Origin: Candidatus Thorarchaeota archaeon
GTDB taxonomy: Archaea; Asgardarchaeota; Thorarchaeia; Thorarchaeales; Thorarchaeaceae
Assembly (NCBI GenBank): GCA_048882045.1
Contig: JBHLRZ010000009.1
Coordinates: 32,384-96,383 of the forward strand
Direction of reading: 5' to 3'
DNA: 64,000 nucleotides
Under the pieces are notes generated by a model. That model searched no databases, had not been told where the DNA came from, and worked only from the letters and a program-made list of their open reading frames with translations. Positions 1 through 64,000 of this stretch are shown piece after piece (positions within the stretch are counted from its first letter, which is position 1; each line of letters opens with the position of its first letter). Made by a program: the position numbers and the translations under genes.

Positions 1-1649
1 TTCAAGACCCAATCGTATCCCAATAGGTTCAGGAAGCCACCAAGTCGAGGACCAGATTTTCGAGAGATGAGAATCCTATAGAGAACTAAGAATGCCCTCT
101 TGTCCTTTAGACCAACTGCCCGAGCAGATTCAAAGACTTTGGCCTGAATCTCTTCGTCATCAAGAGCAGGTCCCTTCAGTACATCTACGAATCTATTGAG
201 AAACTCGCGGTCAGTATCAGTGAGAGTGGCGATGATTTCCTTGGGAACTTTGTCAGGAACCGATACTATGTCCCTCTCATTGCCGAAATGCTTTGCCCAG
301 TGCAAAGCTCGTGACAACCTTGTTGGAATCAATGCCTTTGATTCTTGAGAAACCTCACTGAGATCATGTTGCTTTTTCAACGCGATGTAGCAGCGTTCCA
401 GAATAGTTTCTTCACTAAGGATTTCTTGGAGCTGAGATGTTACTACTGCAAATTTGAAGGAGAGTTTAGGAACATACACATCACTAATTGGACGAACCTC
501 TGTGAGAGGATAGAGAATCTTTGCTAGTTCGTGCTTTTCACTCTCGACATCATCAAATCCATAGTATTCACGCTCGAAAGTTTCGTAGATGTCAACTAGA
601 TTGGGTATAAGATCGGTTTGGATATTGTTTGCTTTATCAGGGTCAGTTCTGAGAACCATATACCTGAATAATTCCGGAGGTGCAATCTTCAACCATTCCC
701 CAGGAGTGAAAACATAGCCTCTTGATGTCCCCATGTCTCTTCCACCAAGTCGAACCCATTCAAATGGTACTTTGACAGGACCTTCCCAACCAAAGACCTG
801 TCGAGACATCTCAAGACCAGTATCGTATGATCCACCTTTCACTGCGTGATCCTTCCCAGCAGGTTCACAGGTTGTTTTCATGACATACCATTTTGCAGGC
901 CAATCAACTCTCCATGACAATTTGACTCTGATATTGTCGAGTCTAGCGGTTTCTGAATGTCCACAGTGGGCACACACGTAGGAAACTTCATCACTCTCTG
1001 AATTATACGCGGTCACGCGATTGGGTACGATTGATCCCTTACCACCAGACTGTAATCTTCCACAAATGGGACAGATGACTGAAACAGGAAACCAAGTCTT
1101 CATGGATTCGATGTATTCGGCTCTTTGTTTGTCGTCAAAGTCACGAGCCACATATTCAATCAATATGTTTCTAATAGTTTCAGTGTGGTTCAGACAAATG
1201 CGAACCGCATCCATCATCTCTTTTGTTTCATAGAGTTTTGATTGATATACGACCTCGGGGTCAGCTCCAAATTCAGGGAATGTTTTGACCAGCTCATTTG
1301 TCCAGTGAGCCCCTAGGTTCTCACAACAGCCATATGGATCTGGAGCATCTGAGTAGGGAACACCCATATACTCATCTGGTGAGAGAGTCACACTTGGAGG
1401 GAATGATCGAATTGGATCGAAGTCATCTGCAATGAAGACTGTTTTTGCGTCTTTCCCCATTCTCTGTAGTTCTCGTTTGATAACGTCTGCAATGATTATC
1501 TCTTTCATAAAACCAGAATGAACACTGCCACTCATACTCTTTCCAGTAACGATTAGATAACGATCAGGATTACGTGCGAGGACTTCGTCAACCACATCTC
1601 GGATCCAGTGGATTGAGAATTCCTCTTCCGGTGTGTCTTCTGGAGACAT
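1..1649 (-). CDS. lysS: Lysyl-tRNA synthetase, class I (partial, runs off the window start; absent from the ORF track)
   Basis: Manual translation from ATG 1649: MSPEDTPEEEFSIHWIRDVV...TGKSMSGSVHSGF (HIGH-like motif). Also VICPICG and VCAHCGH Zn sites, WRVDWPAKW, EPAGKDH, and PFEWVRLGGRDMGTSRG (KMSKS-like). Confidence 0.93.
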   Translation of the reverse strand, partial: MSPEDTPEEEFSIHWIRDVVDEVLARNPDRYLIVTGKSMSGSVHSGFMKEIIIADVIKRELQRMGKDAKTVFIADDFDPIRSFPPSVTLSPDEYMGVPYSDAPDPYGCCENLGAHWTNELVKTFPEFGADPEVVYQSKLYETKEMMDAVRICLNHTETIRNILIEYVARDFDDKQRAEYIESMKTWFPVSVICPICGRLQSGGKGSIVPNRVTAYNSESDEVSYVCAHCGHSETARLDNIRVKLSWRVDWPAKWYVMKTTCEPAGKDHAVKGGSYDTGLEMSRQVFGWEGPVKVPFEWVRLGGRDMGTSRGYVFTPGEWLKIAPPELFRYMVLRTDPDKANNIQTDLIPNLVDIYETFEREYYGFDDVESEKHELAKILYPLTEVRPISDVYVPKLSFKFAVVTSQLQEILSEETILERCYIALKKQHDLSEVSQESKALIPTRLSRALHWAKHFGNERDIVSVPDKVPKEIIATLTDTDREFLNRFVDVLKGPALDDEEIQAKVFESARAVGLKDKRAFLVLYRILISRKSGPRLGGFLNLLGYDWVL

Positions 1650-1698
1650 CAATCACTCCTCAAGTACCCCCGAAGCCTGACCCTAAAGAACATTATCA

Positions 1699-3552
1699 TC
1701 AAGATGAGAACTCTGACACTATAAGGTCATTTCTCGTTGCAAAGAAGACATAGGTAGGTATCGAAGCAAGAAGAATCACGACCAACATTGCAGCGAACAC
1801 TGTTCCAATGGTGAGAGGGAGATATGCAATCGATGATACTGCTGCTTCAGGAAGGAGAGAGTAGATACTGAGTAAAGATGCAACAATGAGCGCAGGAATT
1901 CCAGCCCGTAAACCTACTTCGAGACCTTCAGCCATCATCACCTTCGCAATGAAGGAGGGTTTTGCACCAATCGATCTCATGATTACATAGTCTCTAAGTC
2001 TTCCAAAAACCGAAACTAGTAGATAGTTCATGAGACTCAGAAATGCGCTAATCAGTGTAACAATGGCTAAGGGGTTGAGTAGAGCCCAAATGGCGGATAT
2101 TGCATTCAAGTTCTCTTCGAGAACATCCTGCTGTCTATATATCTCAAAGCCATAGCTTGCCGCTATGGACTCGATCTGTGCAATGGTTGAATCGTCATAC
2201 TCCTCAAGCTGGACAAGGGCCAGGTTTGTACCTGACACGCCCCATAAACCCTGCAACTCAGAGAGGTCCATGATTGCCATCATACCACCATTGAGGATAT
2301 CGAATGCTTGAGCCCGGATTTCGAATGAATGGCCTAGAAATGCTAGATTCTGGATGAGGGGGTCATCGAAGAAATCGCTGGCCATCTGACCTCCAATCCA
2401 GACCTGTTCTGTGGAGTCCAGTCTCCTACCTTCATAGAACCAATCAGAAATCGTATCATCCCAGTTAACACCGACTAGAACTGCATTGGATACACGTCCC
2501 TGCCCAATTCTCTCATACTGCTGCAGTTCTTCATTCCAGATATCAGCATAGCCTTCTTCTACTTCGGAGTAGATAACCAAACGAGTTTCAACATTGCTCA
2601 CTCCTAGAAGACTCTCAAGCTCTGCTACTATTGAATTATTAATCAGATCAGATGTTTGGAGGAAGTTGAATGATTCATTCATAGGAGTACCATAGAGAGA
2701 GTAAGCCCTATAGTACTGTTCCAACATGGCAGGATTTCCAATGGCGACTACATTCTCACCCATAGAACGTTGAACATAGTCATTCGTTGTAGTATGCACA
2801 ACGCCTCCTCCAATCCATAATAGTGAGGCGATAGTGAAGCTCAGAAACAACGAGAGGACAGTCCGCCGAGTGCCCTTAATTCTTCGACCTGTGCCTTTCG
2901 TAGCAATCCGAAAGGGCAATCCAAAATTGTCTAGATAGCCAGAAACGCGGACCTTTGAACCAACCTCTGGATTCAAGGCAAGTGAAGGTGATTCTTGAAC
3001 TGTATCATAGATTGGTTTCTGTGAAGAGTAATAACCTGCAAAGACAAGAATAACTGCCAGGAGTCCTATCTGAATGAACGGGAAAGATCCAGTTAGGATA
3101 AATCCTGGAGCGACGCTTGAAAGCCATATGATTCCGAGAAGGTATAGTACAGTTCCAAATGTCAATCCTAGAACTACACTTGCGAGCAGCACTATCACAG
3201 ATTGAGCCATGAAGAAGTCAAAGATTGTGTCGAGGAGTGTCCCGATTGCTTTCATCAATCCAATATCGCGTCGTCGGGTCACCATCTCAAGAGAAACAGT
3301 TGTGGACACTACCACTGCCCCAAGTATAAAGACAAGAAGAAGGATGGCCCATACAAAGGTTGTGAAGAAAGTTCCAAATGATGTTGACAGTGCCGTAGAG
3401 GTTGCAGATGTAGTCACGTCCAAGAGGGCATTGCCAAACAAGAAGACAAAGGTCGTAGCAGTAATGACACTGGTTAGAGAGAACAGAGTGAGCGTGGTCC
3501 TGAATGGTCGGCGTTTAAGGTCTTTTGAGGCATAGACTTGGTGTTCACTCAT
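1699..3552 (-). CDS. ABC transporter permease, FtsX/MacB-like (two FtsX domains)
   Basis: RRRDIGLMKAIG and RLRDYVIMRSIGA motifs; multiple TM segments; adjacent ATPase. Confidence 0.85.
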   Translation of the reverse strand: MSEHQVYASKDLKRRPFRTTLTLFSLTSVITATTFVFLFGNALLDVTTSATSTALSTSFGTFFTTFVWAILLLVFILGAVVVSTTVSLEMVTRRRDIGLMKAIGTLLDTIFDFFMAQSVIVLLASVVLGLTFGTVLYLLGIIWLSSVAPGFILTGSFPFIQIGLLAVILVFAGYYSSQKPIYDTVQESPSLALNPEVGSKVRVSGYLDNFGLPFRIATKGTGRRIKGTRRTVLSLFLSFTIASLLWIGGGVVHTTTNDYVQRSMGENVVAIGNPAMLEQYYRAYSLYGTPMNESFNFLQTSDLINNSIVAELESLLGVSNVETRLVIYSEVEEGYADIWNEELQQYERIGQGRVSNAVLVGVNWDDTISDWFYEGRRLDSTEQVWIGGQMASDFFDDPLIQNLAFLGHSFEIRAQAFDILNGGMMAIMDLSELQGLWGVSGTNLALVQLEEYDDSTIAQIESIAASYGFEIYRQQDVLEENLNAISAIWALLNPLAIVTLISAFLSLMNYLLVSVFGRLRDYVIMRSIGAKPSFIAKVMMAEGLEVGLRAGIPALIVASLLSIYSLLPEAAVSSIAYLPLTIGTVFAAMLVVILLASIPTYVFFATRNDLIVSEFSS

Positions 3553-4297
3553 TCTCAGTTAGCTCTCCATTTGCCATTGTAAAGTGACGGATACCTTTCC
3601 GTTTGATGATGCCTTCGTCATGAGTCATTACGATGACAGTCTTTCCCTGTTCATTCAACCTAGCAAGGAGGTCGCGTATCATTCGACCACTATCTCCATC
3701 GAGGTTTGCTGTGGGTTCATCAGCCAAGATAATTGGTGGGTCATTGGCCATCGCGCGAGCAATAGCAATGCGCTGTTGTTCACCTGAACTAAGCTGCCAG
3801 GGCAGATGATCTATTCTGTGTCCCATCTCTACTTCTTCAAGGAGTTTGATTGCATCCTCTCTCAGCTCCTTTTGGCTCTTGGAAGAGAGTTGCATAGGAA
3901 ACATTACGTTCTCGACCGCAGTCAACGTTGAAACTAGATTGTAACTCTGAAATATGAAGCCAGTATTGTCCAATCTGAAAGTAGATCGAAATGATTCATC
4001 ATAGTCATTGATGGGTACATCCATTACAAAGACCCGCCCGGAAGTGGCAAGATCAATGGCTCCAATGAGGTTCAGGAGGGTTGTCTTACCAGAGCCAGAC
4101 TTCCCTGAAACCACGATGTATTCTCCATGTTCGATGACAAGAGACACATCATTCAGAGCGGCAATCTCTTCTTTACCGATCTTGTAGACCCTGCACACTT
4201 TTTGAAGTCGGACAGCGTGTTTAGATTCCTTGAGGTCCTCAATATCGAGGGTATCCCTAGTATAGTCAACCGCATCAAAATAATCGTCATCCGCCAT
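3545..4297 (-). CDS. ABC transporter ATP-binding protein, LolD/MacB-like
   Basis: Walker A GKSGSGKTT, signature LSSGEQQR, ILADEPT, H-loop MTHD. Confidence 0.93.
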   Translation of the reverse strand: MADDDYFDAVDYTRDTLDIEDLKESKHAVRLQKVCRVYKIGKEEIAALNDVSLVIEHGEYIVVSGKSGSGKTTLLNLIGAIDLATSGRVFVMDVPINDYDESFRSTFRLDNTGFIFQSYNLVSTLTAVENVMFPMQLSSKSQKELREDAIKLLEEVEMGHRIDHLPWQLSSGEQQRIAIARAMANDPPIILADEPTANLDGDSGRMIRDLLARLNEQGKTVIVMTHDEGIIKRKGIRHFTMANGELTENE

Positions 4298-4361
4298 TCA
4301 TGACCACCTTGGCTGACTGGCGGATGTTTCATTCGGCAAGATAAGGTTAGAGGTTGGACAA

Positions 4362-5171
4362 CTATTGTACCAAAATGCCTTGTACGTCAATAGCGGTTCG
4401 AGCCCAGTCAGTGAGAAGGACTGGTTTTTCACGACCAAAGACCTTCACAGTACGAAGGATGTCCGCTTTCAGAAGCCCGCTAACATAATAGGATACCAAG
4501 CTTTTATCTACTTCAAGTGTCCGACTAATCTCAGCTTGAGTTGTCTGACCGTTCTTTGCGCACTCTGACAGAATCTGACCAACGGTGGGATTTCTCGCGA
4601 TTGCCGTAAGTCGCATCACATTCTCATCAGTGGAGTAATCGTTAAGGAAGATGTGACGAACGTTTCCGTATCGTAGCGATACCACCAACCCCTCTTCCTC
4701 AAGGAACTTCAAATGGTATTGAAGTGCACCCATCGCACATCCAATGATTCTATGAAGTTCGCGTAAATGAATACCCGGATTCTCAGCTACCTCAACGATG
4801 ATTCTGTCACGTAGTTTCTGCAACCTGCGGTCGTCGCGCCGTTCTATCGACACTGTGCTTATTACTAGTGCCATAAAACCTGTCTCTATCGCGGTGAAAA
4901 TTGCATCGGACCAAGCTATATTGGTTCCACCGGAATTCCAAGAAGTCAGAATAACATCTAGTGAGATATTCACACTTGTTGCAGTTGAAATCAAGAAAGA
5001 GTAGATCTCAAGATCCTGTTGATTCTGTGAATTAGTGGTAGGAGAAAGATCAAGAGCTACAAACTCGGTTTCACCAATACCAGAACTGGCTAATGCTACA
5101 CCAATGATGCTCCAAGTAAGAAGCACCAGCGAAATTCCAATGAATATTCGTTTGGTGAACTGCCTGTTCAT
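4362..5171 (-). CDS. Membrane-anchored double winged-helix transcriptional regulator
   Basis: Hydrophobic N-terminus plus a second TM segment; ENPGIHLRELHR...ALQYHL and TTQAEISRTLEVDKSLVSYYV HTH motifs. Confidence 0.75.
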   Translation of the reverse strand: MNRQFTKRIFIGISLVLLTWSIIGVALASSGIGETEFVALDLSPTTNSQNQQDLEIYSFLISTATSVNISLDVILTSWNSGGTNIAWSDAIFTAIETGFMALVISTVSIERRDDRRLQKLRDRIIVEVAENPGIHLRELHRIIGCAMGALQYHLKFLEEEGLVVSLRYGNVRHIFLNDYSTDENVMRLTAIARNPTVGQILSECAKNGQTTQAEISRTLEVDKSLVSYYVSGLLKADILRTVKVFGREKPVLLTDWARTAIDVQGILVQ

Positions 5172-5240
5172 AAAATACCTATCACCATCATACCCTAAAA
5201 TGGTTTTGTAGTTAAGCAGTTGGAATGAGGTATAATTGTA

Positions 5241-5795
5241 CTATGAAGTACCACGTGCTGGATATGTCATAGTGATCTTGAATGAACAACAGCTGTCACC
5301 AGAGGACATACACGTATCCTCAATGACAATCAATTTCTCATACTCAATCCTATTGAAATCTGTAAGGTATTCCAAAACAGCTTCTACAAATCCTTTGAGA
5401 AAGAAACAAGAGGGCTCGTCGGCTTCATATCCAGAAGCATAAGGATTGTCGCCAATTTCGATAATTGCTTCCTCATCCAACCAGAGTTTGTAGAGTTTCG
5501 CGATTTTTACATCACCAAAAGGAACGATGAGAGTTTCTAGTGCCATTTTAATGAACTCTACAATACCCTTGAAATCTCCCGGGGGATTCTGTTTTCCAAC
5601 CTTGAAATACTCTCTCTGAGCTTCCAGACCAGCAAGACGACCAGCAGAATAATACAAGTCACGCAGTTGATCTGGGAACATCACTGCGATTCTGCTTCCA
5701 AGCTTATTCCAAGTCTTCGCAAAGAATGCAACCATCAAGTCACGTTCCTTCAGCCGACCTTTCCACCATGGAATCACGTTTTCGGAGTCTGACAT
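5241..5795 (-). CDS. V4R-domain protein
   Basis: YYSAGRLAG, PSCFFLKGFVEAV, EDTCMSSGDSCCSF (V4R Cys pattern). Confidence 0.8.
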   Translation of the reverse strand: MSDSENVIPWWKGRLKERDLMVAFFAKTWNKLGSRIAVMFPDQLRDLYYSAGRLAGLEAQREYFKVGKQNPPGDFKGIVEFIKMALETLIVPFGDVKIAKLYKLWLDEEAIIEIGDNPYASGYEADEPSCFFLKGFVEAVLEYLTDFNRIEYEKLIVIEDTCMSSGDSCCSFKITMTYPARGTS

Positions 5796-5863
5796 ATCAC
5801 TGGCCTCGTTATCACTAACGTTGGAAAATTAGAATTAAAGTGCTTTATGTGTGTGTGATACGC

Positions 5864-6346
5864 TTACACAAGACGAACGTTCCAAACACAAGAGTCGGAC
5901 CCTGTAGCCTTGCTCATTTCTTGGAAAACTTTGGCATTTACACCCTTGAACTCTAGTATTGATTCAAGCACACCACTGAAAATCTCACAGTAGCCAAACC
6001 CTCGCATTCCTTCAAGGTTGACCTCTTGACACCAGACACAGTTGTCATCTGAGATACGGACTGACCCACGTGCACTCTTCATGTCGACATCACGGGGTTT
6101 CTTGTCATATAGTACTTTGTAGACGGTTTCAAGGAGCTTTGCAACATCTTCACGAGTAGTGACGTTTTCTTTAGTCTTCTCTACAATCTCAGTATTGAGG
6201 TAGACTTGCTGACCAATTTCCCGCCCTATTTCGCGAAGCCGCTCATTTGCATCCTCAATGCTTTCAGTTTCAGCAAGAGTCTTTTCAACATAGTATGAAT
6301 ACAAACTGATTAGTAATGGGTTCTCAATCTTTGGCATAGCATTCAA
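5864..6346 (-). CDS. TRAPP Bet3-family / V4R-fold protein
   Basis: ANERLREIGREIGQQV helix; CVWC...YCEIFSGVLESIL...SCVW. Confidence 0.72.
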   Translation of the reverse strand: MNAMPKIENPLLISLYSYYVEKTLAETESIEDANERLREIGREIGQQVYLNTEIVEKTKENVTTREDVAKLLETVYKVLYDKKPRDVDMKSARGSVRISDDNCVWCQEVNLEGMRGFGYCEIFSGVLESILEFKGVNAKVFQEMSKATGSDSCVWNVRLV

Positions 6347-6360
6347 TCCTCTTTTCTGTA

Positions 6361-7383
6361 TTAGATTGTCTTACCTATCACCTTGAGACCGTGCTTTCGA
6401 TACTTAGCTACTATCTGAATAACCTTCGGAAGTGGAAGTTTCAAAGCTTCAGCAATCTGTTCTGTTGTTCGACTACCATCACACATATTGATTATACTCT
6501 GATCACCTGATGCAACCTTGGATATGTCACCCTCAAATCGTGGACATTTGACATAACGACCCATCGTACTAGGAGCGGCAGCTACGCTCTCATCACCCGC
6601 CTCAATCTGAGGTACATCGATGATACCCTTTGATGCGCCCCACTTGAGCAATTCGATAACCCGATTGTTTGGCTGAAACATCGAGTCTGCAATCTGTTCA
6701 ACACTATTGTTCCCATCAACAAGCATGAGAACGTCAAATCCAAAGTTACGGTACTGGGTCTTCATCTCTTTGTAGAGTGACGAGTCCAAAGAGAGTGCAT
6801 TAGCATATTCGGAGCCTCTTGTTGGAACTGTTCCAGGCTGTACATTGAAATCATCTGGTGACAGCTCTGGTTTAATTTCATCAGCAGGAGCTTCTACAAC
6901 AGGAGTTTCAACTACGGGAGTTGGAGTTTCTATTGGGGGTTCTAGTGGGATTTCAGGAGGAACTGTTTCAACAGATGCTGCCTGAATCGCAATACTTTCC
7001 AAAACCTGAAGATTTGATTCACTGGACTCCTCGAAATCCTCTGGTGGTGGTGGGAGCTCTATACCTTCAAGAAGACGTAGAACATTCTTGGTCTTGGCAA
7101 TTGCAAGACCAAGCTGTAGTTCTGGCACATAGAGTACAGTGAGAATCCAGTTATCATCGACAGGAGAGAGGACGACTAGTCCACGGTCTGTGTCAATGGT
7201 CATAAGGCGTAGATCGGATTTGTACAGGGCTATACTATCTTTGACCCTTGGAAATAGTTCGTCAGGAAAAGCAAAACTAACGAAAGGCCTTCCGACCTTT
7301 GTCATTAGTGAATAACCTAAAACTTGGTCATCAAATCTCAGTTTTGAAAGAGCTCGCTCCAAATCCTTGGACATCAATAACAC
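6361..7383 (-). CDS. Roadblock/LC7-like domain + Pro/Glu linker + two winged-helix repeats
   Basis: N-terminal VLGYSLMTKVGRP...LQLGLA; repeats LVDGNNSVEQIA and MCDGSRTTEQIA; clear paralog of 9204-10256. Confidence 0.65.
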   Translation of the reverse strand: MLLMSKDLERALSKLRFDDQVLGYSLMTKVGRPFVSFAFPDELFPRVKDSIALYKSDLRLMTIDTDRGLVVLSPVDDNWILTVLYVPELQLGLAIAKTKNVLRLLEGIELPPPPEDFEESSESNLQVLESIAIQAASVETVPPEIPLEPPIETPTPVVETPVVEAPADEIKPELSPDDFNVQPGTVPTRGSEYANALSLDSSLYKEMKTQYRNFGFDVLMLVDGNNSVEQIADSMFQPNNRVIELLKWGASKGIIDVPQIEAGDESVAAAPSTMGRYVKCPRFEGDISKVASGDQSIINMCDGSRTTEQIAEALKLPLPKVIQIVAKYRKHGLKVIGKTI

Positions 7384-7528
7384 CTCACGGACCTTGGTCT
7401 GACCTTAGCCTGCCTGTCAATTCCTCTTTTCGAAAGGCGTCGTAAAAGGATTGTGGTGATAATATAATTTTCTGAGTTACGTCGGTCAATAACGGTTAAG
7501 AGGGATAGAGTGCGTCAACAGGAACAGA

Positions 7529-8086
7529 ATGAAGAACTTACTGAGTAGCATCATGGCTGTTGTCGTAGGCTCTACACTAATAGTGTGGCTCACGAACCTT
7601 ACGCAACCAACATATCCTGAACCTTTCGACGTGATATGGATGCTTCTCATAGGAAGTAGTACACTTCAATCCACGTTGTCTTTCATCACAGATGTGAACA
7701 ACGTACTAGCGTTTCTTGCATCATGGATTGTGATCGGCGTAATCATTGGACCTTTCTCTAAGTTCGGTTGGAATACAGTTCGGTCAGTGTTATGGGTTGG
7801 ATTCATTCACGCTATTCTGTCGTTGGCATCACTTCTTCTGTTGAATCCTGCGTTCTGGGAAATGTCATCTAGAAACTTCGAACTCTTGTATCAGTTTGCC
7901 ACCTCAATGATTGTGGCGTTACTCGCACTACCTTCTGCCCTCCTTTCAGCTCTGTTGATTAAACGAATTCGAACACAGACAGATCCTCCTATCCCAGTGA
8001 AGATCGAAACTATATGTGAGTGCGGAGCTGTATTCAAATCTAGACCAATGCTCTGTTCAGAATGTGGGCGGAAACTGTCTGATTAG
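7529..8086 (+). CDS. Multi-pass membrane protein with C-terminal Zn ribbon
   Basis: 4-5 hydrophobic segments; CECG...CSECG. Confidence 0.7.
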   Translation: MKNLLSSIMAVVVGSTLIVWLTNLTQPTYPEPFDVIWMLLIGSSTLQSTLSFITDVNNVLAFLASWIVIGVIIGPFSKFGWNTVRSVLWVGFIHAILSLASLLLLNPAFWEMSSRNFELLYQFATSMIVALLALPSALLSALLIKRIRTQTDPPIPVKIETICECGAVFKSRPMLCSECGRKLSD

Positions 8087-8610
8087 CGATCTCGGGAGAT
8101 TCCGCCTCCAAGGAAGCCGCCAATCGCACATGCAATGGCAGGATAGATCGTTCCCTCTAGTGCAGCTTGCATTATATACATAGACCCAGGCTCAAAGATA
8201 GCCATGAGATTGAATGAGGGGGATATCATAAAGAACAACAACCAGGTAAGAAATGCACCTATGACAGCGCCGATGATGGCAGCCATAATCCCGGGAAGGA
8301 AGTCCTTTGAGGCTAGGCCAGCGAGAAGACCACCAGTGCCCCAAGCCAGCCACATGAGTCCACTGGCATACTCAGCACCATAACCAACAAGCGCTCCAAG
8401 GCTTGGAGTGCCAAGAAAACCTGGGGAGGGGTACAGAACTGTTCCGACAACTGCTAACCTTAGCTCGAGGTCATTGTTGATCAAAAAGTCATCAACAACA
8501 AGTGCGGATATCAGATCGTTGGGGACGAGAGCCCCAAATGTAAGTACTATGAATGTTATTGCGAAAGCTGTTATCAGCCCTATTAGCGTGCCTAGACCTT
8601 GACCCAACAT
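8083..8610 (-). CDS. Gly-rich multi-pass membrane protein
   Basis: About 4 TM segments; GGAGGA Shine-Dalgarno upstream of the TTG start. Confidence 0.7.
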   Translation of the reverse strand: MLGQGLGTLIGLITAFAITFIVLTFGALVPNDLISALVVDDFLINNDLELRLAVVGTVLYPSPGFLGTPSLGALVGYGAEYASGLMWLAWGTGGLLAGLASKDFLPGIMAAIIGAVIGAFLTWLLFFMISPSFNLMAIFEPGSMYIMQAALEGTIYPAIACAIGGFLGGGISRDR

Positions 8611-8683
8611 AGGTCCTCCATGAATGATGAATTACAATACAATTTTCTCTTTTTAGGGTTTTATACCTATGCCAGATGGTTTA

Positions 8684-9187
8684 CTACAGAAGAGTCAGGG
8701 TCCAAGTGCAGGCTTCATCGCCAAGTGCTTTACATGACTCCTGGTAACTTTCTGCTTGGAATCCTCGAAGCTTCATCACTGCATCGAATACTCCACTCAC
8801 GATGACACAGTATTGCAGTCCAGGCATGTCTGTGATTAGAACTCCTGCACATATTGGACAGTCTGCATCAGTGAACTTGATAGTTTTCCGGTCCTCGCTT
8901 ATCCATATATTAGTAAATTCCTGGCCAGAGTTCACTTTATACGCAAGCTGGAGTGTCTTAGCAAACTCGTGGAATGCCCCTGCATGCTGACTGATTCTGT
9001 CTGCATAATCCATGAGCAGAGTTTCTCCAACTCGAAAACCAATATCCTTCATCTTGAAATTGATCATGTTAACGGAGTCACTGGTGCTCATCAACAGGTT
9101 CATCAGTTCTCTGTAGCTGGCTTGGAATAGAACCTTACTTACTTTCGGGGTCATGGCAGTCCAAGCAATTTTCCCTTTGATTCCCAT
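8684..9187 (-). CDS. TRAPPC3/Bet3-like protein (start revised to ATG 9187)
   Basis: GGAGG Shine-Dalgarno before ATG 9187; LFQASYRELM...INFKMKDIGFRVGETLLMDY resembles the Bet3 N-terminal helices; CPIC, YC, SC...AC. Confidence 0.78.
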   Translation of the reverse strand: MGIKGKIAWTAMTPKVSKVLFQASYRELMNLLMSTSDSVNMINFKMKDIGFRVGETLLMDYADRISQHAGAFHEFAKTLQLAYKVNSGQEFTNIWISEDRKTIKFTDADCPICAGVLITDMPGLQYCVIVSGVFDAVMKLRGFQAESYQESCKALGDEACTWTLTLL

Positions 9188-9203
9188 TGTTATTCCTCCA
9201 AAC

Positions 9204-10256
9204 TCAGTATCTTGATTCTTTGTCAGTACGTATGATTTTGAGAGTTTTCCCTCGATAGGGAAGTATGGTTTGCAACGCTTCGAAATAGGGTATGCCAACC
9301 TCAGTCGCAATCTCCTGTAATGTACGTTTTCCATTACAGAGTTCGATAACAGCTCTATGCTGTTTCTTGACCTTGTCAATTTTGCCTTGAAACAGTGGCA
9401 ACTCGATTATCTCCTTCTGGGAAGGTTCCTGAACTTCAGGACATTCAACAGATACAATATCGCGTGAAACACACCAAGAAACAATCGCAATGATTTTATC
9501 TACAGGACGAGATAGATGTTCAGCAATCCTATAGACAGTCCTTTTCTCATCTACTAAAAGAAGGACGTCAATACCGACATTCGAAAATTCCTTCTTTATT
9601 CGAGTATTCAAGTTTGTGTCAAGAGACATTGTTTCGCTGTACCTTCCAGCTCTAAAGACAACACAGCCATGTTGGACAACAACTTCCTTTTCTTCGTCCT
9701 TAACTTCCTCAACTGGTTCAAGAGTAGGTTCTGGTTGCGGTTCTTCGACTGCTTCGGGTACTTCAACCATTGGGACAAGCTCCGACTCTTCAGCCGATGA
9801 TGCTTGATGCGTTTCTGCTGGGTTTTCAAATACGGCTTCCATTGAGATAGGTTCAGGAAAAGATGCTTCAACATCTTCTTCGAATCTTGGTGGGGGAGGA
9901 AGGTCTACTTGGACTAGCAAGTCAACGACTGCTTTGGTTCGTGATAATGCACCTCCAAGTTGGAAGTCGGGTTCAAAGAGCACAGCAAGGACCCATAATG
10001 GGTTCACTCTCGCGAGAATAACGATTCCTTTGTCAGTCATTATATTAACTAGTTTCAAATCAGAACCGTGTATCTTCAAGGTTCCTTTGATCTGAGGGAG
10101 AACTGCATCAGGCAAAGAAAATGACAAGAAAGGATGTCCGTCAGCAGTTATGAGGGCGTATCCATTTACTGACTCATCGAATTTCAATTTAGTCAGGACA
10201 CGCTCTAGCTGCAATTCATACACCTTATCAAACGATGCAAGTATTAGTAAAACCAC
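9204..10256 (-). CDS. Roadblock/LC7-like domain + Pro/Glu linker + two winged-helix repeats (true start may lie ~40 nt downstream)
   Basis: LERVLTKLKFDESVNGYALITADGHP; LVDEKRTVYRIA and LCNGKRTLQEIA; paralog of 6361-7383. Confidence 0.65.
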   Translation of the reverse strand: MVLLILASFDKVYELQLERVLTKLKFDESVNGYALITADGHPFLSFSLPDAVLPQIKGTLKIHGSDLKLVNIMTDKGIVILARVNPLWVLAVLFEPDFQLGGALSRTKAVVDLLVQVDLPPPPRFEEDVEASFPEPISMEAVFENPAETHQASSAEESELVPMVEVPEAVEEPQPEPTLEPVEEVKDEEKEVVVQHGCVVFRAGRYSETMSLDTNLNTRIKKEFSNVGIDVLLLVDEKRTVYRIAEHLSRPVDKIIAIVSWCVSRDIVSVECPEVQEPSQKEIIELPLFQGKIDKVKKQHRAVIELCNGKRTLQEIATEVGIPYFEALQTILPYRGKTLKIIRTDKESRY

Positions 10257-10261
10257 GGTAT

Positions 10262-11359
10262 TTACGGTTTAAGTAACTTTGTGCCATCTCCTGACAGACG
10301 AGGATTGCTCTCTAAGAACTTCACGATTTCTGTAAGGGACGGGTGGCGGGCATTTGCAGAAGAAACGTAGAGTGCAGCCATTGCATTGGCAAGTGTGAGA
10401 CGATCTACAGGTTTTAGGTCAAGAAGTGTCCCATAGATAGTACCTGCATTCCAAGCATCACCAGCTCCACATACCACTCGACTCTCAACCTCAAATACAG
10501 GAATAGAGGTTGTTGTTTCTTCATGGATAGTTGCAGTATAGAATGGAGTATGGAAATCGATTTGAACACCCGTTTCTTTGGAAACAAATTCAGCAGCTTT
10601 CAGCCACTGCATTGGTTGAGTCTGAATATCTTTCCAGTGTCCTCTACCTCCTGCGAGACTTTCAGCCACCCATCTGACTTCATTCTCATTGAGTCCAAAA
10701 ATATCAACCAAGCCCACAGACATGACTTGCTCTACGAGATTTCTAACGAGGTCAGGATTTCCAGAAGGATCGCCCATGTCCATGAAGGTTATTGCATCTG
10801 AGGACTCCTTTACAAACTTGAACAGGTCGTGAGCTAGTTCAGAACCCTTCAAATTGTGATTCAGATTAACAAGTGCAACAAAGCTGCATCCTCTGATTGC
10901 TTTGATGTCTGAGTCAGTGAGATCTGTGAATGTGAATTCTCGTGCAGAGCCACTGTCACTGATCATAAGATTGACCTTTCTTCCCTTGTATTCGGTTTCA
11001 ATTGAAACTGTGGAAGACATGCGACCTTTCGTCTGGACATGATCATAATCTAAGTCCGGACTTGTCAGAGCGCGAAGTAGTGCTTTACCGTGTTCATCAG
11101 TTGTAACAATGAGTTTAGGCTTCAGACCGAGGGAGTTAAGGGCTGATGCAGTATTCACTGCATTTCCACCCCTTCGGATGAACTGTTCATTCTCGAGGAG
11201 GTTGCCTCCACCCTGAATAGCAAGTCTTTCCAGACCTTCAATCAACTTGTCCAGGGAGTCAATCAACACAAAATGGTCTACGAAGAAGTCTGGTAGGATA
11301 ACTGGATAACCAACTATCTTCGATTTTTTCAGAATTGAGATGAGTGGAGTGTAGTCCAA
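10262..11359 (-). CDS. PfkB-family carbohydrate kinase
   Basis: GGNAVNTA, NENE, CGAGDAWNAG. Confidence 0.88.
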   Translation of the reverse strand: MDYTPLISILKKSKIVGYPVILPDFFVDHFVLIDSLDKLIEGLERLAIQGGGNLLENEQFIRRGGNAVNTASALNSLGLKPKLIVTTDEHGKALLRALTSPDLDYDHVQTKGRMSSTVSIETEYKGRKVNLMISDSGSAREFTFTDLTDSDIKAIRGCSFVALVNLNHNLKGSELAHDLFKFVKESSDAITFMDMGDPSGNPDLVRNLVEQVMSVGLVDIFGLNENEVRWVAESLAGGRGHWKDIQTQPMQWLKAAEFVSKETGVQIDFHTPFYTATIHEETTTSIPVFEVESRVVCGAGDAWNAGTIYGTLLDLKPVDRLTLANAMAALYVSSANARHPSLTEIVKFLESNPRLSGDGTKLLKP

Positions 11360-11393
11360 CTCGTCCGGCTCCCAAGCATAGAAAGGTTCTGCT

Positions 11394-11840
11394 CTAGACC
11401 TTCTTCAGAGCCGCCTTAACCATTGCAGTTATTCGCTCTTCATCTATACCAGTCTTCTTTGCGACCTTCGGAATGTCGCAATATGCCAAATCGGAAAATG
11501 AGAGAATACCTGCATCAACGAGGAGTTTGGCTTCGTCAACCTTCACACCTCGAAGGCTAGCGAGGTTCTTAGCAATCTTGGCCGCATCCTTCTTGGGAGC
11601 GGTTTCCTCAGCTAGCTTGGCAACCAGTTTTTCGAGGTCTTTCATATACTGATTTAGAGCTTCGACATTCTCTGGATGCACTGTCTTTCTTCGAAGATCA
11701 ACTATCAGGCCCATCTTTCGAGCATCATCTATAGTGAGACCTACTTGCTTCGTTTCCTCAACACTAAAACCTCGACCCCTTTTAGGCCGACCATCATTTG
11801 GCGATTTCACCATAGGTTCTGCGATAATGTCGTAACTCAT
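11394..11840 (-). CDS. rpl13e: Ribosomal protein L13e with C-terminal helix-hairpin-helix extension
   Basis: RGRGFSVEE...ARKMGLIVDLRRKTVHPENV; tail LRGVKVDEAKLLVDAGI...VAKKTGIDEER. Confidence 0.85.
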   Translation of the reverse strand: MSYDIIAEPMVKSPNDGRPKRGRGFSVEETKQVGLTIDDARKMGLIVDLRRKTVHPENVEALNQYMKDLEKLVAKLAEETAPKKDAAKIAKNLASLRGVKVDEAKLLVDAGILSFSDLAYCDIPKVAKKTGIDEERITAMVKAALKKV

Positions 11841-11965
11841 CGGTCATACACCTGACTCGGCATCGTGCCTTAGGTCCGCTTATTAGGCTTTCGAGATGGT
11901 AGTGGTCTGTACATTTCACTGGAGCAACATCTGCCATACTAATCGAATAATCGAGATACAGGGAT

Positions 11966-12439
11966 TCAATACAAAATGGTTACGCTGGACACTCCAAATG
12001 CAAAAAACATCACCACCAGCCACAGGACCAAAAGCAGAGCCCAATTCGAAAGAGAGGTATAGAGTCCTGAGGATTCAGGTAATCGGAGATCAAGATACAT
12101 TAATGCTATGGGAGGACTAATGATGACAAAAAACCAAATCGGATTGTTGAGGATGAGTATACTCGACAAAATCAGAGGCATTCCTCCATAGATTATCCCA
12201 ATAATGTAGATTGTAGCATCAATAACGAGAAATACAAAATAGAGACCAAGCACAACCCTTCCTGCCTTGAGAGCGCCTATATTTGAGCTATTCCGATTCC
12301 AAGTAATTCCGAGGAATGAAAGGATAAGAATCACATGAAGTAATAGAGTGATAGCCAAGAGGAATTCAATAGATGTCTGTGAAAGCTGTAGGAGAGAAAA
12401 CAGAATACTAGCATTTGACAGATCAAGCATTATTGTCAT
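11966..12439 (-). CDS. Hypothetical membrane protein
   Basis: 157-aa ORF with about 4 hydrophobic segments. Confidence 0.55.
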   Translation of the reverse strand: MTIMLDLSNASILFSLLQLSQTSIEFLLAITLLLHVILILSFLGITWNRNSSNIGALKAGRVVLGLYFVFLVIDATIYIIGIIYGGMPLILSSILILNNPIWFFVIISPPIALMYLDLRLPESSGLYTSLSNWALLLVLWLVVMFFAFGVSSVTILY

Positions 12440-12592
12440 CCAAGGTTTATTCTATTCAACCACTTATCTATTCTTGGACAGGAGGGAGTTGTCTAACAAT
12501 TCCATCTAGGTTCTCGTTTAATCAATCCTCAGGTTTCTGTTTATTCAGCCTTCGAGGATTATTAACTCTAATCGTTATAGATAGCAGATCTC

Positions 12593-13312
12593 CTATACAC
12601 GCCGCTTGATAACATACATGATGAGAACAACAATGACAACACTCCCACCCGCCGCCATTATGAGTATGCTCATTGAAGGGGCAGGACTACTTTCTGATGG
12701 TACTAATGTTGAAGTTGTTGTATCTGAGGAAGTCGTTGTCGTCGTCATTACTGGCGTTGAAGAGGTGAGTATGATATCAAGGCCATAAAGAGCGACACTA
12801 TCTGCGTATTCGTGCATATGATAATGTTGAACAACACCATCAGACTTTCGGAATTGGACTTCCTTGTGTTCTCCATTCCCTAGAACTATGTCATAATACT
12901 CATAGGCAAAAAGGGTCTCGTTATTCAAGAATCCTGCATCTTTGGGAAATGCATCAATGAGTTGGGTCCAATCACCTACAGGTAGAAGATTGAAACCGAA
13001 GGGCTCCCCTACATCAGAAGGTTCGAATCCAATACCAGTTTTCCAGAATAAAGATACATTGAATCCCGTTTCAGCCAGTGTCCAAACATCAGCTGGGTCA
13101 ATGTTTGATGGGATTTCAGACAATTCTTCTATAATGACATAGAAATTCTGTTGAAACAAGACCGTCTTCGATTCGTCTTCAACACTCCAGCTATAGTCAT
13201 ATCGGTTTCCCACTTGGATAACCCATTCATAGTCCGTTGAAGCAGATGTGAATGTAGGACTACCAAGTATCAGGAAGCTGAGAAGAAACAAGAGAATCAA
13301 TGGTTTTCTCAC
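12593..13312 (-). CDS. Secreted surface protein with C-terminal membrane anchor
   Basis: Signal peptide, Thr/Ser-rich linker, TM segment, KRR tail. Confidence 0.75.
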   Translation of the reverse strand: MRKPLILLFLLSFLILGSPTFTSASTDYEWVIQVGNRYDYSWSVEDESKTVLFQQNFYVIIEELSEIPSNIDPADVWTLAETGFNVSLFWKTGIGFEPSDVGEPFGFNLLPVGDWTQLIDAFPKDAGFLNNETLFAYEYYDIVLGNGEHKEVQFRKSDGVVQHYHMHEYADSVALYGLDIILTSSTPVMTTTTTSSDTTTSTLVPSESSPAPSMSILIMAAGGSVVIVVLIMYVIKRRV

Positions 13313-13469
13313 TTACTCGCACTCTCCTTGTAGTTTTAACTATAGTGAATTTGTTAATTAATTCTCGGTTGTGACAGTAATATGTTGTTCGAATGTAGGA
13401 TCCAAAATCACGAGTCTTGCGGAACACCTAGACTCACCTAGCAATCAAGTGTTTTCAAGGAATCTTGAT

Positions 13470-13595
13470 TTATTTGCTCAACAATATACTCCTATGAAAC
13501 GCTCCACAATCACATTCGACACAGCTGTCTTTGAAATCCTCGTGATCATCACGTACATGACCACAAGTACATTGGTCAAGGTTTCTTATACTCAT
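13470..13595 (-). CDS. Small Cys/His Zn-finger microprotein (41 aa, not in ORF track)
   Basis: MSIRNLDQCTCGHVRDDHEDFKDSCVECDCGAFHRSILLSK; its ATG overlaps the upstream ORF's TGA (ATGA). Confidence 0.6.
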   Translation of the reverse strand: MSIRNLDQCTCGHVRDDHEDFKDSCVECDCGAFHRSILLSK

Positions 13596-13738
13596 CTTAT
13601 CACCTCTTCTTCTGATTTTTCTGACAACCTTTCACGCATTATTTCCTGTGCCATCTTTAGCATTCGATGAGGCGCATATCCATTCCTTACCCTTGCTCTA
13701 TTGTATAGAATCTTCGAATTGATCTTCATTTCTTCCAT
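13592..13738 (-). CDS. Small hypothetical protein (start probably ATG 13738)
   Basis: MEEMKINSK...EEVIR; translationally coupled to the Zn-finger ORF. Confidence 0.35.
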   Translation of the reverse strand: MEEMKINSKILYNRARVRNGYAPHRMLKMAQEIMRERLSEKSEEEVIR

Positions 13739-13933
13739 TTTGATATCCTGCTGATGAGTATAATTTGGTCTAATGACTAAATACGAGATGTGCAAAAACA
13801 GATGTTTCAAATACCAGACAATAGGGTCTGTTCTATACAGTTTTCACTGACCTGTTTCTATCTCTCTCACTTTCTGCAATCTCGAAAAGTCATGTATGCT
13901 AATAAGTCTGAGGTATTACGAAATTTAGACACA

Positions 13934-14761
13934 TTAGAAGAAAGAATCTAGGGTTGATTGCTTTGTTTCTGATGCTCTCAGCATTCGGTCAAGTTTTACT
14001 TGTTGTTTGGGATTAATCTGTTTCATCAATGAAAGCATTTGAAATGCATTCAACGGAGCGTTTCCAGCAAAGTGATTGTTGAAGTAACCGAAAGTCGTTG
14101 GAACTGCGTTCGTCACCTGTTCCAAACGAGGGACCCAAGGCTTTAGCTCATCAAGTGAGTATCTGTAGTTGAACCATGGGTCTTCTCCATGTCCATGCCA
14201 GCGAATATAGGAAAAATCAGTTGTAACTCTTAGATCAATAGGAAGTTTAGGCTCATCAACTATAACATGAGCAATACCATAGTCTTCAATCAATGACCAG
14301 ACCCTCGGAACCAACCAAGACTCGTTTCGAAACTCAATCGCGTATCGAAAGGACGAATCTAGAGCAGAGAAGAAGTTTTCCAATTCACCGAACTTGGAGA
14401 GTTCCCATGGGGGTAATTGAATCAACAGAACTTGAACACGACCGTGAAGTGGTTCGAGAAGACTGAAGAATTCGTTGAGTATGTTTCTGCCTTTCCCATC
14501 CTTCATTCTGAGATCAAGACGTGTATCGTGTGTGACAGCCTTCGGAAGTTTGGCAGTGAAGAAGACATTATCATCTAATGACGACAAGTGCTTCACAAAG
14601 TTCTTTGTGGGGAGTGCATAGAATGTGGAGTTTATCTCTGAAGTGTAAAAATACTTCAGATACTGCTTAAGCAGGGACCCTCCACTAGAATAGAAGACTC
14701 CGCGCCAGTCCTTGTCATAAGACCATCCACTCGTCCCGATATGTAGTCCTTTCTTCATCAA
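13934..14761 (-). CDS. DUF72 (YecE) family protein
   Basis: IGTSGWSY, EINSTFY, LLIQLPP, AIEFRNESW, YIRWHG, YFNN. Confidence 0.9.
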   Translation of the reverse strand: MMKKGLHIGTSGWSYDKDWRGVFYSSGGSLLKQYLKYFYTSEINSTFYALPTKNFVKHLSSLDDNVFFTAKLPKAVTHDTRLDLRMKDGKGRNILNEFFSLLEPLHGRVQVLLIQLPPWELSKFGELENFFSALDSSFRYAIEFRNESWLVPRVWSLIEDYGIAHVIVDEPKLPIDLRVTTDFSYIRWHGHGEDPWFNYRYSLDELKPWVPRLEQVTNAVPTTFGYFNNHFAGNAPLNAFQMLSLMKQINPKQQVKLDRMLRASETKQSTLDSFF

Positions 14762-14855
14762 TCTCAGTATTCAGTTAGGTTTCAATTACTATTTGTCTTC
14801 CGGCCTATTATCAAGATAATGAAATTCATAAGAAGGATAGTCGAACCATTACTGT

Positions 14856-15173
14856 GTGAAACCGATGATTGCTGAGAATGTGAAAGTGGAGTTTAGTAAC
14901 CTTGAGATCCATATGGGTGATTTCAGTGACCGCAAGTTCAAGATTAAATGTGTCGTATCCTACAAAGATCAGCTTCTCATCATGGATGGCGGGAAGAGAG
15001 TCGCCACTATGCATGCTCGCAATATCGGGAAAGTTGACCTTGAGAAGAAAGCGATCAGGATTGCAGCTATGAATTTTGAAATCAAAGAAGGCGAGGAAGT
15101 AAACGTAGCCAGTGGTTCAATAAGATTGGAGTTAGAGGATGCAGAAGCTTGGTATAAAGAACTCTGGGAGTGA
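14856..15173 (+). CDS. Hypothetical protein, possibly PH-like fold
   Basis: Beta-strand-rich 105-aa protein ending in the helix EDAEAWYKEL. Confidence 0.55.
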   Translation: MKPMIAENVKVEFSNLEIHMGDFSDRKFKIKCVVSYKDQLLIMDGGKRVATMHARNIGKVDLEKKAIRIAAMNFEIKEGEEVNVASGSIRLELEDAEAWYKELWE

Positions 15174-15235
15174 ACCAAGACCTTTAAACGATACAAGCTC
15201 CGAGCCAAAGAAGCGGAAGCATTGGTGATGAGACG

Positions 15236-16537
15236 ATGTCAGAAAGAATTGAGTTCCTTGAACTGAGGTTTCCTGACTTACTTGGTAGAATGAAGTCAAT
15301 GATTGTTCCGATAGAGCCGGTAGAAACCCTTGCTGAAGTTGCAAAAGATGTAGCTCTCAAGAGAGGTACTAGTTGTGACGGAAGTTCTGTTACCGGTTTG
15401 GCCAATGTTCAAGCATCTGATCTGAGGCTTGACCCGGACCCAGAGTCATTGATTGAACTTCCATTCGTAGCACACCGTACAGCTGCTGCAATGTGTTTTG
15501 TCAGAAAGAAAGCTTCCAAAGGGAAGGAGTTCTATCCTCTAGACACTAGAGGTCTCCTGCACAAGACCATTGAAGAACTACTTCCCGGAAAGATGCAGCT
15601 CAAGGTCAAGGTTGAACCTGAATTCCATCTCATCACATCAGATGGTGAGCCATTTGACGAAGCGGGATATGCTGACACATATCCAAAAAGCCCTGGGATG
15701 GATATTCTTCTAGACATTTCATCGGCATTACGCACCTTGGGTATTAAACCACGAGTGATACACCATGAAGTAGGAGAGGCACAACAAGAGGTTGAATTGG
15801 AATATGCGGATGCATTGAAGATGGCTGACAACATCCTAATCTTCAAGAACCTCGCAAGATCAATTTCTCAGAATCAGGAAGTAGATGTAACCTTCATGCC
15901 AAAACCGTTTGAGAATCAAGCTGGAAATGGCCTTCACTGTCACCTTCAACTCTGGGATGGAAACAAGAACCTGTTTGGAGTAGAGGATACTTCTGAACTC
16001 TCTGACACAGCAAAGATGTTTGTAGCAGGCTTGATTGAACATTCTCCAGCAATTACTGCCTTTGCAAATCCGACAATCAATTCATACAAGCGCTTGGTTC
16101 CACACCATGAAGCACCTGTGTACATCACCTGGGGTATAATGAACAGAACAGCTTTGATTAGAGTGCCAATGTTTAATTCAGGTGAAAGCGCTGCAATTGA
16201 GTTTCGGTCACCTGATCCCATGGCCAATCCCTATCTTCTCTTTACCGCCATTATCGCTGCAGGTATGGATGGTATCAAACGAGAGCTAACACCTCCAGAA
16301 CCTCGTAGTGAGGATATCTTCCACATGACTGATGAGGAGAGGAATAAGATTGGAATTCGAATTCTCCCAACTGCACTTGATGAAGCTCTTGAATCTCTTG
16401 TGAATGATGAAGTAATCAGTAGGGTGGTAGGTCCGGAATTAATGAGTTCCTACATCAGTTTGAAAAAGGAAGAGTGGCGCATCTACACAAGTCAGATAGT
16501 CACTGATTGGGAATGGGAGATGTACGAGTATCACTAG
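15236..16537 (+). CDS. glnA: Glutamine synthetase family protein (GSI-like)
   Basis: DGSSV, EPEF, HHEV, TFMPKP, GNGLHCH, NSYKRL, NRTALIRVP, EFRSPD.ANPYL. Confidence 0.85.
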   Translation: MSERIEFLELRFPDLLGRMKSMIVPIEPVETLAEVAKDVALKRGTSCDGSSVTGLANVQASDLRLDPDPESLIELPFVAHRTAAAMCFVRKKASKGKEFYPLDTRGLLHKTIEELLPGKMQLKVKVEPEFHLITSDGEPFDEAGYADTYPKSPGMDILLDISSALRTLGIKPRVIHHEVGEAQQEVELEYADALKMADNILIFKNLARSISQNQEVDVTFMPKPFENQAGNGLHCHLQLWDGNKNLFGVEDTSELSDTAKMFVAGLIEHSPAITAFANPTINSYKRLVPHHEAPVYITWGIMNRTALIRVPMFNSGESAAIEFRSPDPMANPYLLFTAIIAAGMDGIKRELTPPEPRSEDIFHMTDEERNKIGIRILPTALDEALESLVNDEVISRVVGPELMSSYISLKKEEWRIYTSQIVTDWEWEMYEYH

Positions 16538-17691
16538 GCATGGTTGAAAAATCTTGATAATCTGTCGAACGCTTCATCCACCGCTTCAGGAGTCAATGGA
16601 CCTATCGAGATTCTGACATGACCTTCGCCAGAACTACCAAAGATTACTCCTGGCAGAAGTAGCGTTCCTGTTGACTGCAATATATCCATCACAAGTTTTC
16701 TTGAATCGGAAAACCCCTTCACTCGTGGGAACATGTAGAAAGTTCCCTTTGTATGAATTGGTTCAAACACATCTATTTCTCGCATCCTTAGGTAGGCTAA
16801 GTTTCTAAGAAGGTTAAGTCGTCCAAGCTCCTTGTCCACTTCGTCGAGACCCTCCTTGAGGATTTCAAGGGCAAGTAGTTGTCCGGCTGTAGGTGCACAA
16901 ATTGAAACGGTATCTTGGACCTTGAGGAATTCATTGGTGAAATTAGGAGACCCAATTATGAAGCCGACTCGCCATCCACTCATACCGAAGTCCTTGGAGA
17001 AGCTTCCGAGTGTCAGAACATGTTCACCTGCATCTCGTCGCGATCGTGGACTGTAGTGCTCTGCTCCCTCGAAGACCATTCGTGAGTATGTTTCATCTGA
17101 GATGAGAAAGATATCATGCTGTAAACACAGGTCTACGATATCATCAATGACCTTCCTACCATAGACTGCACCTGTGGGATTGTTGGGAGATATCAAGGAG
17201 ATGGCTCGAGTCCTGTCATTGATTGCAGACGCAATGTTGTCGACCTGTGGTTGAAAATCAGAATCAACGGGGACTTCAATTGCCTCTCCGCTAGCCAACT
17301 TGATGGCCATTATATTGTTGAAGTAGTAGGGACTTGGAACGATTACGTTCTCACCTGGTTCTATTAGAGTGAGAATGGCTCCAGTATAAGCATTGTTAGC
17401 ACCTGCGGTGATCACGACTTCATTCTGTGGATTCACATCAATTCCAGACTTCTGTCGAAGATAGAGCGCGAGTTCTTCACGCAGCTCCAATAGACCTTCA
17501 TCTGGAGTGTAGAGATGAGTAGCGGGATGAAACATTCTATCTCGCAACGAAGATAGAGCCGCTTCAGGGGGAATATGTCCTGGCAGTCCCTGTCCCAAGT
17601 TCAAGAAATCAGGCGATGAAATGAACTTCTTAGCCGCCTCTGTAAGCTTGACGATGGGGGGTGACTGTATATCATCAGTCCTGTACTTCAT
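16534..17691 (-). CDS. PLP-dependent aminotransferase class I/II
   Basis: SPNNPTG, DETY, SFSKDFGMSGWRVG. Confidence 0.92.
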   Translation of the reverse strand: MKYRTDDIQSPPIVKLTEAAKKFISSPDFLNLGQGLPGHIPPEAALSSLRDRMFHPATHLYTPDEGLLELREELALYLRQKSGIDVNPQNEVVITAGANNAYTGAILTLIEPGENVIVPSPYYFNNIMAIKLASGEAIEVPVDSDFQPQVDNIASAINDRTRAISLISPNNPTGAVYGRKVIDDIVDLCLQHDIFLISDETYSRMVFEGAEHYSPRSRRDAGEHVLTLGSFSKDFGMSGWRVGFIIGSPNFTNEFLKVQDTVSICAPTAGQLLALEILKEGLDEVDKELGRLNLLRNLAYLRMREIDVFEPIHTKGTFYMFPRVKGFSDSRKLVMDILQSTGTLLLPGVIFGSSGEGHVRISIGPLTPEAVDEAFDRLSRFFNHA

Positions 17692-17802
17692 GCACTACAC
17701 CAAGGTCCACGCTACTATCACTTCATACTGCTATGATATAACATTACCTTAAATCTGAGAGATTCAGTAATCATTATATCCTGTGCAGGAAGGCGCTAGC
17801 TT

Positions 17803-19206
17803 GTGCCAAGAATGGATAAAGTCGCTGAAGGAAGAAAGAGAGTTCAGAGGGTTGCTCTAATATCCGTTATAGCAGCAGCTTCACTTACAGTGATGAAGTT
17901 CATCATTGGCATTCTTACAAACTCTATTGGTATCATCTCTGAAGCACTTCACAGTGGACTTGATTTTGTGGCGGCAGGAATAACTCTTGTAGCAGTGAGA
18001 AGAGCTTCAAAAGCACCTGACTCAGATCATCAATATGGACATGGAAAAATCGAAAACTTTGCGGCACTATCTGAAACGATAATTCTTTGGATTACGTCTA
18101 TATGGATTATTTATGAGTCTTGGCGGAGAATCGAGCTTCAGGAGTGGCCGGAAGCCTCCATTTGGGGAATCTTTGTAATGTTCGTTGGAGTCATTGTTAC
18201 CTACCAGCAGAGTCGGATCCTCTACAAGACTGCTGACGAACATGGTAGTCAGGCACTCGAAGCGGACGCACTTCATTTTCGGACAGATATGATAAGCTCG
18301 AGTGTTGTTCTATTGGGTCTTGCATTTGTCTGGATTGATGTACCAATTGCTGATCCTCTAGCAGCCATTGGCGTGGCGATAATCATCTTTGTAGTTTCCT
18401 ACCGCCTCGGGAGAAGGACTTTCGATGCACTTACTGATGCAGCTCCTGAAGGAATGAAGGAAGAGATTATTCGTAGAGTTGAGGGAGTAAGTGGAGTTGT
18501 TGAGTGCACTAGAGCCCGTGTTAGACACTCCGGACCAGAACTCTTTGTCGATGTTGTGGTTTCTGTGGATGAAACTGTCAGAGTAACTGAAGCTCACGGT
18601 GTTACTGATCTGATTGAGAGAGCTCTTGTAGACTTGGCAAGTAGAGTTGATGTTGTCATTCATGTCGAACCCGCAGAGGGAGATGAATCTAAATTCTTGA
18701 AAATGGACATCTATAATCAAATGCAAGTTATTGCGCGAAGACTACCAGATGTGCACAGTGTTCATAATCTTCGTGTATTCTCAACTCATGATGGGATGGA
18801 AATAGCTGCTGACCTCGAGATGTCTACAGATTTAACTCTTGAAGAAGCGCATTTGGTTTCAGAACAATTTGAGCAGAGTCTCAAGAAGATTGTCCCACAA
18901 GTTAAAACTGTCACCTTGCATCTCGAAACAACAATCAAGGAGAGTCCCGCGATGGATATCACTCATGAATCATCTCATATCGTTGAATCGGTTGAAAACA
19001 TCATAGGAAGTATGTTTCACTCCACAACATGCAGAAACGTAGTCGTTCAAAAAGAAAAGGAAGACGTTGCGGTTCTTATTACTTGTACGATTCCTGGGGA
19101 AATGACACTCACTGAGAGTCACGAAATAGCAGAATCCTTGAAGAAGAGTATCCTCGAAACTGTTTCAGAAATCAACTCGGTTTTCATCCATTTTGAGCCA
19201 ATTTGA
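17803..19206 (+). CDS. Cation diffusion facilitator with three C-terminal ZT-dimer domains
   Basis: HSGLD, HQYGHGKIE, DALHFRTD; repeated EAH...IHVEP / LHLE / IHFEP. Confidence 0.9.
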   Translation: MPRMDKVAEGRKRVQRVALISVIAAASLTVMKFIIGILTNSIGIISEALHSGLDFVAAGITLVAVRRASKAPDSDHQYGHGKIENFAALSETIILWITSIWIIYESWRRIELQEWPEASIWGIFVMFVGVIVTYQQSRILYKTADEHGSQALEADALHFRTDMISSSVVLLGLAFVWIDVPIADPLAAIGVAIIIFVVSYRLGRRTFDALTDAAPEGMKEEIIRRVEGVSGVVECTRARVRHSGPELFVDVVVSVDETVRVTEAHGVTDLIERALVDLASRVDVVIHVEPAEGDESKFLKMDIYNQMQVIARRLPDVHSVHNLRVFSTHDGMEIAADLEMSTDLTLEEAHLVSEQFEQSLKKIVPQVKTVTLHLETTIKESPAMDITHESSHIVESVENIIGSMFHSTTCRNVVVQKEKEDVAVLITCTIPGEMTLTESHEIAESLKKSILETVSEINSVFIHFEPI

Positions 19207-19258
19207 TTGACCACACCCTTAATATTCATCAAGGTGCGATTCGAAATAGAGGTTCCGG

Positions 19259-20041
19259 ATGATGGATGAAGATTGTGCGGTTAAGATTCTTGGAGCACCT
19301 GAAGCTCAGGTTGTTCAGACGAAAGATGTAGATATGAAGCAACCACTTCTAGTCTGTTGCTTCCCATCCGCTGGAGTTGTTGGTACAATAGCAGCCCAAG
19401 AGATGATTCAACAGTTTAAGATGGAAGAAGTAGCTCACGTCAGGTCACGTTACATGCCCTCAGCTGCAGTATTTCAGGATGGGAAACTTCGTCATCCATT
19501 TCGAATCTATGGGCACCAGGACAAGAACCTGCTCGTTGTAACTGCAGAACTTCCTGTTGCTGAAGATGGCCTCTATATGGTGAGCTCAGCTCTACTAGAT
19601 TGGGGAGCGACAGTAGGTGTTAAGGAAACTGTCATCCTTGATGGGATTCCAGTCCAAGGACTTCCCTCAGACAGGAAGGTCCTATACGCTGCGGAAGAGG
19701 AGAAACTTGGTGAGCTTGAAGAAGACGATACGATGGAGATTCTTACAAAAGGAATCATCACGGGAATAGCTGGTTCCATACTTTCTGAAACTCTCTGTAG
19801 AGAAATGGTTGGGTTTGCCCTCCTGACACCGGCGATAGCTATGGTTCCAGATCCAGAAGGTGCAGTTCAACTACTGGAAGCTCTAAACAGGCTCTATAAG
19901 ACAGATGTAGATGTCACAGCCTTGAAAGAGAGTGCCACAGAGATTCGTAAGAAGATGGAAGAAATGGCACAGCAAGTAGAAGGAATGCGTAGACAGCAAC
20001 CTGGAGCAGGACGACCAGGATACGAACGGATGTATGCTTAG
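19259..20041 (+). CDS. PAC2-family proteasome assembly chaperone
   Basis: FPSAGVVGTIA, HPFRIY, GIITGIAG, PDPEGA, C-terminal RMYA (HbYX-like). Confidence 0.85.
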   Translation: MMDEDCAVKILGAPEAQVVQTKDVDMKQPLLVCCFPSAGVVGTIAAQEMIQQFKMEEVAHVRSRYMPSAAVFQDGKLRHPFRIYGHQDKNLLVVTAELPVAEDGLYMVSSALLDWGATVGVKETVILDGIPVQGLPSDRKVLYAAEEEKLGELEEDDTMEILTKGIITGIAGSILSETLCREMVGFALLTPAIAMVPDPEGAVQLLEALNRLYKTDVDVTALKESATEIRKKMEEMAQQVEGMRRQQPGAGRPGYERMYA

Positions 20042-20589
20042 TCTGTGCAGGTATCGTATGCTTCCCTTGCACCTTGAGCATTACGCTCACCAACTTTACC
20101 GGCCCAATTTTCGCAGATGACTTTCTGTACTGTTTCCAGCTTCACCAAACCGGTTGCCTTTGCAATAGCTCCAAGCATTGTTGTATTTATGACCGGAAGT
20201 CCTCCAACCAGTAGTCCGTTCTTGAGTGCAATTCCTGTCCCATCATAAGTGTAGATGTGTCCTTGTGGAAGACTGATCTCACCAGGAGTCTTGGGTGTGT
20301 TAATGATCACCTTCCCGTTATCCACTAAGCCTTCGGTGACATCAATAAGGTCGAGAATTGTCGAATCGAGAACTGCCACCACATCAGGAGTGTACACCTG
20401 ACTCCTCACATTGATCACCTCGTTGTCTATCCGGGTGAATGCCTTCACGGGGGCTCCACGACGCTCAGCCCCAAAGTATGGGAATGCTTGTACTCCCTTG
20501 TATCCGTCAATGTAAGCAGCCTTTGCGAGGAGTTCAGCAGAAGTAACACCACCCTGTCCGCCTCGTCCGTGCCATCTGATTTCGATCAA
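20038..20589 (-). CDS. porG: 2-oxoacid:ferredoxin oxidoreductase gamma subunit (start probably TTG 20589)
   Basis: IEIRWHGRGGQG, FPYFGAERRGAPV, NTTMLGA. Confidence 0.88.
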   Translation of the reverse strand: MIEIRWHGRGGQGGVTSAELLAKAAYIDGYKGVQAFPYFGAERRGAPVKAFTRIDNEVINVRSQVYTPDVVAVLDSTILDLIDVTEGLVDNGKVIINTPKTPGEISLPQGHIYTYDGTGIALKNGLLVGGLPVINTTMLGAIAKATGLVKLETVQKVICENWAGKVGERNAQGAREAYDTCTD

Positions 20590-20722
20590 TGTGATAGACT
20601 CCTGGGACCAGTCCTGTGACAAGCCTTGCGCGGCAACGGCCAAACATAACCTTTACGTTTGTACTACCAAGCTGAGTAAATCTTATCATCTTGCGAATCA
20701 AGCCAATAGCTAAGGATGAGTT

Positions 20723-21463
20723 ATGACCCAAGATAGAGAGGAGCAGATGATATTACAACCCCTGCAGGAGTTTATCAACATCATCACCTTAGGAAAGCCA
20801 TGGATTTATGAGGCGAATGATGAAGAAGTGCTCAAGAGATTGGATGCACTGGCTGAATATTTGGGGAAGGGAGCAGATAAGAAACTGTTAAAGAAACTGA
20901 GAAAAATTTTGGAATCAGGAAAGATTGAGGACAAAAGGAAATTCGTCATCTCATCTATCCCTTCTGATACTCAAAAGGCAGAAACCATCAAGAACGCCTT
21001 TAAACAAGCCACGGACTTGCAAGTCCATATGGCTTTCTATTTTTATGCAGTGACAAAGCTTGAAAAACCAAAACTCAAAGAACGTCGAGAACGTCTAAGA
21101 CATAAGACAGAATCCTATCAAGAGCCAATCTTAATTCGAAAAGGGACGGATCATCCAGTTCTGAAGCAATGGGAGAAGGAGAATGCAATAAAAGCACAAG
21201 CATTCCATTCAAGTATCAGTGAATTCGCAGAAGCTCTTGAGAAATATCCAGATAATATACATCTCTGGGCGAACTTGGCATCATACCTAGCTGGACCTGT
21301 GGGAAAAGACTACTTGGCGAAAGCAGCACAATCGGTAGTCAATAAGGATATAGAATGTCATGTTCGAACAAAACGAGAATTAGCAAAACTACTAATCGAC
21401 AGTGGAGCTCCTAGAGCAGCAGAAGTAGTGTTGGATGGAGCAGCATTGGACCCGTTTGCCTAG
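20723..21463 (+). CDS. Hypothetical alpha-helical protein
   Basis: 246-aa ORF; TPR-like C-terminus. Confidence 0.6.
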   Translation: MTQDREEQMILQPLQEFINIITLGKPWIYEANDEEVLKRLDALAEYLGKGADKKLLKKLRKILESGKIEDKRKFVISSIPSDTQKAETIKNAFKQATDLQVHMAFYFYAVTKLEKPKLKERRERLRHKTESYQEPILIRKGTDHPVLKQWEKENAIKAQAFHSSISEFAEALEKYPDNIHLWANLASYLAGPVGKDYLAKAAQSVVNKDIECHVRTKRELAKLLIDSGAPRAAEVVLDGAALDPFA

Positions 21464-21498
21464 CAGAAACTTTACGTAAGGGATCCACTAAAAATCAT

Positions 21499-22317
21499 GT
21501 GAGTAAAATGGATGAGTTTCTGAAAGCGAATAGAAAACTGTGGGATAAACTAGCATCAATTCACCACAAATCTGAGTTTTATGATGTAGAAGGCTTTCTA
21601 AAAGGGAAACAGACTCTTGATCCTATTGAGATTGAAGAACTTCCTGAGCTTACAGGAAAAAGACTGCTCCATCTGCAATGTCATTTTGGGATGGACACCC
21701 TATCACTTGCAAGATTGGGAGCTGAGGTCACTGGTGTGGATTTCTCTTCAGAAGCAATTGAGTTGGCAAAGTCACTGAGTGAAACAGCTAGGATTGATGC
21801 CAATTTTGTCTGTGCCAACGTCTATGCTGTTCCGGAGATTTTGAATGAAAAATTCGACATTGTCTTCACCTCAGGAGGTGTATTGACGTGGCTTCCAGAC
21901 CTCGAAAAATGGGCCAATGTGATCTCGTCGTGTTTGAAACAAGGGGGTCTGTTCTACATCCGAGAGTTTCATCCGTTTGCGTACGTCTTTGATGATGAGG
22001 ATGATGTTACAGAGCTCCGAGTGAGGTATCCATATTTCCAGGGTAGTGAACCTTTGATGTTCGAAGATGATGGAACCTATGCCAGTGATGAAAAGGTGGG
22101 AATGATGAAGACCTATGAATGGAATCATTCGATCTCAGTCATCCTGAACTCATTAATCAACAATGGACTTCGGATAGACCACTTCAACGAGTTTGCAGTA
22201 ACAGGGTACAAGGCTTTACCGTTCATGATTGAGAAAGAGAAAGGCAGGTGGGTCTTGCCCGGAAATGAAAACAAGATTCCACTGATGTTTTCAATAAAGG
22301 CAACCAAAATGGAATAG
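21499..22317 (+). CDS. Class I SAM-dependent methyltransferase
   Basis: LLHLQCHFGMDT, GVDFS, FDIVF, EFHP. Confidence 0.9.
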   Translation: MSKMDEFLKANRKLWDKLASIHHKSEFYDVEGFLKGKQTLDPIEIEELPELTGKRLLHLQCHFGMDTLSLARLGAEVTGVDFSSEAIELAKSLSETARIDANFVCANVYAVPEILNEKFDIVFTSGGVLTWLPDLEKWANVISSCLKQGGLFYIREFHPFAYVFDDEDDVTELRVRYPYFQGSEPLMFEDDGTYASDEKVGMMKTYEWNHSISVILNSLINNGLRIDHFNEFAVTGYKALPFMIEKEKGRWVLPGNENKIPLMFSIKATKME

Positions 22318-22318
22318 A

Positions 22319-23686
22319 TTATTGGTCCTCGTGTATTGCTTTCACTGCACCATCTGCTGACTGTGCTGCCTGTTGTAGTCCCACACCAGACCCTCCAGTG
22401 TCAGTTCCAACTATGTAAAGACCTTTGATGGGAGTTCTGGGACCTGGTCGATCTAGGTCAGTTTGGCCGGGAATGAGTGCTGCACGAGTTGCATAGGACA
22501 TCTGAACATGTTCCATCTCAACATGGTCAAATAGTCCAGGATGATACTTCTCCAGACCATTACTCTTCATAATATCGACCATCTCTTCCTTACTTCTGCC
22601 TGAAATGGCCATCATCGCAATGGCTACAAGCTCCTTGCCCTCTGGAGCACAAGACGGATCAAAGCTCGATATCGAAACAATCCACCTATTGGGATTGGGA
22701 TGGACAATGACTCGGTTCTTTCGGTCGCCTATGACTGGCTTGCTGAGCCCCAACCATAGTGTGATGCCTTGTGTGGGTCTCATGTTGCTCCATCTCTTGA
22801 AAAACTGTAATGTTTCAGAATTTTCAGATTGGATTATGTTTGGCATAGCCCAGAGTGGGATGTTACTCACTATTCTGGAGTGTGGCAGTGTCATGCCATT
22901 GACAGTGCAACCTGAAACCGTACCGTTGTTGTCGTGTATTTGTTCCACTGTTGCATTTAGAACATAGTCCCCGTTGATAGTTTCAATAACACGTTTGATG
23001 AGTAAATCCATGCCTCCAATGACATAGCCTTCATCATAATCGCTTGAACCGAGAAGCAGTCTCTTTACAGAGCCTAGTTTGGAGGACTCTCGGTCTGTGT
23101 CCTTGAGGGTTCTGAGTGATTCGTACGCTGAAGCCTCGGAAATAGGCACGCCAGCTGCCATGTAGATGGCGCTTTGCATGACATCGAGGATGACTTGGTT
23201 TGTAGCACCTCGTGACTTCATGAAATCCAGAAATGAGATGTCTTTGTACTTTTTCATCTCCTCGAGCTTCATTGTCTTGATCTTAGCTCCAATCCTGACA
23301 AGACTCAATCGACCTCGCCAACCTGTGAGGGGCCACCGGAGGGTTTCGCCCACACTTGAAGGGATTGTACCAACTTTATCATAGACACGAAACTCCCAGC
23401 CTTCATGAAGGACGAATTCAGGAGGTGGTGAAAGGTAAGTCTTCAGAAACCTGACGAAAGCTCCCCGAGTAACTCGGGTGATGACATGAAGTCCCTGATC
23501 GACACGGAAGCCATCAACCCAATAACTGTGCCAGACTCCACCAAGTCGGTCAGCCTTCTCTAGAATAACGACTTTTTTGCCCTCAGAGGTAAGGGCAAGT
23601 GCTGTCAGAAGACCACCTGCTCCTCCACCTGCTATGATGACATCGTATAGCGATGTATCAACCTGATCTAGAGATATCTGCTTCAT
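22319..23686 (-). CDS. FAD-dependent oxidoreductase, phytoene desaturase-like
   Basis: DVIIAGGGAGGL...EKADRLGG, TPIKGLYIVG. Confidence 0.8.
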   Translation of the reverse strand: MKQISLDQVDTSLYDVIIAGGGAGGLLTALALTSEGKKVVILEKADRLGGVWHSYWVDGFRVDQGLHVITRVTRGAFVRFLKTYLSPPPEFVLHEGWEFRVYDKVGTIPSSVGETLRWPLTGWRGRLSLVRIGAKIKTMKLEEMKKYKDISFLDFMKSRGATNQVILDVMQSAIYMAAGVPISEASAYESLRTLKDTDRESSKLGSVKRLLLGSSDYDEGYVIGGMDLLIKRVIETINGDYVLNATVEQIHDNNGTVSGCTVNGMTLPHSRIVSNIPLWAMPNIIQSENSETLQFFKRWSNMRPTQGITLWLGLSKPVIGDRKNRVIVHPNPNRWIVSISSFDPSCAPEGKELVAIAMMAISGRSKEEMVDIMKSNGLEKYHPGLFDHVEMEHVQMSYATRAALIPGQTDLDRPGPRTPIKGLYIVGTDTGGSGVGLQQAAQSADGAVKAIHEDQ

Positions 23687-23818
23687 ACTGAGTTCGACTC
23701 TTAGACATTGGTACTTAAGGATGTTCAAAGCTTGGTTGCAGAAGGAAACATCATCACGGGAAGGGTTATGAGGAATGACAAGTCAAGAACTCCAAGCACT
23801 AAATGATGTGACCCAAGC

Positions 23819-25618
23819 TTGACATCGGATGACGATATACTGAAAGAGGCCAGGAGCGCGCTAGAAGATGGCAACAAAGAAGTAGGTGCAAAATTGCTCC
23901 TAGCTGCAGCAAGTCGATTATCTGACAAGACAGAGTATGAACAAGCAGCAAAGGTGTACGAAGAAGCAGCAATCGTCTTCAGAGACCTCTATGAAGCTGA
24001 TGAGGCTTTCAAAGCATTTGATAATGTCACTCTAATGTTGATTAGACTACCCCAGACTCCAGAGATATATAGTGAGATTGTCAGAGTAAATTCTGCAGCA
24101 GCCAAGGTAGCTGAAGAGGCAACAGAGTACAAGAAGGCTGCAGACTTCTATTTCAGGGCTCAAGACTTTGCCACAGACGAGGAAAAGTCAGAGATCAATA
24201 TCAAAGCAGCAGATGCTTTAGAGAACCTAGCGGATGTAAAGGAAGAAGAAGAAGACTATGGCGAAGCAATAAGCCTGCTTCGAAAAGTGAGCCGTCTGTA
24301 TTATACAGGTGGCGATGATGAACTGGGAGAACGTATCAATGATCGTGCGGTAAGACTCGCCCGAAGATGGGCAAATGCAGCAAGAGACAATGGTGACTAT
24401 GCATCCGCAGGCAACGCACTGGCAGAAGCGGCCCAGATACTTGACACAGGCGAGTCTACGGAAGCAGCACGAATCATGATGGAAGCGGGGGAACATTACG
24501 AAGCTGCTGAACTCTTCGAGAAAGCGGGAAACATCTATGACGCAGCTCAAGAGTCATACAAGCTTCAGAGGTTGACATCAGCCAGAAATCAAGCGATGTC
24601 AAAAGCGGCTGAAGCCTATCTGAAAATGGAAGGAACTCCTGAAGCAGTAGCCCCCCTCCTAGTAAAAGGAGGAAACATGTTCCTTGAGATCGGGCGACCT
24701 ATGAAGGCGAAGTGGGCATTTAAGCGAGGGAATGAGCTATTTGGCGAACTTGCAGAGAAAGCCAAGGCACGGAATGACACTGAATCGGTAATGAAATACT
24801 ACAGATTTCAGGCAATGTGTCTTGAGAAATGGGGAGAGCAAAAAGATGCAAGTAAGTTGTACCAGCAGGTCATTAATCATTATCTCAAGGAAGCAGTCAA
24901 TGAGAAAGAATCAGGAAACAAAGAACTCCAGGCAGTTGCCCTCGAAGAAGCCGCTGAAGTCCTCAGTGAATCTGGAAAGGACACAGAAGCAAAAGGGCAC
25001 ATTGAAACAGCCTTGGAACTATATGTTGCACTAGCAGAGGAAACCTCCACAAGTGGAGACCCAGAAGGCGGATCCAAGCACTACAGTAAAGCTGCTGCAT
25101 GTGCCATGAATCTTGGGGATAAGGGAAGACATGAGTCATTCCATCGCATGGCAAGCGAAAAGGCAGAGAAAGCAGCTGAGTACTATCAAGAGCTTGGAGT
25201 CCCTGAGCTTGCGACAATCTGGATTCGTACAGCAGGTCTTGAAGCACTTCAAACCAATTCGGAAGATATGGTTGACAGAGCAATTGAACTTTTGACCAAG
25301 TCTGCAGATGGATTCAAAGAAGCCAATGAACTTAGAGAAGCCTTTGAAGACCTATTCACAGTGTTTGAAACCAGGTTTATGCATCTCCCTGACAAAAAGA
25401 AACCCATAAACACAACAATCAAAATGATGGGAGAGATTGCCACCGAAACACAGGACGAGATCCTAGTCGCCATTGTATCTCTTGTGAGAGCACTCAATGC
25501 AGGAAACCACATTGGTGCACTCATGATTCTTCAAGAGAATGAAGAAGATCTCTTGCCAAAAGCAGAACGCATCAGAAAACTCATTGCCCAATCGAAAGTA
25601 GTCAGGAAAATCAAGTAG
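23819..25618 (+). CDS. SNAP/TPR-like alpha-solenoid protein
   Basis: Repeats YEQAAKVYEEAA, YKKAADFYFRA, FEKAGNIYDAA, GSKHYSKAA. Confidence 0.7.
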   Translation: MTSDDDILKEARSALEDGNKEVGAKLLLAAASRLSDKTEYEQAAKVYEEAAIVFRDLYEADEAFKAFDNVTLMLIRLPQTPEIYSEIVRVNSAAAKVAEEATEYKKAADFYFRAQDFATDEEKSEINIKAADALENLADVKEEEEDYGEAISLLRKVSRLYYTGGDDELGERINDRAVRLARRWANAARDNGDYASAGNALAEAAQILDTGESTEAARIMMEAGEHYEAAELFEKAGNIYDAAQESYKLQRLTSARNQAMSKAAEAYLKMEGTPEAVAPLLVKGGNMFLEIGRPMKAKWAFKRGNELFGELAEKAKARNDTESVMKYYRFQAMCLEKWGEQKDASKLYQQVINHYLKEAVNEKESGNKELQAVALEEAAEVLSESGKDTEAKGHIETALELYVALAEETSTSGDPEGGSKHYSKAAACAMNLGDKGRHESFHRMASEKAEKAAEYYQELGVPELATIWIRTAGLEALQTNSEDMVDRAIELLTKSADGFKEANELREAFEDLFTVFETRFMHLPDKKKPINTTIKMMGEIATETQDEILVAIVSLVRALNAGNHIGALMILQENEEDLLPKAERIRKLIAQSKVVRKIK

Positions 25619-25679
25619 TTCTGATTTCTTTCGGAAGACAGAAGAGTAATTCATCCTGACACTTCTATGCTGGTGATAA

Positions 25680-26102
25680 TTGATGACTACATATAGTGAT
25701 ACCATTTCTTTAGAAACCAGAGGTGATTGTGATATGATTGATATCACATCAGAGGTTTCAGACTCTGTGAGTAAGAGTGGTTTGAACACTGGTATTTGTA
25801 CTGTTTTCTGTACTGGCTCTACAGGTTCAGTCACAACAATAGAATACGAGGGAGGTCTGATCAAGGATTTCCCAGAAGCAATGGAGAGGATAGCCCCAAC
25901 TGATGCCGTTTATGAACACCATCTAAGATGGGGAGATGGTAATGGACACTCGCATGTGAGAGCGTCAATTCTAGGGCCAAGTCTCACCGTGCCTTTTGCG
26001 GATGGTAGGTTGACTCTAGGGACTTGGCAACAGATGTGCTTCGTTGATTTTGATAATAAACCTAGAAGTAGAAGACTTGTTGTTGTTATCCTAGGCGAGT
26101 GA
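25680..26102 (+). CDS. yjbQ: YjbQ/UPF0047 family protein
   Basis: DGNGHSHVRAS, LTLGTWQQ, DFD. Confidence 0.9.
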   Translation: MMTTYSDTISLETRGDCDMIDITSEVSDSVSKSGLNTGICTVFCTGSTGSVTTIEYEGGLIKDFPEAMERIAPTDAVYEHHLRWGDGNGHSHVRASILGPSLTVPFADGRLTLGTWQQMCFVDFDNKPRSRRLVVVILGE

Positions 26103-26381
26103 TCATGGAAGGTCGTGATGATCCTCCAGGTCCCAGGATAATGTTCTTGCACTTGGACTCTGAGGAGTGGAGTCTCGGATTTTCATCGCAAGATAGTGGA
26201 TTCTCATGGCTCGACGTAGACGATGAATCTGGAAAGGAGCAGTCCAATTTTCAATGGGTTTTCGATAGCCAAAAGAGTCCATGAGGTCACGTATTGTATC
26301 GAGCTCTTTCCTGACCTGGAGCTTGATGTCGTCAAGGTCTCGCTGTATAGTTAATCCAGGCGTATCTGTCATTCTGGACAT
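26103..26381 (-). CDS. Hypothetical protein
   Basis: 92-aa ORF with upstream GGAGAG, co-oriented with nob1. Confidence 0.45.
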   Translation of the reverse strand: MSRMTDTPGLTIQRDLDDIKLQVRKELDTIRDLMDSFGYRKPIENWTAPFQIHRLRRAMRIHYLAMKIRDSTPQSPSARTLSWDLEDHHDLP

Positions 26382-26446
26382 CTCTCCAACTCTTACAGTC
26401 CAAGAGTTGGCATATTATCTCATGTAAGACCCAAGTATTACCCAAA

Positions 26447-26965
26447 TCAATGTAACTTTCGCTTCTTCATGGGGAACCTACGCATCTCAGTTCCACAGAC
26501 TGGACATTCAGTTTCGCGCGTAGGTTTCGCTGACCGATAATTGCATGCGGGACACTTCATGATCCAAGTGATTTCTTGTCCAAACTTTTTGTTTGGGTCA
26601 AGTATCTTGAGACCCATATGACTAGATGTATTCAGAACTGCAAAGTCTGTTGAAACAAGAGTGCTATCAGGATTCTCTCGGGAGATTGTTAATGCAAGAG
26701 CTATTAGTTCTAAATCATTCTGAGAAAGCTTGGACAGATCCCCTGTTGAGCCTGCGGCTTTTTTAGCCTTCTTTAGATCATCAGCAGTAGGAGTGCGCTC
26801 GACCATTTTGTCCAGCAAGAACAAAGTTTCTGCTCGAAAGCGGCTCAAACGATTTCGAATCTCACCTATTATCCGAGGTGTTGTAACAAAGATTGAATCC
26901 TTTCTTGTGTCGGTCCATGTCGAAACTAGAACTCCTGTATCTAGGACATAGATTCGAGACATCAC
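26447..26965 (-). CDS. nob1: Nob1-like PIN endonuclease with Zn ribbon
   Basis: YVLDT, TGDLSKLSQNDLELIALA, STDFAVLN, CPAC...CPVCG. Confidence 0.88.
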   Translation of the reverse strand: MMSRIYVLDTGVLVSTWTDTRKDSIFVTTPRIIGEIRNRLSRFRAETLFLLDKMVERTPTADDLKKAKKAAGSTGDLSKLSQNDLELIALALTISRENPDSTLVSTDFAVLNTSSHMGLKILDPNKKFGQEITWIMKCPACNYRSAKPTRETECPVCGTEMRRFPMKKRKLH

Positions 26966-26970
26966 ATCAC

Positions 26971-27837
26971 CTAGAGAGTCCTTGGTACAAGTCGTGTATT
27001 GAGCCTGTCATAGTAATTATCGTATAGACGAATGAATCTTGAAACAAGATTGGACTTCTTTATCCAGACAGTCTCAAGATGTTCTACCTCCCATTGAGTC
27101 TGACCATCAATGATTGCTAATCCATGAGCTCCGGGTTTGACAAGTTCGAGCTCGAGTGTTGATGTATCTGGAATTACTATGGATTTCAGTTCAAACCTTG
27201 GTGGACAAACAGGTACGAAGATGAAACCGTTGACATCCGGAGCCAGAATGGACCCTCCAGCAGCAAGTGAATACGCTGATGAGCCAACAGGAGTTGCTAA
27301 CATCGCACCATCAGCCCGACCATAGTCCACTTGGACACCATCAAGAAAAACCTTGAATGTTAGTAGTCGACCGGGCATTTTCGAAACAATATAAACCTCG
27401 TTTAGTGCTTCCCCAAAGATCCGATCTCCCACACCAGAACTGAGATTCATATTGATTTCGATGACACATTCGCCTTCGAGTACTTGTTCAAGGGCGGGAA
27501 TGGCAGATTCATCATCAGCCTCTGTGAGGAATCCAACATAACCACGGTTAATACAGAAAAGAGGAGTCCCACGGTCCTCCAACCTGGAGAGGGTGTACAG
27601 GATTGTACCGTCACCTCCAATAGTAACTACAAAATCTGCATCTATATCTTCAATTGATGTAAGTTCAATCTTTTTTGACTTGACATTACATGAACCTTTG
27701 TCCATCTGAACATTGAGTTTCTTCGATAGCAGGAACTCTGCGACCCTATTGGCTATGTTTTCAATCTCAGGACGGTCAGGTCTACATACAAGACCGACTG
27801 TGTTTTTATGAGAAATCTGAGGATTCTCTTCAATCAA
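26971..27837 (-). CDS. nadK: NAD kinase
   Basis: GGDGT, GYVGFL, ALNE, ATPVGSSAYSLAAGG. Confidence 0.93.
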   Translation of the reverse strand: MIEENPQISHKNTVGLVCRPDRPEIENIANRVAEFLLSKKLNVQMDKGSCNVKSKKIELTSIEDIDADFVVTIGGDGTILYTLSRLEDRGTPLFCINRGYVGFLTEADDESAIPALEQVLEGECVIEINMNLSSGVGDRIFGEALNEVYIVSKMPGRLLTFKVFLDGVQVDYGRADGAMLATPVGSSAYSLAAGGSILAPDVNGFIFVPVCPPRFELKSIVIPDTSTLELELVKPGAHGLAIIDGQTQWEVEHLETVWIKKSNLVSRFIRLYDNYYDRLNTRLVPRTL

Positions 27838-27980
27838 TACGAGACACTCTCAAATTTGGCCTTTATCTCGACCCTTTTACAGTTATTGCAGGGAATTAAA
27901 AATCAAGCGCAGCCAAATATTTATAGATGAGACAAAAGGTCTGGAGTATTACGGTCTGCAAGACTTAGTTGGTGAAGTAA

Positions 27981-28382
27981 ATGAGTATTAAGAAGTCTGA
28001 AGCTAAAAGTCTGAAGCCAGGAAGCTACTTCCTGATTGAAGGAGAGCCATGTAGAGTGGTATCAATAGAGAAGTCAAAACCTGGAAAGCATGGTGCAGCA
28101 AAAGCAAACATCGTGGCAATTGGCTTCTTTGACAATCGTAAAAGAAACGTCATCATGCCAGCAGACCGAATGGTCGATGTTCCACTCATTGACAAGACCA
28201 GTGCTACAGTGATCGCTGACATGGGTGAAACCTACAGTTTGATGGACAGTGAGACCTTTGAAACCTACGAGGTTCCAAAACCAGCAGATGATGAAATCGC
28301 GTCGAAGATTGAATTGAATGTAGCAGTAGAAGTCTGGAACGTCATGGACCGAAAAGTGATTACTAGGGTCAAGACATCTTAG
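27981..28382 (+). CDS. eif5a: Translation factor aIF5A
   Basis: Hypusine motif SKPGKHGAAK. Confidence 0.96.
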   Translation: MSIKKSEAKSLKPGSYFLIEGEPCRVVSIEKSKPGKHGAAKANIVAIGFFDNRKRNVIMPADRMVDVPLIDKTSATVIADMGETYSLMDSETFETYEVPKPADDEIASKIELNVAVEVWNVMDRKVITRVKTS

Positions 28383-28466
28383 TTCAAATAACAACATTAA
28401 ATCTCTGGACCCACAATACTCAATACAGTCTATTGATACAAAATCAGACTCGGAGAGTTAGCATAA

Positions 28467-28880
28467 ATGTCTGTAGACCAGCTTGAGAAATGGTTGACAT
28501 CACTCGACCTACCTTTTGAACTTCTTCAAGATATTCACACCTTCAGGGTGATGTGGGAGGTTGAAGAAGCTACTTTCGAGATTAGAATTGCAATTCGTGC
28601 TGACAAGTGGATTCATGTTTCGGTTCTTCTACTGAAACCTGATGAAATACCGCATGAAAGTAGAGAGGAGCTATTTGAAATCCTACTTCGTGAGAACTGG
28701 ATGCTTGATGATGTAACCTATTCCATGGATGAGAAAGGCAATATTTACTCTGAGAATGACATACCAGAGCAGACTAATCTTGAGAATTTCAAAAGTGAGC
28801 TCGACGCAGCCATCTTTGGATTGGAACGTTTTGTAACAATCGTTTCCAGTAGACTTGGAATTAATCCTAAGGGAGTTTAG
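28467..28880 (+). CDS. YbjN-like protein
   Basis: ELFEILLRENW...YSMDEKG pattern. Confidence 0.6.
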   Translation: MSVDQLEKWLTSLDLPFELLQDIHTFRVMWEVEEATFEIRIAIRADKWIHVSVLLLKPDEIPHESREELFEILLRENWMLDDVTYSMDEKGNIYSENDIPEQTNLENFKSELDAAIFGLERFVTIVSSRLGINPKGV

Positions 28881-28974
28881 AGAACTCATTTGATTCAGAA
28901 GATCTTCCAATCCAGAACCAGAAATGTGTGATTCTACTTATTGTAGATAGTGAAGAGATGAACTCAGGTGGAAA

Positions 28975-28998
28975 ATTATGCGAAGAGAGAGATTTGAT
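28975..28998 (+). repeat. Degenerate copy of the tRNA-Leu 3'-end repeat (R6)
   Basis: attatgcgaagagagagatttgat; 18/24 identical to atggtgcggagggcgagatttgaa. Confidence 0.55.
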
Positions 28999-29023
28999 AT
29001 GGAAGTGAAACGTTCGTGACTAT

Positions 29024-29482
29024 TTGATGACAGATCATTTCTATTCGACCGCATGCAAAGAATGTGGTGGATACTGTTGCACATTGGGAGGTACTCTTGC
29101 GACACAGTTGGAAGTTGACCGAGTCATTGAAGCTGGATATCCGAATAAATTCGTTGAAATTACAGAGAACTGCTATATTACAGATTTTGGAAAAACCCTG
29201 ATTTGCCCGTATCTTAAAGAGTCCAAATGCGAAATCTATCCTGTGCGTCCATTGCTTTGTAGGAAGTATCCCATTTTCTCAACAGACGGGGAAGAGCATT
29301 ATTTGGTCCATTGTCCTCTAACTCAATACCTTTCAAAAGATGATATCGCTCAATGTATTGAAGCTGCCTTAGAGGTTCCTGAAGAACTATACACATGTAC
29401 ACAGAAATTTATGGCTCCTTTTGGTTCAGGAATTGACGAACGAATGCGTAAATTCAGGATGGAGCCTATCAATCTTGAATGA
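29024..29482 (+). CDS. YkgJ/CxxCxxCC family Zn/Fe-chelating protein
   Basis: CKECGGYCC...CPYL...CEIYPVRPLLCRKYP. Confidence 0.88.
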   Translation: MMTDHFYSTACKECGGYCCTLGGTLATQLEVDRVIEAGYPNKFVEITENCYITDFGKTLICPYLKESKCEIYPVRPLLCRKYPIFSTDGEEHYLVHCPLTQYLSKDDIAQCIEAALEVPEELYTCTQKFMAPFGSGIDERMRKFRMEPINLE

Positions 29483-29563
29483 AAAGAGTGAATGAAGATA
29501 TGATTCTCTTTTTCGGGAATTGAAGTAACAGATAGGTGCTACAACTAATAGAGTGGAGTCCTG

Positions 29564-30412
29564 TTAGTCATGTAGTTTCTCAATTTCTATTGGATATGAT
29601 CCCAGAACTTTGACAAAGAGTGACCTAGATTCCAATCCCTCTAATGCCTCTGCACAGATTGAATCATCAATATGGCCTACAAAGTCTAAGTAGAAATTAT
29701 ACTCCCAGAGATTTTCTTTCGTCGGTCTCGATTCGATCTTAGTCATGTTGATACCCCTCGTGGCGAATTCGCCCAAAGCGTTGTAAAGGGCTCCTGCAAC
29801 ATGTTTGGTCGAGAAGATTACTGAAGTCTTATCATTTCCAGTTGGAGGAGCTTTGTCTTTGGATAGAACAAAGAACCTCGTGTAGTTGTTCCTAGTGTCA
29901 GCAATATCCTGAGCCAGAATTTTCATGTCATATATCTCTGCAGCTCTTTCAGCCGCCACAGCAGCTGCATCTCCCAACTCTTTCTCTCTAATCATTTTCA
30001 CACTTCCTGCTGTGTCATAGGTAGAAATCATTTCGATGTCTAAACCTTCTAAGTAGCTTCTACATTGTCCTAAGGCTTGGGGATGGGAATAGACCACGTT
30101 GATGTCACTCAAGGCTGATTCTGGATTAGCTATGAGACAATGTTCTATTCTTAGCGCCAGTTCTCCTCCCACTCTCAAATCAGATTGAAGGAATAGATCG
30201 TATACTGGGTTGACACTCCCCTCGATTGAATTCTCAATAGGTACAACCCCAAACTTGGTTACATCATCTTCAACAGTTCTGAAGACTTCTGAAAAACTCT
30301 TGCAAGGTTTGGGTCTGGCTCTGGGACCAAAGATTTTGATAACTGCAGATTCACTGTAGGCGCCAACCTCTCCCTGAAAAGCAACTTCTACATCTTGATT
30401 CAAATCAAACAT
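29564..30412 (-). CDS. pheA: Prephenate dehydratase with ACT domain
   Basis: AFQGEVGAYSE, PIENSIEG, SHPQALGQC, NYTRF, KIESRP. Confidence 0.93.
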   Translation of the reverse strand: MFDLNQDVEVAFQGEVGAYSESAVIKIFGPRARPKPCKSFSEVFRTVEDDVTKFGVVPIENSIEGSVNPVYDLFLQSDLRVGGELALRIEHCLIANPESALSDINVVYSHPQALGQCRSYLEGLDIEMISTYDTAGSVKMIREKELGDAAAVAAERAAEIYDMKILAQDIADTRNNYTRFFVLSKDKAPPTGNDKTSVIFSTKHVAGALYNALGEFATRGINMTKIESRPTKENLWEYNFYLDFVGHIDDSICAEALEGLESRSLFVKVLGSYPIEIEKLHD

Positions 30413-30482
30413 TTTCGTTGTCTCAAATCACTTGTTTCACCTAGCTTTAATGCTCTATGCATTTCAGCGCAAGAAGACGACG

Positions 30483-30506
30483 ATGATGCTGAGGGTGAGG
30501 GTCCAG
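30483..30506 (+). repeat. Degenerate copy of the tRNA-Leu 3'-end repeat (R5)
   Basis: atgatgctgagggtgagggtccag; 14 of the first 17 bases match; abuts the stop codon at 30507. Confidence 0.55.
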
Positions 30507-30992
30507 TCATTCACTGGAGCCAAGTATTTTCCTTAAGGAACCAATGTCATTGATGAAGACTAGGGTCAAAATTGAACCAGCGAGAGGTGTAATCAGAACT
30601 GGCCTAACAATCCAATCTTCTAGTACTCCATATATTTGGAATGATAGCCAGACCCATGATAGAAGAATCACTATAGATACAGGAAAAACTACCTTAATCA
30701 AGGACTCTCTGACCATTAGGATGATTAGAAGTAGAACATAGATCATAATCAACCAAAGAAATGGTAGAGTTGATGCATCAGAAACACCTTCTGCAATCTG
30801 ATATCCGGCCTGAAACTGGGAGATACTAGAGTACGCACCAAAGAGATAGATGACAATTGGATCAGACCAACCTCCAGTTACAATTACAGGAGGTTCTGAA
30901 TCTGCGATTTGGTTCAATTCTGCAACTGGCATGAATAAAGAGACTAGAATGAATATACTGACTGCAATAATCCCTTTTACATCATCTCTCAT
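30507..30992 (-). CDS. Hypothetical membrane protein (cassette 5)
   Basis: About 4 TM segments; fills the interval R5-R4. Confidence 0.65.
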   Translation of the reverse strand: MRDDVKGIIAVSIFILVSLFMPVAELNQIADSEPPVIVTGGWSDPIVIYLFGAYSSISQFQAGYQIAEGVSDASTLPFLWLIMIYVLLLIILMVRESLIKVVFPVSIVILLSWVWLSFQIYGVLEDWIVRPVLITPLAGSILTLVFINDIGSLRKILGSSE

Positions 30993-31049
30993 CTCACACC
31001 ACTATAATCCGTAGTAAAATTAGATGGAGATATGTTTTTTGAAGAAAGC

Positions 31050-31074
31050 ATGGTGCTGAGGGCGAGATTTGAAC
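31050..31074 (+). repeat. tRNA-Leu 3'-end repeat (R4)
   Basis: atggtgctgagggcgagatttgaac; one mismatch to 35696-35720. Confidence 0.95.
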
Positions 31075-31086
31075 AGAAGTCAGGAC

Positions 31087-32088
31087 TTAGACAGATGATT
31101 TGACATTATCTATTGAGTTCCATAGAGTTTCAGGTGAAATAAGTTCAATGTTTCCACTGTGTATCATGTTCTGAAGTTTCTGCATCAGGAGAGAGTTCAC
31201 AGGTGTAGCTAAACCGTATATTTCTCCTAAACTCACAATTTCACCAGTCAAGAATTCTTCTTCACTTGAAGAACCACGGAGTAATGATTGGTATGTAGAG
31301 GAGATAAAGTCAAGGCTATCTCTTTCTTGCTTCATCCAGGGTTCAAATGAAGCATCATTACTAAGAACTGTCATCAACTGGTCAAGAACTCGATAGTTCG
31401 GTTCAATCCCGGATTTTTTGACCACATTTCGACCTTCATCCCAGGTAGCAACGAGAATTTGTCTCAAGTGTTTATTCTTCAAACTTTTTGGAAATCCAGA
31501 CCCTGTGAGGGCAAGAGGCAAATTCATGAGATTCAGAACTAATTTTGCCCAGAGATCACTCTCAATATTAGTGGAAATATCGGTCGGTATTCCGGAGGAC
31601 ATGTAGTCACAGAGTCTCTTTATCCGCTCTGTTTCCGTTCCATCCAATTCCCCAATTATGCAATTGCCCTTGCGAGTGTATTCTATCTCTCCTGGTTCTA
31701 GATAACTTGCAGTAAATCGAACGACACCAGGAATCACTCTCATTGTTCCAATAACCTCTGATATTAACGTGGGATTCCTGATTCCATTCTGTAATGAAAC
31801 AACTGGAGTTGACTTTCCAAGATGAGGCGAGAATTCTTCGACTGCTAGTGTTGTGTCTTGAGTCTTGACTGTGAGAAAAACAACATCAGCTCCATCAACA
31901 CAGGATGAATCTGTTGTCGCATTGATTCTAATTGTGAAGTCTTCAAGCCCTTTAACCTTTAGACCATGTTCTCGAATCATGTCAACATGGTTTTGCCGCG
32001 CAACAAGAACAACATCATGACCTGCTCTATGAAGAGTAGCACCCAGAATACTTCCTATGGCTCCAGCTCCATACACCACAGCTTTCAC
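31087..32088 (-). CDS. panE: Ketopantoate reductase family protein (cassette 4)
   Basis: VYGAGAIG, LTVKT, SLQNGI, WAKLVLN, SSTYQSL, EFLTGEIV. Confidence 0.82.
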   Translation of the reverse strand: MKAVVYGAGAIGSILGATLHRAGHDVVLVARQNHVDMIREHGLKVKGLEDFTIRINATTDSSCVDGADVVFLTVKTQDTTLAVEEFSPHLGKSTPVVSLQNGIRNPTLISEVIGTMRVIPGVVRFTASYLEPGEIEYTRKGNCIIGELDGTETERIKRLCDYMSSGIPTDISTNIESDLWAKLVLNLMNLPLALTGSGFPKSLKNKHLRQILVATWDEGRNVVKKSGIEPNYRVLDQLMTVLSNDASFEPWMKQERDSLDFISSTYQSLLRGSSSEEEFLTGEIVSLGEIYGLATPVNSLLMQKLQNMIHSGNIELISPETLWNSIDNVKSSV

Positions 32089-32179
32089 TATTCAACCTCC
32101 CACTTCATTAGAAGTATGCAAAGCGTGATTATACTTTGATAAAAATGAATCTCCGCATTGAAGACATGTAGAATAATCA

Positions 32180-32203
32180 ATGGTGCGGAGGGCGAGATTT
32201 GAA
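32180..32203 (+). repeat. tRNA-Leu 3'-end repeat (R3)
   Basis: Exact atggtgcggagggcgagatttgaa. Confidence 0.97.
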
Positions 32204-32211
32204 TTCAAATC

Positions 32212-34710
32212 CTAAGTATCTTCAAGCAGACCATCAAGTAGTTCTTGGATTTCTTGTTCCCTGTTCGTTAGTTCTTGTTGTATGATTTTCTCCTTTCTCT
32301 TTTTCAGCTTTCGATGAGAATATGTGAAAGATGGCACCAAGAGGGCAAGAATCGACACTGCTGTAATGGGTATTGGACTGTGAATAAACATCTCCATCAC
32401 TGGAACATTGGCGTCATTTGGATCAAAGCCATTTGCTAGTTCCCACGTATCACTAAATCCATCGCTATCTCCATCAGCTGAATTTGGATCTGTATTGTTC
32501 CGATACTCCTCAAGATTGGTTAGTCCATCATCATCGTAATCTTGCGCGGAGTCATCAACTAGCGGATTCGTTCCCCTTTCGACTTCCCAAGAATCAGGCA
32601 TGAGGTCCCCATCCGAATCAGAAGACCCTGGATTAGTACCGTGAATATACTCCTGAAGGTTAGTGAGGTCATCACCATCCAGATCATTCATGGAATCATC
32701 CTCCAGTGGATTTAGCCCGTAGAAGACCTCCCAAGCGTCTGGAATCGTGTCGGAATCACTGTCAGAAGAATGCGGTGACGTTCCGTAAAGATACTCATCA
32801 AGATTGGCGAGTGTGTCATCGTCCGGGTCTTCTGCAGCATCATTACGCAATGGATCCAAAAGATTAAGAAACTCCCAATCATCAGTCATTGAATCCAAAT
32901 CGGAATCAACCGCAATCGGACTTGTGCCAATACGATACTCCTCAAGATTAGTCAGATTGTCATCATCTGAATCAAAGGAGGAGTCATCGAAGTCATCATT
33001 CAAACCATAGTAGCGTTCCCAGCTATCAGTCATCCGGTCATTGTCAAGGTCTGACATATCCTCGAGATTTATTATGAACACGTCGCCAGATTCAACAGTT
33101 GACATATTGAAGAACGTTGTTGCTGGAAAATCAACACTCTTGGTGTGCCCTGCCGCCAGAATGGTCCCTGAGTTACTCGGTCGAACACAACAAATGTCAT
33201 CACTCATTGTTCCTCCAATGTAAGAGGACAAGCGAATCTCATTTACGATATAATCTAGAACGAACAAGAATCCATCAGAAGACTCACAGGTACTATCAAA
33301 TGGACAAGTTAGGGGAAAATCCAAGGAATTGGTAGAACCCCCTACACAGATATTATCAGAACTGTCGACAAAGAAGCTTTTTCCTTCTTCCTTGCCACTT
33401 CCGCCAAAGAACTCGGAATAAACTAGTTCGTAATGAAATTCGGGGGGATTAGCATCTTTCCGAATGACGAAGAACTTGGTTGATTTGGCATCCACATGAT
33501 TAAGGCCCGAAGTAGTGCGTGGAAAGTCTGGTGATTCTGTCCTACCAGTAAGGAAGATATTCATCTCCTGATCGACAAAAACATCCAAACCACTATCAGC
33601 GAGCTCTCCACCAAGATAATCAGAGTAGAAGAGCTCCTGACCATTCTCATGCAGTTGACACACAAAGCAGTCTGAAAGGCCATTGAGTTCTCCTTCAGGA
33701 GGCTCTCCTTCTTGCACTACACATGGAAAATCATCTGAAAAAGTGTATCCTGTCACCGTTGCACGACTGTTTCGAACAGACATGGAAACGATGCAATCGA
33801 TATTACTCCCACCAAGAAACGTCGAGTATTCGACTCCTGTAAGTGTTGAATCGAACTTGATGATGAATCCATCAGATACTCCACCATATGTCATATCATA
33901 ACCATCTTTTATGGGGAATATTGGGGATTCGGTCCACCCTGCAACATACACAGATCCTTCTTCATCAATATCAACTGATTCAGCCCAATCTGACCGATTA
34001 CCACCGAATTTGAAAGAAAACACCAGAAGACCTGTTGTGGAATCAATCCCTAGAACAAAGCAATCCCAACCTTCTCTATCCCAATCTTCCCCTACTAGAA
34101 CAGAGTTCCCTGGTCCACCCAAAGATGGGAAGTACCATGACTTTGTTATACCTGTGATAATGATAATCCCAGTAAGATCGATGGCGACGGATACGGCAAT
34201 ATCCTCTTCCTCGCCACCAATGTAGGTTGAGTATAGAAGATCGTTTCCGTCTGAATTGAAAATAGCTATGAAGCAATCTGTATCCCCTCCAGCATGTTCA
34301 TACTGAATTGGATTTTGAAGAGGAAGATTGCGGGAATTTGTAGAACCAACGATAACAATACGTCCGTCTGAAAGCAGGACCATGTCTGCAATCCGCTCCC
34401 AGCTAGAGCCTCCGTAGATTGTTGATGATTGAATTGGATTGAAAAGATCAATCTCCTCCAGCGATTCGCCTGATGGTTTCATATTTCCGTGAAAAGATCT
34501 TTGCAGTGGGATTGTTGAGTTGTCTGCAGGAATGGTAGTGATTGAATCAATTTCCAAAGGGAGGAAGGGAGAGAGAAATAGCATCATGAATACTATGCAG
34601 AACACCACCACAGAAAGCCCCCATCTGCGTCTCAATATGACTACTATCCTTCTACAGACACCTTTCCGCATATATGTTGGGTCTACGATATCAATAACTT
34701 TGCGGTGCAC
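32212..34710 (-). CDS. Surface protein with SBBP-type beta-propeller repeats, acidic TSP3-like Ca-binding repeats and a TM anchor (cassette 3)
   Basis: YSTYIGG/YSTFLGG...G.T.S.DFP repeats; D.D.D.LTNL.EY and DSD.D.M.D.WE repeats; hydrophobic segments near both termini. Confidence 0.85.
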   Translation of the reverse strand: MHRKVIDIVDPTYMRKGVCRRIVVILRRRWGLSVVVFCIVFMMLFLSPFLPLEIDSITTIPADNSTIPLQRSFHGNMKPSGESLEEIDLFNPIQSSTIYGGSSWERIADMVLLSDGRIVIVGSTNSRNLPLQNPIQYEHAGGDTDCFIAIFNSDGNDLLYSTYIGGEEEDIAVSVAIDLTGIIIITGITKSWYFPSLGGPGNSVLVGEDWDREGWDCFVLGIDSTTGLLVFSFKFGGNRSDWAESVDIDEEGSVYVAGWTESPIFPIKDGYDMTYGGVSDGFIIKFDSTLTGVEYSTFLGGSNIDCIVSMSVRNSRATVTGYTFSDDFPCVVQEGEPPEGELNGLSDCFVCQLHENGQELFYSDYLGGELADSGLDVFVDQEMNIFLTGRTESPDFPRTTSGLNHVDAKSTKFFVIRKDANPPEFHYELVYSEFFGGSGKEEGKSFFVDSSDNICVGGSTNSLDFPLTCPFDSTCESSDGFLFVLDYIVNEIRLSSYIGGTMSDDICCVRPSNSGTILAAGHTKSVDFPATTFFNMSTVESGDVFIINLEDMSDLDNDRMTDSWERYYGLNDDFDDSSFDSDDDNLTNLEEYRIGTSPIAVDSDLDSMTDDWEFLNLLDPLRNDAAEDPDDDTLANLDEYLYGTSPHSSDSDSDTIPDAWEVFYGLNPLEDDSMNDLDGDDLTNLQEYIHGTNPGSSDSDGDLMPDSWEVERGTNPLVDDSAQDYDDDGLTNLEEYRNNTDPNSADGDSDGFSDTWELANGFDPNDANVPVMEMFIHSPIPITAVSILALLVPSFTYSHRKLKKRKEKIIQQELTNREQEIQELLDGLLEDT

Positions 34711-34749
34711 GTAAGCAAAATAAGCAGAATCATTGTTTTAGATATGAAA

Positions 34750-34773
34750 ATGGTGCGGAGGGCGAGATTTGAA
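34750..34773 (+). repeat. tRNA-Leu 3'-end repeat (R2)
   Basis: Exact atggtgcggagggcgagatttgaa. Confidence 0.97.
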
Positions 34774-34843
34774 TCAACGATAGAGGAAATGGTGAAGTTT
34801 TCAGGAGTATTCTATTTGAGTGTATTTGGGGGTAGAATAAAGA

Positions 34844-35218
34844 ATGTCCATACAATCAAAATTGGAGGCTCTCTCCTACATCTGTTTTGCAGGTATGATA
34901 ATTGGTTTTATAATGACTGTGGGCTATTCCCTGTTTATATGGTATCTATTCACAATGGCAATGCTTGCAGTATTTTCCATAGTTTTGATAGTCACTATAT
35001 ATTTTGGACTTAGAGATCATTCATTAGAAACACGAAAGATGCCTTGGTGGAGTAACATTGGAGTATTCATAATGGGTCTTGGAATATTCCTCTATACATT
35101 CCCCGAAATTGGAATCATATCTACTCTTACAGGCGTGATTGTTGTTTTATATGGAATATTCTACAAGGAAAACAGAAATTATGAGAAGATTAACTATGGT
35201 GCGGAGGGCGAGATTTGA
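34844..35218 (+). CDS. Small 4-TM membrane protein (cassette 2); ends inside repeat R1
   Basis: Hydrophobic; C-terminal GAEGEI and the TGA stop are encoded by the repeat. Confidence 0.7.
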   Translation: MSIQSKLEALSYICFAGMIIGFIMTVGYSLFIWYLFTMAMLAVFSIVLIVTIYFGLRDHSLETRKMPWWSNIGVFIMGLGIFLYTFPEIGIISTLTGVIVVLYGIFYKENRNYEKINYGAEGEI

Positions 35219-35219
35219 A
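35196..35219 (+). repeat. tRNA-Leu 3'-end repeat (R1)
   Basis: Exact atggtgcggagggcgagatttgaa. Confidence 0.97.
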
Positions 35220-35292
35220 AATAGCAGTAATCATTGAATAACAGTGCTTATCTGGGTCTTGAAGAAATGGAGTAAATAGTGGAGGGTGCTGA

Positions 35293-35718
35293 TTGAAAGG
35301 TAACAATCAGGAGTCCAACAAGGAACTTTCGACAGAATTAGTAGCTCTCTTTGAATTGTATATAAGCATATTACTACTTCTCATGGTATCAGCAATCAAT
35401 ATCAGAACTAGCGAGCTAAGGGATCTAACTATTCTTGTATCTGGCTTGTTTTTTGTTTTCTTGATATATTTTGGATACAAAGTAATACTAAGTGAAACTC
35501 CTGTATGGTCAGTGAATGCAAAGAGATTGTATGGGATTGGTTCTACTCTATTTCTTATAGGTGGTTCAATTGGTTTTAGCTCGACAAATTTCGAAGTAGG
35601 AGTTCTCATGATACTTGTGGGATTGATCTTGATTCTAATTGCCACTCTTCATCCAGATGCCCGAATCAGGAAGACTAGAACTATCAGAGAAGAAGATGGT
35701 GCGGAGGGCGAGATTTGA
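35293..35718 (+). CDS. Small 4-TM membrane protein (cassette 1); ends antisense within the tRNA 3' end
   Basis: GGAGG upstream; hydrophobic; ends GAEGEI-stop. Confidence 0.7.
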   Translation: MKGNNQESNKELSTELVALFELYISILLLLMVSAINIRTSELRDLTILVSGLFFVFLIYFGYKVILSETPVWSVNAKRLYGIGSTLFLIGGSIGFSSTNFEVGVLMILVGLILILIATLHPDARIRKTRTIREEDGAEGEI

Positions 35719-35814
35719 ACTCGCGAACTCCTACGAGATTCCCCCTTCATGATGAACTATCACGAAGACAGGGATCTGAACCCTGCGCCTTTAACCTGGC
35801 TTGGCAACCTCCGC
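35697..35814 (-). tRNA. tRNA-Leu(CAG), CCA encoded, with a ~30-nt non-canonical intron (about 35739-35768)
   Basis: Acceptor stem GCGGAGG/CCTCCGC-A-CCA; anticodon arm CAGGG-TTCAGAT-CCCTG; variable arm CTC-GTAG-GAG; T arm GCGAG-TTCAAAT-CTCGC. Confidence 0.93.
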
Positions 35815-35864
35815 ATGTATTTTTGCAAGCGGAGAGTTATTGATGATAAGGATTTCTATGGAAA

Positions 35865-36386
35865 TCAGTTCAATGATTTCATAACATCTAGAAGGCTATT
35901 CATTTCAGGACAAGCACCGTGATCTCCAGAGAGGACCTCTATATGACGGATGACACCCATCTTGTCAATCACAAACACAGCACGTTTACCATATCCCTCC
36001 TTAGGCACAAAACAGTCATACTTCAGTGTGACTCCACCTAGTGGATATTGGTCGGACAACAATGGAAATCCTAGCGTGTCAATACTGTCAGTCCATTCTT
36101 TGTTTACCTCAACCGAGTCCATGTTGATTCCCAATACTTGAGTGTCGTGAGCATTGAAATCTGTCAGATGTTCCTTATAGAACAAAAGATAGTCCTTGCA
36201 GGATTCGTTCAATCGTCCAGGATTGAGTGCGAGGGCAACATTGTATCTATCATGGAAGTCTGATAGCTTGACGGCATTCCCATCCTGGTCCGGAAGAAGG
36301 AAATCAAGAGCTTCTTCTCCAGGGCTCAAACATACATACTGTTCACGAAGAATCATAATGATGCACAGGTTCTCTTCCGAAACCAC
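35865..36386 (-). CDS. Peroxiredoxin-like (AhpC/TSA) protein; start probably near 36329
   Basis: DFLLPDQDG, PGRLNESC, FPLLSD, KRAVFVIDKMG. Confidence 0.8.
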   Translation of the reverse strand: MVSEENLCIIMILREQYVCLSPGEEALDFLLPDQDGNAVKLSDFHDRYNVALALNPGRLNESCKDYLLFYKEHLTDFNAHDTQVLGINMDSVEVNKEWTDSIDTLGFPLLSDQYPLGGVTLKYDCFVPKEGYGKRAVFVIDKMGVIRHIEVLSGDHGACPEMNSLLDVMKSLN

Positions 36387-36420
36387 TCATATTAATTTAA
36401 CTATTGTTAATATATTTTGG

Positions 36421-37176
36421 TCATATTAACTGCTCGCGATAGGACCAGATCTGGTCCCTGAGTAGATTCCAGTCTCCAATGTTCTCTATGACCTCTTGCT
36501 TTTTCATCGCCTCTCTGGTGGGGCCATCATACACTATCCGACCATCCTTTATCACCGCAACAGAATCAGTCCAGTTCTCTATGAAGAACCTGTTGTGGGT
36601 TGTGAAGAGTATACTGATGCCATCTTGTCGGAGTTTTTGGATGATCCCAATCATCGTTGTCACCATCTTGAAGTCGAGTCCTGTGAATGGCTCATCAAGT
36701 ATCAGAATGCCAGGACGCATCGCAATCAGACCCGCGAGTGCAACCCTCTTTGCCTGTCCATGACTCATCTGATTCACAGGTCTTTCGATAAACTTTGACA
36801 TCCCAACTCTGTCCAGAGCCCATTCTACTCGTTCAGCCACTTCTTCCTCAGAGAGTCCAAGATTGCGAGGGCCAAAAGCAACATCCTCCCAGACTGTCGG
36901 GGCGAAGAGTTGGTCATCAGGATTCTGGAACAGGAAGCCAACATTTTGTCGAAGTTCCCAAAGATTGTCCTTGGTGATCCTTCGGTCAAAGACGAAGATC
37001 TCTCCCGAATCTGGTTGTAACAGACCGAGTATCAGTTTGAAGAGAGTGGTCTTTCCAGACCCATTCAGTCCTACGAGAGCCTTCTGCTCTCCCACATGAA
37101 GCTGTAGGTTGATATCCTCCATTTTGAAGTCAGGATATCTGAAGAACACATGGTTAACATCGATTGCACATGTCAT
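36421..37176 (-). CDS. cbiO: ECF transporter ATPase CbiO/NikO
   Basis: GLNGSGKTT, FQNPDDQLF, SHGQAKR, LDEP. Confidence 0.9.
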   Translation of the reverse strand: MTCAIDVNHVFFRYPDFKMEDINLQLHVGEQKALVGLNGSGKTTLFKLILGLLQPDSGEIFVFDRRITKDNLWELRQNVGFLFQNPDDQLFAPTVWEDVAFGPRNLGLSEEEVAERVEWALDRVGMSKFIERPVNQMSHGQAKRVALAGLIAMRPGILILDEPFTGLDFKMVTTMIGIIQKLRQDGISILFTTHNRFFIENWTDSVAVIKDGRIVYDGPTREAMKKQEVIENIGDWNLLRDQIWSYREQLI

Positions 37177-38948
37177 AGAAACAGTACCTCCATTAACATT
37201 GGTACTAGGAATGGAAGACTCACGAGAAGTGTGAGTATTATGAGAGGAAGAAGGGAGTCAGATTTCTTGAACCCAGATCCAGATACAGTTGTTCCTTTAC
37301 CAAAACCTCTGAGACTCATCGCTTCATAGGCGGTAACACTACGGTCAAATGAGCGGTTGATTGTTGTTCCAATAAGATATCCGAGGGACCTTATTCTCTC
37401 AAAACGTCGGCCTCTGTCAAAACCACGTAACAACTGGGCATCCTGCATTCTGGACCGTTCTTCCATGAAGAGGGGTATATACCTGAACATAATCAATAGA
37501 GAACCGAGAATTGAGGAAGGCACTCTGAGAGTCCATAGAGCCCCTATGAATTCATTCAGTGTCATATGAGATAGCACTGCCAAGAATATCAATAGGATTG
37601 CAAACATCCGCGAACCTAGTAGAAGTCCCAAGTAGAGTCCTTCTGAATATGCAGAGATTGATGAGCCCCATGGCAGCTGAATCGTAAGGATGACTGTACT
37701 ACCATAGAGGAATGGTTCGAAGAAGACCCAGAACAGAATGACAATTTCAAACTTTGCGGCCAGGATCAAGACTCGATTCCACCTTGTTCCAGAGAACCAA
37801 CCTGCAACAATGATGAGACAGATAATTGTCAGAGTAGTAGCTAGACTAATCTGTAGAGAAATGATGACTGCAAGAAAGATTGCAGTGACTATCATGCCTG
37901 CAGATGAGAAGAATCCACGAGTCTGTCTTCCCTCATCAAATGGCAAAAGAAACTTGTCAGTGTGTTCATGGTCATGATCACCTTTCGATGCTCTTCGGAA
38001 AATCATGTATCCAAGACCAACAGCTGCAAGAATTCCGATTGCGCCAGTCATGATGTCAGTAAACGAACCTTCGGCTAAGAATGACCATACTCCTTCGAAT
38101 CCGTGTGCAGGTTCTGCAACACCTGCAAAGGTAAACAAGGCCCACTCAAATCCGTCAGGGTTCTCTGATGCAAAACCAACAAGTATCACAAAGGCCACAA
38201 GAATGATTGATGCAAGAATCACAGGGACAGTCTGACGAAGTAATTCTGTCTTGGATTTGTCCGACTCTTCCAATTGCTCTTTTTCAGTCGTAGGTTCATC
38301 AATTCTCAGAAACATCACAAGCTGTGGATTAGCCTTAACAAAGAAGAGTAGTATGACAGATGTCAGGATTGCTTCTCCAAAGCCAATAACGACATGAACA
38401 CCAGTGATGGCTACAAGAGCAGCTTTGTTGAATCCAGCCACTGTCAGGAGCTCCAGTCCCAGGGCAAACGCTGCGGCTACTGTTACAAGGAAAGACGTGA
38501 CACCTGCAGAAATGAGAGTCGCACGTTCTTTGGTAATGAATCTCTTCAGTCCTTTGAAGAGAAGTAAGGCAACACCATACCCTACAAAAACAGAGAAGAT
38601 TCCCATATTGAAGAGGTTCAGACCATATGTAAGGATACCTCCATCTCCATAAAGTGCCTGTACAAACAAAACCAATGCCATAATCATTAGTGCAACATAG
38701 GGACCCACCATCATTGCCAGAAGTGTTGATCCGACCAAGTGTCCACTAGAAAAGGGAGGAACAGGAAAGTTCACCAATTGGGCAGCAAAGATCACTGCTG
38801 CCAGTACACCCATGAATGGGACAAGACGTTCTTCAAACCTAGACTTAATCTTCCTGTAAGAGATGACCATCATTGTTATACTCACTGCTAGTAGTAGCAT
38901 CTGCAACCACAGTGGTATAATTCCATCAGGAACGTGCATCATTATCAT
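37173..38948 (-). CDS. Fused Ni/Co ECF S component (CbiM/NikM) + PDGLE domain + T component (CbiQ)
   Basis: MHVPDG N-terminus, SSGHLVG, GDGGI; NPDGFE; FRYIP...AQLLRG...AMSLRGF. Confidence 0.88.
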   Translation of the reverse strand: MIMMHVPDGIIPLWLQMLLLAVSITMMVISYRKIKSRFEERLVPFMGVLAAVIFAAQLVNFPVPPFSSGHLVGSTLLAMMVGPYVALMIMALVLFVQALYGDGGILTYGLNLFNMGIFSVFVGYGVALLLFKGLKRFITKERATLISAGVTSFLVTVAAAFALGLELLTVAGFNKAALVAITGVHVVIGFGEAILTSVILLFFVKANPQLVMFLRIDEPTTEKEQLEESDKSKTELLRQTVPVILASIILVAFVILVGFASENPDGFEWALFTFAGVAEPAHGFEGVWSFLAEGSFTDIMTGAIGILAAVGLGYMIFRRASKGDHDHEHTDKFLLPFDEGRQTRGFFSSAGMIVTAIFLAVIISLQISLATTLTIICLIIVAGWFSGTRWNRVLILAAKFEIVILFWVFFEPFLYGSTVILTIQLPWGSSISAYSEGLYLGLLLGSRMFAILLIFLAVLSHMTLNEFIGALWTLRVPSSILGSLLIMFRYIPLFMEERSRMQDAQLLRGFDRGRRFERIRSLGYLIGTTINRSFDRSVTAYEAMSLRGFGKGTTVSGSGFKKSDSLLPLIILTLLVSLPFLVPMLMEVLFL

Positions 38949-38985
38949 CTCAATATATTTTAAGAAGGGACCACTTCATTTAAGA

Positions 38986-39012
38986 GTGTTATTTTCTTAA
39001 AATTCGTGTTAC
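38986..39012. promoter_or_regulatory. Putative NikR operator
   Basis: gTGTTA-N15-TGTTAc in the divergent nikM/nikR spacer; fits the TRWYA-N15-TRWYA pattern. Confidence 0.55.
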
Positions 39013-39027
39013 TATTGGAAGTGGTAA

Positions 39028-39471
39028 GTGACACGCATGACACTCAAACGGTTTGGAGTCTCTATTCCTGAAGATCTATTGGTAAAGTTCGATGAGATTG
39101 TTAGGATGAAGGGATACATTGGAAGGTCGGAAGCAATACGTGATGCCATGAGAGGATACATTTCTCAAGTAGAGCTGGAATCTGGACAGGAGGGAACAGT
39201 AGCAAGTCTGAACATAATATATCGACACAAGCCCCGTCTGATGGCAGAGCTGACAAAAGCCCAACATGATGCACATGTGAACGTCATATCAACGATACAT
39301 GTCCATGTTTCACATTCTCATTGTCTTGAAGTGATAACACTGAAAGGAGATAAGCAGTCAATTGACAAAATGACAAACAAAATCTCGGGACTCAAAGGAA
39401 TAGAATATGTTCGTCTGTTTATGTTTGTGTTGCCAGAAGGCGAAGAGGTGGATCAAGCCCACTACCATTAG
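39028..39471 (+). CDS. nikR: Nickel-responsive regulator NikR
   Basis: RFGVSI...RSEAIRDA ribbon-helix-helix; QH...HVH...HCLEV. Confidence 0.92.
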   Translation: MTRMTLKRFGVSIPEDLLVKFDEIVRMKGYIGRSEAIRDAMRGYISQVELESGQEGTVASLNIIYRHKPRLMAELTKAQHDAHVNVISTIHVHVSHSHCLEVITLKGDKQSIDKMTNKISGLKGIEYVRLFMFVLPEGEEVDQAHYH

Positions 39472-39487
39472 AAAGGATGTAAGCCTA

Positions 39488-40471
39488 GTGATAGTAGCGG
39501 TTTCGGACATTCACCTTGGAAGTCACAAGGAGAATAGGACAGGATTTCTTGAATTCATCCGTGAATATCTTAGACCCAACCAAGAGGACATCTCACAGAT
39601 TGTCTTACTCGGAGATATTCTAGATCTTTGGAGAAATACAAACTCAAAGGTGCTGCTGGAGAATCTAGATATTCTTGCTGAGCTTAGTCATTTGGAAATG
39701 GAGAAGTGCTATCTAGCTGGAAACCACGATTTTGCAGTGGTCAGTCTACTGCGTCAGATCTCATCATCGATATCTCGTGACTCCGCTGGAGTTTTAGACA
39801 ATGTTTCTGAAACGCTGGAATTGAACATCGATGGTCTAAAAGTCAAGTTGATGCATGGCCATCAGATTGACTACTGGTCATCTCTTCGGTTTTATGAAGT
39901 ATTCAGCAAGGCGATGTGTTTTGTCGACAATGGAGTCCCTGAGTTGTCAGAAGTGTGGAGTATAGTCAATCAGTTTGCAGTTGATCTTCCAGAAACCTAT
40001 AGGGTTCGTCTAGAGAACCTATCCAATGATACAAAGATAGCATTGGAGCAGAAACTTGCTGGACCCCTAGATGGAAACCTGGAGGGAGAGAAGACAGGAC
40101 TCAGTTATGAATGGAAACTTCTCACGAATGTCAATGACTTTGAAGACGTTTCAAAGAGAAGTGGAAAGTCGGTAGAGGACATAGAGCAGTTTGCGAAAGT
40201 TTGGGAGAATCTCCTTGAAACTATGGATCTTTATCGTGCTTTTCCACTACCACCCCCCCACATCGAAAAAGAGGTGCATGGATCCAGAAGGATGGCAGCA
40301 GACCTAGCTGTAGGTCTCGATGAGGACCAATTTCTCATCAGGGGTCATGGGCATATTCCCTATCTCAATCTTGAATCAAAGGTCGCTGATGCAGGATGCT
40401 GGCTAGGTACAAAAGCATCGTTTGTGACTGTCAAAGATGGAGAAGTTGCTGTTCATCGATGGCCGGAATAG
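39488..40471 (+). CDS. Calcineurin-like metallophosphoesterase
   Basis: SDIHLG, LGDILD, GNHD, MHGH, GHGH. Confidence 0.85.
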   Translation: MIVAVSDIHLGSHKENRTGFLEFIREYLRPNQEDISQIVLLGDILDLWRNTNSKVLLENLDILAELSHLEMEKCYLAGNHDFAVVSLLRQISSSISRDSAGVLDNVSETLELNIDGLKVKLMHGHQIDYWSSLRFYEVFSKAMCFVDNGVPELSEVWSIVNQFAVDLPETYRVRLENLSNDTKIALEQKLAGPLDGNLEGEKTGLSYEWKLLTNVNDFEDVSKRSGKSVEDIEQFAKVWENLLETMDLYRAFPLPPPHIEKEVHGSRRMAADLAVGLDEDQFLIRGHGHIPYLNLESKVADAGCWLGTKASFVTVKDGEVAVHRWPE

Positions 40472-40541
40472 AACTTCCCGTTGTCCGATAACTTATTCTA
40501 GGGGCTGTTAATCCACTCGAGTTTGGAAGGAGCGTTGAATA

Positions 40542-41600
40542 ATGCGAATAGGAATTGAATTCGTACCGGACAAACCGATTGAGAAGATACTCAAATGGAC
40601 GAAGCTTGCCGAGGAGGCAGGTTTTGACAATGTCTGGATAACTGACCACTATAACAACCGAAATGTCTGGGCTACACTCACTACACTTGCTTTGAACACC
40701 AATAAAATAATGATGGGGCCGGGAGTTACAAATCCGTTTCACATCAGTCCTGCTCTGACAGCTTCAGCTGCTGTGACCATCAATGAGCTGAGCAATGGGA
40801 GAGCAGTAATTGGAATAGGTGCGGGTGACAAGGTCACATTAAGTGCTCTTGGTATCAAATGGGACAAACCGGTCTCAGCCGTTGTCGAGTCTATTGAATA
40901 CATGCAAGCGCTTACTGCTGGTGACAAGTTCAAACACGATGGCAAGGTCTTCAAGGTGAAGAAGGCAAAACTTGCTATTGTGAAGAAAGAAGAGGTCTTG
41001 GATGAGAAAGGGAAACCCATTATGATGGGAGACAAACCACTCAAGGTAGCTCCAAAGATTCCAATCTATGCAGGCGCTCAAGGACCTATGATGTTAAAGA
41101 AGACTGCAACGATTGCTGATGGCATCCTCATCAATGCAAGTCATCCTAGGGACTTTGACCTAGCAATGGAGAAAATCAAGGAAGGTGCTGAGGAGGCGGG
41201 CAGGAATATCAAGGACATTGATGTGACAGCATATGCCTCGTTCAGCATTGGAAAGACAAGAGAGGAGGCACTCGAGGGTGATGCGAAAATTGTAGTAGCA
41301 TTCATTGTTGCAGGTTCGCCAGATGTCGTCTTGGAGCGACATGACTTGGACATGGATGCCTGCAACAAGGTTCGTGCGTTACTGGGGGAGGGCAACTTCA
41401 AGGACCTTCCTGATGCAATCACAGACGAGATGATCGATGCCTTTGCCGTTGTGGGCAACAAAGACCAGTGCATCAAGCGAATAGAAGACCTAGGAAAGGT
41501 TGGTGTTACTCAGTTCGTTGTTGGTTCGCCAATCGGCCCCAAGAAGAGTGATGCAATCAAACAGATTGGCGAAGAAATCATTCCACACTTCAAGAAATAG
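40542..41600 (+). CDS. mer: F420-dependent methylene-H4MPT reductase
   Basis: WITDHYNNR, GPGVTNP, GAQGPMML, LINAS, GSPIGP. Confidence 0.9.
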   Translation: MRIGIEFVPDKPIEKILKWTKLAEEAGFDNVWITDHYNNRNVWATLTTLALNTNKIMMGPGVTNPFHISPALTASAAVTINELSNGRAVIGIGAGDKVTLSALGIKWDKPVSAVVESIEYMQALTAGDKFKHDGKVFKVKKAKLAIVKKEEVLDEKGKPIMMGDKPLKVAPKIPIYAGAQGPMMLKKTATIADGILINASHPRDFDLAMEKIKEGAEEAGRNIKDIDVTAYASFSIGKTREEALEGDAKIVVAFIVAGSPDVVLERHDLDMDACNKVRALLGEGNFKDLPDAITDEMIDAFAVVGNKDQCIKRIEDLGKVGVTQFVVGSPIGPKKSDAIKQIGEEIIPHFKK

Positions 41601-41666
41601 TCGAGATTGACGAAAACAGTGCAGAGTCGCCTATTTCAGGCGGCTATGCACTCTCTAGATTGTTTG

Positions 41667-42320
41667 TTATGCAAGAGCCTGCAGGACTCTCCCTGCAAGA
41701 AACCAACTAATGTCTCCAAGTTGTTCGTGAGGCATGTAGTATATCGAGTTCTTGTCATAGAGAAGTCTCACACTGGCGGGGAACTCTTCATCTGCATCCT
41801 CGAAGACAAGTAGGACCTTAATCATGGGTAAGAAGGAAACTTCGAATCCAGCATCCCCAAAGTCAACCGGCTTTGCATTCAGACGTTCGAGCGCTGAGAA
41901 CAGCTTGTCTTTGTGTTCCTCGTATGCTTTTGTTAACCGACCAATATCCTCTTCATCAAATGCGTATCTGCAAGCCCACGACCCACTGAGTGAGTTGAAC
42001 TTCACCCATTCACCAGCTATTCCTTCATCCTTTGCCTTACTGTGATAATAGAGATGGGGAATAATTCGGCTTGTGCCAGTTTTTTTGTCAGTAATTGTGT
42101 CATAGGTATCTCCAGTTTCGAAATCCAACCGGAGACCCAGAATATCTACGAACTCATCACCAATTCCGAACCTGTTTCGGAGTGACCTGATGTCTTCTCC
42201 AAAATTCTCCCAGCTCCACCATGCAGAGCTCTTTGTCACTTCTGTAGCATTGAATCTTGCGGCAAGCTCACGTGAAAGGCTTGACCAGTACTCAAGAATG
42301 TCATCTGGCATAATTATCAC
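41667..42320 (-). CDS. DUF3786 family protein
   Basis: GEWVKF, GDAG...FLP...DEEFPASVRLLYD. Confidence 0.75.
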   Translation of the reverse strand: MIIMPDDILEYWSSLSRELAARFNATEVTKSSAWWSWENFGEDIRSLRNRFGIGDEFVDILGLRLDFETGDTYDTITDKKTGTSRIIPHLYYHSKAKDEGIAGEWVKFNSLSGSWACRYAFDEEDIGRLTKAYEEHKDKLFSALERLNAKPVDFGDAGFEVSFLPMIKVLLVFEDADEEFPASVRLLYDKNSIYYMPHEQLGDISWFLAGRVLQALA

Positions 42321-43105
42321 TCCTCATGAGAGAACTTGCAGGTTTCAAGTCCAATCGCATCACAGACTGCATGTCTTGCTGTGTAGCCTGCAAGATGTAA
42401 CAATGCATCTCCATACTCTCTATCCTTAGCCATTGATGCAGTGCATGGGTATGAATGGTGTGCCTTAGCAATCTCATCGAACAGGGTATCTGTGTCCTTT
42501 ATGGACTTCCCTCTGATCTTTTGGCTCACATACCACGTACAACCGCACGGTGCACTTCTGAGAGGTCCAATCTCTTTAATCATATCACCACTCATGTCTA
42601 CATAGTGAATTGGCCGACCGATTCGATATTGTGCCATGAACTCGTCAATCAGCTTGCCCTCTCCAGGTTCAAGAGTGCAGAATGGTTTGGGAAAGGCATT
42701 GTCAATTCCGAGGTTGTCAAGAGTTTCTTTGACCTGTGCTCGGAGACCTGGTGGCACCCATGTTGGATCCTCAATTGGAACAATCACCGCCTTTGCACCT
42801 GTTTCTTTAACCATAATGTCGACAGCTGCTAGGATGTCATGATGTATCGCAACGAGGAGAAGCAGATCACATTCAGTTAAGTTGAGATCTTTGATAAACT
42901 GTTCAGGGTCTTCAATCATAGTTGGTGACGGAGGATCAGTTGGATGGATTCCAACAATATCACCAACATACGACCCATAGCCACTCCGGCATTCCGAACA
43001 GACAGGCTCACAGCCTTCACAGAAAGTCTTGAAGTTGATCAGATTTCCGATCACACGTTCTGCAAAAACATCGCCATAAACTGTCCCAATTCTCAAGAGT
43101 ACCAC
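42317..43105 (-). CDS. DUF166-type Cys-rich protein
   Basis: PKPFCTL, RSAPCGCT, HHSYPCTASM, LHLAG. Confidence 0.75.
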   Translation of the reverse strand: MVLLRIGTVYGDVFAERVIGNLINFKTFCEGCEPVCSECRSGYGSYVGDIVGIHPTDPPSPTMIEDPEQFIKDLNLTECDLLLLVAIHHDILAAVDIMVKETGAKAVIVPIEDPTWVPPGLRAQVKETLDNLGIDNAFPKPFCTLEPGEGKLIDEFMAQYRIGRPIHYVDMSGDMIKEIGPLRSAPCGCTWYVSQKIRGKSIKDTDTLFDEIAKAHHSYPCTASMAKDREYGDALLHLAGYTARHAVCDAIGLETCKFSHEE

Positions 43106-43216
43106 CTGTGAATTACCAACTTGGAGTTACAACTTGTAAAAAGGGTGATGTTTGCGGCTCGGAAAGAATTTCTGACTCTAACAGAAATGTAATATGAGAA
43201 ATCAAGGACCTGTGAT

Positions 43217-43630
43217 TTGGAGTTAAACAGAATGGCACTGGGAGATTTTCTCTTTCCACATGCTGAACTTAAGCTAATTGTGGCGAGGTCATTCGAAACA
43301 GATATCGAATCTGTGAAGGACAAGCTCTCATCCGAGTATCAGGATAGTGCTGCGATTGTCAAACTAAACAAGGCAGATCTCCAGCGGCTTGGACTAAAGG
43401 ATGGAAGCAGTGCTAATGTAAAGGCAAAAGCAGGAAGTATTGTTGTAAGAGCGTTCCGCGATGACATGGTTCCCGAAGGGACAGCAGTAATTCCACATGG
43501 TCCTTGGGCATTGGCATTAGTGTCTGTCCCTGATGATGACTCACCACCACGGATTCATGGTGTTACTGTCACCGTCATGCGAACTGATGATAAGGTCACT
43601 TCTGTCGACGAGCTCCTTGAGAGCCCTTAA
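43217..43630 (+). CDS. FwdD-like molybdopterin-dinucleotide-binding protein
   Basis: DLQRLGLKDG...GSIVV...VPEGTAVIPHGPWA. Confidence 0.72.
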   Translation: MELNRMALGDFLFPHAELKLIVARSFETDIESVKDKLSSEYQDSAAIVKLNKADLQRLGLKDGSSANVKAKAGSIVVRAFRDDMVPEGTAVIPHGPWALALVSVPDDDSPPRIHGVTVTVMRTDDKVTSVDELLESP

Positions 43631-44954
43631 TCTTCTCGATGACCTTCTCAGTCCTCCCTCTCTCAAGATGTAGATGAACTTGTGGCTCATTCTTAAGCAG
43701 GTTTTTCAGTTTCTGGGCTGCTTTCATGGCACTCTTCCGTTCACCATCAACAGAGTCCCACTCTTTCTTTGTAGAAGCGTTGACACGAACCCTCTGAACA
43801 GCTTCGACGGTGATATCTCTCTCAAATAGTCCGCTTTTGGGAGGATCCTTTCCAACCACAGCCTCAAAGAACTGCTTGCGAGCCCGTTCCCACTCTCGTG
43901 CCTGTTCAAGCTCATGAACATGATAGCCTTCACGGACCACCTCAAGCACGTCGTATGGACAGGAGTGCTCGCAGGCGCCACAGTAGATACAGTGTTCGTC
44001 TCGAATGGCAATCTTGTCTGCGGTCCCAGTAGGATAGATTGCCTTGACAGGACATATGTTGAAGCAGTTGTTACAGCCAGTAGGATCACACTTCTCCAGT
44101 TTCTTGATTCGAACTTCTCCTGAGAAGGGTTTTGTGACTTTCAAAGCTTCGTATGGACATACTTGTTCACATAGACCACATTTCACACAGGTTTCGTTAT
44201 TGTGAGTAAGCTTACCTGTGATTTTAGGTTCTGCTATTTTGCGTTCAGTCGATTTCTTACACTTCACCTTGATTGCATCATCGGGACATATCTTTTCACA
44301 GAGACCACAATAATCACAGTTGTCCTCATCAACTCTTATTCCAACCGCAGGCCTGAAATCAGGAGGTTCAGCTGAGTCGGACCAGAATATTTTGATTGCT
44401 TCAGGGCACAATAGTTCGCAAAGACCACAATAGGAGCACTTGTCCTCATCAACCTTTATCGTACCTGTAGCAGACTCCTCACCAGAGTATTTCACAAGGT
44501 CTTTTTTGTGGTCCACCTTGACGTCGACATCCAAAGAACCTGTTGGGCATACCTTTGAGCAGAGCAGACAGGGAGCACATTTCTCTTCATCGATTTCATG
44601 CGTGCCCTCAATGCGGTTGTAGGTGTTCACAGCACTCTCGCCCTCGTATGCCGCATCGAACGCTCCAAAGACACACGAGGAATCACAAAGGCCACAGAAT
44701 GTACAAAGATCAGGATCAACATTCACCAAAGGAGCCCCTTCAATCTTACCTGAGGCGGTTTCCTGTACAGGACCAAGAGTGATTGCCTCCCAAGGACAAG
44801 GAAGACAGAGACTGCATCCTACACACTTGTCAATCGTATGATCGAGTGTCCTTGTAAGAAGAGAGGTCTTCCAGACGAGACGAACTTTTCCATTGACAAC
44901 ATCCATTGAGATGACAGGTTTCTCGCCGATAACGGGTCCACACTTGTCTGTCAC
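43596..44954 (-). CDS. fwdF: FwdF-like polyferredoxin (start revised to GTG 44954)
   Basis: Eight CxxCxxC...CP-type motifs; GGTGA Shine-Dalgarno upstream. Confidence 0.8.
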   Translation of the reverse strand: MTDKCGPVIGEKPVISMDVVNGKVRLVWKTSLLTRTLDHTIDKCVGCSLCLPCPWEAITLGPVQETASGKIEGAPLVNVDPDLCTFCGLCDSSCVFGAFDAAYEGESAVNTYNRIEGTHEIDEEKCAPCLLCSKVCPTGSLDVDVKVDHKKDLVKYSGEESATGTIKVDEDKCSYCGLCELLCPEAIKIFWSDSAEPPDFRPAVGIRVDEDNCDYCGLCEKICPDDAIKVKCKKSTERKIAEPKITGKLTHNNETCVKCGLCEQVCPYEALKVTKPFSGEVRIKKLEKCDPTGCNNCFNICPVKAIYPTGTADKIAIRDEHCIYCGACEHSCPYDVLEVVREGYHVHELEQAREWERARKQFFEAVVGKDPPKSGLFERDITVEAVQRVRVNASTKKEWDSVDGERKSAMKAAQKLKNLLKNEPQVHLHLERGRTEKVIEKIKGSQGARRQK

Positions 44955-44958
44955 GTGA

Positions 44959-47400
44959 TCACCTACCAATAGCACCAGCCTTGTCCTTAGGCTTTGGTTT
45001 GATTCTATTGTCAATGATTTCTGTTCCAAGTGGCCCGAGTCGCACAATTTCGTTGGTAAACTGAGTCACTTGTTCTGCAAAACTGTCTGCTTCAGCTGCT
45101 GAAGCACTTCCAAAATAGAGCCTACGACTATCAATTCCAGCTGCATCAAGCATCTCTCGAATCTTGTTTGTCCGATTCATTGCATATCTGGCTCCTGACC
45201 TGTAGTGACAGTCCTGAACATGGCAACCAAGAATCGCGACTCCATCAGCTCCAGCCGCAAACGCAGTCAATACCGTTTCTGCATTGAGCCTCCCAGTACA
45301 TGGGACTTGAATCGAAACGATATTTGGTGGGTACCGCATACGTTCAGTCCCAGCCTTGTCAGCGGCACTGTATGCACACCATCGGCAGAGATATCCTACA
45401 ATCGCTGGTCGGAGAGGATTGAAATTGACCGCAGCTTTTGTTGCTTCTTCGAGCTGCTCGTTTGAAAGGCATGGGAGATCAAGAGCTCCTGATGGACAAG
45501 CAGCTACACAGGCACCACAGGCTCGGCAAGCCGCTAGATCTATCTCAGGCACCTTTTCATCATTGAACTTGATGGCTTGAGGAGTGCAATTTTCCTCACA
45601 GAGTCTACAACTTATACAAAGATCGATGTTGAAGGAGGGCACACATGCTTCTGCAATGATGTCGCCTGATGCAAGCAGCGTCTTTACCTTAGAGGCTGCA
45701 AGACCTGCATGTGCCACAGAGTCAGCTATATCCTTTGGACCCTGTGATACTCCTGCTAGAAAAATCCCCTTTGATGCAGTACTGCTGGGAGCTAGCTTGG
45801 GGTGTTGTTCCATGAAGAATCCATTCTCGTCGAGAGGTGCTTTGAACAACCGAGAGAGCTGAACATTACTGGGCTCTGCGTCCATTCCCACCATCAGAAC
45901 CACTAGGTCGGCTTCGAACTCCAGCATTTTACGGGCTAGCGTATCTTCTGCTCGGACTATCGTCTTGTTGGACACAGGGTCGAGTTCTACCTCACCGACT
46001 GCACCTCTGACGAAGTTGACTTTGTACTCCTTTGCGGCACGCTCATACAATTCTTCATGACCTTTTCCGAACACTCGAAGATCTGTGTAGAAGACGTAGG
46101 CTTTACAGTCAGGTATTTTCTGTTTAACCTGCATGACCTCCTTCACTGCAGCTGTACAGCAGACTCTACTGCAATATGGTCTACCGAACCTCTCAGAACG
46201 ACTCCCGACACAGGGAACGAACACGATGTTCTTCGGAGGTTTTCCATCTGAGGGCTTGACCAGCTTCCCGCCGCTTGGCCCCTCTGGATTGATCAGCCTT
46301 TCAAGCTCAACTGATGTGATGACATCAGGAATCTTCCCGTACCCGAACTCCTCAACTATTGTTGGATTGAAGGGCTCGTAACCAGTTGCAATGATGACAG
46401 CACCAACATCAATGACCTCAATCGTGTCTTCTTCCTCATATCGGAGAGACTCGGGCTCACACACTCCTGCACACGACTGACATCCAATGCAGTTTGTCGT
46501 GTCTATGTATGGTGCTATGGGAACCGCATCCACTGATGGACGGACCATAGCCTTTCGTTTCCCAAGACCGCTATTGTATTCATCAGCAACGTCTACAGGA
46601 CATACCTCAATGCATCTATTACAGCCAGTGCAGCTCTCTATGTCCACATACCTCGCTCTCTGTCTTACAGTGACATGGTATCTCCCGACATTCCCACGGA
46701 CATCGGTGATGTCAGAGAGGGTCATGATTCGAACATTTGGATGTCTGGCAATTCTGGCCATCATGGGACCCAAGATACAGATTCCACAATCGAAGGTGGG
46801 AAAAAGCTTGTCCCACTTGGCCATGTGACCTCCAAGAAAACCCTCCCGCTCAACAATGATGGTTTCAATACCACCCTCAGCCAGCTCCAGAGCAGCAGTG
46901 AGTCCGGCTACTCCACCTCCTACAACCATGGCTCGTTGAGTCATTGGAAGTCCCTGCGTGGGAATAGGATTGGAATCACGGACCCGGGCAATTCCAGTGT
47001 CAATTATAGCTGCAGCCTTCTGTGTTGCGGCTTCAGGGTCATCATAATGGACCCAACTGCATTGTTCTCTAACATTAGCCATATGGAGATGGCCAGGATC
47101 AACTCCAGCCTCCCGAACTGCATCTGAGAATAGCTCTCTATGTAGGAGGGGAGAACAACCAGCGATGACTACTCTCTTGGCTTTGCTCTTCTTTATCTTG
47201 CCAACGAAATCAGAAACTCCCTGTTCGGAACACAGATGATCATCGACCTCAACGAGTGGAATGCCCATCGACTCATATCGATCTCTCAGAAAATCTACAT
47301 CCAGAGTATCAGCAATATTTGAGCCACATTTGCAAAGGAAGATAGCTAGCTTATCCTTGTCCCTGTCCTTTGTCTTCGGTTTCTTGCTCAAAGATTGCAC
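44959..47400 (-). CDS. hdrA: Heterodisulfide reductase subunit A fused to MvhD
   Basis: CKCGSNI, GCSP, NVREQCSW, GGGVAG, FPTFDCGICI, CVGSR...YCSRVCC, GPKDI; C-terminal LCRWCAY...VPCTGR...GCHVQDCHY. Confidence 0.92.
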   Translation of the reverse strand: MQSLSKKPKTKDRDKDKLAIFLCKCGSNIADTLDVDFLRDRYESMGIPLVEVDDHLCSEQGVSDFVGKIKKSKAKRVVIAGCSPLLHRELFSDAVREAGVDPGHLHMANVREQCSWVHYDDPEAATQKAAAIIDTGIARVRDSNPIPTQGLPMTQRAMVVGGGVAGLTAALELAEGGIETIIVEREGFLGGHMAKWDKLFPTFDCGICILGPMMARIARHPNVRIMTLSDITDVRGNVGRYHVTVRQRARYVDIESCTGCNRCIEVCPVDVADEYNSGLGKRKAMVRPSVDAVPIAPYIDTTNCIGCQSCAGVCEPESLRYEEEDTIEVIDVGAVIIATGYEPFNPTIVEEFGYGKIPDVITSVELERLINPEGPSGGKLVKPSDGKPPKNIVFVPCVGSRSERFGRPYCSRVCCTAAVKEVMQVKQKIPDCKAYVFYTDLRVFGKGHEELYERAAKEYKVNFVRGAVGEVELDPVSNKTIVRAEDTLARKMLEFEADLVVLMVGMDAEPSNVQLSRLFKAPLDENGFFMEQHPKLAPSSTASKGIFLAGVSQGPKDIADSVAHAGLAASKVKTLLASGDIIAEACVPSFNIDLCISCRLCEENCTPQAIKFNDEKVPEIDLAACRACGACVAACPSGALDLPCLSNEQLEEATKAAVNFNPLRPAIVGYLCRWCAYSAADKAGTERMRYPPNIVSIQVPCTGRLNAETVLTAFAAGADGVAILGCHVQDCHYRSGARYAMNRTNKIREMLDAAGIDSRRLYFGSASAAEADSFAEQVTQFTNEIVRLGPLGTEIIDNRIKPKPKDKAGAIGR

Positions 47401-47584
47401 CGTATCCTGAAGTTTAGTTCACATTTTATCATTGATGAAGTATTGGGTTGAGGGTGTTAAGGCCGTTAACCGAACTTTGAAACGATTTATGCCATACCGG
47501 ATAATTCTTGTGGAATAGACTGAAAATCAAGAAGAAAACCATTGGTATTATACGACTTGCCAGTGAAGACGGAGAATTGAACCT

Positions 47585-48043
47585 TTGAAACTCAATCCGA
47601 TGGAAATGTACAATCTCCTTCCCAAGACCAACTGTAGACTCTGTGAGCCAAAGACATGCATGGCATTTGCAACAAAGCTTGCTCTCGGTGATGTCAATCC
47701 TGAGGACTGTCCACCTCTGCTAGAAGAAGGATTCGAAAAGAACCTCGAGAAGCTTAGAGAAATGGTGGCCCCTATGAAAACAGCGGAAGCCACTGGAATC
47801 AAGCTTGACGAGAGTCGATGCACTGGATGTGGAAATTGTGTTGTAGTATGCCCTGTGGATGTTGCAGCGGAGCCTGACACTGCAATAGGAAAAGCTGGAA
47901 AGAGTGGTGATACAGTGTTTCGGGTCGAGAATGGAGTTTCAAAAATCATCAACCTTGAAAAGTGCCGAAGGTTTCCTCCAGACAAATTGAATTGTCGTGT
48001 TTGTGAACAGTATTGCTGTACTAACGCAATTGAGATTTGGTAG
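47585..48043 (+). CDS. AcsC/RnfB-type FeS domain fused to FwdG-like ferredoxin
   Basis: LLPKTNCRLCEPKTCMAFA; CTGCGNCVVVCP; NCRVCEQYC. Confidence 0.8.
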   Translation: MKLNPMEMYNLLPKTNCRLCEPKTCMAFATKLALGDVNPEDCPPLLEEGFEKNLEKLREMVAPMKTAEATGIKLDESRCTGCGNCVVVCPVDVAAEPDTAIGKAGKSGDTVFRVENGVSKIINLEKCRRFPPDKLNCRVCEQYCCTNAIEIW

Positions 48044-49234
48044 GTGGTTTTGATGGAAGACATCGTATGCAGTGGTTGTTCATTGCTCTGTGATGATGTT
48101 GTCGCAGAAATAGATGGGAAAGATTTGAGATCTCTGGGTCTCTGTTTGCTGGGATACACACGTCTCAATGTCGCACTCAAGCAAAAAAAGACTGGTTCAG
48201 TGGACGACAAGCTAGTCAAAGCTGCAGAGGTCCTGTCATCAGCAGATAGGCTTCTCGTCTATGGATTCACGAATGTATCAAACGAGGCTGTAAAAGAGGG
48301 TATGGCTATTGCAAAGACCCTTGGTGCTCATTTTGATTCTGGAGCAAGTCTTGGTATGACACAGGCTATGAATCACAGCTTGCACTCATCAAAGCTTGAG
48401 GTAGATCTAGAATATGTAAGAAACAACGGCGAGCTAATCATCTATTGGGGCTCAGATCCAGCTGAGAGTGTCCATCGCCATCCAAGCAGATTTGCAGTTC
48501 TTCCAAGGGGTGATAAGATACCTGAAGGAGTCGAAAGTAGAACAATAGGTGTCGTTGATGTTCGAGAGACTGAAACCATGAAAATGGCCAATCATAGGAT
48601 GATACTACCAATCGGGTCCGATATCGAGTTCATTCAGGCACTCATTGGAGAGCTTGATGGAAGCGCATCCATCACTAGCCCCGTATTAGGAATACCAGCT
48701 GCAGAAGTCATCGGTCTGGTTAGCGGATTCAAGAAGGCCGACTGCACAGTCATCTTCTATGGAAGCGGTATTCTCAATTCTGGGAAGTCTGACGAAAACC
48801 TGTCTGCGATATCTCAGTTGGTGGAAACCATAAGAAAGACTGGGAAGGAAGCATATGCCTTACCGATGTATCCTGAATCCAATCTAATGGGAGTGATTAC
48901 CGCCTCCAAGAATATAGAGAATTCACTTCCAAAAATAATCGCGAATGATTACACCCATGTTTTGGTAGTAGGAGATGACCCGTTGATGACTCTTCCTGGT
49001 CCGGCAGCTAAAGCTCTTGCAAAATCAAAAATCGTCTATATAGGCCCGGAAGGAGGAGTGACTGATAAGAGAGCTCAGGTTTCTGTACATACCACAGACC
49101 TAATACTCCAAGGATCGGAGAAGATGACTAGACTAGACCAAGTCGAGATTGAATTCAAACCTTGGAAAGGAATTGAGAAGGCAAACACAACCCATGAGGT
49201 ATTGAAGAAGTTGCATAATCTAGTCAAGAAGTGA
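48044..49234 (+). CDS. FwdB-like protein (divergent)
   Basis: CSGCSLLCDD...CLLG, IYWGSDPAESVHRH, VDVRETET. Confidence 0.75.
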   Translation: MVLMEDIVCSGCSLLCDDVVAEIDGKDLRSLGLCLLGYTRLNVALKQKKTGSVDDKLVKAAEVLSSADRLLVYGFTNVSNEAVKEGMAIAKTLGAHFDSGASLGMTQAMNHSLHSSKLEVDLEYVRNNGELIIYWGSDPAESVHRHPSRFAVLPRGDKIPEGVESRTIGVVDVRETETMKMANHRMILPIGSDIEFIQALIGELDGSASITSPVLGIPAAEVIGLVSGFKKADCTVIFYGSGILNSGKSDENLSAISQLVETIRKTGKEAYALPMYPESNLMGVITASKNIENSLPKIIANDYTHVLVVGDDPLMTLPGPAAKALAKSKIVYIGPEGGVTDKRAQVSVHTTDLILQGSEKMTRLDQVEIEFKPWKGIEKANTTHEVLKKLHNLVKK

Positions 49235-49248
49235 CAGGTGAGAGGAAC

Positions 49249-50046
49249 ATGAAGATTGCTGTAGCAGGAAAAGGAGGAGTTGGTAAAACAACAGTTGCAG
49301 GTACTCTGGCAAGGTTGCTTGGAAGAGATGGTCTAAAGATTCTAGCAGTCGATGCAGATCCGAGTTACACACTTTGGTCAGCTTTGGGTATTCCTCCAGA
49401 TGTGGCCAAAAAGATAGTTCCACTGACGGAGAACGAAAAACTAGTTGAAGAACGACTTCAGATAGAGGGGGCTGGTTCATACAAACAGTTCTTCAAACTG
49501 AATCCTCGTGTGGACGACCTTGCTGAGATGTTTGCAGTGAAAGGTCCAGACAACGTCAGTCTTCTAGTAGCGGGCACGGTAGAGATAGGAGGGTCAGGAT
49601 GCATGTGTCCTTCAGCAACGCTTCTCAAATCACTCATGAGACACCTAATTCTCGGTACAGATGAAGCATTTGTGATGGATATGGATGCGGGAATAGAGAA
49701 TCTGGGTCGCGGTACTACAACGGGAATGGATGCGTTATTGGTTGTTGCAGAACCTGGGAGAAGATCTTTGGATATTCTCGCGAAGATTAAGAAGTTGGCT
49801 CAGGACATTGATGTTGGACGTGTCTTCGCAGTGGGAAACAAGTCTGCGACTCCTGAGGATGCAAAGATGATTCGAGATTGGGTAGATAATGAAAAAATTC
49901 CATTACTTGGTGTTGTACCATTGGATGAATCGATTAAGGAAGCGGACAGGAAAGGTGTTGCACCCATTGATCTAGATGCCAATTCTCCTGCGATGCGTGC
50001 AATTGTCGAGATAAAGCAGCGATTGGTAGAAGAAACGAGAAACTAG
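49249..50046 (+). CDS. cooC: CooC/AcsF nickel-insertion ATPase
   Basis: GKGGVGKTT, DADP, GCMCP, DMDAGIENLGRG. Confidence 0.9.
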   Translation: MKIAVAGKGGVGKTTVAGTLARLLGRDGLKILAVDADPSYTLWSALGIPPDVAKKIVPLTENEKLVEERLQIEGAGSYKQFFKLNPRVDDLAEMFAVKGPDNVSLLVAGTVEIGGSGCMCPSATLLKSLMRHLILGTDEAFVMDMDAGIENLGRGTTTGMDALLVVAEPGRRSLDILAKIKKLAQDIDVGRVFAVGNKSATPEDAKMIRDWVDNEKIPLLGVVPLDESIKEADRKGVAPIDLDANSPAMRAIVEIKQRLVEETRN

Positions 50047-50231
50047 TCTTTGTCAAACATACTTACATTTTGAAAGATTAAAAAGCGCATAAATTACAAA
50101 TTAAAACACATGACAAGGCAGGGCTAACGATTTGGCTCCTATAGCCCGGACACAAAAACATGTGTGAGTCACAACCTTATTATGGACATATGTTTTGGGC
50201 CTCGTCACCACGCACAGGAACTGAATTCAGT

Positions 50232-52577
50232 ATGAAGAAGAAAGCTTACTTCAGAGCGGATGAAGCGGACACTGGGCTTGGGAAGTTCAAAGGACTTGAG
50301 GTTCGAATCGGCACGATTGTTGACGATGAGTGGGACGAACCTATGGGTCCGACTCCTATGCCGGGTCCAACAACTCTCCGTTCATGGGATCATAAACTTT
50401 TGACGAAATACCAGCCATCATACATGCCTTATTGTCAGGTATGCTGTCTCTGCACAATGGGAAAGTGTGACTTATCTGGGAAAAAAAGAGGTGCTTGTGG
50501 ACTTGACATGAAGGGTCAGCAAGGCAGGATTGTACTAGCTGCAGCTAATATAGGAACAGCAGCACATCTGGCACACTCACGACATCTCATAGATCATCTT
50601 ATCGAAGAATATGGACCACGGACCAAGCTTATACAGGGTCCGGGTACCGAGATCCATGCTCCGATATCTCGACTAATCACAGGGATGCGTCCACGAACAT
50701 TAGAAGATGCGAGTATCATCATAGACTACTGCGAGTCACAATTGGCTCATGGGCTGTCAGCAACTGCTACAGGTCAAGAAGGTAGCTGGCTGGACTTTGA
50801 AAGCAAGGTCTTCCATATGGGGATGATTGATCACCTAGCATTAGAAATAGCGGATATCGCTCAGGTTTCTACCTTAGGGATGCCTCAGGCGGATCCAGAT
50901 GCACCTCTGGTCGAAGCTGGTCTTGGGATGATAGATCAAAATAAGGCTGTGATTCTGACAATTGGACACAATATCATACCTGCAGCTGCAATCACTGACT
51001 ACATCACTGAGAAGAGAATTGGTGATCAAGTGGAGGTTGGTGGTATATGTTGTACTGCTTGGGATATTACTAGACGAGACCCGAAAGCAAAGGTAATCGG
51101 TCCTATTTCTTGGCAGCTTAGATTCATCCGAAGTGGAAGAGCTGATGTCGTCGTCGTAGATGAACAGTGTGTCCGGACTAATGTCGTAGAAGAAGCTCAG
51201 AAAGTCATGTCACCCGTAATCTCAACGAGTGACAAGGCAGTCATGGGACTTCCAGATAGATCTGACGACACTGCTGATGATATAGTCAAAGAGCTAGTGT
51301 CAGGTAAGATTCCCGGATGTTACATTTCAGATGAGAACCTTGTAGGTGAAGTTGCTGCGAAGGTAGCATTGGAGATGAATCCAATTCGCAGGAAGAAGAA
51401 ATTCCTACCGAGTAAGAAGCAAATCCAAAAGATGGCTGAAGACTGCAAGAAATGTATGGAATGCGTCAGGGCTTGTCCTAATGACCAGAACGTACAGGAG
51501 GCAGTTCTAGCAGCACAGACTGGCAACTTGGAACCACTCCGAGAAATCTATCACAACTGTATTGGATGTGCACGTTGTGAGTCAGCGTGTCCCAATGATT
51601 ATGACCTCCATAGCTGGATGGTTACCGCGGCAAAGGACGATTGTGATAATGAAGCATACATGGTTCGGACTGGTAGAGGAGCGGTTCAAGACACAGAAAT
51701 TCGACGTGTTGGACAACCAATCGTCTTTGGTGAGATTCCAGGAGTGATTGCACACGTTGGTTGTGCTAACTACCCAGGAGGTGGCCAAGATGTTCATGAT
51801 ATGGCCGAGGAGTTTGCGAAACGTCGATTCATCATTGTAACATCTGGTTGTGCTGCTATGTCTGCAGGTGCAGTCAAGGATGAGAATGGCCAATCAATTT
51901 ATGAACGCCGCAGTGGTGACTTTGACGCGGGAAGCGTGGTTAATGTAGGATCCTGTGTCGCGAACTCGCACATTGCCGGCGCAGCAATCAAGATAGCAGC
52001 AATCTTTGCGAAGAGGAATCTGCGTGGGAATTATGCAGAGATTGCAGATTATATCCACAATCGTGTTGGAGCTGTTGGAGTATCTTGGGGTGCAATGTCA
52101 CAGAAAGCAGCTGCGATTGCAGCGGGATTCTGGAGACTTGGTGTACCAGTAATTGTTGGCCCACATGGCTCGAAGTATCGAAGAATGCTACTTGGACGGG
52201 TGGACAACGAAAGAGACTGGAAAGTCTGGGATGCTCGTACAGGAGAAAGAATGGATACAGCACCAGGACCAGAGCACCTATTCTATGCAGCTGAAACCAA
52301 AGAAGAAGCCATTGTCCTGACAGCCAAACTTTGCATAAGACCAAATGATACAGGGAAGGGTCGTTCAATCAAGCTAAGTCATTATGTTGACCTTCATGAA
52401 ACATACATGGGATACTTCCCAGATGATGTGTGGAAATACATCCGAAGGGATACTGATATCCCAATCACTCTAAAGGACAAAATTTTAGCACAGATGAAGG
52501 AAAACAACTGGAAAGAGCGGCCGATACCAGATCCAACACTACTGAAAGAGCAGATCTATCAGGGAGGTGATGCATGA
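50232..52577 (+). CDS. cdhA: CODH/ACS alpha subunit (start probably ATG 50232)
   Basis: WDEPMGPTP, CQVCCLCTMGKC, GICCT, two ferredoxin motifs, GCANY, GSCVAN, GAMSQKA. Confidence 0.95.
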   Translation: MKKKAYFRADEADTGLGKFKGLEVRIGTIVDDEWDEPMGPTPMPGPTTLRSWDHKLLTKYQPSYMPYCQVCCLCTMGKCDLSGKKRGACGLDMKGQQGRIVLAAANIGTAAHLAHSRHLIDHLIEEYGPRTKLIQGPGTEIHAPISRLITGMRPRTLEDASIIIDYCESQLAHGLSATATGQEGSWLDFESKVFHMGMIDHLALEIADIAQVSTLGMPQADPDAPLVEAGLGMIDQNKAVILTIGHNIIPAAAITDYITEKRIGDQVEVGGICCTAWDITRRDPKAKVIGPISWQLRFIRSGRADVVVVDEQCVRTNVVEEAQKVMSPVISTSDKAVMGLPDRSDDTADDIVKELVSGKIPGCYISDENLVGEVAAKVALEMNPIRRKKKFLPSKKQIQKMAEDCKKCMECVRACPNDQNVQEAVLAAQTGNLEPLREIYHNCIGCARCESACPNDYDLHSWMVTAAKDDCDNEAYMVRTGRGAVQDTEIRRVGQPIVFGEIPGVIAHVGCANYPGGGQDVHDMAEEFAKRRFIIVTSGCAAMSAGAVKDENGQSIYERRSGDFDAGSVVNVGSCVANSHIAGAAIKIAAIFAKRNLRGNYAEIADYIHNRVGAVGVSWGAMSQKAAAIAAGFWRLGVPVIVGPHGSKYRRMLLGRVDNERDWKVWDARTGERMDTAPGPEHLFYAAETKEEAIVLTAKLCIRPNDTGKGRSIKLSHYVDLHETYMGYFPDDVWKYIRRDTDIPITLKDKILAQMKENNWKERPIPDPTLLKEQIYQGGDA

Positions 52578-53128
52578 TGGTCATGAAACCTGTTCCCTGG
52601 CAGACTGGAGAAATCTGTGGTCCTGACAGTGCTAAATCTCTGACAAAGGCTGCTCAGATTCAGAGAGACCTGAAGAATTGCAAGAAACCATTACTAATCA
52701 TTGGATCCGAAGCGTTGACCGAAAAGTACGGAAAGGGAACAATGATTGACTATGCGATTTCCCTAGCGGAAGCAGGAAAGATGCCTATTGTTGCAACTGG
52801 CGCATCCATTAAGGCCTTTGTCGATAAGGGCTTCAAGAGGGCAAAGGGCATGGGTGCAATGGAAATTGCATTCTATCTTCAAGATGAAGATTGGAAAGGA
52901 CCCTTCGGAGATGGTCCGCATGACATGATTCTGACATATGGGATTCCATACTATATGCAATGGACTCTCTTGTCTGGAACCATGAACTTTGCGCCACATT
53001 TGACTGCTATTGCATTAGGCAGACATTATCAGCCACACGCAAAGTGGTCATTCCCTAACATGAAAGAGAAACAGTGGCATTCTGTGCTGAATGAAATACT
53101 TGAGTTGTTTGGAGGAGGTGGAAAGTAG
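52574..53128 (+). CDS. cdhB: CODH/ACS epsilon subunit
   Basis: KKPLLIIG, WKG...GIPYY, YQPHAKWSFPN; position after cdhA. Confidence 0.9.
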   Translation: MMVMKPVPWQTGEICGPDSAKSLTKAAQIQRDLKNCKKPLLIIGSEALTEKYGKGTMIDYAISLAEAGKMPIVATGASIKAFVDKGFKRAKGMGAMEIAFYLQDEDWKGPFGDGPHDMILTYGIPYYMQWTLLSGTMNFAPHLTAIALGRHYQPHAKWSFPNMKEKQWHSVLNEILELFGGGGK

Positions 53129-53129
53129 A

Positions 53130-54536
53130 TTGTCATTTGAAGACATACCAGTAGATATTGGTGTAGTATACGAAGGCGAAAGAGTGCGCGGCAAGGATAT
53201 GTTTGTCGAGCTTGGTGGACCAAAGATGGAGCAAAAGTTCGAACTTGCACTCGCCCGAGACATGGGTGATATCGAGGATGAAAAGATTGACATAATTGGT
53301 CCAGACCTGAAAGATATGGAGGAAGGTAGTTACGTTCCTCTGGGAATTGTGGTGGAAGTCGCAGGTAAGGAGATTGAACCAGACCTCGAGGGAGTCATTG
53401 AGAGACGTATCCATGAGTACGTAAACTTCGTTGAGGGCATGATGCACCTGAACCAGCGCTACGACATTTGGATTCGGCTTAGTAAGAAATCCTTTGAGAA
53501 AGGTTTCAACTCATTCGAGTATCTGGGTAAAGTATTGATACGACTTTTCAAGAGCGAGATGAACATCATTGAAAAAATCCAGGTGACCTTCATCACCGAT
53601 CCAGCTAAGTTAGCTGAACGCTACGATGAAGCAATCAACAGATACAATGAACGCGACGCACGTGCTAGAGGTCTTAGTGATGCAGATGTAGACACCTTCT
53701 ATGGATGTTCACTCTGCCAGTCTTTCGCACCAACTCACGTGTGTACTATCACACCTCAGAGATACGCAAATTGTGGGGCCATTAGCTGGTTTGATGGCCG
53801 TGCTGCGGCTCGGGTCGATCCAAAAGGTCCGCTCTATGCAATTCCAAAAGGTGATACTATTGATGAGTTCAGGGGAGAGTACACTGGTGTTAACCAAGCT
53901 TACACAGAGAAATCTCTAGGCAAGGTAAATACAGTCGCACTCTACAGTGCCTTTGAGAAGCCACATACTAGCTGTGGATGTTTCGAGGCAATTGCATTTG
54001 TCATTCCCGAGGTAGATGGACTTGGCGTTGTCCACAGAGACTTCAAGGGTGACACAGTAAACGGATTGCCATTCTCAAGCATGGCGGACTCTACTGCTGG
54101 GGGTCGTCAGATACCCGGTTTCCACGGGCTCTCTATTGAGTATATGAGATCACCAAAGTTCCTGCAGGTTGATGGAGGCTGGGAGAGAATAGTTTGGCTT
54201 CCTGAATCTATCAAGGAACGTGTTTACGAGTTCATACCTGAGGATGTCCGTGACAAGATCCCAACTGAAACAGATGTGATGAGCATTGATGACCTCAGGG
54301 CGTACCTCAAACAGAAGGACCATCCTGTGGCAGAGCGGTGGGTTGACCTTGAGGAGGATCTGGATGAAGTGACAGATGTCACTCCCGCTGAAGGGGACTA
54401 TATGCCTGTGCCAGGAGAGATGACTGCAATGGTAGGCGGTGTAAGTGGCGGACTTGAGATTGTCTTCAAGAATGCCAAGATCTATGCAGAGAAGGTCATA
54501 ATCCGACGAACAGATAAAGGTGACAAGAAGAAATGA
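53130..54536 (+). CDS. cdhC: Acetyl-CoA synthase beta subunit (start TTG 53130)
   Basis: GGAGGTG Shine-Dalgarno; YEGERVR, CSLCQSFAPTHVC, HTSCGCFE, DGGWERIVW. Confidence 0.95.
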   Translation: MSFEDIPVDIGVVYEGERVRGKDMFVELGGPKMEQKFELALARDMGDIEDEKIDIIGPDLKDMEEGSYVPLGIVVEVAGKEIEPDLEGVIERRIHEYVNFVEGMMHLNQRYDIWIRLSKKSFEKGFNSFEYLGKVLIRLFKSEMNIIEKIQVTFITDPAKLAERYDEAINRYNERDARARGLSDADVDTFYGCSLCQSFAPTHVCTITPQRYANCGAISWFDGRAAARVDPKGPLYAIPKGDTIDEFRGEYTGVNQAYTEKSLGKVNTVALYSAFEKPHTSCGCFEAIAFVIPEVDGLGVVHRDFKGDTVNGLPFSSMADSTAGGRQIPGFHGLSIEYMRSPKFLQVDGGWERIVWLPESIKERVYEFIPEDVRDKIPTETDVMSIDDLRAYLKQKDHPVAERWVDLEEDLDEVTDVTPAEGDYMPVPGEMTAMVGGVSGGLEIVFKNAKIYAEKVIIRRTDKGDKKK

Positions 54537-55723
54537 CAACTGACAAGGAGAAATCTGGAACAACCTCGCTGGATGATATGTTTGGCGATTTTGCAGAGCT
54601 GGTCCTTGAAAATGTCACGATTGAGCTCGATGAACTGAGACTGGCTCTGCGACCAGCAGTCCAGCGGATGGCAAGGGCAGCGACCCAACAGGCTCTTTCC
54701 TTGCCCAAGTCACTCATCGCCTCGTCTTTTGATACCCCGCTTGGAGAATATTCTCAAGCTATTCAAGAGATCACCCTAGGAGCGACGAAAGGACAGGGTG
54801 GTTCACGTGGGAAGACTGTCACAATTGGAGGACATACTGCACCTGCATGGGATCTGTTTCAGGCCCCTCCGAAACATCCTCCAATCGTTGCAGCTGACGT
54901 CTTTGATATGCCTATATCATTGGCCAAGGCTGTGAAGACACATTACAAAGAAGTCCTTGATGACCCTGCTGAGTGGGCTAAGCTTGTTGTAGACAAGTTC
55001 GGAGCAGATGTAGTTACTTTACATCTCATCAGCACTGATCGTCAACTTGGAGACACATCACCTAATGATGCAGCGAAGACTATCGAAGAAGTCCTTCAGG
55101 CAGTAAAAGTGCCAATCCTGATTGGTTCAGCGGGAGACCCTGAGAAAGATGGACCAGTTCTAGCTAAGGCAGCAGAGGTCTGTGAGGGAGAGAGAACACT
55201 CCTTTGTTCAGCAACTGTCGATGTCTATGAGCCAATCGCAGAAGCTGCAAAGAGGCACGACCAAGTTGTACTTTCATGGACTTCGATTGACATCAATCAA
55301 CAGAAAGAACTCAATCGAAGACTGTTCGAGTGGCTGACACCAGAACAGATTGTTATCGATCCTACGACTGCGGCTTTAGGATACGGTCTCGAATACGCCT
55401 TTACAATCATGCAGAGAATGCGCCTAGGTGGTCTACTCGGTGATGATGAGCTCAGATTTCCAATCAGCTCAGGTACAACAAATGCATGGGCTGCGAGAGA
55501 GGCTTGGTTAAAGGATCCAGCCCTTGGTCCACGTGAACTACGTGGTCCCATCTGGGAGAGTGTCACAGCTCTGGCTCTTATGCTAGCAGGAAACGATCTC
55601 TTCATGATGATGCATCCTGCAGCCATCAAGACAGTTCATGACTTAGTAGATTGGATGAAAGAGGCACGGAAGATTGATGAATTCCCTGATTGGACAACAA
55701 TGTCTATACCGGAGGGGGTCTAA
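54533..55723 (+). CDS. cdhD: Corrinoid FeS protein small (delta) subunit
   Basis: DPTTAALGYGLEY, NAWAAREAW, MMMHP. Confidence 0.93.
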   Translation: MTTDKEKSGTTSLDDMFGDFAELVLENVTIELDELRLALRPAVQRMARAATQQALSLPKSLIASSFDTPLGEYSQAIQEITLGATKGQGGSRGKTVTIGGHTAPAWDLFQAPPKHPPIVAADVFDMPISLAKAVKTHYKEVLDDPAEWAKLVVDKFGADVVTLHLISTDRQLGDTSPNDAAKTIEEVLQAVKVPILIGSAGDPEKDGPVLAKAAEVCEGERTLLCSATVDVYEPIAEAAKRHDQVVLSWTSIDINQQKELNRRLFEWLTPEQIVIDPTTAALGYGLEYAFTIMQRMRLGGLLGDDELRFPISSGTTNAWAAREAWLKDPALGPRELRGPIWESVTALALMLAGNDLFMMMHPAAIKTVHDLVDWMKEARKIDEFPDWTTMSIPEGV

Positions 55724-57138
55724 TGGCAAAACTACCAGGTCCACTAGAGATCTATCCCCTTCTTCCGGGCACGAACTGCCAAGATTGCGGAGAAGCGAAC
55801 TGCATGGCTTTTGCTACTAAAATGGCTGAACACACTGTGAAGCTGCGCGCATGCACACCCCTCTATGAAGACCCAAAGTACGCGAAGAAACTGGTGAAGC
55901 TGGAAGAACTCGTCACACCTCCTGTGAGAGAAGTCACAATAGGAGTTGGTGAGTTTGCTGCAAGTATAGGAGCCAAGCTGGTTCTGTATAGACACGACCT
56001 TCGATACACGAATCCAACTTCATTCTTCCTAGATATTGCTGACAACCTAGAAGCTGATGCATTCGCTGCCCGAGTCAAAGAGATCGAGAATTGGAGCTAC
56101 ACCTACATCGGTACTGCTCTACGACTAGATGGTATTGCTCTAAGAGGGGTTTCACAAGATCCACAAACATTTGCTAAGGCTGCTAAGAAATTAACAGAGA
56201 TATCCAAATGGCCAATTATTCTGTGTTCACTAGATCCAGCCATGTTGGCAGCGGGTGCGAACGCTATTGCAGATAAACGCCCGCTTCTCTACGCAGCCAC
56301 AATGGACACATGGTCAGAGGTCGGAGATATTGCTGTTAAGCACGATCTCCCACTTGTCGCATACGCACCAGGTAGTCTTGCCAATCTTTCAACCTTGACA
56401 AACACTCTTCGTGCGATGGGGCTCAAAGACTTAGTCCTTGATCCTGGAACAGCTTCAAAAACAGGTCTTGGAACAACAGTCGATAACTTCACACAACTCC
56501 GACGTTCAGCAATCACAAAGGAGAACGAACTTCTTGGGTATCCTCTTCTTTCAGCACCAATTACTGTATGGGCAGACTATCGAGAAGGTGAGGCTCCTGA
56601 ACTGACTAAGTGGGACGAAGTCCTTACTGCAGCAGCGATGATTGTCAGATATTCTGACTTGCTCATCCTTCACAGTGCAGACATGTGGACAAATCTACCT
56701 CTAACATTCCTGAGAAGCAACCTCTACACAGATCCCGTGAAACCAGTTGCAGTTGAAGCCGGTCTCATGGAGTTTGGTGATGTCGGACCCGACTCGCCAG
56801 TCATGTATACAACTAACTTCGCACTGACCTACTTCACTGTTGAGAGTGACATAAAGCAAGCAGGATCAACAGCGTATCTCGTTGTAATTGACACTGAAGG
56901 AATGAGTGTCCAGTCTGCAGTGGCTGGACGAAAGCTGACCGCAGAAAAGGTTGCAGAAACCCTCGAAGAAACTGGTATCGCAGACAAAGTGAACCATAAG
57001 ATTCTCATCAGCCCAGGAATGGCCGCAAGAATAAGTGGCGAAACTGAGGAGGCGAGTGGTTGGACTATCAAGGTCGGACCAAAGGACTCGAGTGGAATTG
57101 GTAAGTATCTGCAGGAAGGCAAGTGGAAAGACGAATAA
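55723..57138 (+). CDS. cdhE: Corrinoid FeS protein large (gamma) subunit
   Basis: LPGTNCQDCGEANCMAFA, YTDP.KP, TTNFALTY, VGPKDSS. Confidence 0.94.
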   Translation: MAKLPGPLEIYPLLPGTNCQDCGEANCMAFATKMAEHTVKLRACTPLYEDPKYAKKLVKLEELVTPPVREVTIGVGEFAASIGAKLVLYRHDLRYTNPTSFFLDIADNLEADAFAARVKEIENWSYTYIGTALRLDGIALRGVSQDPQTFAKAAKKLTEISKWPIILCSLDPAMLAAGANAIADKRPLLYAATMDTWSEVGDIAVKHDLPLVAYAPGSLANLSTLTNTLRAMGLKDLVLDPGTASKTGLGTTVDNFTQLRRSAITKENELLGYPLLSAPITVWADYREGEAPELTKWDEVLTAAAMIVRYSDLLILHSADMWTNLPLTFLRSNLYTDPVKPVAVEAGLMEFGDVGPDSPVMYTTNFALTYFTVESDIKQAGSTAYLVVIDTEGMSVQSAVAGRKLTAEKVAETLEETGIADKVNHKILISPGMAARISGETEEASGWTIKVGPKDSSGIGKYLQEGKWKDE

Positions 57139-57187
57139 CTGCTACATCCCAACCTTGATGTTAGGAAATGCATAGGGAGAGAATAGT

Positions 57188-57997
57188 ATGAGAGAACGAC
57201 TAGTAGTATCTGTAGCTGGCAAAGGTGGTGTTGGCAAGACTACAACATCCGCCCTGCTCTCAAGAGCGGTTATAGAGTTGACAAAAAGAAGTCTTCTAGT
57301 AGTTGACGCAGACCCAGTCATGAATCTCCCTCGTGCTCTAGGCGTGGAGGTACCAATGTCAGTCGGTGCAATAGCAACACGGCTTCGTAAGAGTATTGAC
57401 GAGGGCTCCTTGGGTGGAGAGGTTGCGAAGCAAGACATCCTAGAAGGAGAGATCTTCGAATCTCTAATTGAAACTGAGAAATTTGACTTCTTGGCAATGG
57501 GACGTACAGAAGGAGAAGGTTGCTATTGTTATGTCAACCGTTTGCTCACTCAAATCCTTGACACTCTGAGTAAGAACTATGAACTCACTCTAATGGACAT
57601 GAGTGCAGGACTCGAACATCTGAGTCGCAGGACCAATCGTAATGTGGATGTACTTGTGATTGTTCTTGATCCCTCACGAGCAGCATTTGAAGCGGCTATC
57701 AGAATCAGAGATCTGGCAAAAGAGGTGCACATCGACTTCAAGAAGATCGTTGTCATTGGAAACAGATTCCCTGATGGAATGGAGGAAGAACTCAGAAAGA
57801 GGCTAGAAGAAGTAGATCTTCACCTGATTGGATTGATTCCAAATGACGATGAGCTTTCAAAGGCAAACTACTTGGGCAAACCTCTGACAGAGTTACCAAA
57901 TGATAATCCTGCTGTAAAGGCAGTTGAGGAAATCGCAGAAAAACTGGGTCTTCTCAGTGAAGCAACGATGTTGAAGCTTCTTGGAAAGAACCCATAG
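57188..57997 (+). CDS. cooC: CooC/AcsF nickel-insertion ATPase (second copy)
   Basis: GKGGVGKTT, EGCYCYVN, AGLEHLSRR. Confidence 0.9.
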   Translation: MRERLVVSVAGKGGVGKTTTSALLSRAVIELTKRSLLVVDADPVMNLPRALGVEVPMSVGAIATRLRKSIDEGSLGGEVAKQDILEGEIFESLIETEKFDFLAMGRTEGEGCYCYVNRLLTQILDTLSKNYELTLMDMSAGLEHLSRRTNRNVDVLVIVLDPSRAAFEAAIRIRDLAKEVHIDFKKIVVIGNRFPDGMEEELRKRLEEVDLHLIGLIPNDDELSKANYLGKPLTELPNDNPAVKAVEEIAEKLGLLSEATMLKLLGKNP

Positions 57998-58038
57998 AGT
58001 CTTGAGGAACATTTACAGAAAGTAAGAAAAGGTGTGTC

Positions 58039-59928
58039 GTGATGGTTGAGGGAAACTGGACCTCAATGTACAAGGACAAGATTGTCACAGGTTCCGAAGC
58101 CATCAAAAAGATTCAGAGAGGGCAGCGTATATTCCTTGGCACAGGTTGCGGTGTCCCGTGTCATCTTGTAAGCTCGTTGGTAAAGAACGCGAATCACATG
58201 GCAGACAACGAGATTATTCACCTCTTTACACTGGGGAGCACTCCTTCAGTAGATGTCAAATTCCAGACACAGTTCAGACATAATACATTCTTTGTATCCG
58301 AGAACATTCGTGAAGCTGTGAGGGAGGGAAGAGCAGACTACACTCCTGCGTATCTGTCTGACATTCCACTTTTCTTCAATACGGGGAGAATACCCCTTGA
58401 TGTTGCTCTGGTCCAAGTGAGTCCTCCGGACGAGTATGGATATTGTTCACTTGGTATTTCAGTAGATGTGACAAAAGCAGGATTAAACAATGCAGACCTT
58501 GTCATTGCTCAGGTCAACGAGAACATGCCTGTGACTCAAGGGAACTCCTATGTACATGTTCGAGATATAGACTATCTTGTCCCTCATAATGAACCTCTTC
58601 GGGAGTTTGAATCTCCCAAAGTCACTGAGCGAAGCAGGCAGATAGGAGAGTATGCTGCAAGACTCATCGAGAATGAGTCTACGATTTCAGTGGGGATAGA
58701 CTCAATCTCAAACGCGGTCACTGAGAGTCTGATAAAATCGGAATCTCGAGATATTGGTTTTCATGGAGAAACATTCAACGACAACATGATTGACATGATT
58801 GAGAGTGGCGTAATCACCAATAGGAAAAAGAGTATCAACAAGGGGAAGGTGGTTGCTAGTTTTGCAATGGGCACCAGGAAACTCTACGACTACGTGGACA
58901 ATAATCCATTCTTTGAGTTCAGGGAAACCTCGTACGTGAACGATCCAGCAGTCATCGCTCAGAACAACAAGATGGTTGCCATCAATACTGCATTCGAAGT
59001 GGACCTAACAGGACAGGTTGTGTCTGATTCAATTGGTCACGAGTTCTATAGTGGGATTGTGGGGCAGGTTGATTTCATTCGAGGTGCATCTGAATCAGTA
59101 GGAGGGAAGTCAATCATTTGCCTCAAGTCAACAGCCATGAATGGGACGGTGTCACGGATTGTTTCGCACCTGAGTAAAGGAGCAGGTGTTGTCACTACTC
59201 GAGGAGATGTTGACGTTGTCATCACTGAGTATGGTCTCGCGACATTGAGGGGACGCACAATTCGTGAGCGAGTTCTGTCACTCATCGCTATTGCTCATCC
59301 AGATTTTCGGAACGAACTATTGGAAGCTGCAAAAGAGATGAAGTATGTCTTCGAAGACCAAGTCCCATTCCTTGCTCGAGGAACCTACTTTCCAGTAGAG
59401 TATGAAGCCCATAGAGGATTTGATGGACCGCATGGTCCTGTGAATGTGCATGTCCGATTAATTCGACCAGATGATACAGATAGGATAAAGGAACTATTCT
59501 ATGGATTAAGTGAAGAGTCAATATTCTTCAGATTCTTGACGCCGCTAAAGAGTCTAAGAAGGCAGACTCTGCAGGAATTCTATCATGTTGACCAAGATCG
59601 TGATATCTCTCTGGTGGGAGTCATTAACAGCAATGAAGGTCCGGAGTGTGAGAAAATCATTGCAGCAGGCCGGTATCTTCTCGATCGGAGCAGAAATCAA
59701 GCCGAGTTTGCATTGCTCGTAAAGGACGAATATCAAAACAGGGGAATTGGTACATTTCTGCTAAACCAGATGATGCGCATAGCAAAAAGTAAGGGCGTAA
59801 AGGCATTCCTTGCATATGTGCATCCAAAGAATGTCCCAATGATCAATTTCATCCACAAAATAGGCAAGCTCATTGAGAGCAAGTTGGATATGGAAGATGA
59901 TCAGTACACCTTCCTTTTGCGTCTTTGA
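58039..59928 (+). CDS. Acetyl-CoA hydrolase/transferase fused to a C-terminal GNAT domain
   Basis: QVSPPDEYGYCSLG, HGE, VDLTGQ, GQVDF, TEYG; C-terminal AEFALLVKDEYQNRGIGT. Confidence 0.88.
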   Translation: MMVEGNWTSMYKDKIVTGSEAIKKIQRGQRIFLGTGCGVPCHLVSSLVKNANHMADNEIIHLFTLGSTPSVDVKFQTQFRHNTFFVSENIREAVREGRADYTPAYLSDIPLFFNTGRIPLDVALVQVSPPDEYGYCSLGISVDVTKAGLNNADLVIAQVNENMPVTQGNSYVHVRDIDYLVPHNEPLREFESPKVTERSRQIGEYAARLIENESTISVGIDSISNAVTESLIKSESRDIGFHGETFNDNMIDMIESGVITNRKKSINKGKVVASFAMGTRKLYDYVDNNPFFEFRETSYVNDPAVIAQNNKMVAINTAFEVDLTGQVVSDSIGHEFYSGIVGQVDFIRGASESVGGKSIICLKSTAMNGTVSRIVSHLSKGAGVVTTRGDVDVVITEYGLATLRGRTIRERVLSLIAIAHPDFRNELLEAAKEMKYVFEDQVPFLARGTYFPVEYEAHRGFDGPHGPVNVHVRLIRPDDTDRIKELFYGLSEESIFFRFLTPLKSLRRQTLQEFYHVDQDRDISLVGVINSNEGPECEKIIAAGRYLLDRSRNQAEFALLVKDEYQNRGIGTFLLNQMMRIAKSKGVKAFLAYVHPKNVPMINFIHKIGKLIESKLDMEDDQYTFLLRL

Positions 59929-60002
59929 GCTGGCTGTAGTCAACATTTTAAGCACTTTGTTGTTTAACAATAGTTATTTACTAACTCAGCTATGACTGAA
60001 AC

Positions 60003-60572
60003 ATGTACGAAGGAAAAGTGGTGAGGCTCAGAAGACTTGAACCTGAAGATGCTTCTTCCTTCTTTCCTCACTGGAATAACTATCACCTAAGGCAGTACCT
60101 TCCGACTCCACTTCCAACAAGTCATGAGGATATGGTCAAATTCATCGAATCAGCAAACGAGAGTTTCGCTAGTCGTAAAGGATTCACATTTGGAATAGAA
60201 ACTCTTGAATCCAACAATCTTGTTGGTATTGTCAATCTTGTGAATGTGAGCTGGATTAGCCATAATGGAGAAATTGGTATACTTGCAATCTTTGATCCAG
60301 AAGGATGGGGGAAAGGCTACGGATCTGATGCGATGACCGTCCTTCTAGATATGGCGTTCTCAGTACTTAATCTGCATAGTGTCTATCTGTGGGTTGCAGG
60401 TTTCAATGAACGGGCAATAAGGTTCTATGAGAAGATTGGATTTGTAAACACAGGCAAGCTGAGAGAGATGGCTTACAGGAATGGACAACGCTACGATGTT
60501 GTGACAATGGACATCTTACGTTCTGAATTTTTGGAGAAGTATGGAATTCTTCCAAAAGGCGGTACTACATAG
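60003..60572 (+). CDS. RimJ/RimL-type GNAT acetyltransferase
   Basis: WGKGYGSDA, NERAIRFYEKIGF. Confidence 0.9.
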   Translation: MYEGKVVRLRRLEPEDASSFFPHWNNYHLRQYLPTPLPTSHEDMVKFIESANESFASRKGFTFGIETLESNNLVGIVNLVNVSWISHNGEIGILAIFDPEGWGKGYGSDAMTVLLDMAFSVLNLHSVYLWVAGFNERAIRFYEKIGFVNTGKLREMAYRNGQRYDVVTMDILRSEFLEKYGILPKGGTT

Positions 60573-60578
60573 AATCAC

Positions 60579-61118
60579 TCATTGGCCAGTGTTCTTCAAA
60601 GAACGATACCAGAGAAGAGCTTTCTTCTCCATCTCTGCTACAAAGGAATCCTTTCCATCGCAGTAGCCATCAATGTCCCATCGGAAAGTTTCTGCAAGAT
60701 CTAATTTTAATTGAGCATACTGTTGTGCATCTTTTGAGTGTACTATCATATAGTCTCTAAAAGCGAGATGGCGTTCCAGACCAATGTCCCCTGATTGGAA
60801 AGCATGAACATGGTGAGAGCGAATACCACTAGGGTCGTCTTTGCTGAAATAGCGTCGGCCAGGAATCCCCAGTTCTCCTCGGGGATTGTATCCGAGTCCT
60901 ATCATCGCATTATTGTAGTCATCTAGTTTTGAGATGCTCTTCACCTCTAAGAGAATGTCAATGATTGGTTTTGCGCTCATCCCAGGTATTGAAGTACTGC
61001 CAATATGAAATGCAGACACTATTTCGTTTCCTAGTACTTCTCTCAATCTAGCAACCTCCAGGTCGTACATCTTTGTCCATTCGTTGTTGTATGGAACAAC
61101 CTTGACTTCTCGTGTCAC
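60579..61118 (-). CDS. GrpB-family protein
   Basis: HIGSTSIPGMSAKPIIDI, FRDYM, Y..LK, YCDGK. Confidence 0.9.
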   Translation of the reverse strand: MTREVKVVPYNNEWTKMYDLEVARLREVLGNEIVSAFHIGSTSIPGMSAKPIIDILLEVKSISKLDDYNNAMIGLGYNPRGELGIPGRRYFSKDDPSGIRSHHVHAFQSGDIGLERHLAFRDYMIVHSKDAQQYAQLKLDLAETFRWDIDGYCDGKDSFVAEMEKKALLWYRSLKNTGQ

Positions 61119-61207
61119 TCAGGAAACCTCACTATTGTTCGGGAAATTGAGCTCATGCCGCTCACATATTAATCCGTGTCTGTTTAACAAATTGCAACTA
61201 TGACTTT

Positions 61208-61432
61208 CTAGAACTTCTGGCGGCTCTTGACTAATCTCCGTTTTTTCAAACTCTTGAAACGCCATTTATCAACCTTCGACCGCTTTTTGCGGTTCTTGGA
61301 AAGTTTCTTAATCATGTCGACACGGCGCACCCAATCAGTCCTTGCGTAGATGGTGCCATATCCAGGGCGGACCAAATAATCAATACCCATCTTTTTCCTT
61401 GATGATTTACTGTGTTCAGACTTCTCCACCAA
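61208..61432 (-). CDS. Small Lys/Arg-rich hypothetical protein
   Basis: 74-aa ORF with a very basic C-terminal half. Confidence 0.35.
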   Translation of the reverse strand: MVEKSEHSKSSRKKMGIDYLVRPGYGTIYARTDWVRRVDMIKKLSKNRKKRSKVDKWRFKSLKKRRLVKSRQKF

Positions 61433-61644
61433 TGTTCATCAACTGCAACATTATCGGGAAGTGATATGGGTCTTGCGATTCCTGATTGTTTAACAATAAT
61501 TATTCCTTTATTGATCATTGTCACGATGACACTCGTTGATTAGACTTCATGGAAAAGCACGAGATTCTGCCAAAAGGGAACTCGGTCTAGGAGACCAAAG
61601 TTCTCAAGTAGAGGCGATTCCTTGAGATAGTGCAGTGATAGTGG

Positions 61645-62334
61645 ATGTCTGAAGAACGGGATTATATGATATGTACGTCGAAAGATGGAAGCGTCTGTAT
61701 AGGTTGCGAAGTTGATGGAGCGCTGAACTGTAGGTATGATGCAGAACTGGTGACATGTTTCCGTAGAACGCATTTTCCGTTTCGTGCCGTTCAGTTCTTG
61801 GTAACAGGTGCTGCAGCATACTTCACTGGATTGTGGTGGACTTTCATCCTGTTTGTAATTGTGATTGCATTGAACTTCACTGTCATAGAATCGAGGTACC
61901 TATGTAGACATTGTCCGTTCTACGAGAAAGAGGGCGGAACTTTGGAGTGTATCACACTGAAAGGGATTCCAAGGATCTGGAAATTCGATCCAAAACCTAT
62001 GACAAGACTCGGAAAGGCGGGAATGATGGCAGTCGGAGGATTCATTGATGTCTTTCCACTCCTGATTTCAGCGTATGCAGTTTGGCATTTGTTTTCTGCA
62101 GGGGCAGACCTTCTCGTAATTGGCCTAATGGCTGGACTGACCATACTAGCACTGATCACAGCAGGATATCTAGAGAAATTCTTGCGAGAGAACTTTTGTG
62201 AGCGATGTGTCAATCTGTCTTGCATGATGAATAAGGTTCCATATGAACTCAAAGAAAAGTACCTTCAAAAGAATCTTGAGTGGCGCAAGATTTTGGAAGA
62301 CTGCGGATATGTACTTAAAAACAAGAGCCAGTAG
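61645..62334 (+). CDS. Cys-rich membrane protein
   Basis: About 4 TM segments; LCRHCPFY, FCERCVNLSCMMN. Confidence 0.7.
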   Translation: MSEERDYMICTSKDGSVCIGCEVDGALNCRYDAELVTCFRRTHFPFRAVQFLVTGAAAYFTGLWWTFILFVIVIALNFTVIESRYLCRHCPFYEKEGGTLECITLKGIPRIWKFDPKPMTRLGKAGMMAVGGFIDVFPLLISAYAVWHLFSAGADLLVIGLMAGLTILALITAGYLEKFLRENFCERCVNLSCMMNKVPYELKEKYLQKNLEWRKILEDCGYVLKNKSQ

Positions 62335-62359
62335 ATGATGAGGACAATTAATGAACTAT

Positions 62360-63064
62360 TTATCCGATGTCAATCCACCCTACTTGATGACTCTGAGAAT
62401 CCATTTCTAGTATGAGTTCACCTTTTGGATCAATGATGGAAGATCCTCCAGAGAAGGTACAATCGCCTTCTCTACCAACCCGATTTGATGAGGCTGTGAA
62501 GACACCATTATCGATGGCCATACTTTGCATTGCATCTCGCCAACGGTAATTGCCACTATTCACAGGATGGAAAATCAGGTTTGCACCCCTTTCTGAAGCA
62601 CTTTTTACCCTCGCTGGAAAGTTCCATTCATAACAAATTATGACACTGAATACAAGTTCATTATACTCAAAGACAGGCGGTTCGAGAGGACCTCTCAAAA
62701 ACCATTCCTTCTCGGGACCATAGAGATGGTGTTTTCGATATGTCCCCAAATGTTTTCCATTGGCGATTATTGCAGCTGAGTTGTAGAGACCATCCTTCGT
62801 AGACTCGTTAATGCCTGCTACAACAAGACTACCTTTTCTAGACCATTTTGTGAGTTCTTTCGATAACGGACCAGTTGGAATCTTCTCAGAATGTTCCTTC
62901 ACATCTTCATATGAGTCAAAATAGTACCCTGAGTTTGCCATTTCTGGGAGAATCAAGATATCCACGTTGTTATCCTCAGCATCATCAAGCAAGATCTGAG
63001 CCTGACTCACGTTATGATCAACGTCACCCAGCTTCAATTCCATTTGAGCAAGACCTATTCGCAA
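62360..63064 (-). CDS. Nitrilase / carbon-nitrogen hydrolase
   Basis: Catalytic triad in LPEM, YRKHHL, ICYE. Confidence 0.9.
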   Translation of the reverse strand: MRIGLAQMELKLGDVDHNVSQAQILLDDAEDNNVDILILPEMANSGYYFDSYEDVKEHSEKIPTGPLSKELTKWSRKGSLVVAGINESTKDGLYNSAAIIANGKHLGTYRKHHLYGPEKEWFLRGPLEPPVFEYNELVFSVIICYEWNFPARVKSASERGANLIFHPVNSGNYRWRDAMQSMAIDNGVFTASSNRVGREGDCTFSGGSSIIDPKGELILEMDSQSHQVGWIDIG

Positions 63065-63213
63065 CTCGTGAACCTCTCAACCAATCAATCAGTAGAGGAC
63101 TCGTGGACTTTACTATAATATTCCCATTACCGCATTGCTCTAGAAGGATAAGCTAATAAGCCAAAATCCTCGTGCCTGAATTTGCCACGATACTTCTGAT
63201 ATCGTTACGCTAT

Positions 63214-63288
63214 GGCCCGAGTGGTGTAATGGCAGCATAGGGGATTGTGGCTCCCCTGACGGGGGTTCGATTCCCCCTTCGGGCCCCA
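63214..63288 (+). tRNA. tRNA-His(GTG), with G-1 and CCA encoded
   Basis: G-GCCCGAG...GGGGA-TTGTGGC-TCCCC...GGGGG-TTCGATT-CCCCC-TTCGGGC-C-CCA. Confidence 0.95.
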
Positions 63289-63292
63289 TTTC

Positions 63293-64000
63293 TCACTCAT
63301 GTCGTTTTAGAAAATCTAGCATGACTTTTGAAAACATGTCCACTTGTGAGAGGACTGCCATGTGATCAGCATTCGGGATTATCGATAGCTCACCGTTTGG
63401 TATCATTCGGAAAATTCGTATTGGGTCATCCAAAGGGCCAATTTCGTCACGGTCCCCATTCAAAATCAGAGTTGGCACTGAAATCTTCCTTACTCTATCA
63501 CCTGGGAATTCATTGGGGTCCATCCATAGCTTCGAAAGGTTAGTGAATAGTTCTTTCCAGTAGTCCTTACCATATATTGACGAATGAATCTCCTCCAAAA
63601 TGGGTACAACCCTTGGGAAGGTTGCTTGATATTTGTCAAAGTCTACATCTCCCGGACCATTGACACCCCATGACTTCATACAATCGATGTACTCTTGAGA
63701 GATTTCAGCAAGAACACCCCCAGCTATAATTGCACGAGCAGTTTCAGGGTATTCGATTCCAATCTCCAGCGCGATATGCCCTCCATCACTGTAACCCACA
63801 ACTAATGGTCTATCAAGTTCTAACTCCTTGATCAATGCTACAATGTCATCACACATCAGTCTGCAGCTGAACTCCTTTGTTGGATTGTCTGATTTTCCAT
63901 GACCTCTAGAATCCGGTGCAATAACTCTGAAGTGTTGAGAGAAGATTGGATAGTATGATTTCCAATTGAAGTTGGCATTCAAATTACCTCCATGAAGTAA
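63293..64000 (-). CDS. Alpha/beta hydrolase (5' end beyond the window)
   Basis: LHGG, DSRGHG, GYSDGG nucleophile elbow, GDRD, ADH. Confidence 0.9.
   Translation of the reverse strand, partial: LLHGGNLNANFNWKSYYPIFSQHFRVIAPDSRGHGKSDNPTKEFSCRLMCDDIVALIKELELDRPLVVGYSDGGHIALEIGIEYPETARAIIAGGVLAEISQEYIDCMKSWGVNGPGDVDFDKYQATFPRVVPILEEIHSSIYGKDYWKELFTNLSKLWMDPNEFPGDRVRKISVPTLILNGDRDEIGPLDDPIRIFRMIPNGELSIIPNADHMAVLSQVDMFSKVMLDFLKRHE

Follow-up and report, generated by a model that had tools for sequence, protein, structure and literature searches.

A leucine tRNA gene of an uncultured Thorarchaeota (Asgard) archaeon (assembly GCA_048882045.1) is followed by a growing stack of exchangeable one-gene modules, each of which is closed by a spare copy of the last 23 bases of the tRNA. 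Since no integrase gene is found, this is an integron-like way of collecting genes which probably runs on different machinery. The initial annotation of the analysed stretch of 64,000 nucleotides (the window; contig JBHLRZ010000009.1, positions 32,384 to 96,383) had described a gene-cassette array without an integrase, delimited by repeats of the tRNA 3' end, and this observation is confirmed. Its proposal that gene-sized circles are stacked at the tRNA by a recombinase acting in trans is only partly supported, because the cassette behaviour it implies is borne out while the agent it invokes is not.

The 24-mer ATGGTGCGGAGGGCGAGATTTGAA is the reverse complement of tRNA positions 54-76 plus one base, from the T-loop through CCA, and occurs exactly at 35696, 35196, 34750 and 32180 and with one mismatch at 31050, with all copies on one strand, while no match was seen in 100 shuffles of the sequence. 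The spacings of 500, 446, 2570, 1130, 567 and 1508 bp given in the initial annotation are correct. The tRNA is found by an Rfam search (RF00005, 48.5 bits), but by ARAGORN only when introns are allowed, as an intron-bearing tRNA-Leu(CAG) of 118 nt. Two degenerate copies, which match at 17/23 (28975) and 15/23 (30483), are on their own near the chance level, since 0.4 hits at up to 8 mismatches are expected per 11 kb; they are nevertheless accepted, because each sits exactly where the CxxC and PheA cassettes of relatives carry good cores.

Three corrections to the initial annotation are required: the 1508-bp distal unit is two cassettes (PheA and CxxC), the core between which (about 29483-29563) has decayed; the two small TM genes lie on the + strand and both end inside the repeat; and a YbjN gene is probably an eighth, oldest cassette. 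The features are listed below, where G and C numbers denote genomes and contigs of the genome collection analysed.

35865..36386 (-): AhpC/TSA peroxiredoxin, the conserved upstream flank, followed by CbiO and CbiMQ.
35700..35814 (-): tRNA-Leu(CAG), 115-118 nt, the anchor of the array, with an extra ~30-nt insert in the variable-arm region, a contiguous T-arm and an encoded CCA.
35696..35719 (-): core copy 0, inside the functional tRNA.
35293..35718 (+): cassette 1 gene, a 141-aa multi-TM protein (TM141 family), antisense to the tRNA, whose last 7 codons and stop (..GAEGEI*) lie in the tRNA core; the cassette is 82% identical core-to-core to G002:C20:44196-44695, and family members in G002 and G018 also end in cores.
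35196..35219 (-): orphan core 1 (exact).
34844..35218 (+): cassette 2 gene, a 124-aa TM protein that also ends in a core (..GAEGEI*), with no DNA match in the genus.
34750..34773 (-): orphan core 2 (exact).
32212..34710 (-): cassette 3 gene, an 832-aa surface protein with SBBP beta-propeller and TSP3 repeats and a C-terminal TM anchor; its cassette was not found elsewhere in the genus, and only short weak matches (68-72% over about 100-250 bp) to its repeat region occur in this genome and relatives.
32180..32203 (-): orphan core 3 (exact).
31087..32088 (-): cassette 4 gene, a ketopantoate-reductase-like (ApbA/PanE) oxidoreductase, with no DNA match in the genus.
31050..31073 (-): orphan core 4 (1 mismatch).
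30507..30992 (-): cassette 5 gene, a 161-aa TM protein (TM161 family), which in G010 lies next to the CxxC cassette instead.
30483..30506 (-): decayed core 5, which corresponds in position to the perfect core in front of PheA in G004:C187.
29564..30412 (-): cassette 6 gene, a prephenate dehydratase (PDT + ACT; PheA), 89% identical in DNA to a core-bounded cassette on another contig of the closest relative.
29024..29482 (+): cassette 7 gene, a CxxCxxCC zinc/iron-chelating-domain protein (CxxC), the most widespread cassette of the genus, always 510-516 bp from core to core.
28975..28998 (-): decayed core 7, which starts ATCAAATC, like the distal core of the CxxC cassette in 11 other genomes.
28467..28880 (+): YbjN-like gene, probably the oldest cassette; in G004 it follows tRNA-Leu(CAG) directly, in G002 and G005 it follows a different tRNA-Leu (anticodon TAG), and it is absent from this locus in G006, G018 and G005.
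27981..28382 (+): aIF5A, the conserved downstream flank, followed by NAD kinase, PIN and UPF0047.

Identical gene content and order across relatives had been named in advance as an outcome that would count against the cassette interpretation, and the comparison of the loci showed the opposite. Relatives keep the frame CbiMQ-CbiO-(AhpC)-tRNA-Leu ... aIF5A-NADK, but the conserved flanks hold 0-2 units in 8 relatives, and the tRNA followed by YbjN in the closest one, where this genome holds about 6.8 kb. Single cassettes (CxxC, PheA, TM161, TM141, YbjN) recur in at least 13 genus genomes at 73-89% DNA identity, with homology ending at the same cores, but they sit in different orders, slots and tRNA-Leu loci. 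True permutations of order occur (in one-letter cassette codes, G,C versus C,G; T,P,C versus C..T..P; U before or after C). The units therefore behave as independent cassettes, and the region is a lineage-specific series of insertions at the tRNA 3' end. In 12 genomes the distal core of the CxxC cassette has a cassette-specific first base (A instead of T54), which puts the exchange point 3' of position 54. The cores decay with distance from the tRNA, from 0.93 to 4 mismatches between slot 1 and slot 5 (rho 0.51; 44 cores in 15 arrays; median unit 622 bp), so the stack grows at the tRNA end. The cargo is ordinary and diverse. Similar arrays sit at other tRNAs in this genome and genus, and the same sublocation is seen at Leu(TAG), Ala, Phe, Ser, Thr and other tRNAs of this genome.

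The array might also be an assembly artefact, a chimeric joining of strains at 24-bp repeats. The contig comes from a metagenome-assembled genome and the raw reads were not examined, but such an artefact is extremely unlikely, since the repeats are shorter than usual assembly k-mers, arrays with the same cassettes and cores were assembled independently in more than 18 genomes, and the flanks are syntenic.

It is also very unlikely that the units are eroded remnants of larger, integrase-bearing elements, as in additive tRNA islands or tycheposon remnants, and are not mobile on their own, a possibility which had likewise been set out beforehand as one that would overturn the cassette reading. 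Tandem accretion with partial tRNAs and degenerate elements is known from Prochlorococcus islands (10.1101/2020.12.28.424599), and the distal cores here are decayed. However, the same small unit recurs with the same boundaries in at least 11 genomes with different neighbours and order, four perfect cores bound intact single genes, there are no integrase fragments, and no ORF is split at the repeats, as SSV-type partition would give. As in tycheposons and island remnants of Prochlorococcus and in SSV/pNOB8-type archaeal integration, insertion is at a tRNA gene, direct repeats of the tRNA 3' part flank the inserted DNA and the tRNA is restored, newer insertions push older ones outward, and partial tRNAs punctuate a flexible island. 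Those elements, however, carry an integrase, often with a replication module, and are several kb long, while the units here have a median of 0.6 kb, hold one cargo gene and no integrase or integrase fragment, and are themselves the recurring mobile units. The int gene split between two att copies that characterizes SSV-type integration is absent: there is no PF16795 or PF00589 match, and the ORFs that run into the repeats are small TM proteins that stop inside the core.

The model of the initial annotation, in which cassettes excise as small circles carrying one core and are inserted at the T-loop by a site-specific recombinase encoded elsewhere (tyrosine, serine or still unrecognised, possibly on an unbinned virus or plasmid), would work like integron cassettes or integrase-less satellite islands. 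In its favour, the sublocation is sharp and common to all arrays, from the T-loop edge through CCA; a stem-loop with a 7-nt loop is the classical crossover site of tRNA-targeting tyrosine integrases (Williams 2002, cited in PMC8813620); the polar age gradient and the shuffling of single units are what attI x attC-type chemistry gives; and MAGs often miss mobile elements, this genome being 93% complete. Against it, no integrase is encoded in cis, profile searches found no tyrosine or serine recombinase, with no PF00589, PF16795 or PF00239 match anywhere in the assembled genome, PF00589 occurs in only 9 of 28 genus genomes, the other 19 showing no tyrosine recombinase, the 15 recombinase loci examined have no tRNA or tRNA fragment, and none of about 150 array ORFs is a recombinase. 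In addition, cores of many different tRNAs would need many specificities, and the attP-side arms show no conserved inverted core site. Neither circular intermediates nor a tyrosine-type recombinase as the agent has been shown, and this model is regarded as unlikely, although it is the strongest of the alternatives.

The description of the system as integron-like fits its behaviour but does not hold as family membership, since there is no IntI, no attC and no attI. As in integrons, including the archaeal integrons and integrase-less attC clusters (CALINs) of Ghaly et al. 2022 (PMC9668308), there are arrays of mostly one-gene units with unrelated cargo, each unit ends in a recombination-site-like repeat, units recur in other genomes in other orders, and entry is at one privileged end. 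In contrast to integrons, the anchor is a functional tRNA gene rather than attI beside intI, and the genes lie in both orientations and appear to carry their own upstream regions. The repeat is a non-palindromic copy of a tRNA 3' end, the 3' strand of the T-arm plus acceptor with no complementary partner nearby (T-stem pairing 1-3 of 5), rather than a folded attC, and no inverted repeats lie at cassette ends; no attC covariance model was applied. A casposon or TIR transposon would be expected to show terminal inverted repeats, a short target-site duplication and Cas1 or a transposase. No TIRs lie at the unit ends and the 23-24-nt duplication is longer than casposon target-site duplications, but Cas1 was not searched for, so that the question is left undecided by these observations.

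It is also possible that no dedicated enzyme is involved, and that ordinary homologous recombination between the short identical cores causes loop-out, Campbell-type re-insertion and unequal exchange with imported DNA, with selection keeping only insertions that leave the tRNA intact. All junctions do lie in identical sequence, and no dedicated enzyme was found in this genome for tRNA-Leu. This explanation is nonetheless considered improbable, because the left edge of the duplicated segment is nearly the same (positions 54-55) at unrelated tRNAs and cassettes, which random fragment capture would not give, because 23 nt is a poor substrate without an induced break, and because polar growth at the tRNA end is not expected if every core were equivalent.

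The present analysis points instead to a new candidate, a Thorarchaeota-only family of proteins with several HTH domains and two predicted tandem HNH nuclease domains. In this genome, contig C49 carries a tRNA abutted at 4 bp by a 923-aa multi-HTH protein, which is coupled to a HerA/CedD-like ATPase. The C-terminal module of the family occurs in 16 of 28 genus genomes, and in 13 of 20 retrieved genus loci the stop of the gene lies 4-40 bp from, or inside, a tRNA 3' end in convergent orientation, one being a tRNA-Leu(CAG) in G034 and another a tRNA-Leu(GAG) in G012, where the ORF reads through the core. There are two tandem CxxC..HRKDG.EH..LCxxCHxxxH motifs with invariant C and H residues, as required of an HNH (beta-beta-alpha-metal) catalytic domain with conserved Cys4 and His residues; the model of the isolated domain (pLDDT 92.9) gives HNH nucleases as its 13 best PDB matches, though these are individually weak (E 0.2-1; TM 0.43-0.54), and weak Pfam HNH hits occur in 10 of 19 members.

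However, no HNH gene or remnant lies in the array of this window, and the only family member in this genome sits at a different tRNA, so that the adjacency expected of a free-standing homing endonuclease, while seen in the genus, does not settle the matter for this locus. Twelve of 28 genus genomes show no member, although all 18 searched have tRNA-Leu core arrays. The arrangement is also not uniform, since in some loci the gene is upstream of, or co-directional with, a tRNA, and in 3 independent loci from outside the sample none was convergent at a tRNA 3' end.

The explanation preferred here is that the region is a polar stack of at least seven independently acquired one-gene cassettes, each inserted into the tRNA-Leu(CAG) gene at about position 54/55, the 5' edge of the T-loop. 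Each incoming unit brings its own copy of tRNA positions 54-76, which completes the tRNA, and the previous 3' end is pushed downstream as an orphan core; the newest units therefore lie next to the tRNA and carry perfect cores, while old units lie distally with decaying cores. The analysis demonstrates this much, whereas the agent, which would act in trans and not be a canonical integrase, and the whole of the mechanism that follows are inferences, held only tentatively. In this view the HNH enzyme cuts the tRNA gene at the T-loop, and the break is repaired from donor DNA (another cell's array or an excised piece) using the tRNA body as left homology and the 23-nt core, or a shared neighbouring cassette, as right homology, which copies in whatever lies between the donor tRNA and one of its cores. 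Nuclease-less cassettes such as those in this window would ride along. Endonuclease-driven, homing-like capture is favoured over integrase-driven circles, but neither is shown; cleavage of a tRNA gene and copying by repair have not been shown. It must also be noted that 23 nt is short for homology-directed repair, that the model does not explain how a new gene first acquires a core, and that the regenerated tRNA would remain a target, so that immunity of the carrier is unexplained.

Asgard archaea have large, bacteria-enriched accessory genomes, and how they take up genes is largely unknown. This locus, with its many sister loci, shows a concrete and genus-wide route in which single genes enter at tRNA 3' ends as units that can be reused and reordered. 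If the agent is the HNH family, this would be a second, mechanistically independent invention of the integron principle, and a new role for homing endonucleases as drivers of cargo capture rather than pure selfish spread; both the target (23 nt of a tRNA gene) and a candidate enzyme are defined. The furthest-reaching reading compatible with the data, which is possible but doubtful, is that Thorarchaeota run a gene-capture system that does the job of an integron without any integrase, in which tandem-HNH, multi-HTH endonucleases cut tRNA genes at the T-loop and break repair pastes in one-gene cassettes that each carry a replacement tRNA 3' end, giving polar, shufflable arrays at many tRNAs as a main entry route for foreign genes in the archaeal lineage group closest to eukaryotes. 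On this reading, tRNA introns at positions 53/54 to 58/59 may be a counter-measure, and the system may bear on why archaeal tRNA genes carry introns at odd positions.

Precedents exist for such a homing or "trans-homing" route. T4 MobE, a free-standing HNH enzyme, mobilises a defunct neighbouring element in trans (PMC2790892), and C-terminal duplications of cob and atp6 sit with degenerate endonuclease ORFs in a fungal mitogenome (PMC6279837). The differences are that the target here is a chromosomal tRNA gene of an archaeon, that the result is a long array of cargo cassettes without nuclease genes, that the nuclease has two HNH domains plus several HTH domains, sometimes with a HerA-like ATPase, and that no cleavage or homing has been demonstrated. 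What is shared with these systems is a presumed site-specific nuclease gene lodged at the end of a conserved gene, in loci of the genus though not in the array of this window, a replacement copy of the 3' end of that gene with the old end displaced downstream, the possibility that neighbouring DNA without a nuclease is mobilised in trans, and a patchy, decaying distribution of the nuclease gene, of which a decayed remnant lies 12 bp behind the tRNA-Leu(GAG) of the closest relative.

A 24-mer identified in the initial annotation as marking a stack of gene cassettes behind a tRNA gene occurs in the window four times exactly and once with a single mismatch, with all copies on the same strand, and no match to it appeared in 100 dinucleotide-preserving shuffles of the sequence. 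It is the reverse complement of the segment running from the T-loop to the CCA, plus one base, of a tRNA which Rfam scores at 48.5 bits and which ARAGORN finds only when introns are allowed, as a tRNA-Leu(CAG) of 118 nt. Two further copies are degenerate and near chance level on their own, but each of them sits where the same cassette carries a good core (an orphan copy of the tRNA 3' end) in relatives, and they are therefore accepted here. The features to which the following analysis refers are these:

35700-35814, minus strand: the tRNA
35696, 35196, 34750 and 32180: exact copies of the 24-mer
31050: copy with one mismatch
30483: degenerate copy, 15/23 matching
28975: degenerate copy, 17/23 matching
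35293-35718 and 34844-35218, plus strand: the two small membrane-protein genes
29564-30412: prephenate dehydratase (PheA) cassette gene
28970-29486: CxxC cassette
28467-28880: YbjN, probably an eighth cassette

The observation made in the initial annotation is thus borne out, with three corrections. The two small membrane-protein genes are on the plus strand, and both terminate inside the repeat (..GAEGEI*); the distal 1508-bp stretch that had been counted as one unit is two cassettes, PheA and CxxC, between which the core has decayed; and YbjN is probably to be added as an eighth cassette.

The genome, which comprises 3.6 Mb in 93 contigs and is 93% complete, has many intron-bearing tRNAs. 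A scan for similar arrays at other tRNAs had been proposed as a test of the cassette reading, and it was found that orphan copies of tRNA positions 54-76 follow several other tRNAs of this genome, namely Leu(TAG), an Ala-type tRNA, Phe, a Ser-type tRNA, Thr and others, all of them starting at the T-loop and ending at CCA. All 18 genus genomes searched, and one genome of the same order, carry tRNA-Leu cores in closely spaced arrays.

Whether related genomes have the same content and order at this locus had likewise been singled out in advance as a point on which the reading could fail. Eight relatives keep the frame CbiMQ-CbiO-(AhpC)-tRNA-Leu ... aIF5A-NADK-PIN-UPF0047, but they hold only 0-2 units between the tRNA and aIF5A, and in the closest relative (genome G004) the tRNA is followed after 12 bp by YbjN. 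The roughly 6.8 kb between 28.9 and 35.7 kb is therefore a lineage-specific insertion series. Sequencing reads were not examined for circles, empty sites or misassembly, although an assembly artefact is considered very unlikely.

A BLASTN search of the array against 28 genus genomes shows that cassettes are shared one at a time. The CxxC cassette is found at 76-85% identity in at least 13 genomes; the PheA cassette is found at 89% identity on a different contig of G004, where the match ends at a core; the TM161 cassette is found in the genus genome G010, next to CxxC; the TM141 cassette is found at 82% identity in the genus genome G002, aligned exactly from core to core; and YbjN lies behind tRNA-Leu(CAG) in G004, but behind a different tRNA-Leu (anticodon TAG) in G002 and in a further genus genome, G005. 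The TM124, surface-protein and PanE-like cassettes have no counterpart in the genus, and the surface-protein gene gives only short weak matches (68-72% over about 100-250 bp) in its repeat region.

The mapping of 20 arrays shows real permutations of order and not merely insertions and deletions. GNAT-CxxC occurs in that order in some genomes and as CxxC-GNAT in others, the cupin cassette lies either before or after CxxC, and the order TM161-PheA-CxxC seen here contrasts with CxxC..TM161..PheA in G002 and with CxxC-PheA in the genus genome G035. The CxxC unit is always 510-516 bp from core to core, and in 12 genomes its distal core starts with A instead of T54, whatever follows it, so that this base travels with the cassette and the exchange point lies 3' of position 54. 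The possibility that the units are eroded remnants of larger elements is considered unlikely. Core mismatches rise with slot number, with values of 0.93, 1.58, 2.55, 3.2 and 4.0 for slots 1 to 5 (rho 0.51; 44 cores in 15 arrays), although related genomes are not independent samples; this trend supports polar growth at the tRNA end. The median unit size is 622 bp, with a range of 278-2808 bp.

A stand-alone tyrosine recombinase, which had been named as something to be sought elsewhere in the genome, was not found: profile searches of this genome returned no tyrosine recombinase (PF00589), no SSV-type integrase (PF16795) and no serine recombinase (PF00239). Only 9 of 28 genus genomes have a PF00589 match, and the 15 such loci that were fetched carry no tRNA, core or tRNA fragment. 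In the other 19 genomes, including this one, there is no Phage_integrase (PF00589) match at all, and even a XerA-type chromosome-dimer resolvase was not detected, which is unusual for archaea, although the genomes are incomplete MAGs. No terminal inverted repeats or palindromes bound the units. The Pfam profiles LAGLIDADG_1, LAGLIDADG_2 and LAGLIDADG_3 gave no match in this genome either, and the candidate nuclease that was found is instead HNH-like.

This candidate emerged from an examination of what abuts tRNA 3' ends elsewhere in the genome. On contig C49 a tRNA is followed after 4 bp, in convergent orientation, by the gene for a 923-aa protein full of HTH domains, and this gene overlaps, and is translationally coupled to, that of a 1029-aa protein with weak HerA/CedD-type ATPase matches. 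The 923-aa gene starts a segment of about 9 kb (positions 723-9787 of C49, locus L135) that lies between two near-identical tRNA copies and also contains a 633-aa unknown protein, and which may be an autonomous version of the elements that build the arrays. The C-terminal module of about 330 aa of the 923-aa protein occurs in 16 of 28 genus genomes, often in several copies or as decayed fragments. In 13 of 20 fetched genus loci its stop codon lies 4-40 bp from, or inside, a tRNA 3' end in convergent orientation, and the tRNAs involved include several Val isoacceptors, an Ala-type tRNA and a Gln/Pro-type tRNA. One of these loci is a tRNA-Leu(CAG) in genome G034, and another is a tRNA-Leu(GAG) in genome G012 (contig C48, locus L145, 1872-1991), where the ORF reads ..DDGAEGEI through the core. 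The latter tRNA carries TTAAAAT instead of TTCAAAT in the T-loop, so that C56 is changed, and this could be a cleavage-resistant or dead allele. A remnant of the module lies 12 bp behind the tRNA-Leu(GAG) of the closest relative.

The module has two HTH domains and two tandem motifs, CxxC..HRKDG.EH..LCxxCHxxxH, with invariant Cys and His residues. Fold searches with the model of the whole 330-aa module were dominated by its HTH domains, with Foldseek giving E >= 0.07 and a VIA-wide search giving Z <= 6.5, with the T5 SciA HNH nickase at Z 5.1. Only the isolated domain gave a coherent HNH list: a model of one such domain (pLDDT 92.9) finds HNH nucleases as its 13 best PDB matches (Cas5-HNH, GVE2, Gme, McrA, Cap5 and T4 endonuclease VII), although these matches have weak E-values of 0.2-1 and TM scores of 0.43-0.54. 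Sequence searches of the PDB found only HTH relatives for the whole module and a marginal ZRANB3 HNH match at E 0.23 for the isolated domain, while ten of 19 members of the family give weak Pfam HNH hits. The family has only 49 clusters among 5.8 billion proteins, and every named one comes from Thorarchaeota, with annotation as hypothetical or HTH proteins.

The association of this family with the arrays is not uniform. This genome has no member at tRNA-Leu, and 12 of 28 genus genomes show none. The tRNA-Leu(CAG) with an adjacent HNH gene in G034 does not have the CbiO/AhpC flank, and it cannot be said that the nuclease ever sat at the very locus considered here. The arrangement also varies, since in three independent loci from outside the sample one gene sits directly upstream of a tRNA-Val, one lies within 0.9 kb of a tRNA-Leu(GAG), and one is near no tRNA.

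What the analysis demonstrates is serial, polar, cassette-wise insertion at the T-loop edge of the tRNA gene, with replacement of the 3' end, in a lineage that lacks recognisable integrases apart from the PF00589 matches in 9 of 28 genomes, whereas the agent responsible is a matter of inference. The interpretation offered in the initial annotation, in which cassettes circularize and are inserted by a recombinase acting in trans, is accordingly supported only in part: its mechanism remains possible but doubtful. The explanation tentatively favoured here, at somewhat less than even confidence, is that the tRNA gene is cut by the predicted tandem-HNH endonucleases and that the cut is followed by homology-directed copying from a donor, with nuclease-less cassettes being carried along. 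This would resemble the trans homing of T4 MobE (PMC2790892) and the endonuclease ORFs that lie behind C-terminal duplications of cob and atp6 in a fungal mitogenome (PMC6279837). Plain homologous recombination between cores also remains possible, but is the least likely of these three.

The idea that an intron at 53/54 “freezes” an array was also tested. The second tRNA-Leu of this genome, with anticodon GAG (contig C19, 37201-37318, locus L139), has a 30-nt insert exactly between positions 53 and 54, which is the same point where cassettes enter, and several genus tRNA-Leu genes have inserts ending at 53/54 or inside the T-loop (the genus loci examined being L104, L107, L110, L097, L099, L100 and L108). 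Downstream of the C19 gene lie homologues of genus cassettes (cupin, GNAT, TauE, PrcB and GFO) but no recognisable cores, which is suggestive of a link to protection from insertion. The link is not consistent, however, because the intron-bearing tRNA-Leu of genome G014 has such an insert and heads an array with four near-perfect, fresh cores, so that no clear relation holds.

When compared with known systems, the array behaves like an integron, as the initial annotation had proposed, but fails every structural criterion of one, since IntI, attC and attI are all absent (PMC9668308). It shares att-site logic and accretion with tycheposon-type islands, but lacks their integrase and replication modules, and its mobile unit is a single gene. 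The aloposons of Wu et al. 2022 and the Atabeyarchaeia elements are large integrase- or giant-gene elements and do not correspond to the arrays described here. No paper describing such arrays in Asgard archaea was found in the literature search.

A family of small multi-TM proteins of unknown function (29-77% identity) repeatedly occupies the first slots behind tRNA-Leu, as in the two plus-strand membrane-protein genes of the window, in locus L100 (5503-7138) and in locus L107, both from the genus. The genes are always antisense, with their last codons and stop inside the tRNA core, and the gene family and the core have therefore co-evolved for a long time. A relationship between the two members in the window, TM141 and TM124, is not established by direct comparison (BLASTP E 0.17).

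The cargo of the arrays is ordinary and varied, and includes GNAT, cupin, an SSB-like OB fold, DUF2284, oxidoreductases, thioesterase, hydrolases, TPR, LRR, AbiV and an OLD-type nuclease, with no recombinase among it. After two Thorarchaeota hits (72-74%), the closest relatives of the prephenate dehydratase cassette gene are from Bathyarchaeia and Dehalococcoidia (60-72% identity), which suggests that the cassette pool exchanges genes across phyla and domains. One tRNA-Leu array in a relative (genome G015, contig C124, locus L117) carries defence-type cargo in core-bounded units of 1.2-3.1 kb, consisting of an OLD-family ATPase-TOPRIM nuclease and an AbiV HEPN protein.

Follow-up and report, generated by a model that had tools for sequence, protein, structure and literature searches.

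How did a stack of seven genes, separated by copies of one tRNA tail, come to stand behind a tRNA-Leu gene in an Asgard archaeon? Asgard archaea are the closest known relatives of eukaryotes, and gene gain in their large, flexible genomes is poorly understood. A sequence-only reading of the 64,000-nt stretch of Candidatus Thorarchaeota DNA analysed here (the window) had noted that the tail copies lose identity with distance from the tRNA. It proposed an age gradient in which new cassettes enter at the tRNA end and old ones become fixed, like the leader polarity of CRISPR arrays or the attI polarity of integrons. Our results lead us to favour, as a probable explanation, that 28999-35695 is a lineage-specific stack of seven cassettes, which grew through successive recombination events at the 3' end of tRNA-Leu(CAG).

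The tRNA-Leu(CAG) gene lies at 35697..35814 on the minus strand (Rfam RF00005, 48.5 bits at 35700-35814); it has an insert of about 30 nt in the variable region and is detected by ARAGORN in intron mode only. The repeat unit at 35696-35719 consists of the final 23 nt of this gene plus a T, and on the minus strand the 24-mer runs from T-loop position 54 to CCA, followed by the T. Nearest to the tRNA, cassette c1 (35220-35695) carries a plus-strand ORF (35293..35718) for a 141-aa membrane protein whose final codons and stop lie inside the tRNA tail. Its homologues in congeners G002 (77%) and G018 (41%) are tRNA-proximal in every case, and its dN/dS against G002 is 0.48. R1 (35196..35219, minus strand, 24/24 match to the tRNA tail) is followed by c2 (34774-35195), with a plus-strand ORF (34844..35218) for a 124-aa membrane protein that ends inside R1 and has no homologue among 27 congeners. 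The common 'GAEGEI-stop' end of the c1 and c2 ORFs was rejected as a sign of similarity between them: it is one of the three reading frames of the repeat, and the proteins are not significantly similar (E 0.17). Behind R2 (34750..34773, minus strand, 24/24), c3 (32204-34749) contains a minus-strand ORF (32212..34710) for an 832-aa secreted repeat protein with SBBP beta-propeller and TSP3 repeats (Pfam), for which own-genome paralogues occur at 36% or more distant only. R3 (32180..32203, minus strand, 24/24) leads to c4 (31074-32179), whose minus-strand ORF (31087..32088) encodes a PanE/ApbA-family ketopantoate reductase-like protein (Pfam). This gene is found in 0/27 congeners, and 69-91% amino acid-identical relatives are present in other Thorarchaeota contigs.

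R4 (31050..31073, minus strand) retains 23/24 positions and borders c5 (30507-31049), where a minus-strand 161-aa ORF (30507..30992) gave no Pfam, PHROG or NCBIfam match. The c5 cassette (550 bp) also adjoins the tRNA in G010-like contigs, and its dN/dS is 0.31. R5 (30483..30506, minus strand) is a decayed repeat at 16/24. The sixth cassette holds pheA (29564..30412, minus strand; prephenate dehydratase plus ACT by Pfam), which is single copy in its own genome, forms a separate 918-bp cassette in G004 and is found in 5/28 genus genomes. Its junction with the seventh cassette (29486..29590) is an erased repeat, aligned to the end of the G004 pheA cassette and to the starts of six YkgJ cassettes. 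The seventh cassette, of about 490 bp, contains a YkgJ-like gene for a CxxCxxCC protein (29024..29482, plus strand; Pfam). It is widespread in the genus, with 19 distinct copies found, has a dN/dS of 0.10-0.34 and stands behind tRNA-Leu(GAG) in seven congeners. The terminal decayed repeat, R6 (28975..28998, minus strand, 18/24), marks the former boundary between the stack and the conserved flank. Three of the ORFs in this stack are on the plus strand and four on the minus strand.

Comparison with relatives establishes the status of the block. Its distal flank (27981..28880, plus strand) consists of aIF5A (27981-28382) and a YbjN-like gene (28467-28880), assigned by Pfam and synteny, and homology of this flank to G004:C150 begins 92 nt beyond R6. 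On the 5' side are minus-strand genes for a peroxiredoxin and a CbiO-like ABC ATPase (35865..37176; Pfam, conserved synteny). The aIF5A/YbjN pair adjoins tRNA-Leu(CAG) in congeners G004, G005, G006, G014, G016 and G018. Since these relatives have the pair directly behind the tRNA, the 6.7-kb block is an insertion specific to this lineage and made up of seven cassettes with one gene each. Within the strain's own population, as represented by contigs only, neither excision nor insertion polymorphism was detected. Three joints (29487>35696, 30471>35688 and 30475>35196) place YkgJ or pheA directly beside an intact tail copy; they originate in strains of about 90% identity and have sides of 25-36 nt only. 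Sequencing run X7 gave near-identical cover of 28538-30521 and nothing in 30536-35608; no contig bridges this gap, which is thus no evidence that the cassettes are absent.

The repeat identities first reported, 24, 24, 24, 23, 16 and 18 of 24 with growing distance from the tRNA, are exact. The significance of the two poorest copies was measured against 300 first-order Markov shuffles, with hits counted per window on both strands. Only 0.05 matches of at least 18/24 are expected per window, and R6 therefore stands above background by itself. In contrast, 2.7 matches of at least 16/24 are expected, with one unrelated 16/24 match at 8033, so that R5 alone is not significant. The substitution said to link R4 and R5 is indeed present in both, but R5's eight mismatches give a chance of about 0.1 for such sharing, which is therefore uninformative; nor is the substitution tied to the cassette in the G010-like copies. 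Orthology provides the better test. G004:C187 carries an exact repeat at the junction corresponding to R5, adjoining an 89% identical pheA cassette, and a well-kept 'A-TCAAATC...' repeat closes the YkgJ cassette, as R6 does here, in at least 10 other genomes or contigs. By this comparison of sequences, R5 and R6 are both confirmed as genuine repeats. Cassette-specific left edges, which are not decay, account for one of the six mismatches in R6 and for three to four of the eight in R5, and R5 has about five true substitutions relative to the 19-20-nt repeat of its own cassette type. A repeat is also expected at the pheA/YkgJ junction (29486-29590), where it has been erased in this genome. Repeat integrity thus drops with distance as proposed (mismatches 0, 0, 0, 1, then decayed or erased), and with this seventh junction lost, the four intact and three old junctions form a step rather than a smooth gradient.

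Information content falls sharply 5' of position 54 in 111 orphan copies. On its left side the identity block begins variably, at position 58, 55 or 54, or at 49 and further upstream. A general core-site symmetry upstream of orphan copies was rejected, the weak T-stem-half conservation there being due to 14/78 flanks with longer identity blocks. A T-loop sublocation class of integration into tRNA genes was reportedly defined by Williams in 2002, and the sharp tail copies that start in the T-loop are of this class. Orphan-repeat trailers are 80% pyrimidine, like the trailers of real tRNAs. Furthermore, every cassette start has a tRNA-trailer-like pyrimidine run, as would be expected if each cassette once adjoined a working tRNA.

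Arrays of this kind are not confined to one locus. Tandem tail copies follow tRNA-Leu genes in 28/28 genus genomes and delimit 124 closed cassettes of about 60 families, most of them 450-650 bp long. The cassettes are about 90% coding and carry a single ORF each, oriented opposite to the tRNA in 58 cases and in the same direction in 28. Their cargo is of accessory type (GNAT, PrcB_C, OLD/AbiEii-like, AbiV, Imm5-like, thioesterase). Cassettes are shuffled: identical ones occur in differing order and behind different tRNA-Leu isoacceptors, and unit-sized cassettes with both repeats (the 490-bp YkgJ, the 550-bp 161-aa ORF and a 490-bp GNAT cassette) recur across many species. Contig L127 is a mosaic with breakpoints at repeats, and compared with L097 it holds two additional cassettes, placed precisely in the interval that separates the tRNA from the YkgJ cassette.

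These data support polar entry at the tRNA end in part. Falling repeat integrity, gene breadth, insertion status, the trailer-like cassette starts and the two additional tRNA-proximal cassettes of L127 agree with it; the step-like pattern, the weakness of decay with distance in other arrays, the absence of a codon gradient and the erased repeats beside the tRNA in this genome's own tRNA-Leu(GAG) array do not. Distal genes are more widely shared, with congener counts (of 27) from c1 to c7 of 2, 0, 0, 0, 1, 4 and at least 10, although with n=7 the correlation is not significant (rho 0.59, p 0.16). The description of pheA and YkgJ as ordinary fixed genes had to be abandoned, since in relatives both are single cassettes with good repeats. 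The AT-rich stretch at 34981-35040 does contain 17 G+C in 60 nt. GC content from proximal to distal is 0.37, 0.35, 0.43, 0.41, 0.38, 0.43 and 0.40 (window 0.444), where the low values of c1 and c2 go along with membrane-protein coding. Codon adaptation shows no gradient (0.755, 0.774, 0.765, 0.777, 0.794, 0.760 and 0.796; genome mean 0.771, SD 0.017). In 19 other arrays, decay with distance is a weak trend, with 28 concordant and 12 discordant pairs (permutation p 0.017, the arrays not being independent); exceptions include the mismatch series [5,1,1]. Cassette order differs among species.

The retained repeats are more conserved than a passive marker of age would be. They differ at 0.111 per site, against 0.385 at synonymous sites (55 pairs), and so evolve 3.5 times more slowly; in three lineages, 0/44 repeat differences were found where about 13 were expected. 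Because this conservation goes beyond neutral expectation, repeat identity is no simple clock. The relative of c1 in G002 is at dS 0.25, yet perfect repeats flank the cassette in both genomes. Despite this conservation, repeats have been erased in other lineages. The excess conservation suggests that the tail copies are working sites.

Together these observations can be accommodated by the following model, in which we infer the end at which cassettes enter and the chemistry of recombination. Recombination would target the stretch that begins at T-loop position 54-58 and ends at CCA, and each event would regenerate the tRNA and leave a displaced tail copy behind the new cassette. Given that the tRNA would be regenerated each time, newcomers would mostly enter beside it and older cassettes would be pushed outward. 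A cassette would be a small non-autonomous unit in which a single gene is combined with a tail copy of 19-23 nt and a trailer rich in pyrimidines; such units would circulate in a Thorarchaeota gene pool and move among three tRNA-Leu loci with a common tail. A junction that still recombines would have its repeat kept or refreshed, while at a retired junction the repeat would decay and the cassette become locked in. Under this model c1-c4 would form a live or recent block and c5, pheA and YkgJ a locked one. If repeats are refreshed while recombining, their identity would measure the time since the last recombination at that junction, which in this array appears to correlate with position. The most likely source of the activity is a site-specific recombinase acting in trans, from an element not binned with these genomes.

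The search for such an enzyme covered the genome, the genus, metagenome contigs that carry the tail and the viral contigs of IMG/VR. The 93%-complete genome has no match to PF00589, PF16795 or PF00239, and no integrase, resolvase, reverse transcriptase (PF00078), HNH (PF01844) or LAGLIDADG (PF14528) gene was detected in it. PF00589 occurs in 8/28 genus genomes only and never near an array, and no tail copies with up to 6 mismatches were found at the integrase-bearing loci of congeners. Integrase count and exact tail copies per genome are weakly correlated (rho 0.32, p 0.10). Additionally, a tblastn search with large ORFs of congener integrase loci found no integrase homologue in 80 tail-carrying metagenome contigs, and as attP candidates the tail 23-mer and 19-mer had no exact match in IMG/VR viral contigs. 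The cassettes contain no recombinase or replication genes, their ORFs include no integrase fragments, and 61 cassette ORFs contained no nuclease except OLD-family defence genes. HNH genes are present in 9/28 congeners, 0 of them within 1.5 kb of a tRNA or tail copy. GIY-YIG matches were limited to a UvrC-like gene and a 98-aa ORF on C30, neither at an array, and none of the tRNA-Leu arrays examined had an endonuclease gene.

That no recombinase was found counts against the stack having been built by a site-specific enzyme, as does the variable left edge of the repeats, which co-conversion tracts also predict. A possible though unlikely alternative is that no site-specific integrase is involved and that homologous recombination or double-strand-break repair swaps cassettes, with the tails and flanking genes as homology. 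The trigger may be a nuclease that cuts the tRNA gene, as in intronless homing with co-conversion; polarity would be looser, and repeats would be alike by conversion against the selected tRNA. Absence of integrase, resolvase and reverse transcriptase from the genome agrees with such swapping, as do the homogenisation of repeats beyond the neutral rate, truncated 5' tRNA-Leu pieces beside whole tRNA-Leu genes, and mini-introns whose positions vary and include the very left edge of the repeat. In L127, more than 1.6 kb of upstream flank together with the tRNA and first cassette is 99.6% identical to one lineage and the rest 96% to another, which resembles a long conversion tract. However, 19-23 bp is short homology, and swapping leaves unexplained how T-loop-edged tail copies came to be on about 60 unrelated genes. 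A nuclease trigger is further opposed by the gene content reported above, namely the lack of HNH and LAGLIDADG genes here, the distance of the congeners' HNH genes from tRNAs and tails, and cassette ORFs free of nucleases other than the OLD-family defence genes.

Two other readings fare worse. Conversion from the selected tRNA copy might fade with distance and keep near copies perfect at any age; slow change of the retained repeats relative to synonymous sites and the perfect repeats around c1 and its G002 relative are as this predicts. We consider it very improbable, since R3 is perfect though 3.5 kb from the tRNA, L021 has perfect copies at ranks 3-4, first-rank copies in other arrays have 4-5 mismatches, and in the own genome's (G000) tRNA-Leu(GAG) array repeats are erased from the first junction on. 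With such exceptions, distance alone does not predict repeat identity. Slightly less probable still, and already disfavoured, is the idea that a few large integrated viruses or plasmids, later deleted down to single genes, left the repeats behind as passive scars, with no cassette system and a gradient of scar age. Unselected scars should decay, and integrated elements standing in tandem at tRNA genes are familiar from both archaea and bacteria (PMC6563490; PMC4383910). Nevertheless, unit cassettes, complete with both repeats, are shared by many species, in differing orders and behind different tRNAs; they are about 90% coding with one ORF and lack integrase fragments; and their repeats are conserved beyond neutrality.

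The proposed likeness to CRISPR arrays and integrons holds for topology only; no equivalent of a leader, attI or integrase was found. Similar to integrons, the arrays mostly have one ORF per cassette of about 0.5-1 kb, take unrelated accessory genes (GNATs, immunity, defence) from an extensive pool, are reordered between genomes and presumably receive cassettes at one end. They differ in having no IntI/attI, the 5' flank of the array being the peroxiredoxin and ABC transporter genes, and in carrying genes in both orientations with no common promoter logic. Unlike attC sites, which are imperfect inverted repeats folding into hairpins, the boundaries are direct tRNA-tail copies that appear to lack conserved sequence on the other side. 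We regard it as a tentative and rather unlikely proposition that in Thorarchaeota a dedicated integron-like system captures and shuffles genes at the tails of tRNA and some protein genes; its enzyme would belong to none of the known families of integrases, resolvases or homing endonucleases, the tail copies would serve as functional sites under selection, and the variable tRNA mini-introns would be part of a conflict over sites.

Several systems resemble the favoured model of a stack built by recombination at the tRNA end. CIMEs of Streptococcus and pdif modules of Acinetobacter plasmids are non-autonomous, bounded by recombination sites and accrete in tandem. The cassettes likewise stand in tandem, bounded by sites and without a recombinase of their own; for CIMEs and pdif modules the enzyme is known (ICE integrase, or XerC/D), whereas this genome yielded no tyrosine recombinase, not even an Xer-like one. 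Intronless homing (phage SegB-type, fungal mitochondrial mORFs) similarly leaves a displaced gene 3' end behind inserted DNA, with flanks seemingly co-converted, as in L127, and truncated tRNA pieces lie by whole spare tRNAs in some congeners; in contrast to homing, no endonuclease gene accompanies the tRNA-Leu arrays examined. tRNA-primed retro-insertion, as by the Mauriceville plasmid, employs a reverse transcriptase and would yield genes antisense to the tRNA with 3' ends at the tail. This candidate was rejected, as PF00078 had no match and one third of cassette ORFs share the orientation of the tRNA.

Accessory genes are thus stored and reshuffled singly at tRNA tails, with many counterparts in the genus and no recognisable recombinase; the enzyme behind the arrays is now a concrete target, and the decay pattern offers a practical read-out of active junctions versus locked-in genes. 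Comparable islands of Islander type (Krupovic et al. 2019, PMC6563490; PMC4383910) have an intact tRNA followed by displaced 3' fragments as direct repeats, and as at other tRNA-gene islands the site is re-used, the identity block extends from the T-loop to the 3' end, and the insert is missing at the same site in relatives. Unlike those islands, the arrays have no integrase gene, far smaller units and the same modules in shuffled order across species. Polar growth at tRNAs is itself a published model, equal to the polar proposal of the sequence-only reading: in the tycheposons of Prochlorococcus, partial tRNA copies separate tandem elements, older elements are displaced inward by new arrivals, the distal part holds scattered remnants and partial tRNAs, and heterogeneity peaks beside the tRNA (Hackl et al., bioRxiv 10.1101/2020.12.28.424599). 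Tycheposons are several kb long and carry tyrosine (or serine) recombinases and replication modules, whereas the units here are single genes of about 0.5 kb, the recombinase was found in neither arrays nor genome, and the host is an Asgard archaeon. If the chemistry is ordinary and due to an unbinned integrase, the arrays would be a small-unit archaeal version of tycheposon-type islands, in which one of the cassettes holds pheA, the genome's only prephenate dehydratase gene.

The source genome, a Thorarchaeota (Asgard) MAG of 3.6 Mb and 93% completeness, carries a tRNA-Leu(CAG) gene at 35697-35814 on the minus strand of the window. The gene scores 48.5 bits with Rfam, is found by ARAGORN in intron mode only, and has an insert of about 30 nt within its variable region. 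The final 23 nt of the gene (T-loop position 54 to CCA) and one further T make up a repeat unit whose copies lie downstream in direct orientation. Three copies are exact at 24/24 (R1 at 35196, R2 at 34750 and R3 at 32180), followed outward by R4 at 31050 (23/24), R5 at 30483 (16/24) and R6 at 28975 (18/24). These identities exactly reproduce those of the sequence-only reading, as does its count of 17 G+C in 34981-35040. Among congeners (loci L019-L038) the position of the mini-intron (35739-35768 in the window) shifts: it lies in the variable region, within the T-stem or precisely at 53/54, where the repeat has its left edge. Two introns occur in G002 and none in G005, G006, G016 and G017.

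Because congeners have aIF5A and YbjN directly behind this tRNA (G006, G005, G018, G016, G014 and G004, with an ABC-transporter gene on its other side), the 6.7 kb separating R6 from the tRNA is lineage-specific; in the window, aIF5A lies at 27981-28382. Each of the block's seven cassettes contributes one gene; two genes for small membrane proteins are followed by those for an 832-aa SBBP/TSP3 protein, a PanE-like reductase and a 161-aa unknown protein, and then by pheA and YkgJ. Judging from their dN/dS values (YkgJ, 0.10-0.34; pheA, 0.11; the 161-aa ORF, 0.31; the 141-aa ORF, 0.48), the cassette genes are real. The first two cassettes (34844-35718) encode small multi-pass membrane proteins whose C-termini (...GAEGEI-stop) fall within the repeat. 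A database of 5.8 billion proteins contains only five members of the 141-aa family, which in G002 (two cassettes) and G018 is tRNA-proximal every time. The PanE cassette is present in 0/27 congeners and has relatives with 69-91% amino-acid identity on other Thorarchaeota contigs; cassettes therefore circulate within that gene pool and are not foreign. A PanE paralogue, 27% identical, lies directly behind tRNA-Leu(CAA) in the source genome (C34:16321-17333), where the tail differs from the repeat.

Across 300 Markov shuffles, chance would supply 0.05 matches per window at 18/24 or better and 2.7 at 16/24 or better, and an unrelated 16/24 match to the tail occurs at 8033. By this measure R6 is significant alone but R5 is not. 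In G004 (C187), however, a pheA cassette that is 89% identical ends in an exact tail copy at the R5 position, and in at least 10 other genomes or contigs the YkgJ cassette (about 490 bp) has a well-kept copy, starting A-TCAAATC, exactly at the R6 position. These alignments settle the question in favor of both R5 and R6 as genuine repeats. The same alignments show pheA and YkgJ to be two separate cassettes, with the repeat formerly between them (29486-29590) erased in the source genome. The distal genes had been read as ordinary metabolic genes, which does not hold for pheA: it is a cassette, single-copy in the source genome, present in 5/28 genus genomes and bracketed by good repeats in G004.

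Part of the apparent repeat decay is a left edge specific to the cassette type rather than decay. In the 161-aa cassette type the identity block is shorter, running from position 58 (AGGT|AATC...), even in copies that adjoin a tRNA, and in the YkgJ type it begins at position 55. Corrected for this edge, the mismatches from the tRNA outward are 0, 0, 0, 1, about 5, erased and 5. The corrected series is a step, not a slope.

Retained tail copies do not behave as neutral scars would be expected to. Among twelve YkgJ cassettes with recognisable repeats (55 pairs), distal repeats show 0.111 differences per site versus 0.385 at synonymous sites of the flanked gene; in three lineages whose synonymous differences are 0.24-0.32, the repeats differ at 0/44 sites, where about 13 would be expected. 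The same YkgJ junctions are erased in G000 (the source genome), G002, G018 and L098. This bimodal pattern suggests that tail copies are maintained or renewed as long as they take part in recombination and degrade afterward. Repeat identity is therefore a measure of the time since last use, which can track position, as in the window array, but need not. Repeat integrity is a mark of junction activity rather than of plain age.

Tandem tail copies are found in 28/28 genus genomes behind tRNA-Leu(GAG), (CAG) or (UAG), which share a common tail, with a genus mean of 5.0 exact copies per genome versus 2-3 in most other genera of the family. The fetched loci and 80 metagenome contigs yielded 124 closed cassettes of about 60 families, mostly 450-650 bp with a single ORF filling each, oriented opposite to the tRNA in 58 cases and with it in 28. 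The cargo includes GNATs, PrcB_C, OLD/AbiEii-like ATPase-nucleases, AbiV, an Imm5-like protein, a thioesterase, a hydrolase and repeat proteins; the cargo examined contained no recombinase. The larger cassettes of loci L029 and L109 carry OLD-family ATPase-TOPRIM nucleases (AbiEii-like AAA) and a HEPN AbiV protein. In the G035 assembly, at least nine contigs bearing the tail copy are very short (under 1 kb); assembly evidently broke at the repeats, a hint that cassettes in that population have many alternative neighbours.

The proposal that cassettes enter at the tRNA end, leaving an age gradient, is partly supported and needs rewording. In its favor are the identity series, the constant proximal place of the 141-aa family and the breadth of the cassettes among 27 congeners, which from proximal to distal is 2, 0, 0, 0, 1, 4 and at least 10; distal genes tend to be more widely shared, although the rank-breadth correlation is not significant. 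Relative to L097, contig L127 carries two additional cassettes, precisely between the tRNA and the YkgJ cassette. Furthermore, every cassette start has a pyrimidine-rich, trailer-like run (80% pyrimidine, the same as after real tRNAs), as expected if each cassette once served as the tRNA's downstream sequence. Strict polarity fares less well. In 19 other arrays with at least two orphan copies each, the excess of concordant over discordant pairs is only 28 to 12 (permutation p 0.017, the arrays being mutually related), and some mismatch series, among them [5,1,1], [4,2,3] and [3,1,3], run against it. Cassette order is swapped between species (GNAT, thioesterase or pheA versus YkgJ), and YkgJ lies behind tRNA-Leu(GAG) in seven congeners and behind tRNA-Leu(CAG) in the source genome. 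The latter's own tRNA-Leu(GAG) array (C19:30000-44000) has no recognisable junction repeat from the tRNA onward, though its cassettes are known from other genomes' arrays (an unidentified family, a GNAT and two more, then the conserved distal flank). Codon adaptation shows no gradient along the array, and low GC is confined to the first, second and fifth cassettes, the first two of which encode membrane proteins. We conclude that the window array is a two-age stack, probably grown from the tRNA end.

Williams reportedly described in 2002 the classical T-loop class of integration into tRNA genes, and the window repeats, which start sharply in the T-loop and extend to the 3' end, match this class. 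In the published tycheposon model (bioRxiv 10.1101/2020.12.28.424599), islands anchored at tRNAs grow in a polar manner and partial tRNAs separate the tandem elements, and tandem re-use of integration sites is known in archaea (PMC6563490). While polar tRNA islands are known, the window array is an archaeal counterpart in a new form, built of small units and free of an integrase. The 93%-complete source genome has no match to PF00589, PF16795, PF00239, PF00078, PF01844 or PF14528; it has no serine recombinase and, because it has no tyrosine recombinase (PF00589, PF16795) at all, no XerA-like gene. Tyrosine recombinases (PF00589) occur in 8/28 genus genomes and HNH genes in 9/28, none of these congener loci being near an array, and the tail sequence is absent from IMG/VR.

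The simplest idea is that a recombinase would be supplied from unbinned elements. A serious rival is that homologous recombination or break-repair builds the arrays, a route to which the variable left edge of the identity block and the shifting tRNA-Leu mini-introns, including those at 53/54, both point. So does L127, a recombinant with breakpoints at tail copies: its identity to L133 is 99.6% over the upstream flank, tRNA and first cassette but only 82-89% from the YkgJ cassette onward, where its identity to L097 is 96%. Truncated 5' tRNA-Leu pieces, ending at the T-stem or D-arm, beside or near complete tRNA-Leu genes (L021, G014:C19; L026, G004:C187; L029, G015:C124) also favor this route. 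Such a 5' piece in G004 is separated from its displaced tail by a whole tRNA-Leu(GAG) on the opposite strand.

The window array is one aspect of a system that is general in its host. Orphan T-loop-to-CCA copies also occur behind other tRNAs of the source genome, two behind tRNA-Phe (C54:11749 and 12131) and one about 1.5 kb behind tRNA-Thr on C19, and a tRNA-Lys/Pro-like group (C49:9770-16924) is followed by longer 3'-half copies.

Follow-up and report, generated by a model that had tools for sequence, protein, structure and literature searches.

Genes facing a tRNA-Leu end in Thorarchaeota can take their stop codon from the T-loop

Two small membrane protein genes in an array of gene modules behind a tRNA-Leu(CAG) gene of Candidatus Thorarchaeota end inside a repeat that copies the tRNA 3' end. 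The T-loop, read antisense, probably acts as a fixed back-stop that lets the genes facing it lose their own stop codon, the peptide tail being a by-product. This borrowing of a stop is non-random: own stop codons are given up almost only where the T-loop TGA is available. The proposal of the first-pass annotation that both genes are modules bounded by copies of the tRNA end, with a stop codon taken from the repeat, holds for this array and likewise for homologs in other species and in another genus.

The tRNA-Leu(CAG) array and its modules

The window, that is, the whole stretch of 64,000 nucleotides that we analyzed, carries the tRNA-Leu(CAG) gene anchoring the array at 35697..35814 (minus strand). 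This gene scores 48.5 bits with Rfam RF00005 and is detected by ARAGORN only when introns are allowed. It encodes its CCA and contains an insert in the variable-arm region (35739-35768, in the anticodon stem/variable arm interval), the sequence of which varies among the tRNA-Leu genes of relatives. The repeat is the reverse complement of the final 23 nt of the tRNA, from the T-loop through CCA. Exact copies start at 35697 (the tRNA itself), 35197, 34751, and 32181, all on the minus strand. The displaced copy at 35197..35219 (23/23, T-loop to CCA) gives the stop codon of ORF1 and bounds the 500-bp ORF2 module, and the copy at 34751..34773 (23/23) forms the distal boundary of the 446-bp ORF1 module. 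Farther away, a copy at 32181..32203 (23/23) closes the module of an SBBP/TSP3-repeat protein (gene 32212-34710, minus strand), and another at 31051..31073 (22/23, minus strand) closes that of a ketopantoate-reductase-like (panE-like) gene (31087-32088, minus strand). A decayed copy at 28976..28998 (17/23, minus strand) is the probable far boundary; it adjoins a CxxCxxCC gene, the module of which changes place among the arrays of relatives. A candidate copy at 30484 was rejected, its 15/23 match being at chance level and no better than the strand control. The tandem units span 0.45-2.6 kb and hold mostly one gene each, in both orientations. The SBBP/TSP3 gene, carried alone as one module, encodes an 832-aa protein with a beta-propeller (SBBP), TSP3 calcium-binding repeats, and, C-terminally, a hydrophobic segment; the repeat at 32181 runs on into a short palindrome (32196-32211) composed of T-loop sequence and its inverse.

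ORF1 (34844..35218, plus strand) encodes a 124-aa protein with four transmembrane segments and takes its six last codons and TGA from the displaced tRNA 3' copy. ORF2 (35293..35718, plus strand) encodes a 141-aa four-helix membrane protein from a TTG start preceded by a conserved GGAGGG motif, and takes its six last codons and TGA from the antisense strand of the tRNA. Each overlaps its repeat by 22 nt, and both TGA codons are the complement of T-loop bases 55-57 (TCA). Sequence and coordinates bear out the earlier description on two points: both ORFs enter the repeat in the same frame and end GAEGEI-TGA, and ORF2 overlaps the genuine tRNA 3' end antisense, ORF1 a displaced copy. The structural model of ORF2 (mean pLDDT 79) has helices H14-37, 40-66, 74-94, and 100-119, and the tail (residues 128-141, pLDDT <50) is predicted to be disordered. 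Homologs are 48-55% identical for ORF1 and 71-80% for ORF2. Pairwise dN/dS values, calculated without the tails, are 0.38-0.56 and 0.28-0.50, respectively; judged by this range of 0.28-0.56, the two ORFs behave like real genes.

The family to which they belong is small, with 13 representatives including one spurious member, P0014, whose match was due to the repeat. Compared as a pair alone by BLASTP, ORF1 and ORF2 show no significant similarity (E 0.17). Profile-profile comparison with the tails removed gave a probability of 93% (E 3.5e-7, 101 columns, with IYFG, ET, and W aligned), a type of score that hydrophobic profiles push up. The suspected distant paralogy of these two proteins of about four transmembrane segments, based on a loosely shared IYFG...ET...WS pattern, is on this comparison likely, not certain. 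Neither ORF had a Pfam match above the cut-off or a PHROG match, all Atlas feature matches were below 0.9, and a PDB fold search returned nothing at E≤0.001. A promoter scan with a sigma-70 model, which is unsuited to archaea, stayed at chance level.

The contigs bearing the repeat and the ORF homologs belong to Candidatus Thorarchaeota, and the repeat is present in multiple copies throughout the genus. The arrays of relatives consist mostly of single genes between repeat copies, with the same genes in differing order. The ORF2 modules of four lineages can be aligned over their full length, from one repeat to the next, and their neighbors are unrelated. On the gene side their homology stops at the TGA, the following base being A, G, C, or T. 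In one relative (L203), the order of the ORF2 module and the panE-like module is reversed. ORF1 relatives occupy other tRNA-Leu loci. Modules also carry conserved noncoding DNA upstream, and some contain several genes. Among 124 displaced copies, base 54 is conserved at 60% against 93-99% for the following bases, and position 57 holds either A or G. In 96 of these 124 fragments, homology begins at position 54/55, so that the stop codon occupies the first conserved bases of the boundary. Base 54 moves together with the module's far end (20/24 versus 31/75 pairs), and base 57 segregates both ways. After the CCA comes a trailer with about 85-90% pyrimidine over its first bases. The first gene after the repeat is antisense in 110 cases and sense in 73, that is, about 40% lie in the opposite orientation.

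Several further loci are of note in this context. The array behind tRNA-Thr(CGT) of the same genome contains a perfect tRNA-Leu 3' copy (L280:7202-7224, G000 C19). It precedes cupin and GNAT genes, which relatives carry as modules in their tRNA-Leu arrays; mixing between the arrays of different tRNAs can occur. The tRNA-Leu anchoring an array that contains ORF2 has as its neighbor a 553-aa protein (L205:3844-5505) bearing a Cas12f1/TnpB-like zinc domain. In L046 (G023:C61), near-identical genes for a probable single-strand DNA-binding protein (7520-8092 and 8883-9476) lie on both sides of the distal cupin module, which suggests that module exchange duplicated a resident gene.

Reading frame and peptide tail of the facing genes

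We examined 381 distinct copies of tRNA-Leu ends for facing genes that end inside the repeat or at most 120 nt before it. At copies with an intact TCA, 22 genes in frame A end on the T-loop stop and 33 on their own stop, whereas one read-through was counted against 43 own stops in frame B and one against 31 in frame C. Entry into the repeat therefore amounts to 22/55 in frame A and 2/76 in frames B and C together (Fisher p=3e-8 by site, a test in which kin among the counted genes are not independent). By protein family, the counts are 8/23 versus 2/51 (p=0.004). A separately fetched metagenome set gave 8/13 versus 1/34 by site (p=0.001), a difference that is not significant by family (p=0.13). 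Ahead of the repeat, all three frames are open to a similar degree once real genes are subtracted; the bias is thus not a compositional artefact. Most facing genes end 0-60 nt ahead of the repeat, and there is one sharp peak at -22. Apparent entries of at least 80 codons in frames B or C mostly look spurious, being without a homolog in the set, and two of them overlap real genes. At tRNA-Leu copies with G57, frame-A entry was found in 0/35 cases versus 16/187, a difference that is only suggestive (p=0.058).

The first-pass annotation held that completion of the ORFs depends on the recombination site, and looked to homologs stopping ahead of the repeat as evidence to the contrary. Such homologs exist, though only in part of the family. 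P0008, 54% identical to ORF1, has its own stop 0 nt before the repeat, and the tail is absent from 9 of the 10 more distant ORF2 relatives listed (P0009-P0019, the spurious P0014 omitted); all five close ORF2 homologs retain it. Members with own and with borrowed stops are mixed in five of the eight borrowing families, including GNAT and Lrp/AsnC-like proteins. Together with P0008, this speaks against the proposed dependence. By sequence logic alone, exchange within two identical 22-bp copies leaves both ORF1 and ORF2 whole, but gene integrity after exchange is a tolerated consequence and not a requirement. The GAEGEI ending, proposed as a signature of cassettes, proved not to be a clean one, as it also occurs on Lrp/AsnC-like genes directly behind tRNA-Leu. 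Genes showing no sign of module status borrow a stop too, as these Lrp-like genes do at tRNA-Leu and an MFS gene does at tRNA-Ala of the window's own genome, which ends GGPGEI and next to which no displaced fragment was found. Other tRNAs of this genome carry similar tails. The endings observed at other tRNAs, GAPGGI, GGPGEI, GGPDEI, GGSGET, and GGAGRI, have the stop at the same position; it is the stop position that is shared, not the peptide.

These observations also bear on whether GAEGEI has a function of its own as a C-terminal tag involved in degradation, sorting, or interaction, or whether the 22-nt complement in the mRNA regulates tRNA-Leu or translation, either of which we consider quite improbable. 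Homologs with 48-80% identity retain the tail, as does every member of one family, of an approximately 220-aa protein, that invariably runs into the repeat. However, its sequence is dictated by the constraint on the tRNA and the repeat and is another one at other tRNAs, and it decays when the repeat does (P0003, P0018). Close homologs lack it, and GAEGEI-type tails occur on unrelated soluble proteins (GNAT, Lrp, and HNH). The best reading is that the six-residue tail is a by-product which the genes can do without, and not a functional tag, although it may have a function in some lineages, given the one family that always enters the repeat and the five close ORF2 homologs that keep the tail.

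With the T-loop as a back-stop, the array is probably explained as follows. One-gene modules accumulate at the tRNA-Leu 3' end, each supplying a replacement tRNA tail from about T55 of the T-loop, followed by the pyrimidine-rich trailer, and the gene of the module often faces this tail. Read antisense, the trailer consists of stop-poor Glu, Lys, and Arg codons, which may explain the charged residues ahead of GAEGEI. T-loop bases 55-57 (TCA) are read as TGA at a fixed distance from the CCA end, 22 nt, which is exactly the point where modules cease to be homologous. A gene in frame A could lose its own stop almost free of cost, gaining a short, disordered, acidic tail that would be the same whatever neighbor lies beyond. 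In the other two frames, stop loss would lead to read-through into a variable neighbor or into the tRNA and would be purged. We infer both the neutrality of stop loss in frame A and this purging. Two amidohydrolase genes of this genome, facing G57 tRNAs that offer no T-loop stop, read 19 and 72 codons through tRNA-end copies, and such tolerated read-through weakens the claim that read-through is costly. The two genes are paralogs (L279:547-2019 and 5255-6892, G000 C12) in frame B, and the 72-codon case crosses an apparent tRNA gene antisense.

Candidate movers of the modules

The back-stop is compatible with a mover of the following kind. A multi-HTH endonuclease with tandem HNH motifs, itself encoded next to a tRNA end, could cut or nick the DNA of tRNA genes close to the T-loop, after which donor-templated repair could install a gene together with a replacement tail, involving neither circles nor an integrase and serving cargo modules in trans. 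We put this forward tentatively, as one possibility. Twelve of the 28 genomes of the genus have this family, frequently with several copies each; this genome has one. PHROG HNH matches of the family go down to E 4e-13. Thirteen of its 26 distinct C-termini fall within a tRNA 3' end or no more than about 20 nt away from one, at several tRNA species. All six entries into a tRNA end are in frame A, five of them stopping at the T-loop TGA, and these genes thus share the architecture of ORF1 and ORF2. Yet the ORF1/ORF2 array contains no nuclease gene, the family was not found in 16 of the 28 genomes searched, which are incomplete MAGs, and half of its copies do not abut a tRNA end; the tandem-HNH genes may themselves be cargo. 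As judged from sequence, the family is a candidate module mover. The copy in this genome (G000 C49:830-3601, L366) is a multi-HTH protein with two HNH-like motifs, and its gene stops 1 nt from a tRNA CCA; its relatives (L367-L396) adjoin the ends of Thr, Leu, Val, and Glu tRNAs. It is unlikely, if conceivable, that the whole amounts to an integrase-free equivalent of the integron in Thorarchaeota, in which tRNA-abutting tandem-HNH nucleases insert one-gene modules, each with a replacement tRNA tail, at the T-loop in trans and the antisense TGA has been recruited as an inbuilt stop, freeing genes from their position in the array.

The repeat might instead be the core of an att site used in trans by a tyrosine recombinase, with modules excised as circles and the stop in the core selected, as in integrons, to keep genes whole. 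The sharp boundary at the T-loop, where crossover sites of tRNA-targeting integrases are known to lie (PMC4383910), fits this explanation, as do the reordering of modules between genomes and the segregation of base 57 both ways, expected of an exchange region, with base 54 following the far end. It is nevertheless doubtful. Searches of the 93%-complete genome for tyrosine (PF00589), SSV-type (PF16795), and serine (PF00239) recombinases returned no match, nor was an integrase gene found within the array. Only 8 of 27 congeners have PF00589, and none of the 12 recombinase loci examined has an adjoining tRNA. An exact search of metagenome contigs for the circle junction of the ORF2 module found none, in assemblies of a kind that drop rare forms; no IMG/VR viral contig contained the repeat, and none of the small contigs that carry it in relatives is circular. 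Moreover, most facing genes retain their own stop. Four congeners share a conserved tyrosine recombinase of 375-393 aa with a C-terminal Cys cluster (L261:3459-4586, L262:9793-10920, L263:545-1672, and L259:10374-11555), which lies near a flavoprotein-reductase-like gene in three of the four and has no adjoining tRNA. It was not found in this genome (G000), weak tblastn matches to these loci being due to their other ORFs. Still less probable, indeed very unlikely, is a retro-origin, in which mature tRNA-Leu would anneal to a complementary mRNA 3' end and prime reverse transcription, yielding both the tail and modules with antisense genes. Facing genes do end very near the CCA, and their mRNA would bear a perfect primer-binding site. 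Opposed to this are the share of first genes in the opposite orientation, the conserved upstream noncoding DNA of the modules and the several genes in some of them, and the lack of a match to reverse transcriptase (PF00078) in the same 93%-complete genome. The retroviral copy of the tRNA primer is 18 nt long, which does not match the 22 nt observed here.

The interest of the locus lies mostly in the array and its mover and less in the peptide tail. The borrowed stop is useful as a marker, as it fixes the module boundary at T-loop bases 54/55, and the frame bias is a measurable sign of selection on gene placement in arrays. C-termini of the form G-x-x-G/D-x-I/T offer a proteome-level handle for genes abutting tRNAs in Asgard genomes. 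The borrowed stop also ties the cargo modules, by architecture, to the candidate HNH mover. If this link is true, Asgard archaea would have a way of acquiring genes that island finders based on integrases overlook by design.

Comparison with known systems

In the literature that we covered, which is incomplete, we found no description of tRNA cassettes or of tRNA-supplied stops in Asgard archaea or Thorarchaeota. By itself, borrowing a stop is a minor genome economy with a direct precedent: some integron cassettes, such as dfrA30, have their stop codon in the inverse core site of attC (PMC3118321). The present locus resembles integron cassettes in its one-gene modules, its reorderable array, and the supply of a stop by the boundary repeat. 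Here, however, six codons come from the repeat as well, and the stop is the T-loop read antisense. The boundary is an exact 22-23 bp copy of a tRNA 3' end and not a folded attC with core, inverse core, and inner repeats, array genes lie in both orientations, and no IntI was found (neither PF00589 nor PF16795 matched in the 93%-complete genome). The locus works like a cassette array yet is not an integron, given its mixed orientation and the absence of attC and of a detectable integrase.

Other systems share parts of this anatomy. In Mx8 and SSV, the gene spanning the att site is the integrase, which is split or altered by integration. These integrase genes extend across attP (PMC4383910), and the present genes likewise have coding sequence overlapping a tRNA-derived site. 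They are instead cargo genes without a Pfam match above the cut-off or a PHROG match, which end inside the repeat and whose C-terminus is unchanged with different neighbors. The architecture of gene-tail replacement by homing endonucleases, an endonuclease gene combined with a replacement 3' end of its target, has a candidate counterpart in the tandem-HNH family at other tRNA loci, one of them in this genome, and not in this array.

Islands targeted to tRNAs, and tandem arrays of them, have displaced 3' fragments lying behind an intact tRNA (Islander, PMC4383910; Prochlorococcus tycheposon islands, bioRxiv 10.1101/2020.12.28.424599). The array shares with these the same orientation of the 3' fragments, their decay with distance, and the boundary at the T-loop. 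The Islander definition calls for an integrase and a length of 2 kb or more (PMC4383910); the ORF1 and ORF2 units measure 446 and 500 bp, hold one membrane-protein gene, and have no integrase. The additive flexible genomic islands of Alteromonas, as far as the relevant portion of their description goes, are variable sets of cassettes that follow a tRNA and are marked by partial repeats of it (PMC4898812). That portion describes no use of the repeat as a stop. The variable cassette sets and partial tRNA repeats behind tRNA-Leu(CAG) correspond to such an additive island as portrayed there, here in an archaeal host and with modules that mostly carry a single gene.
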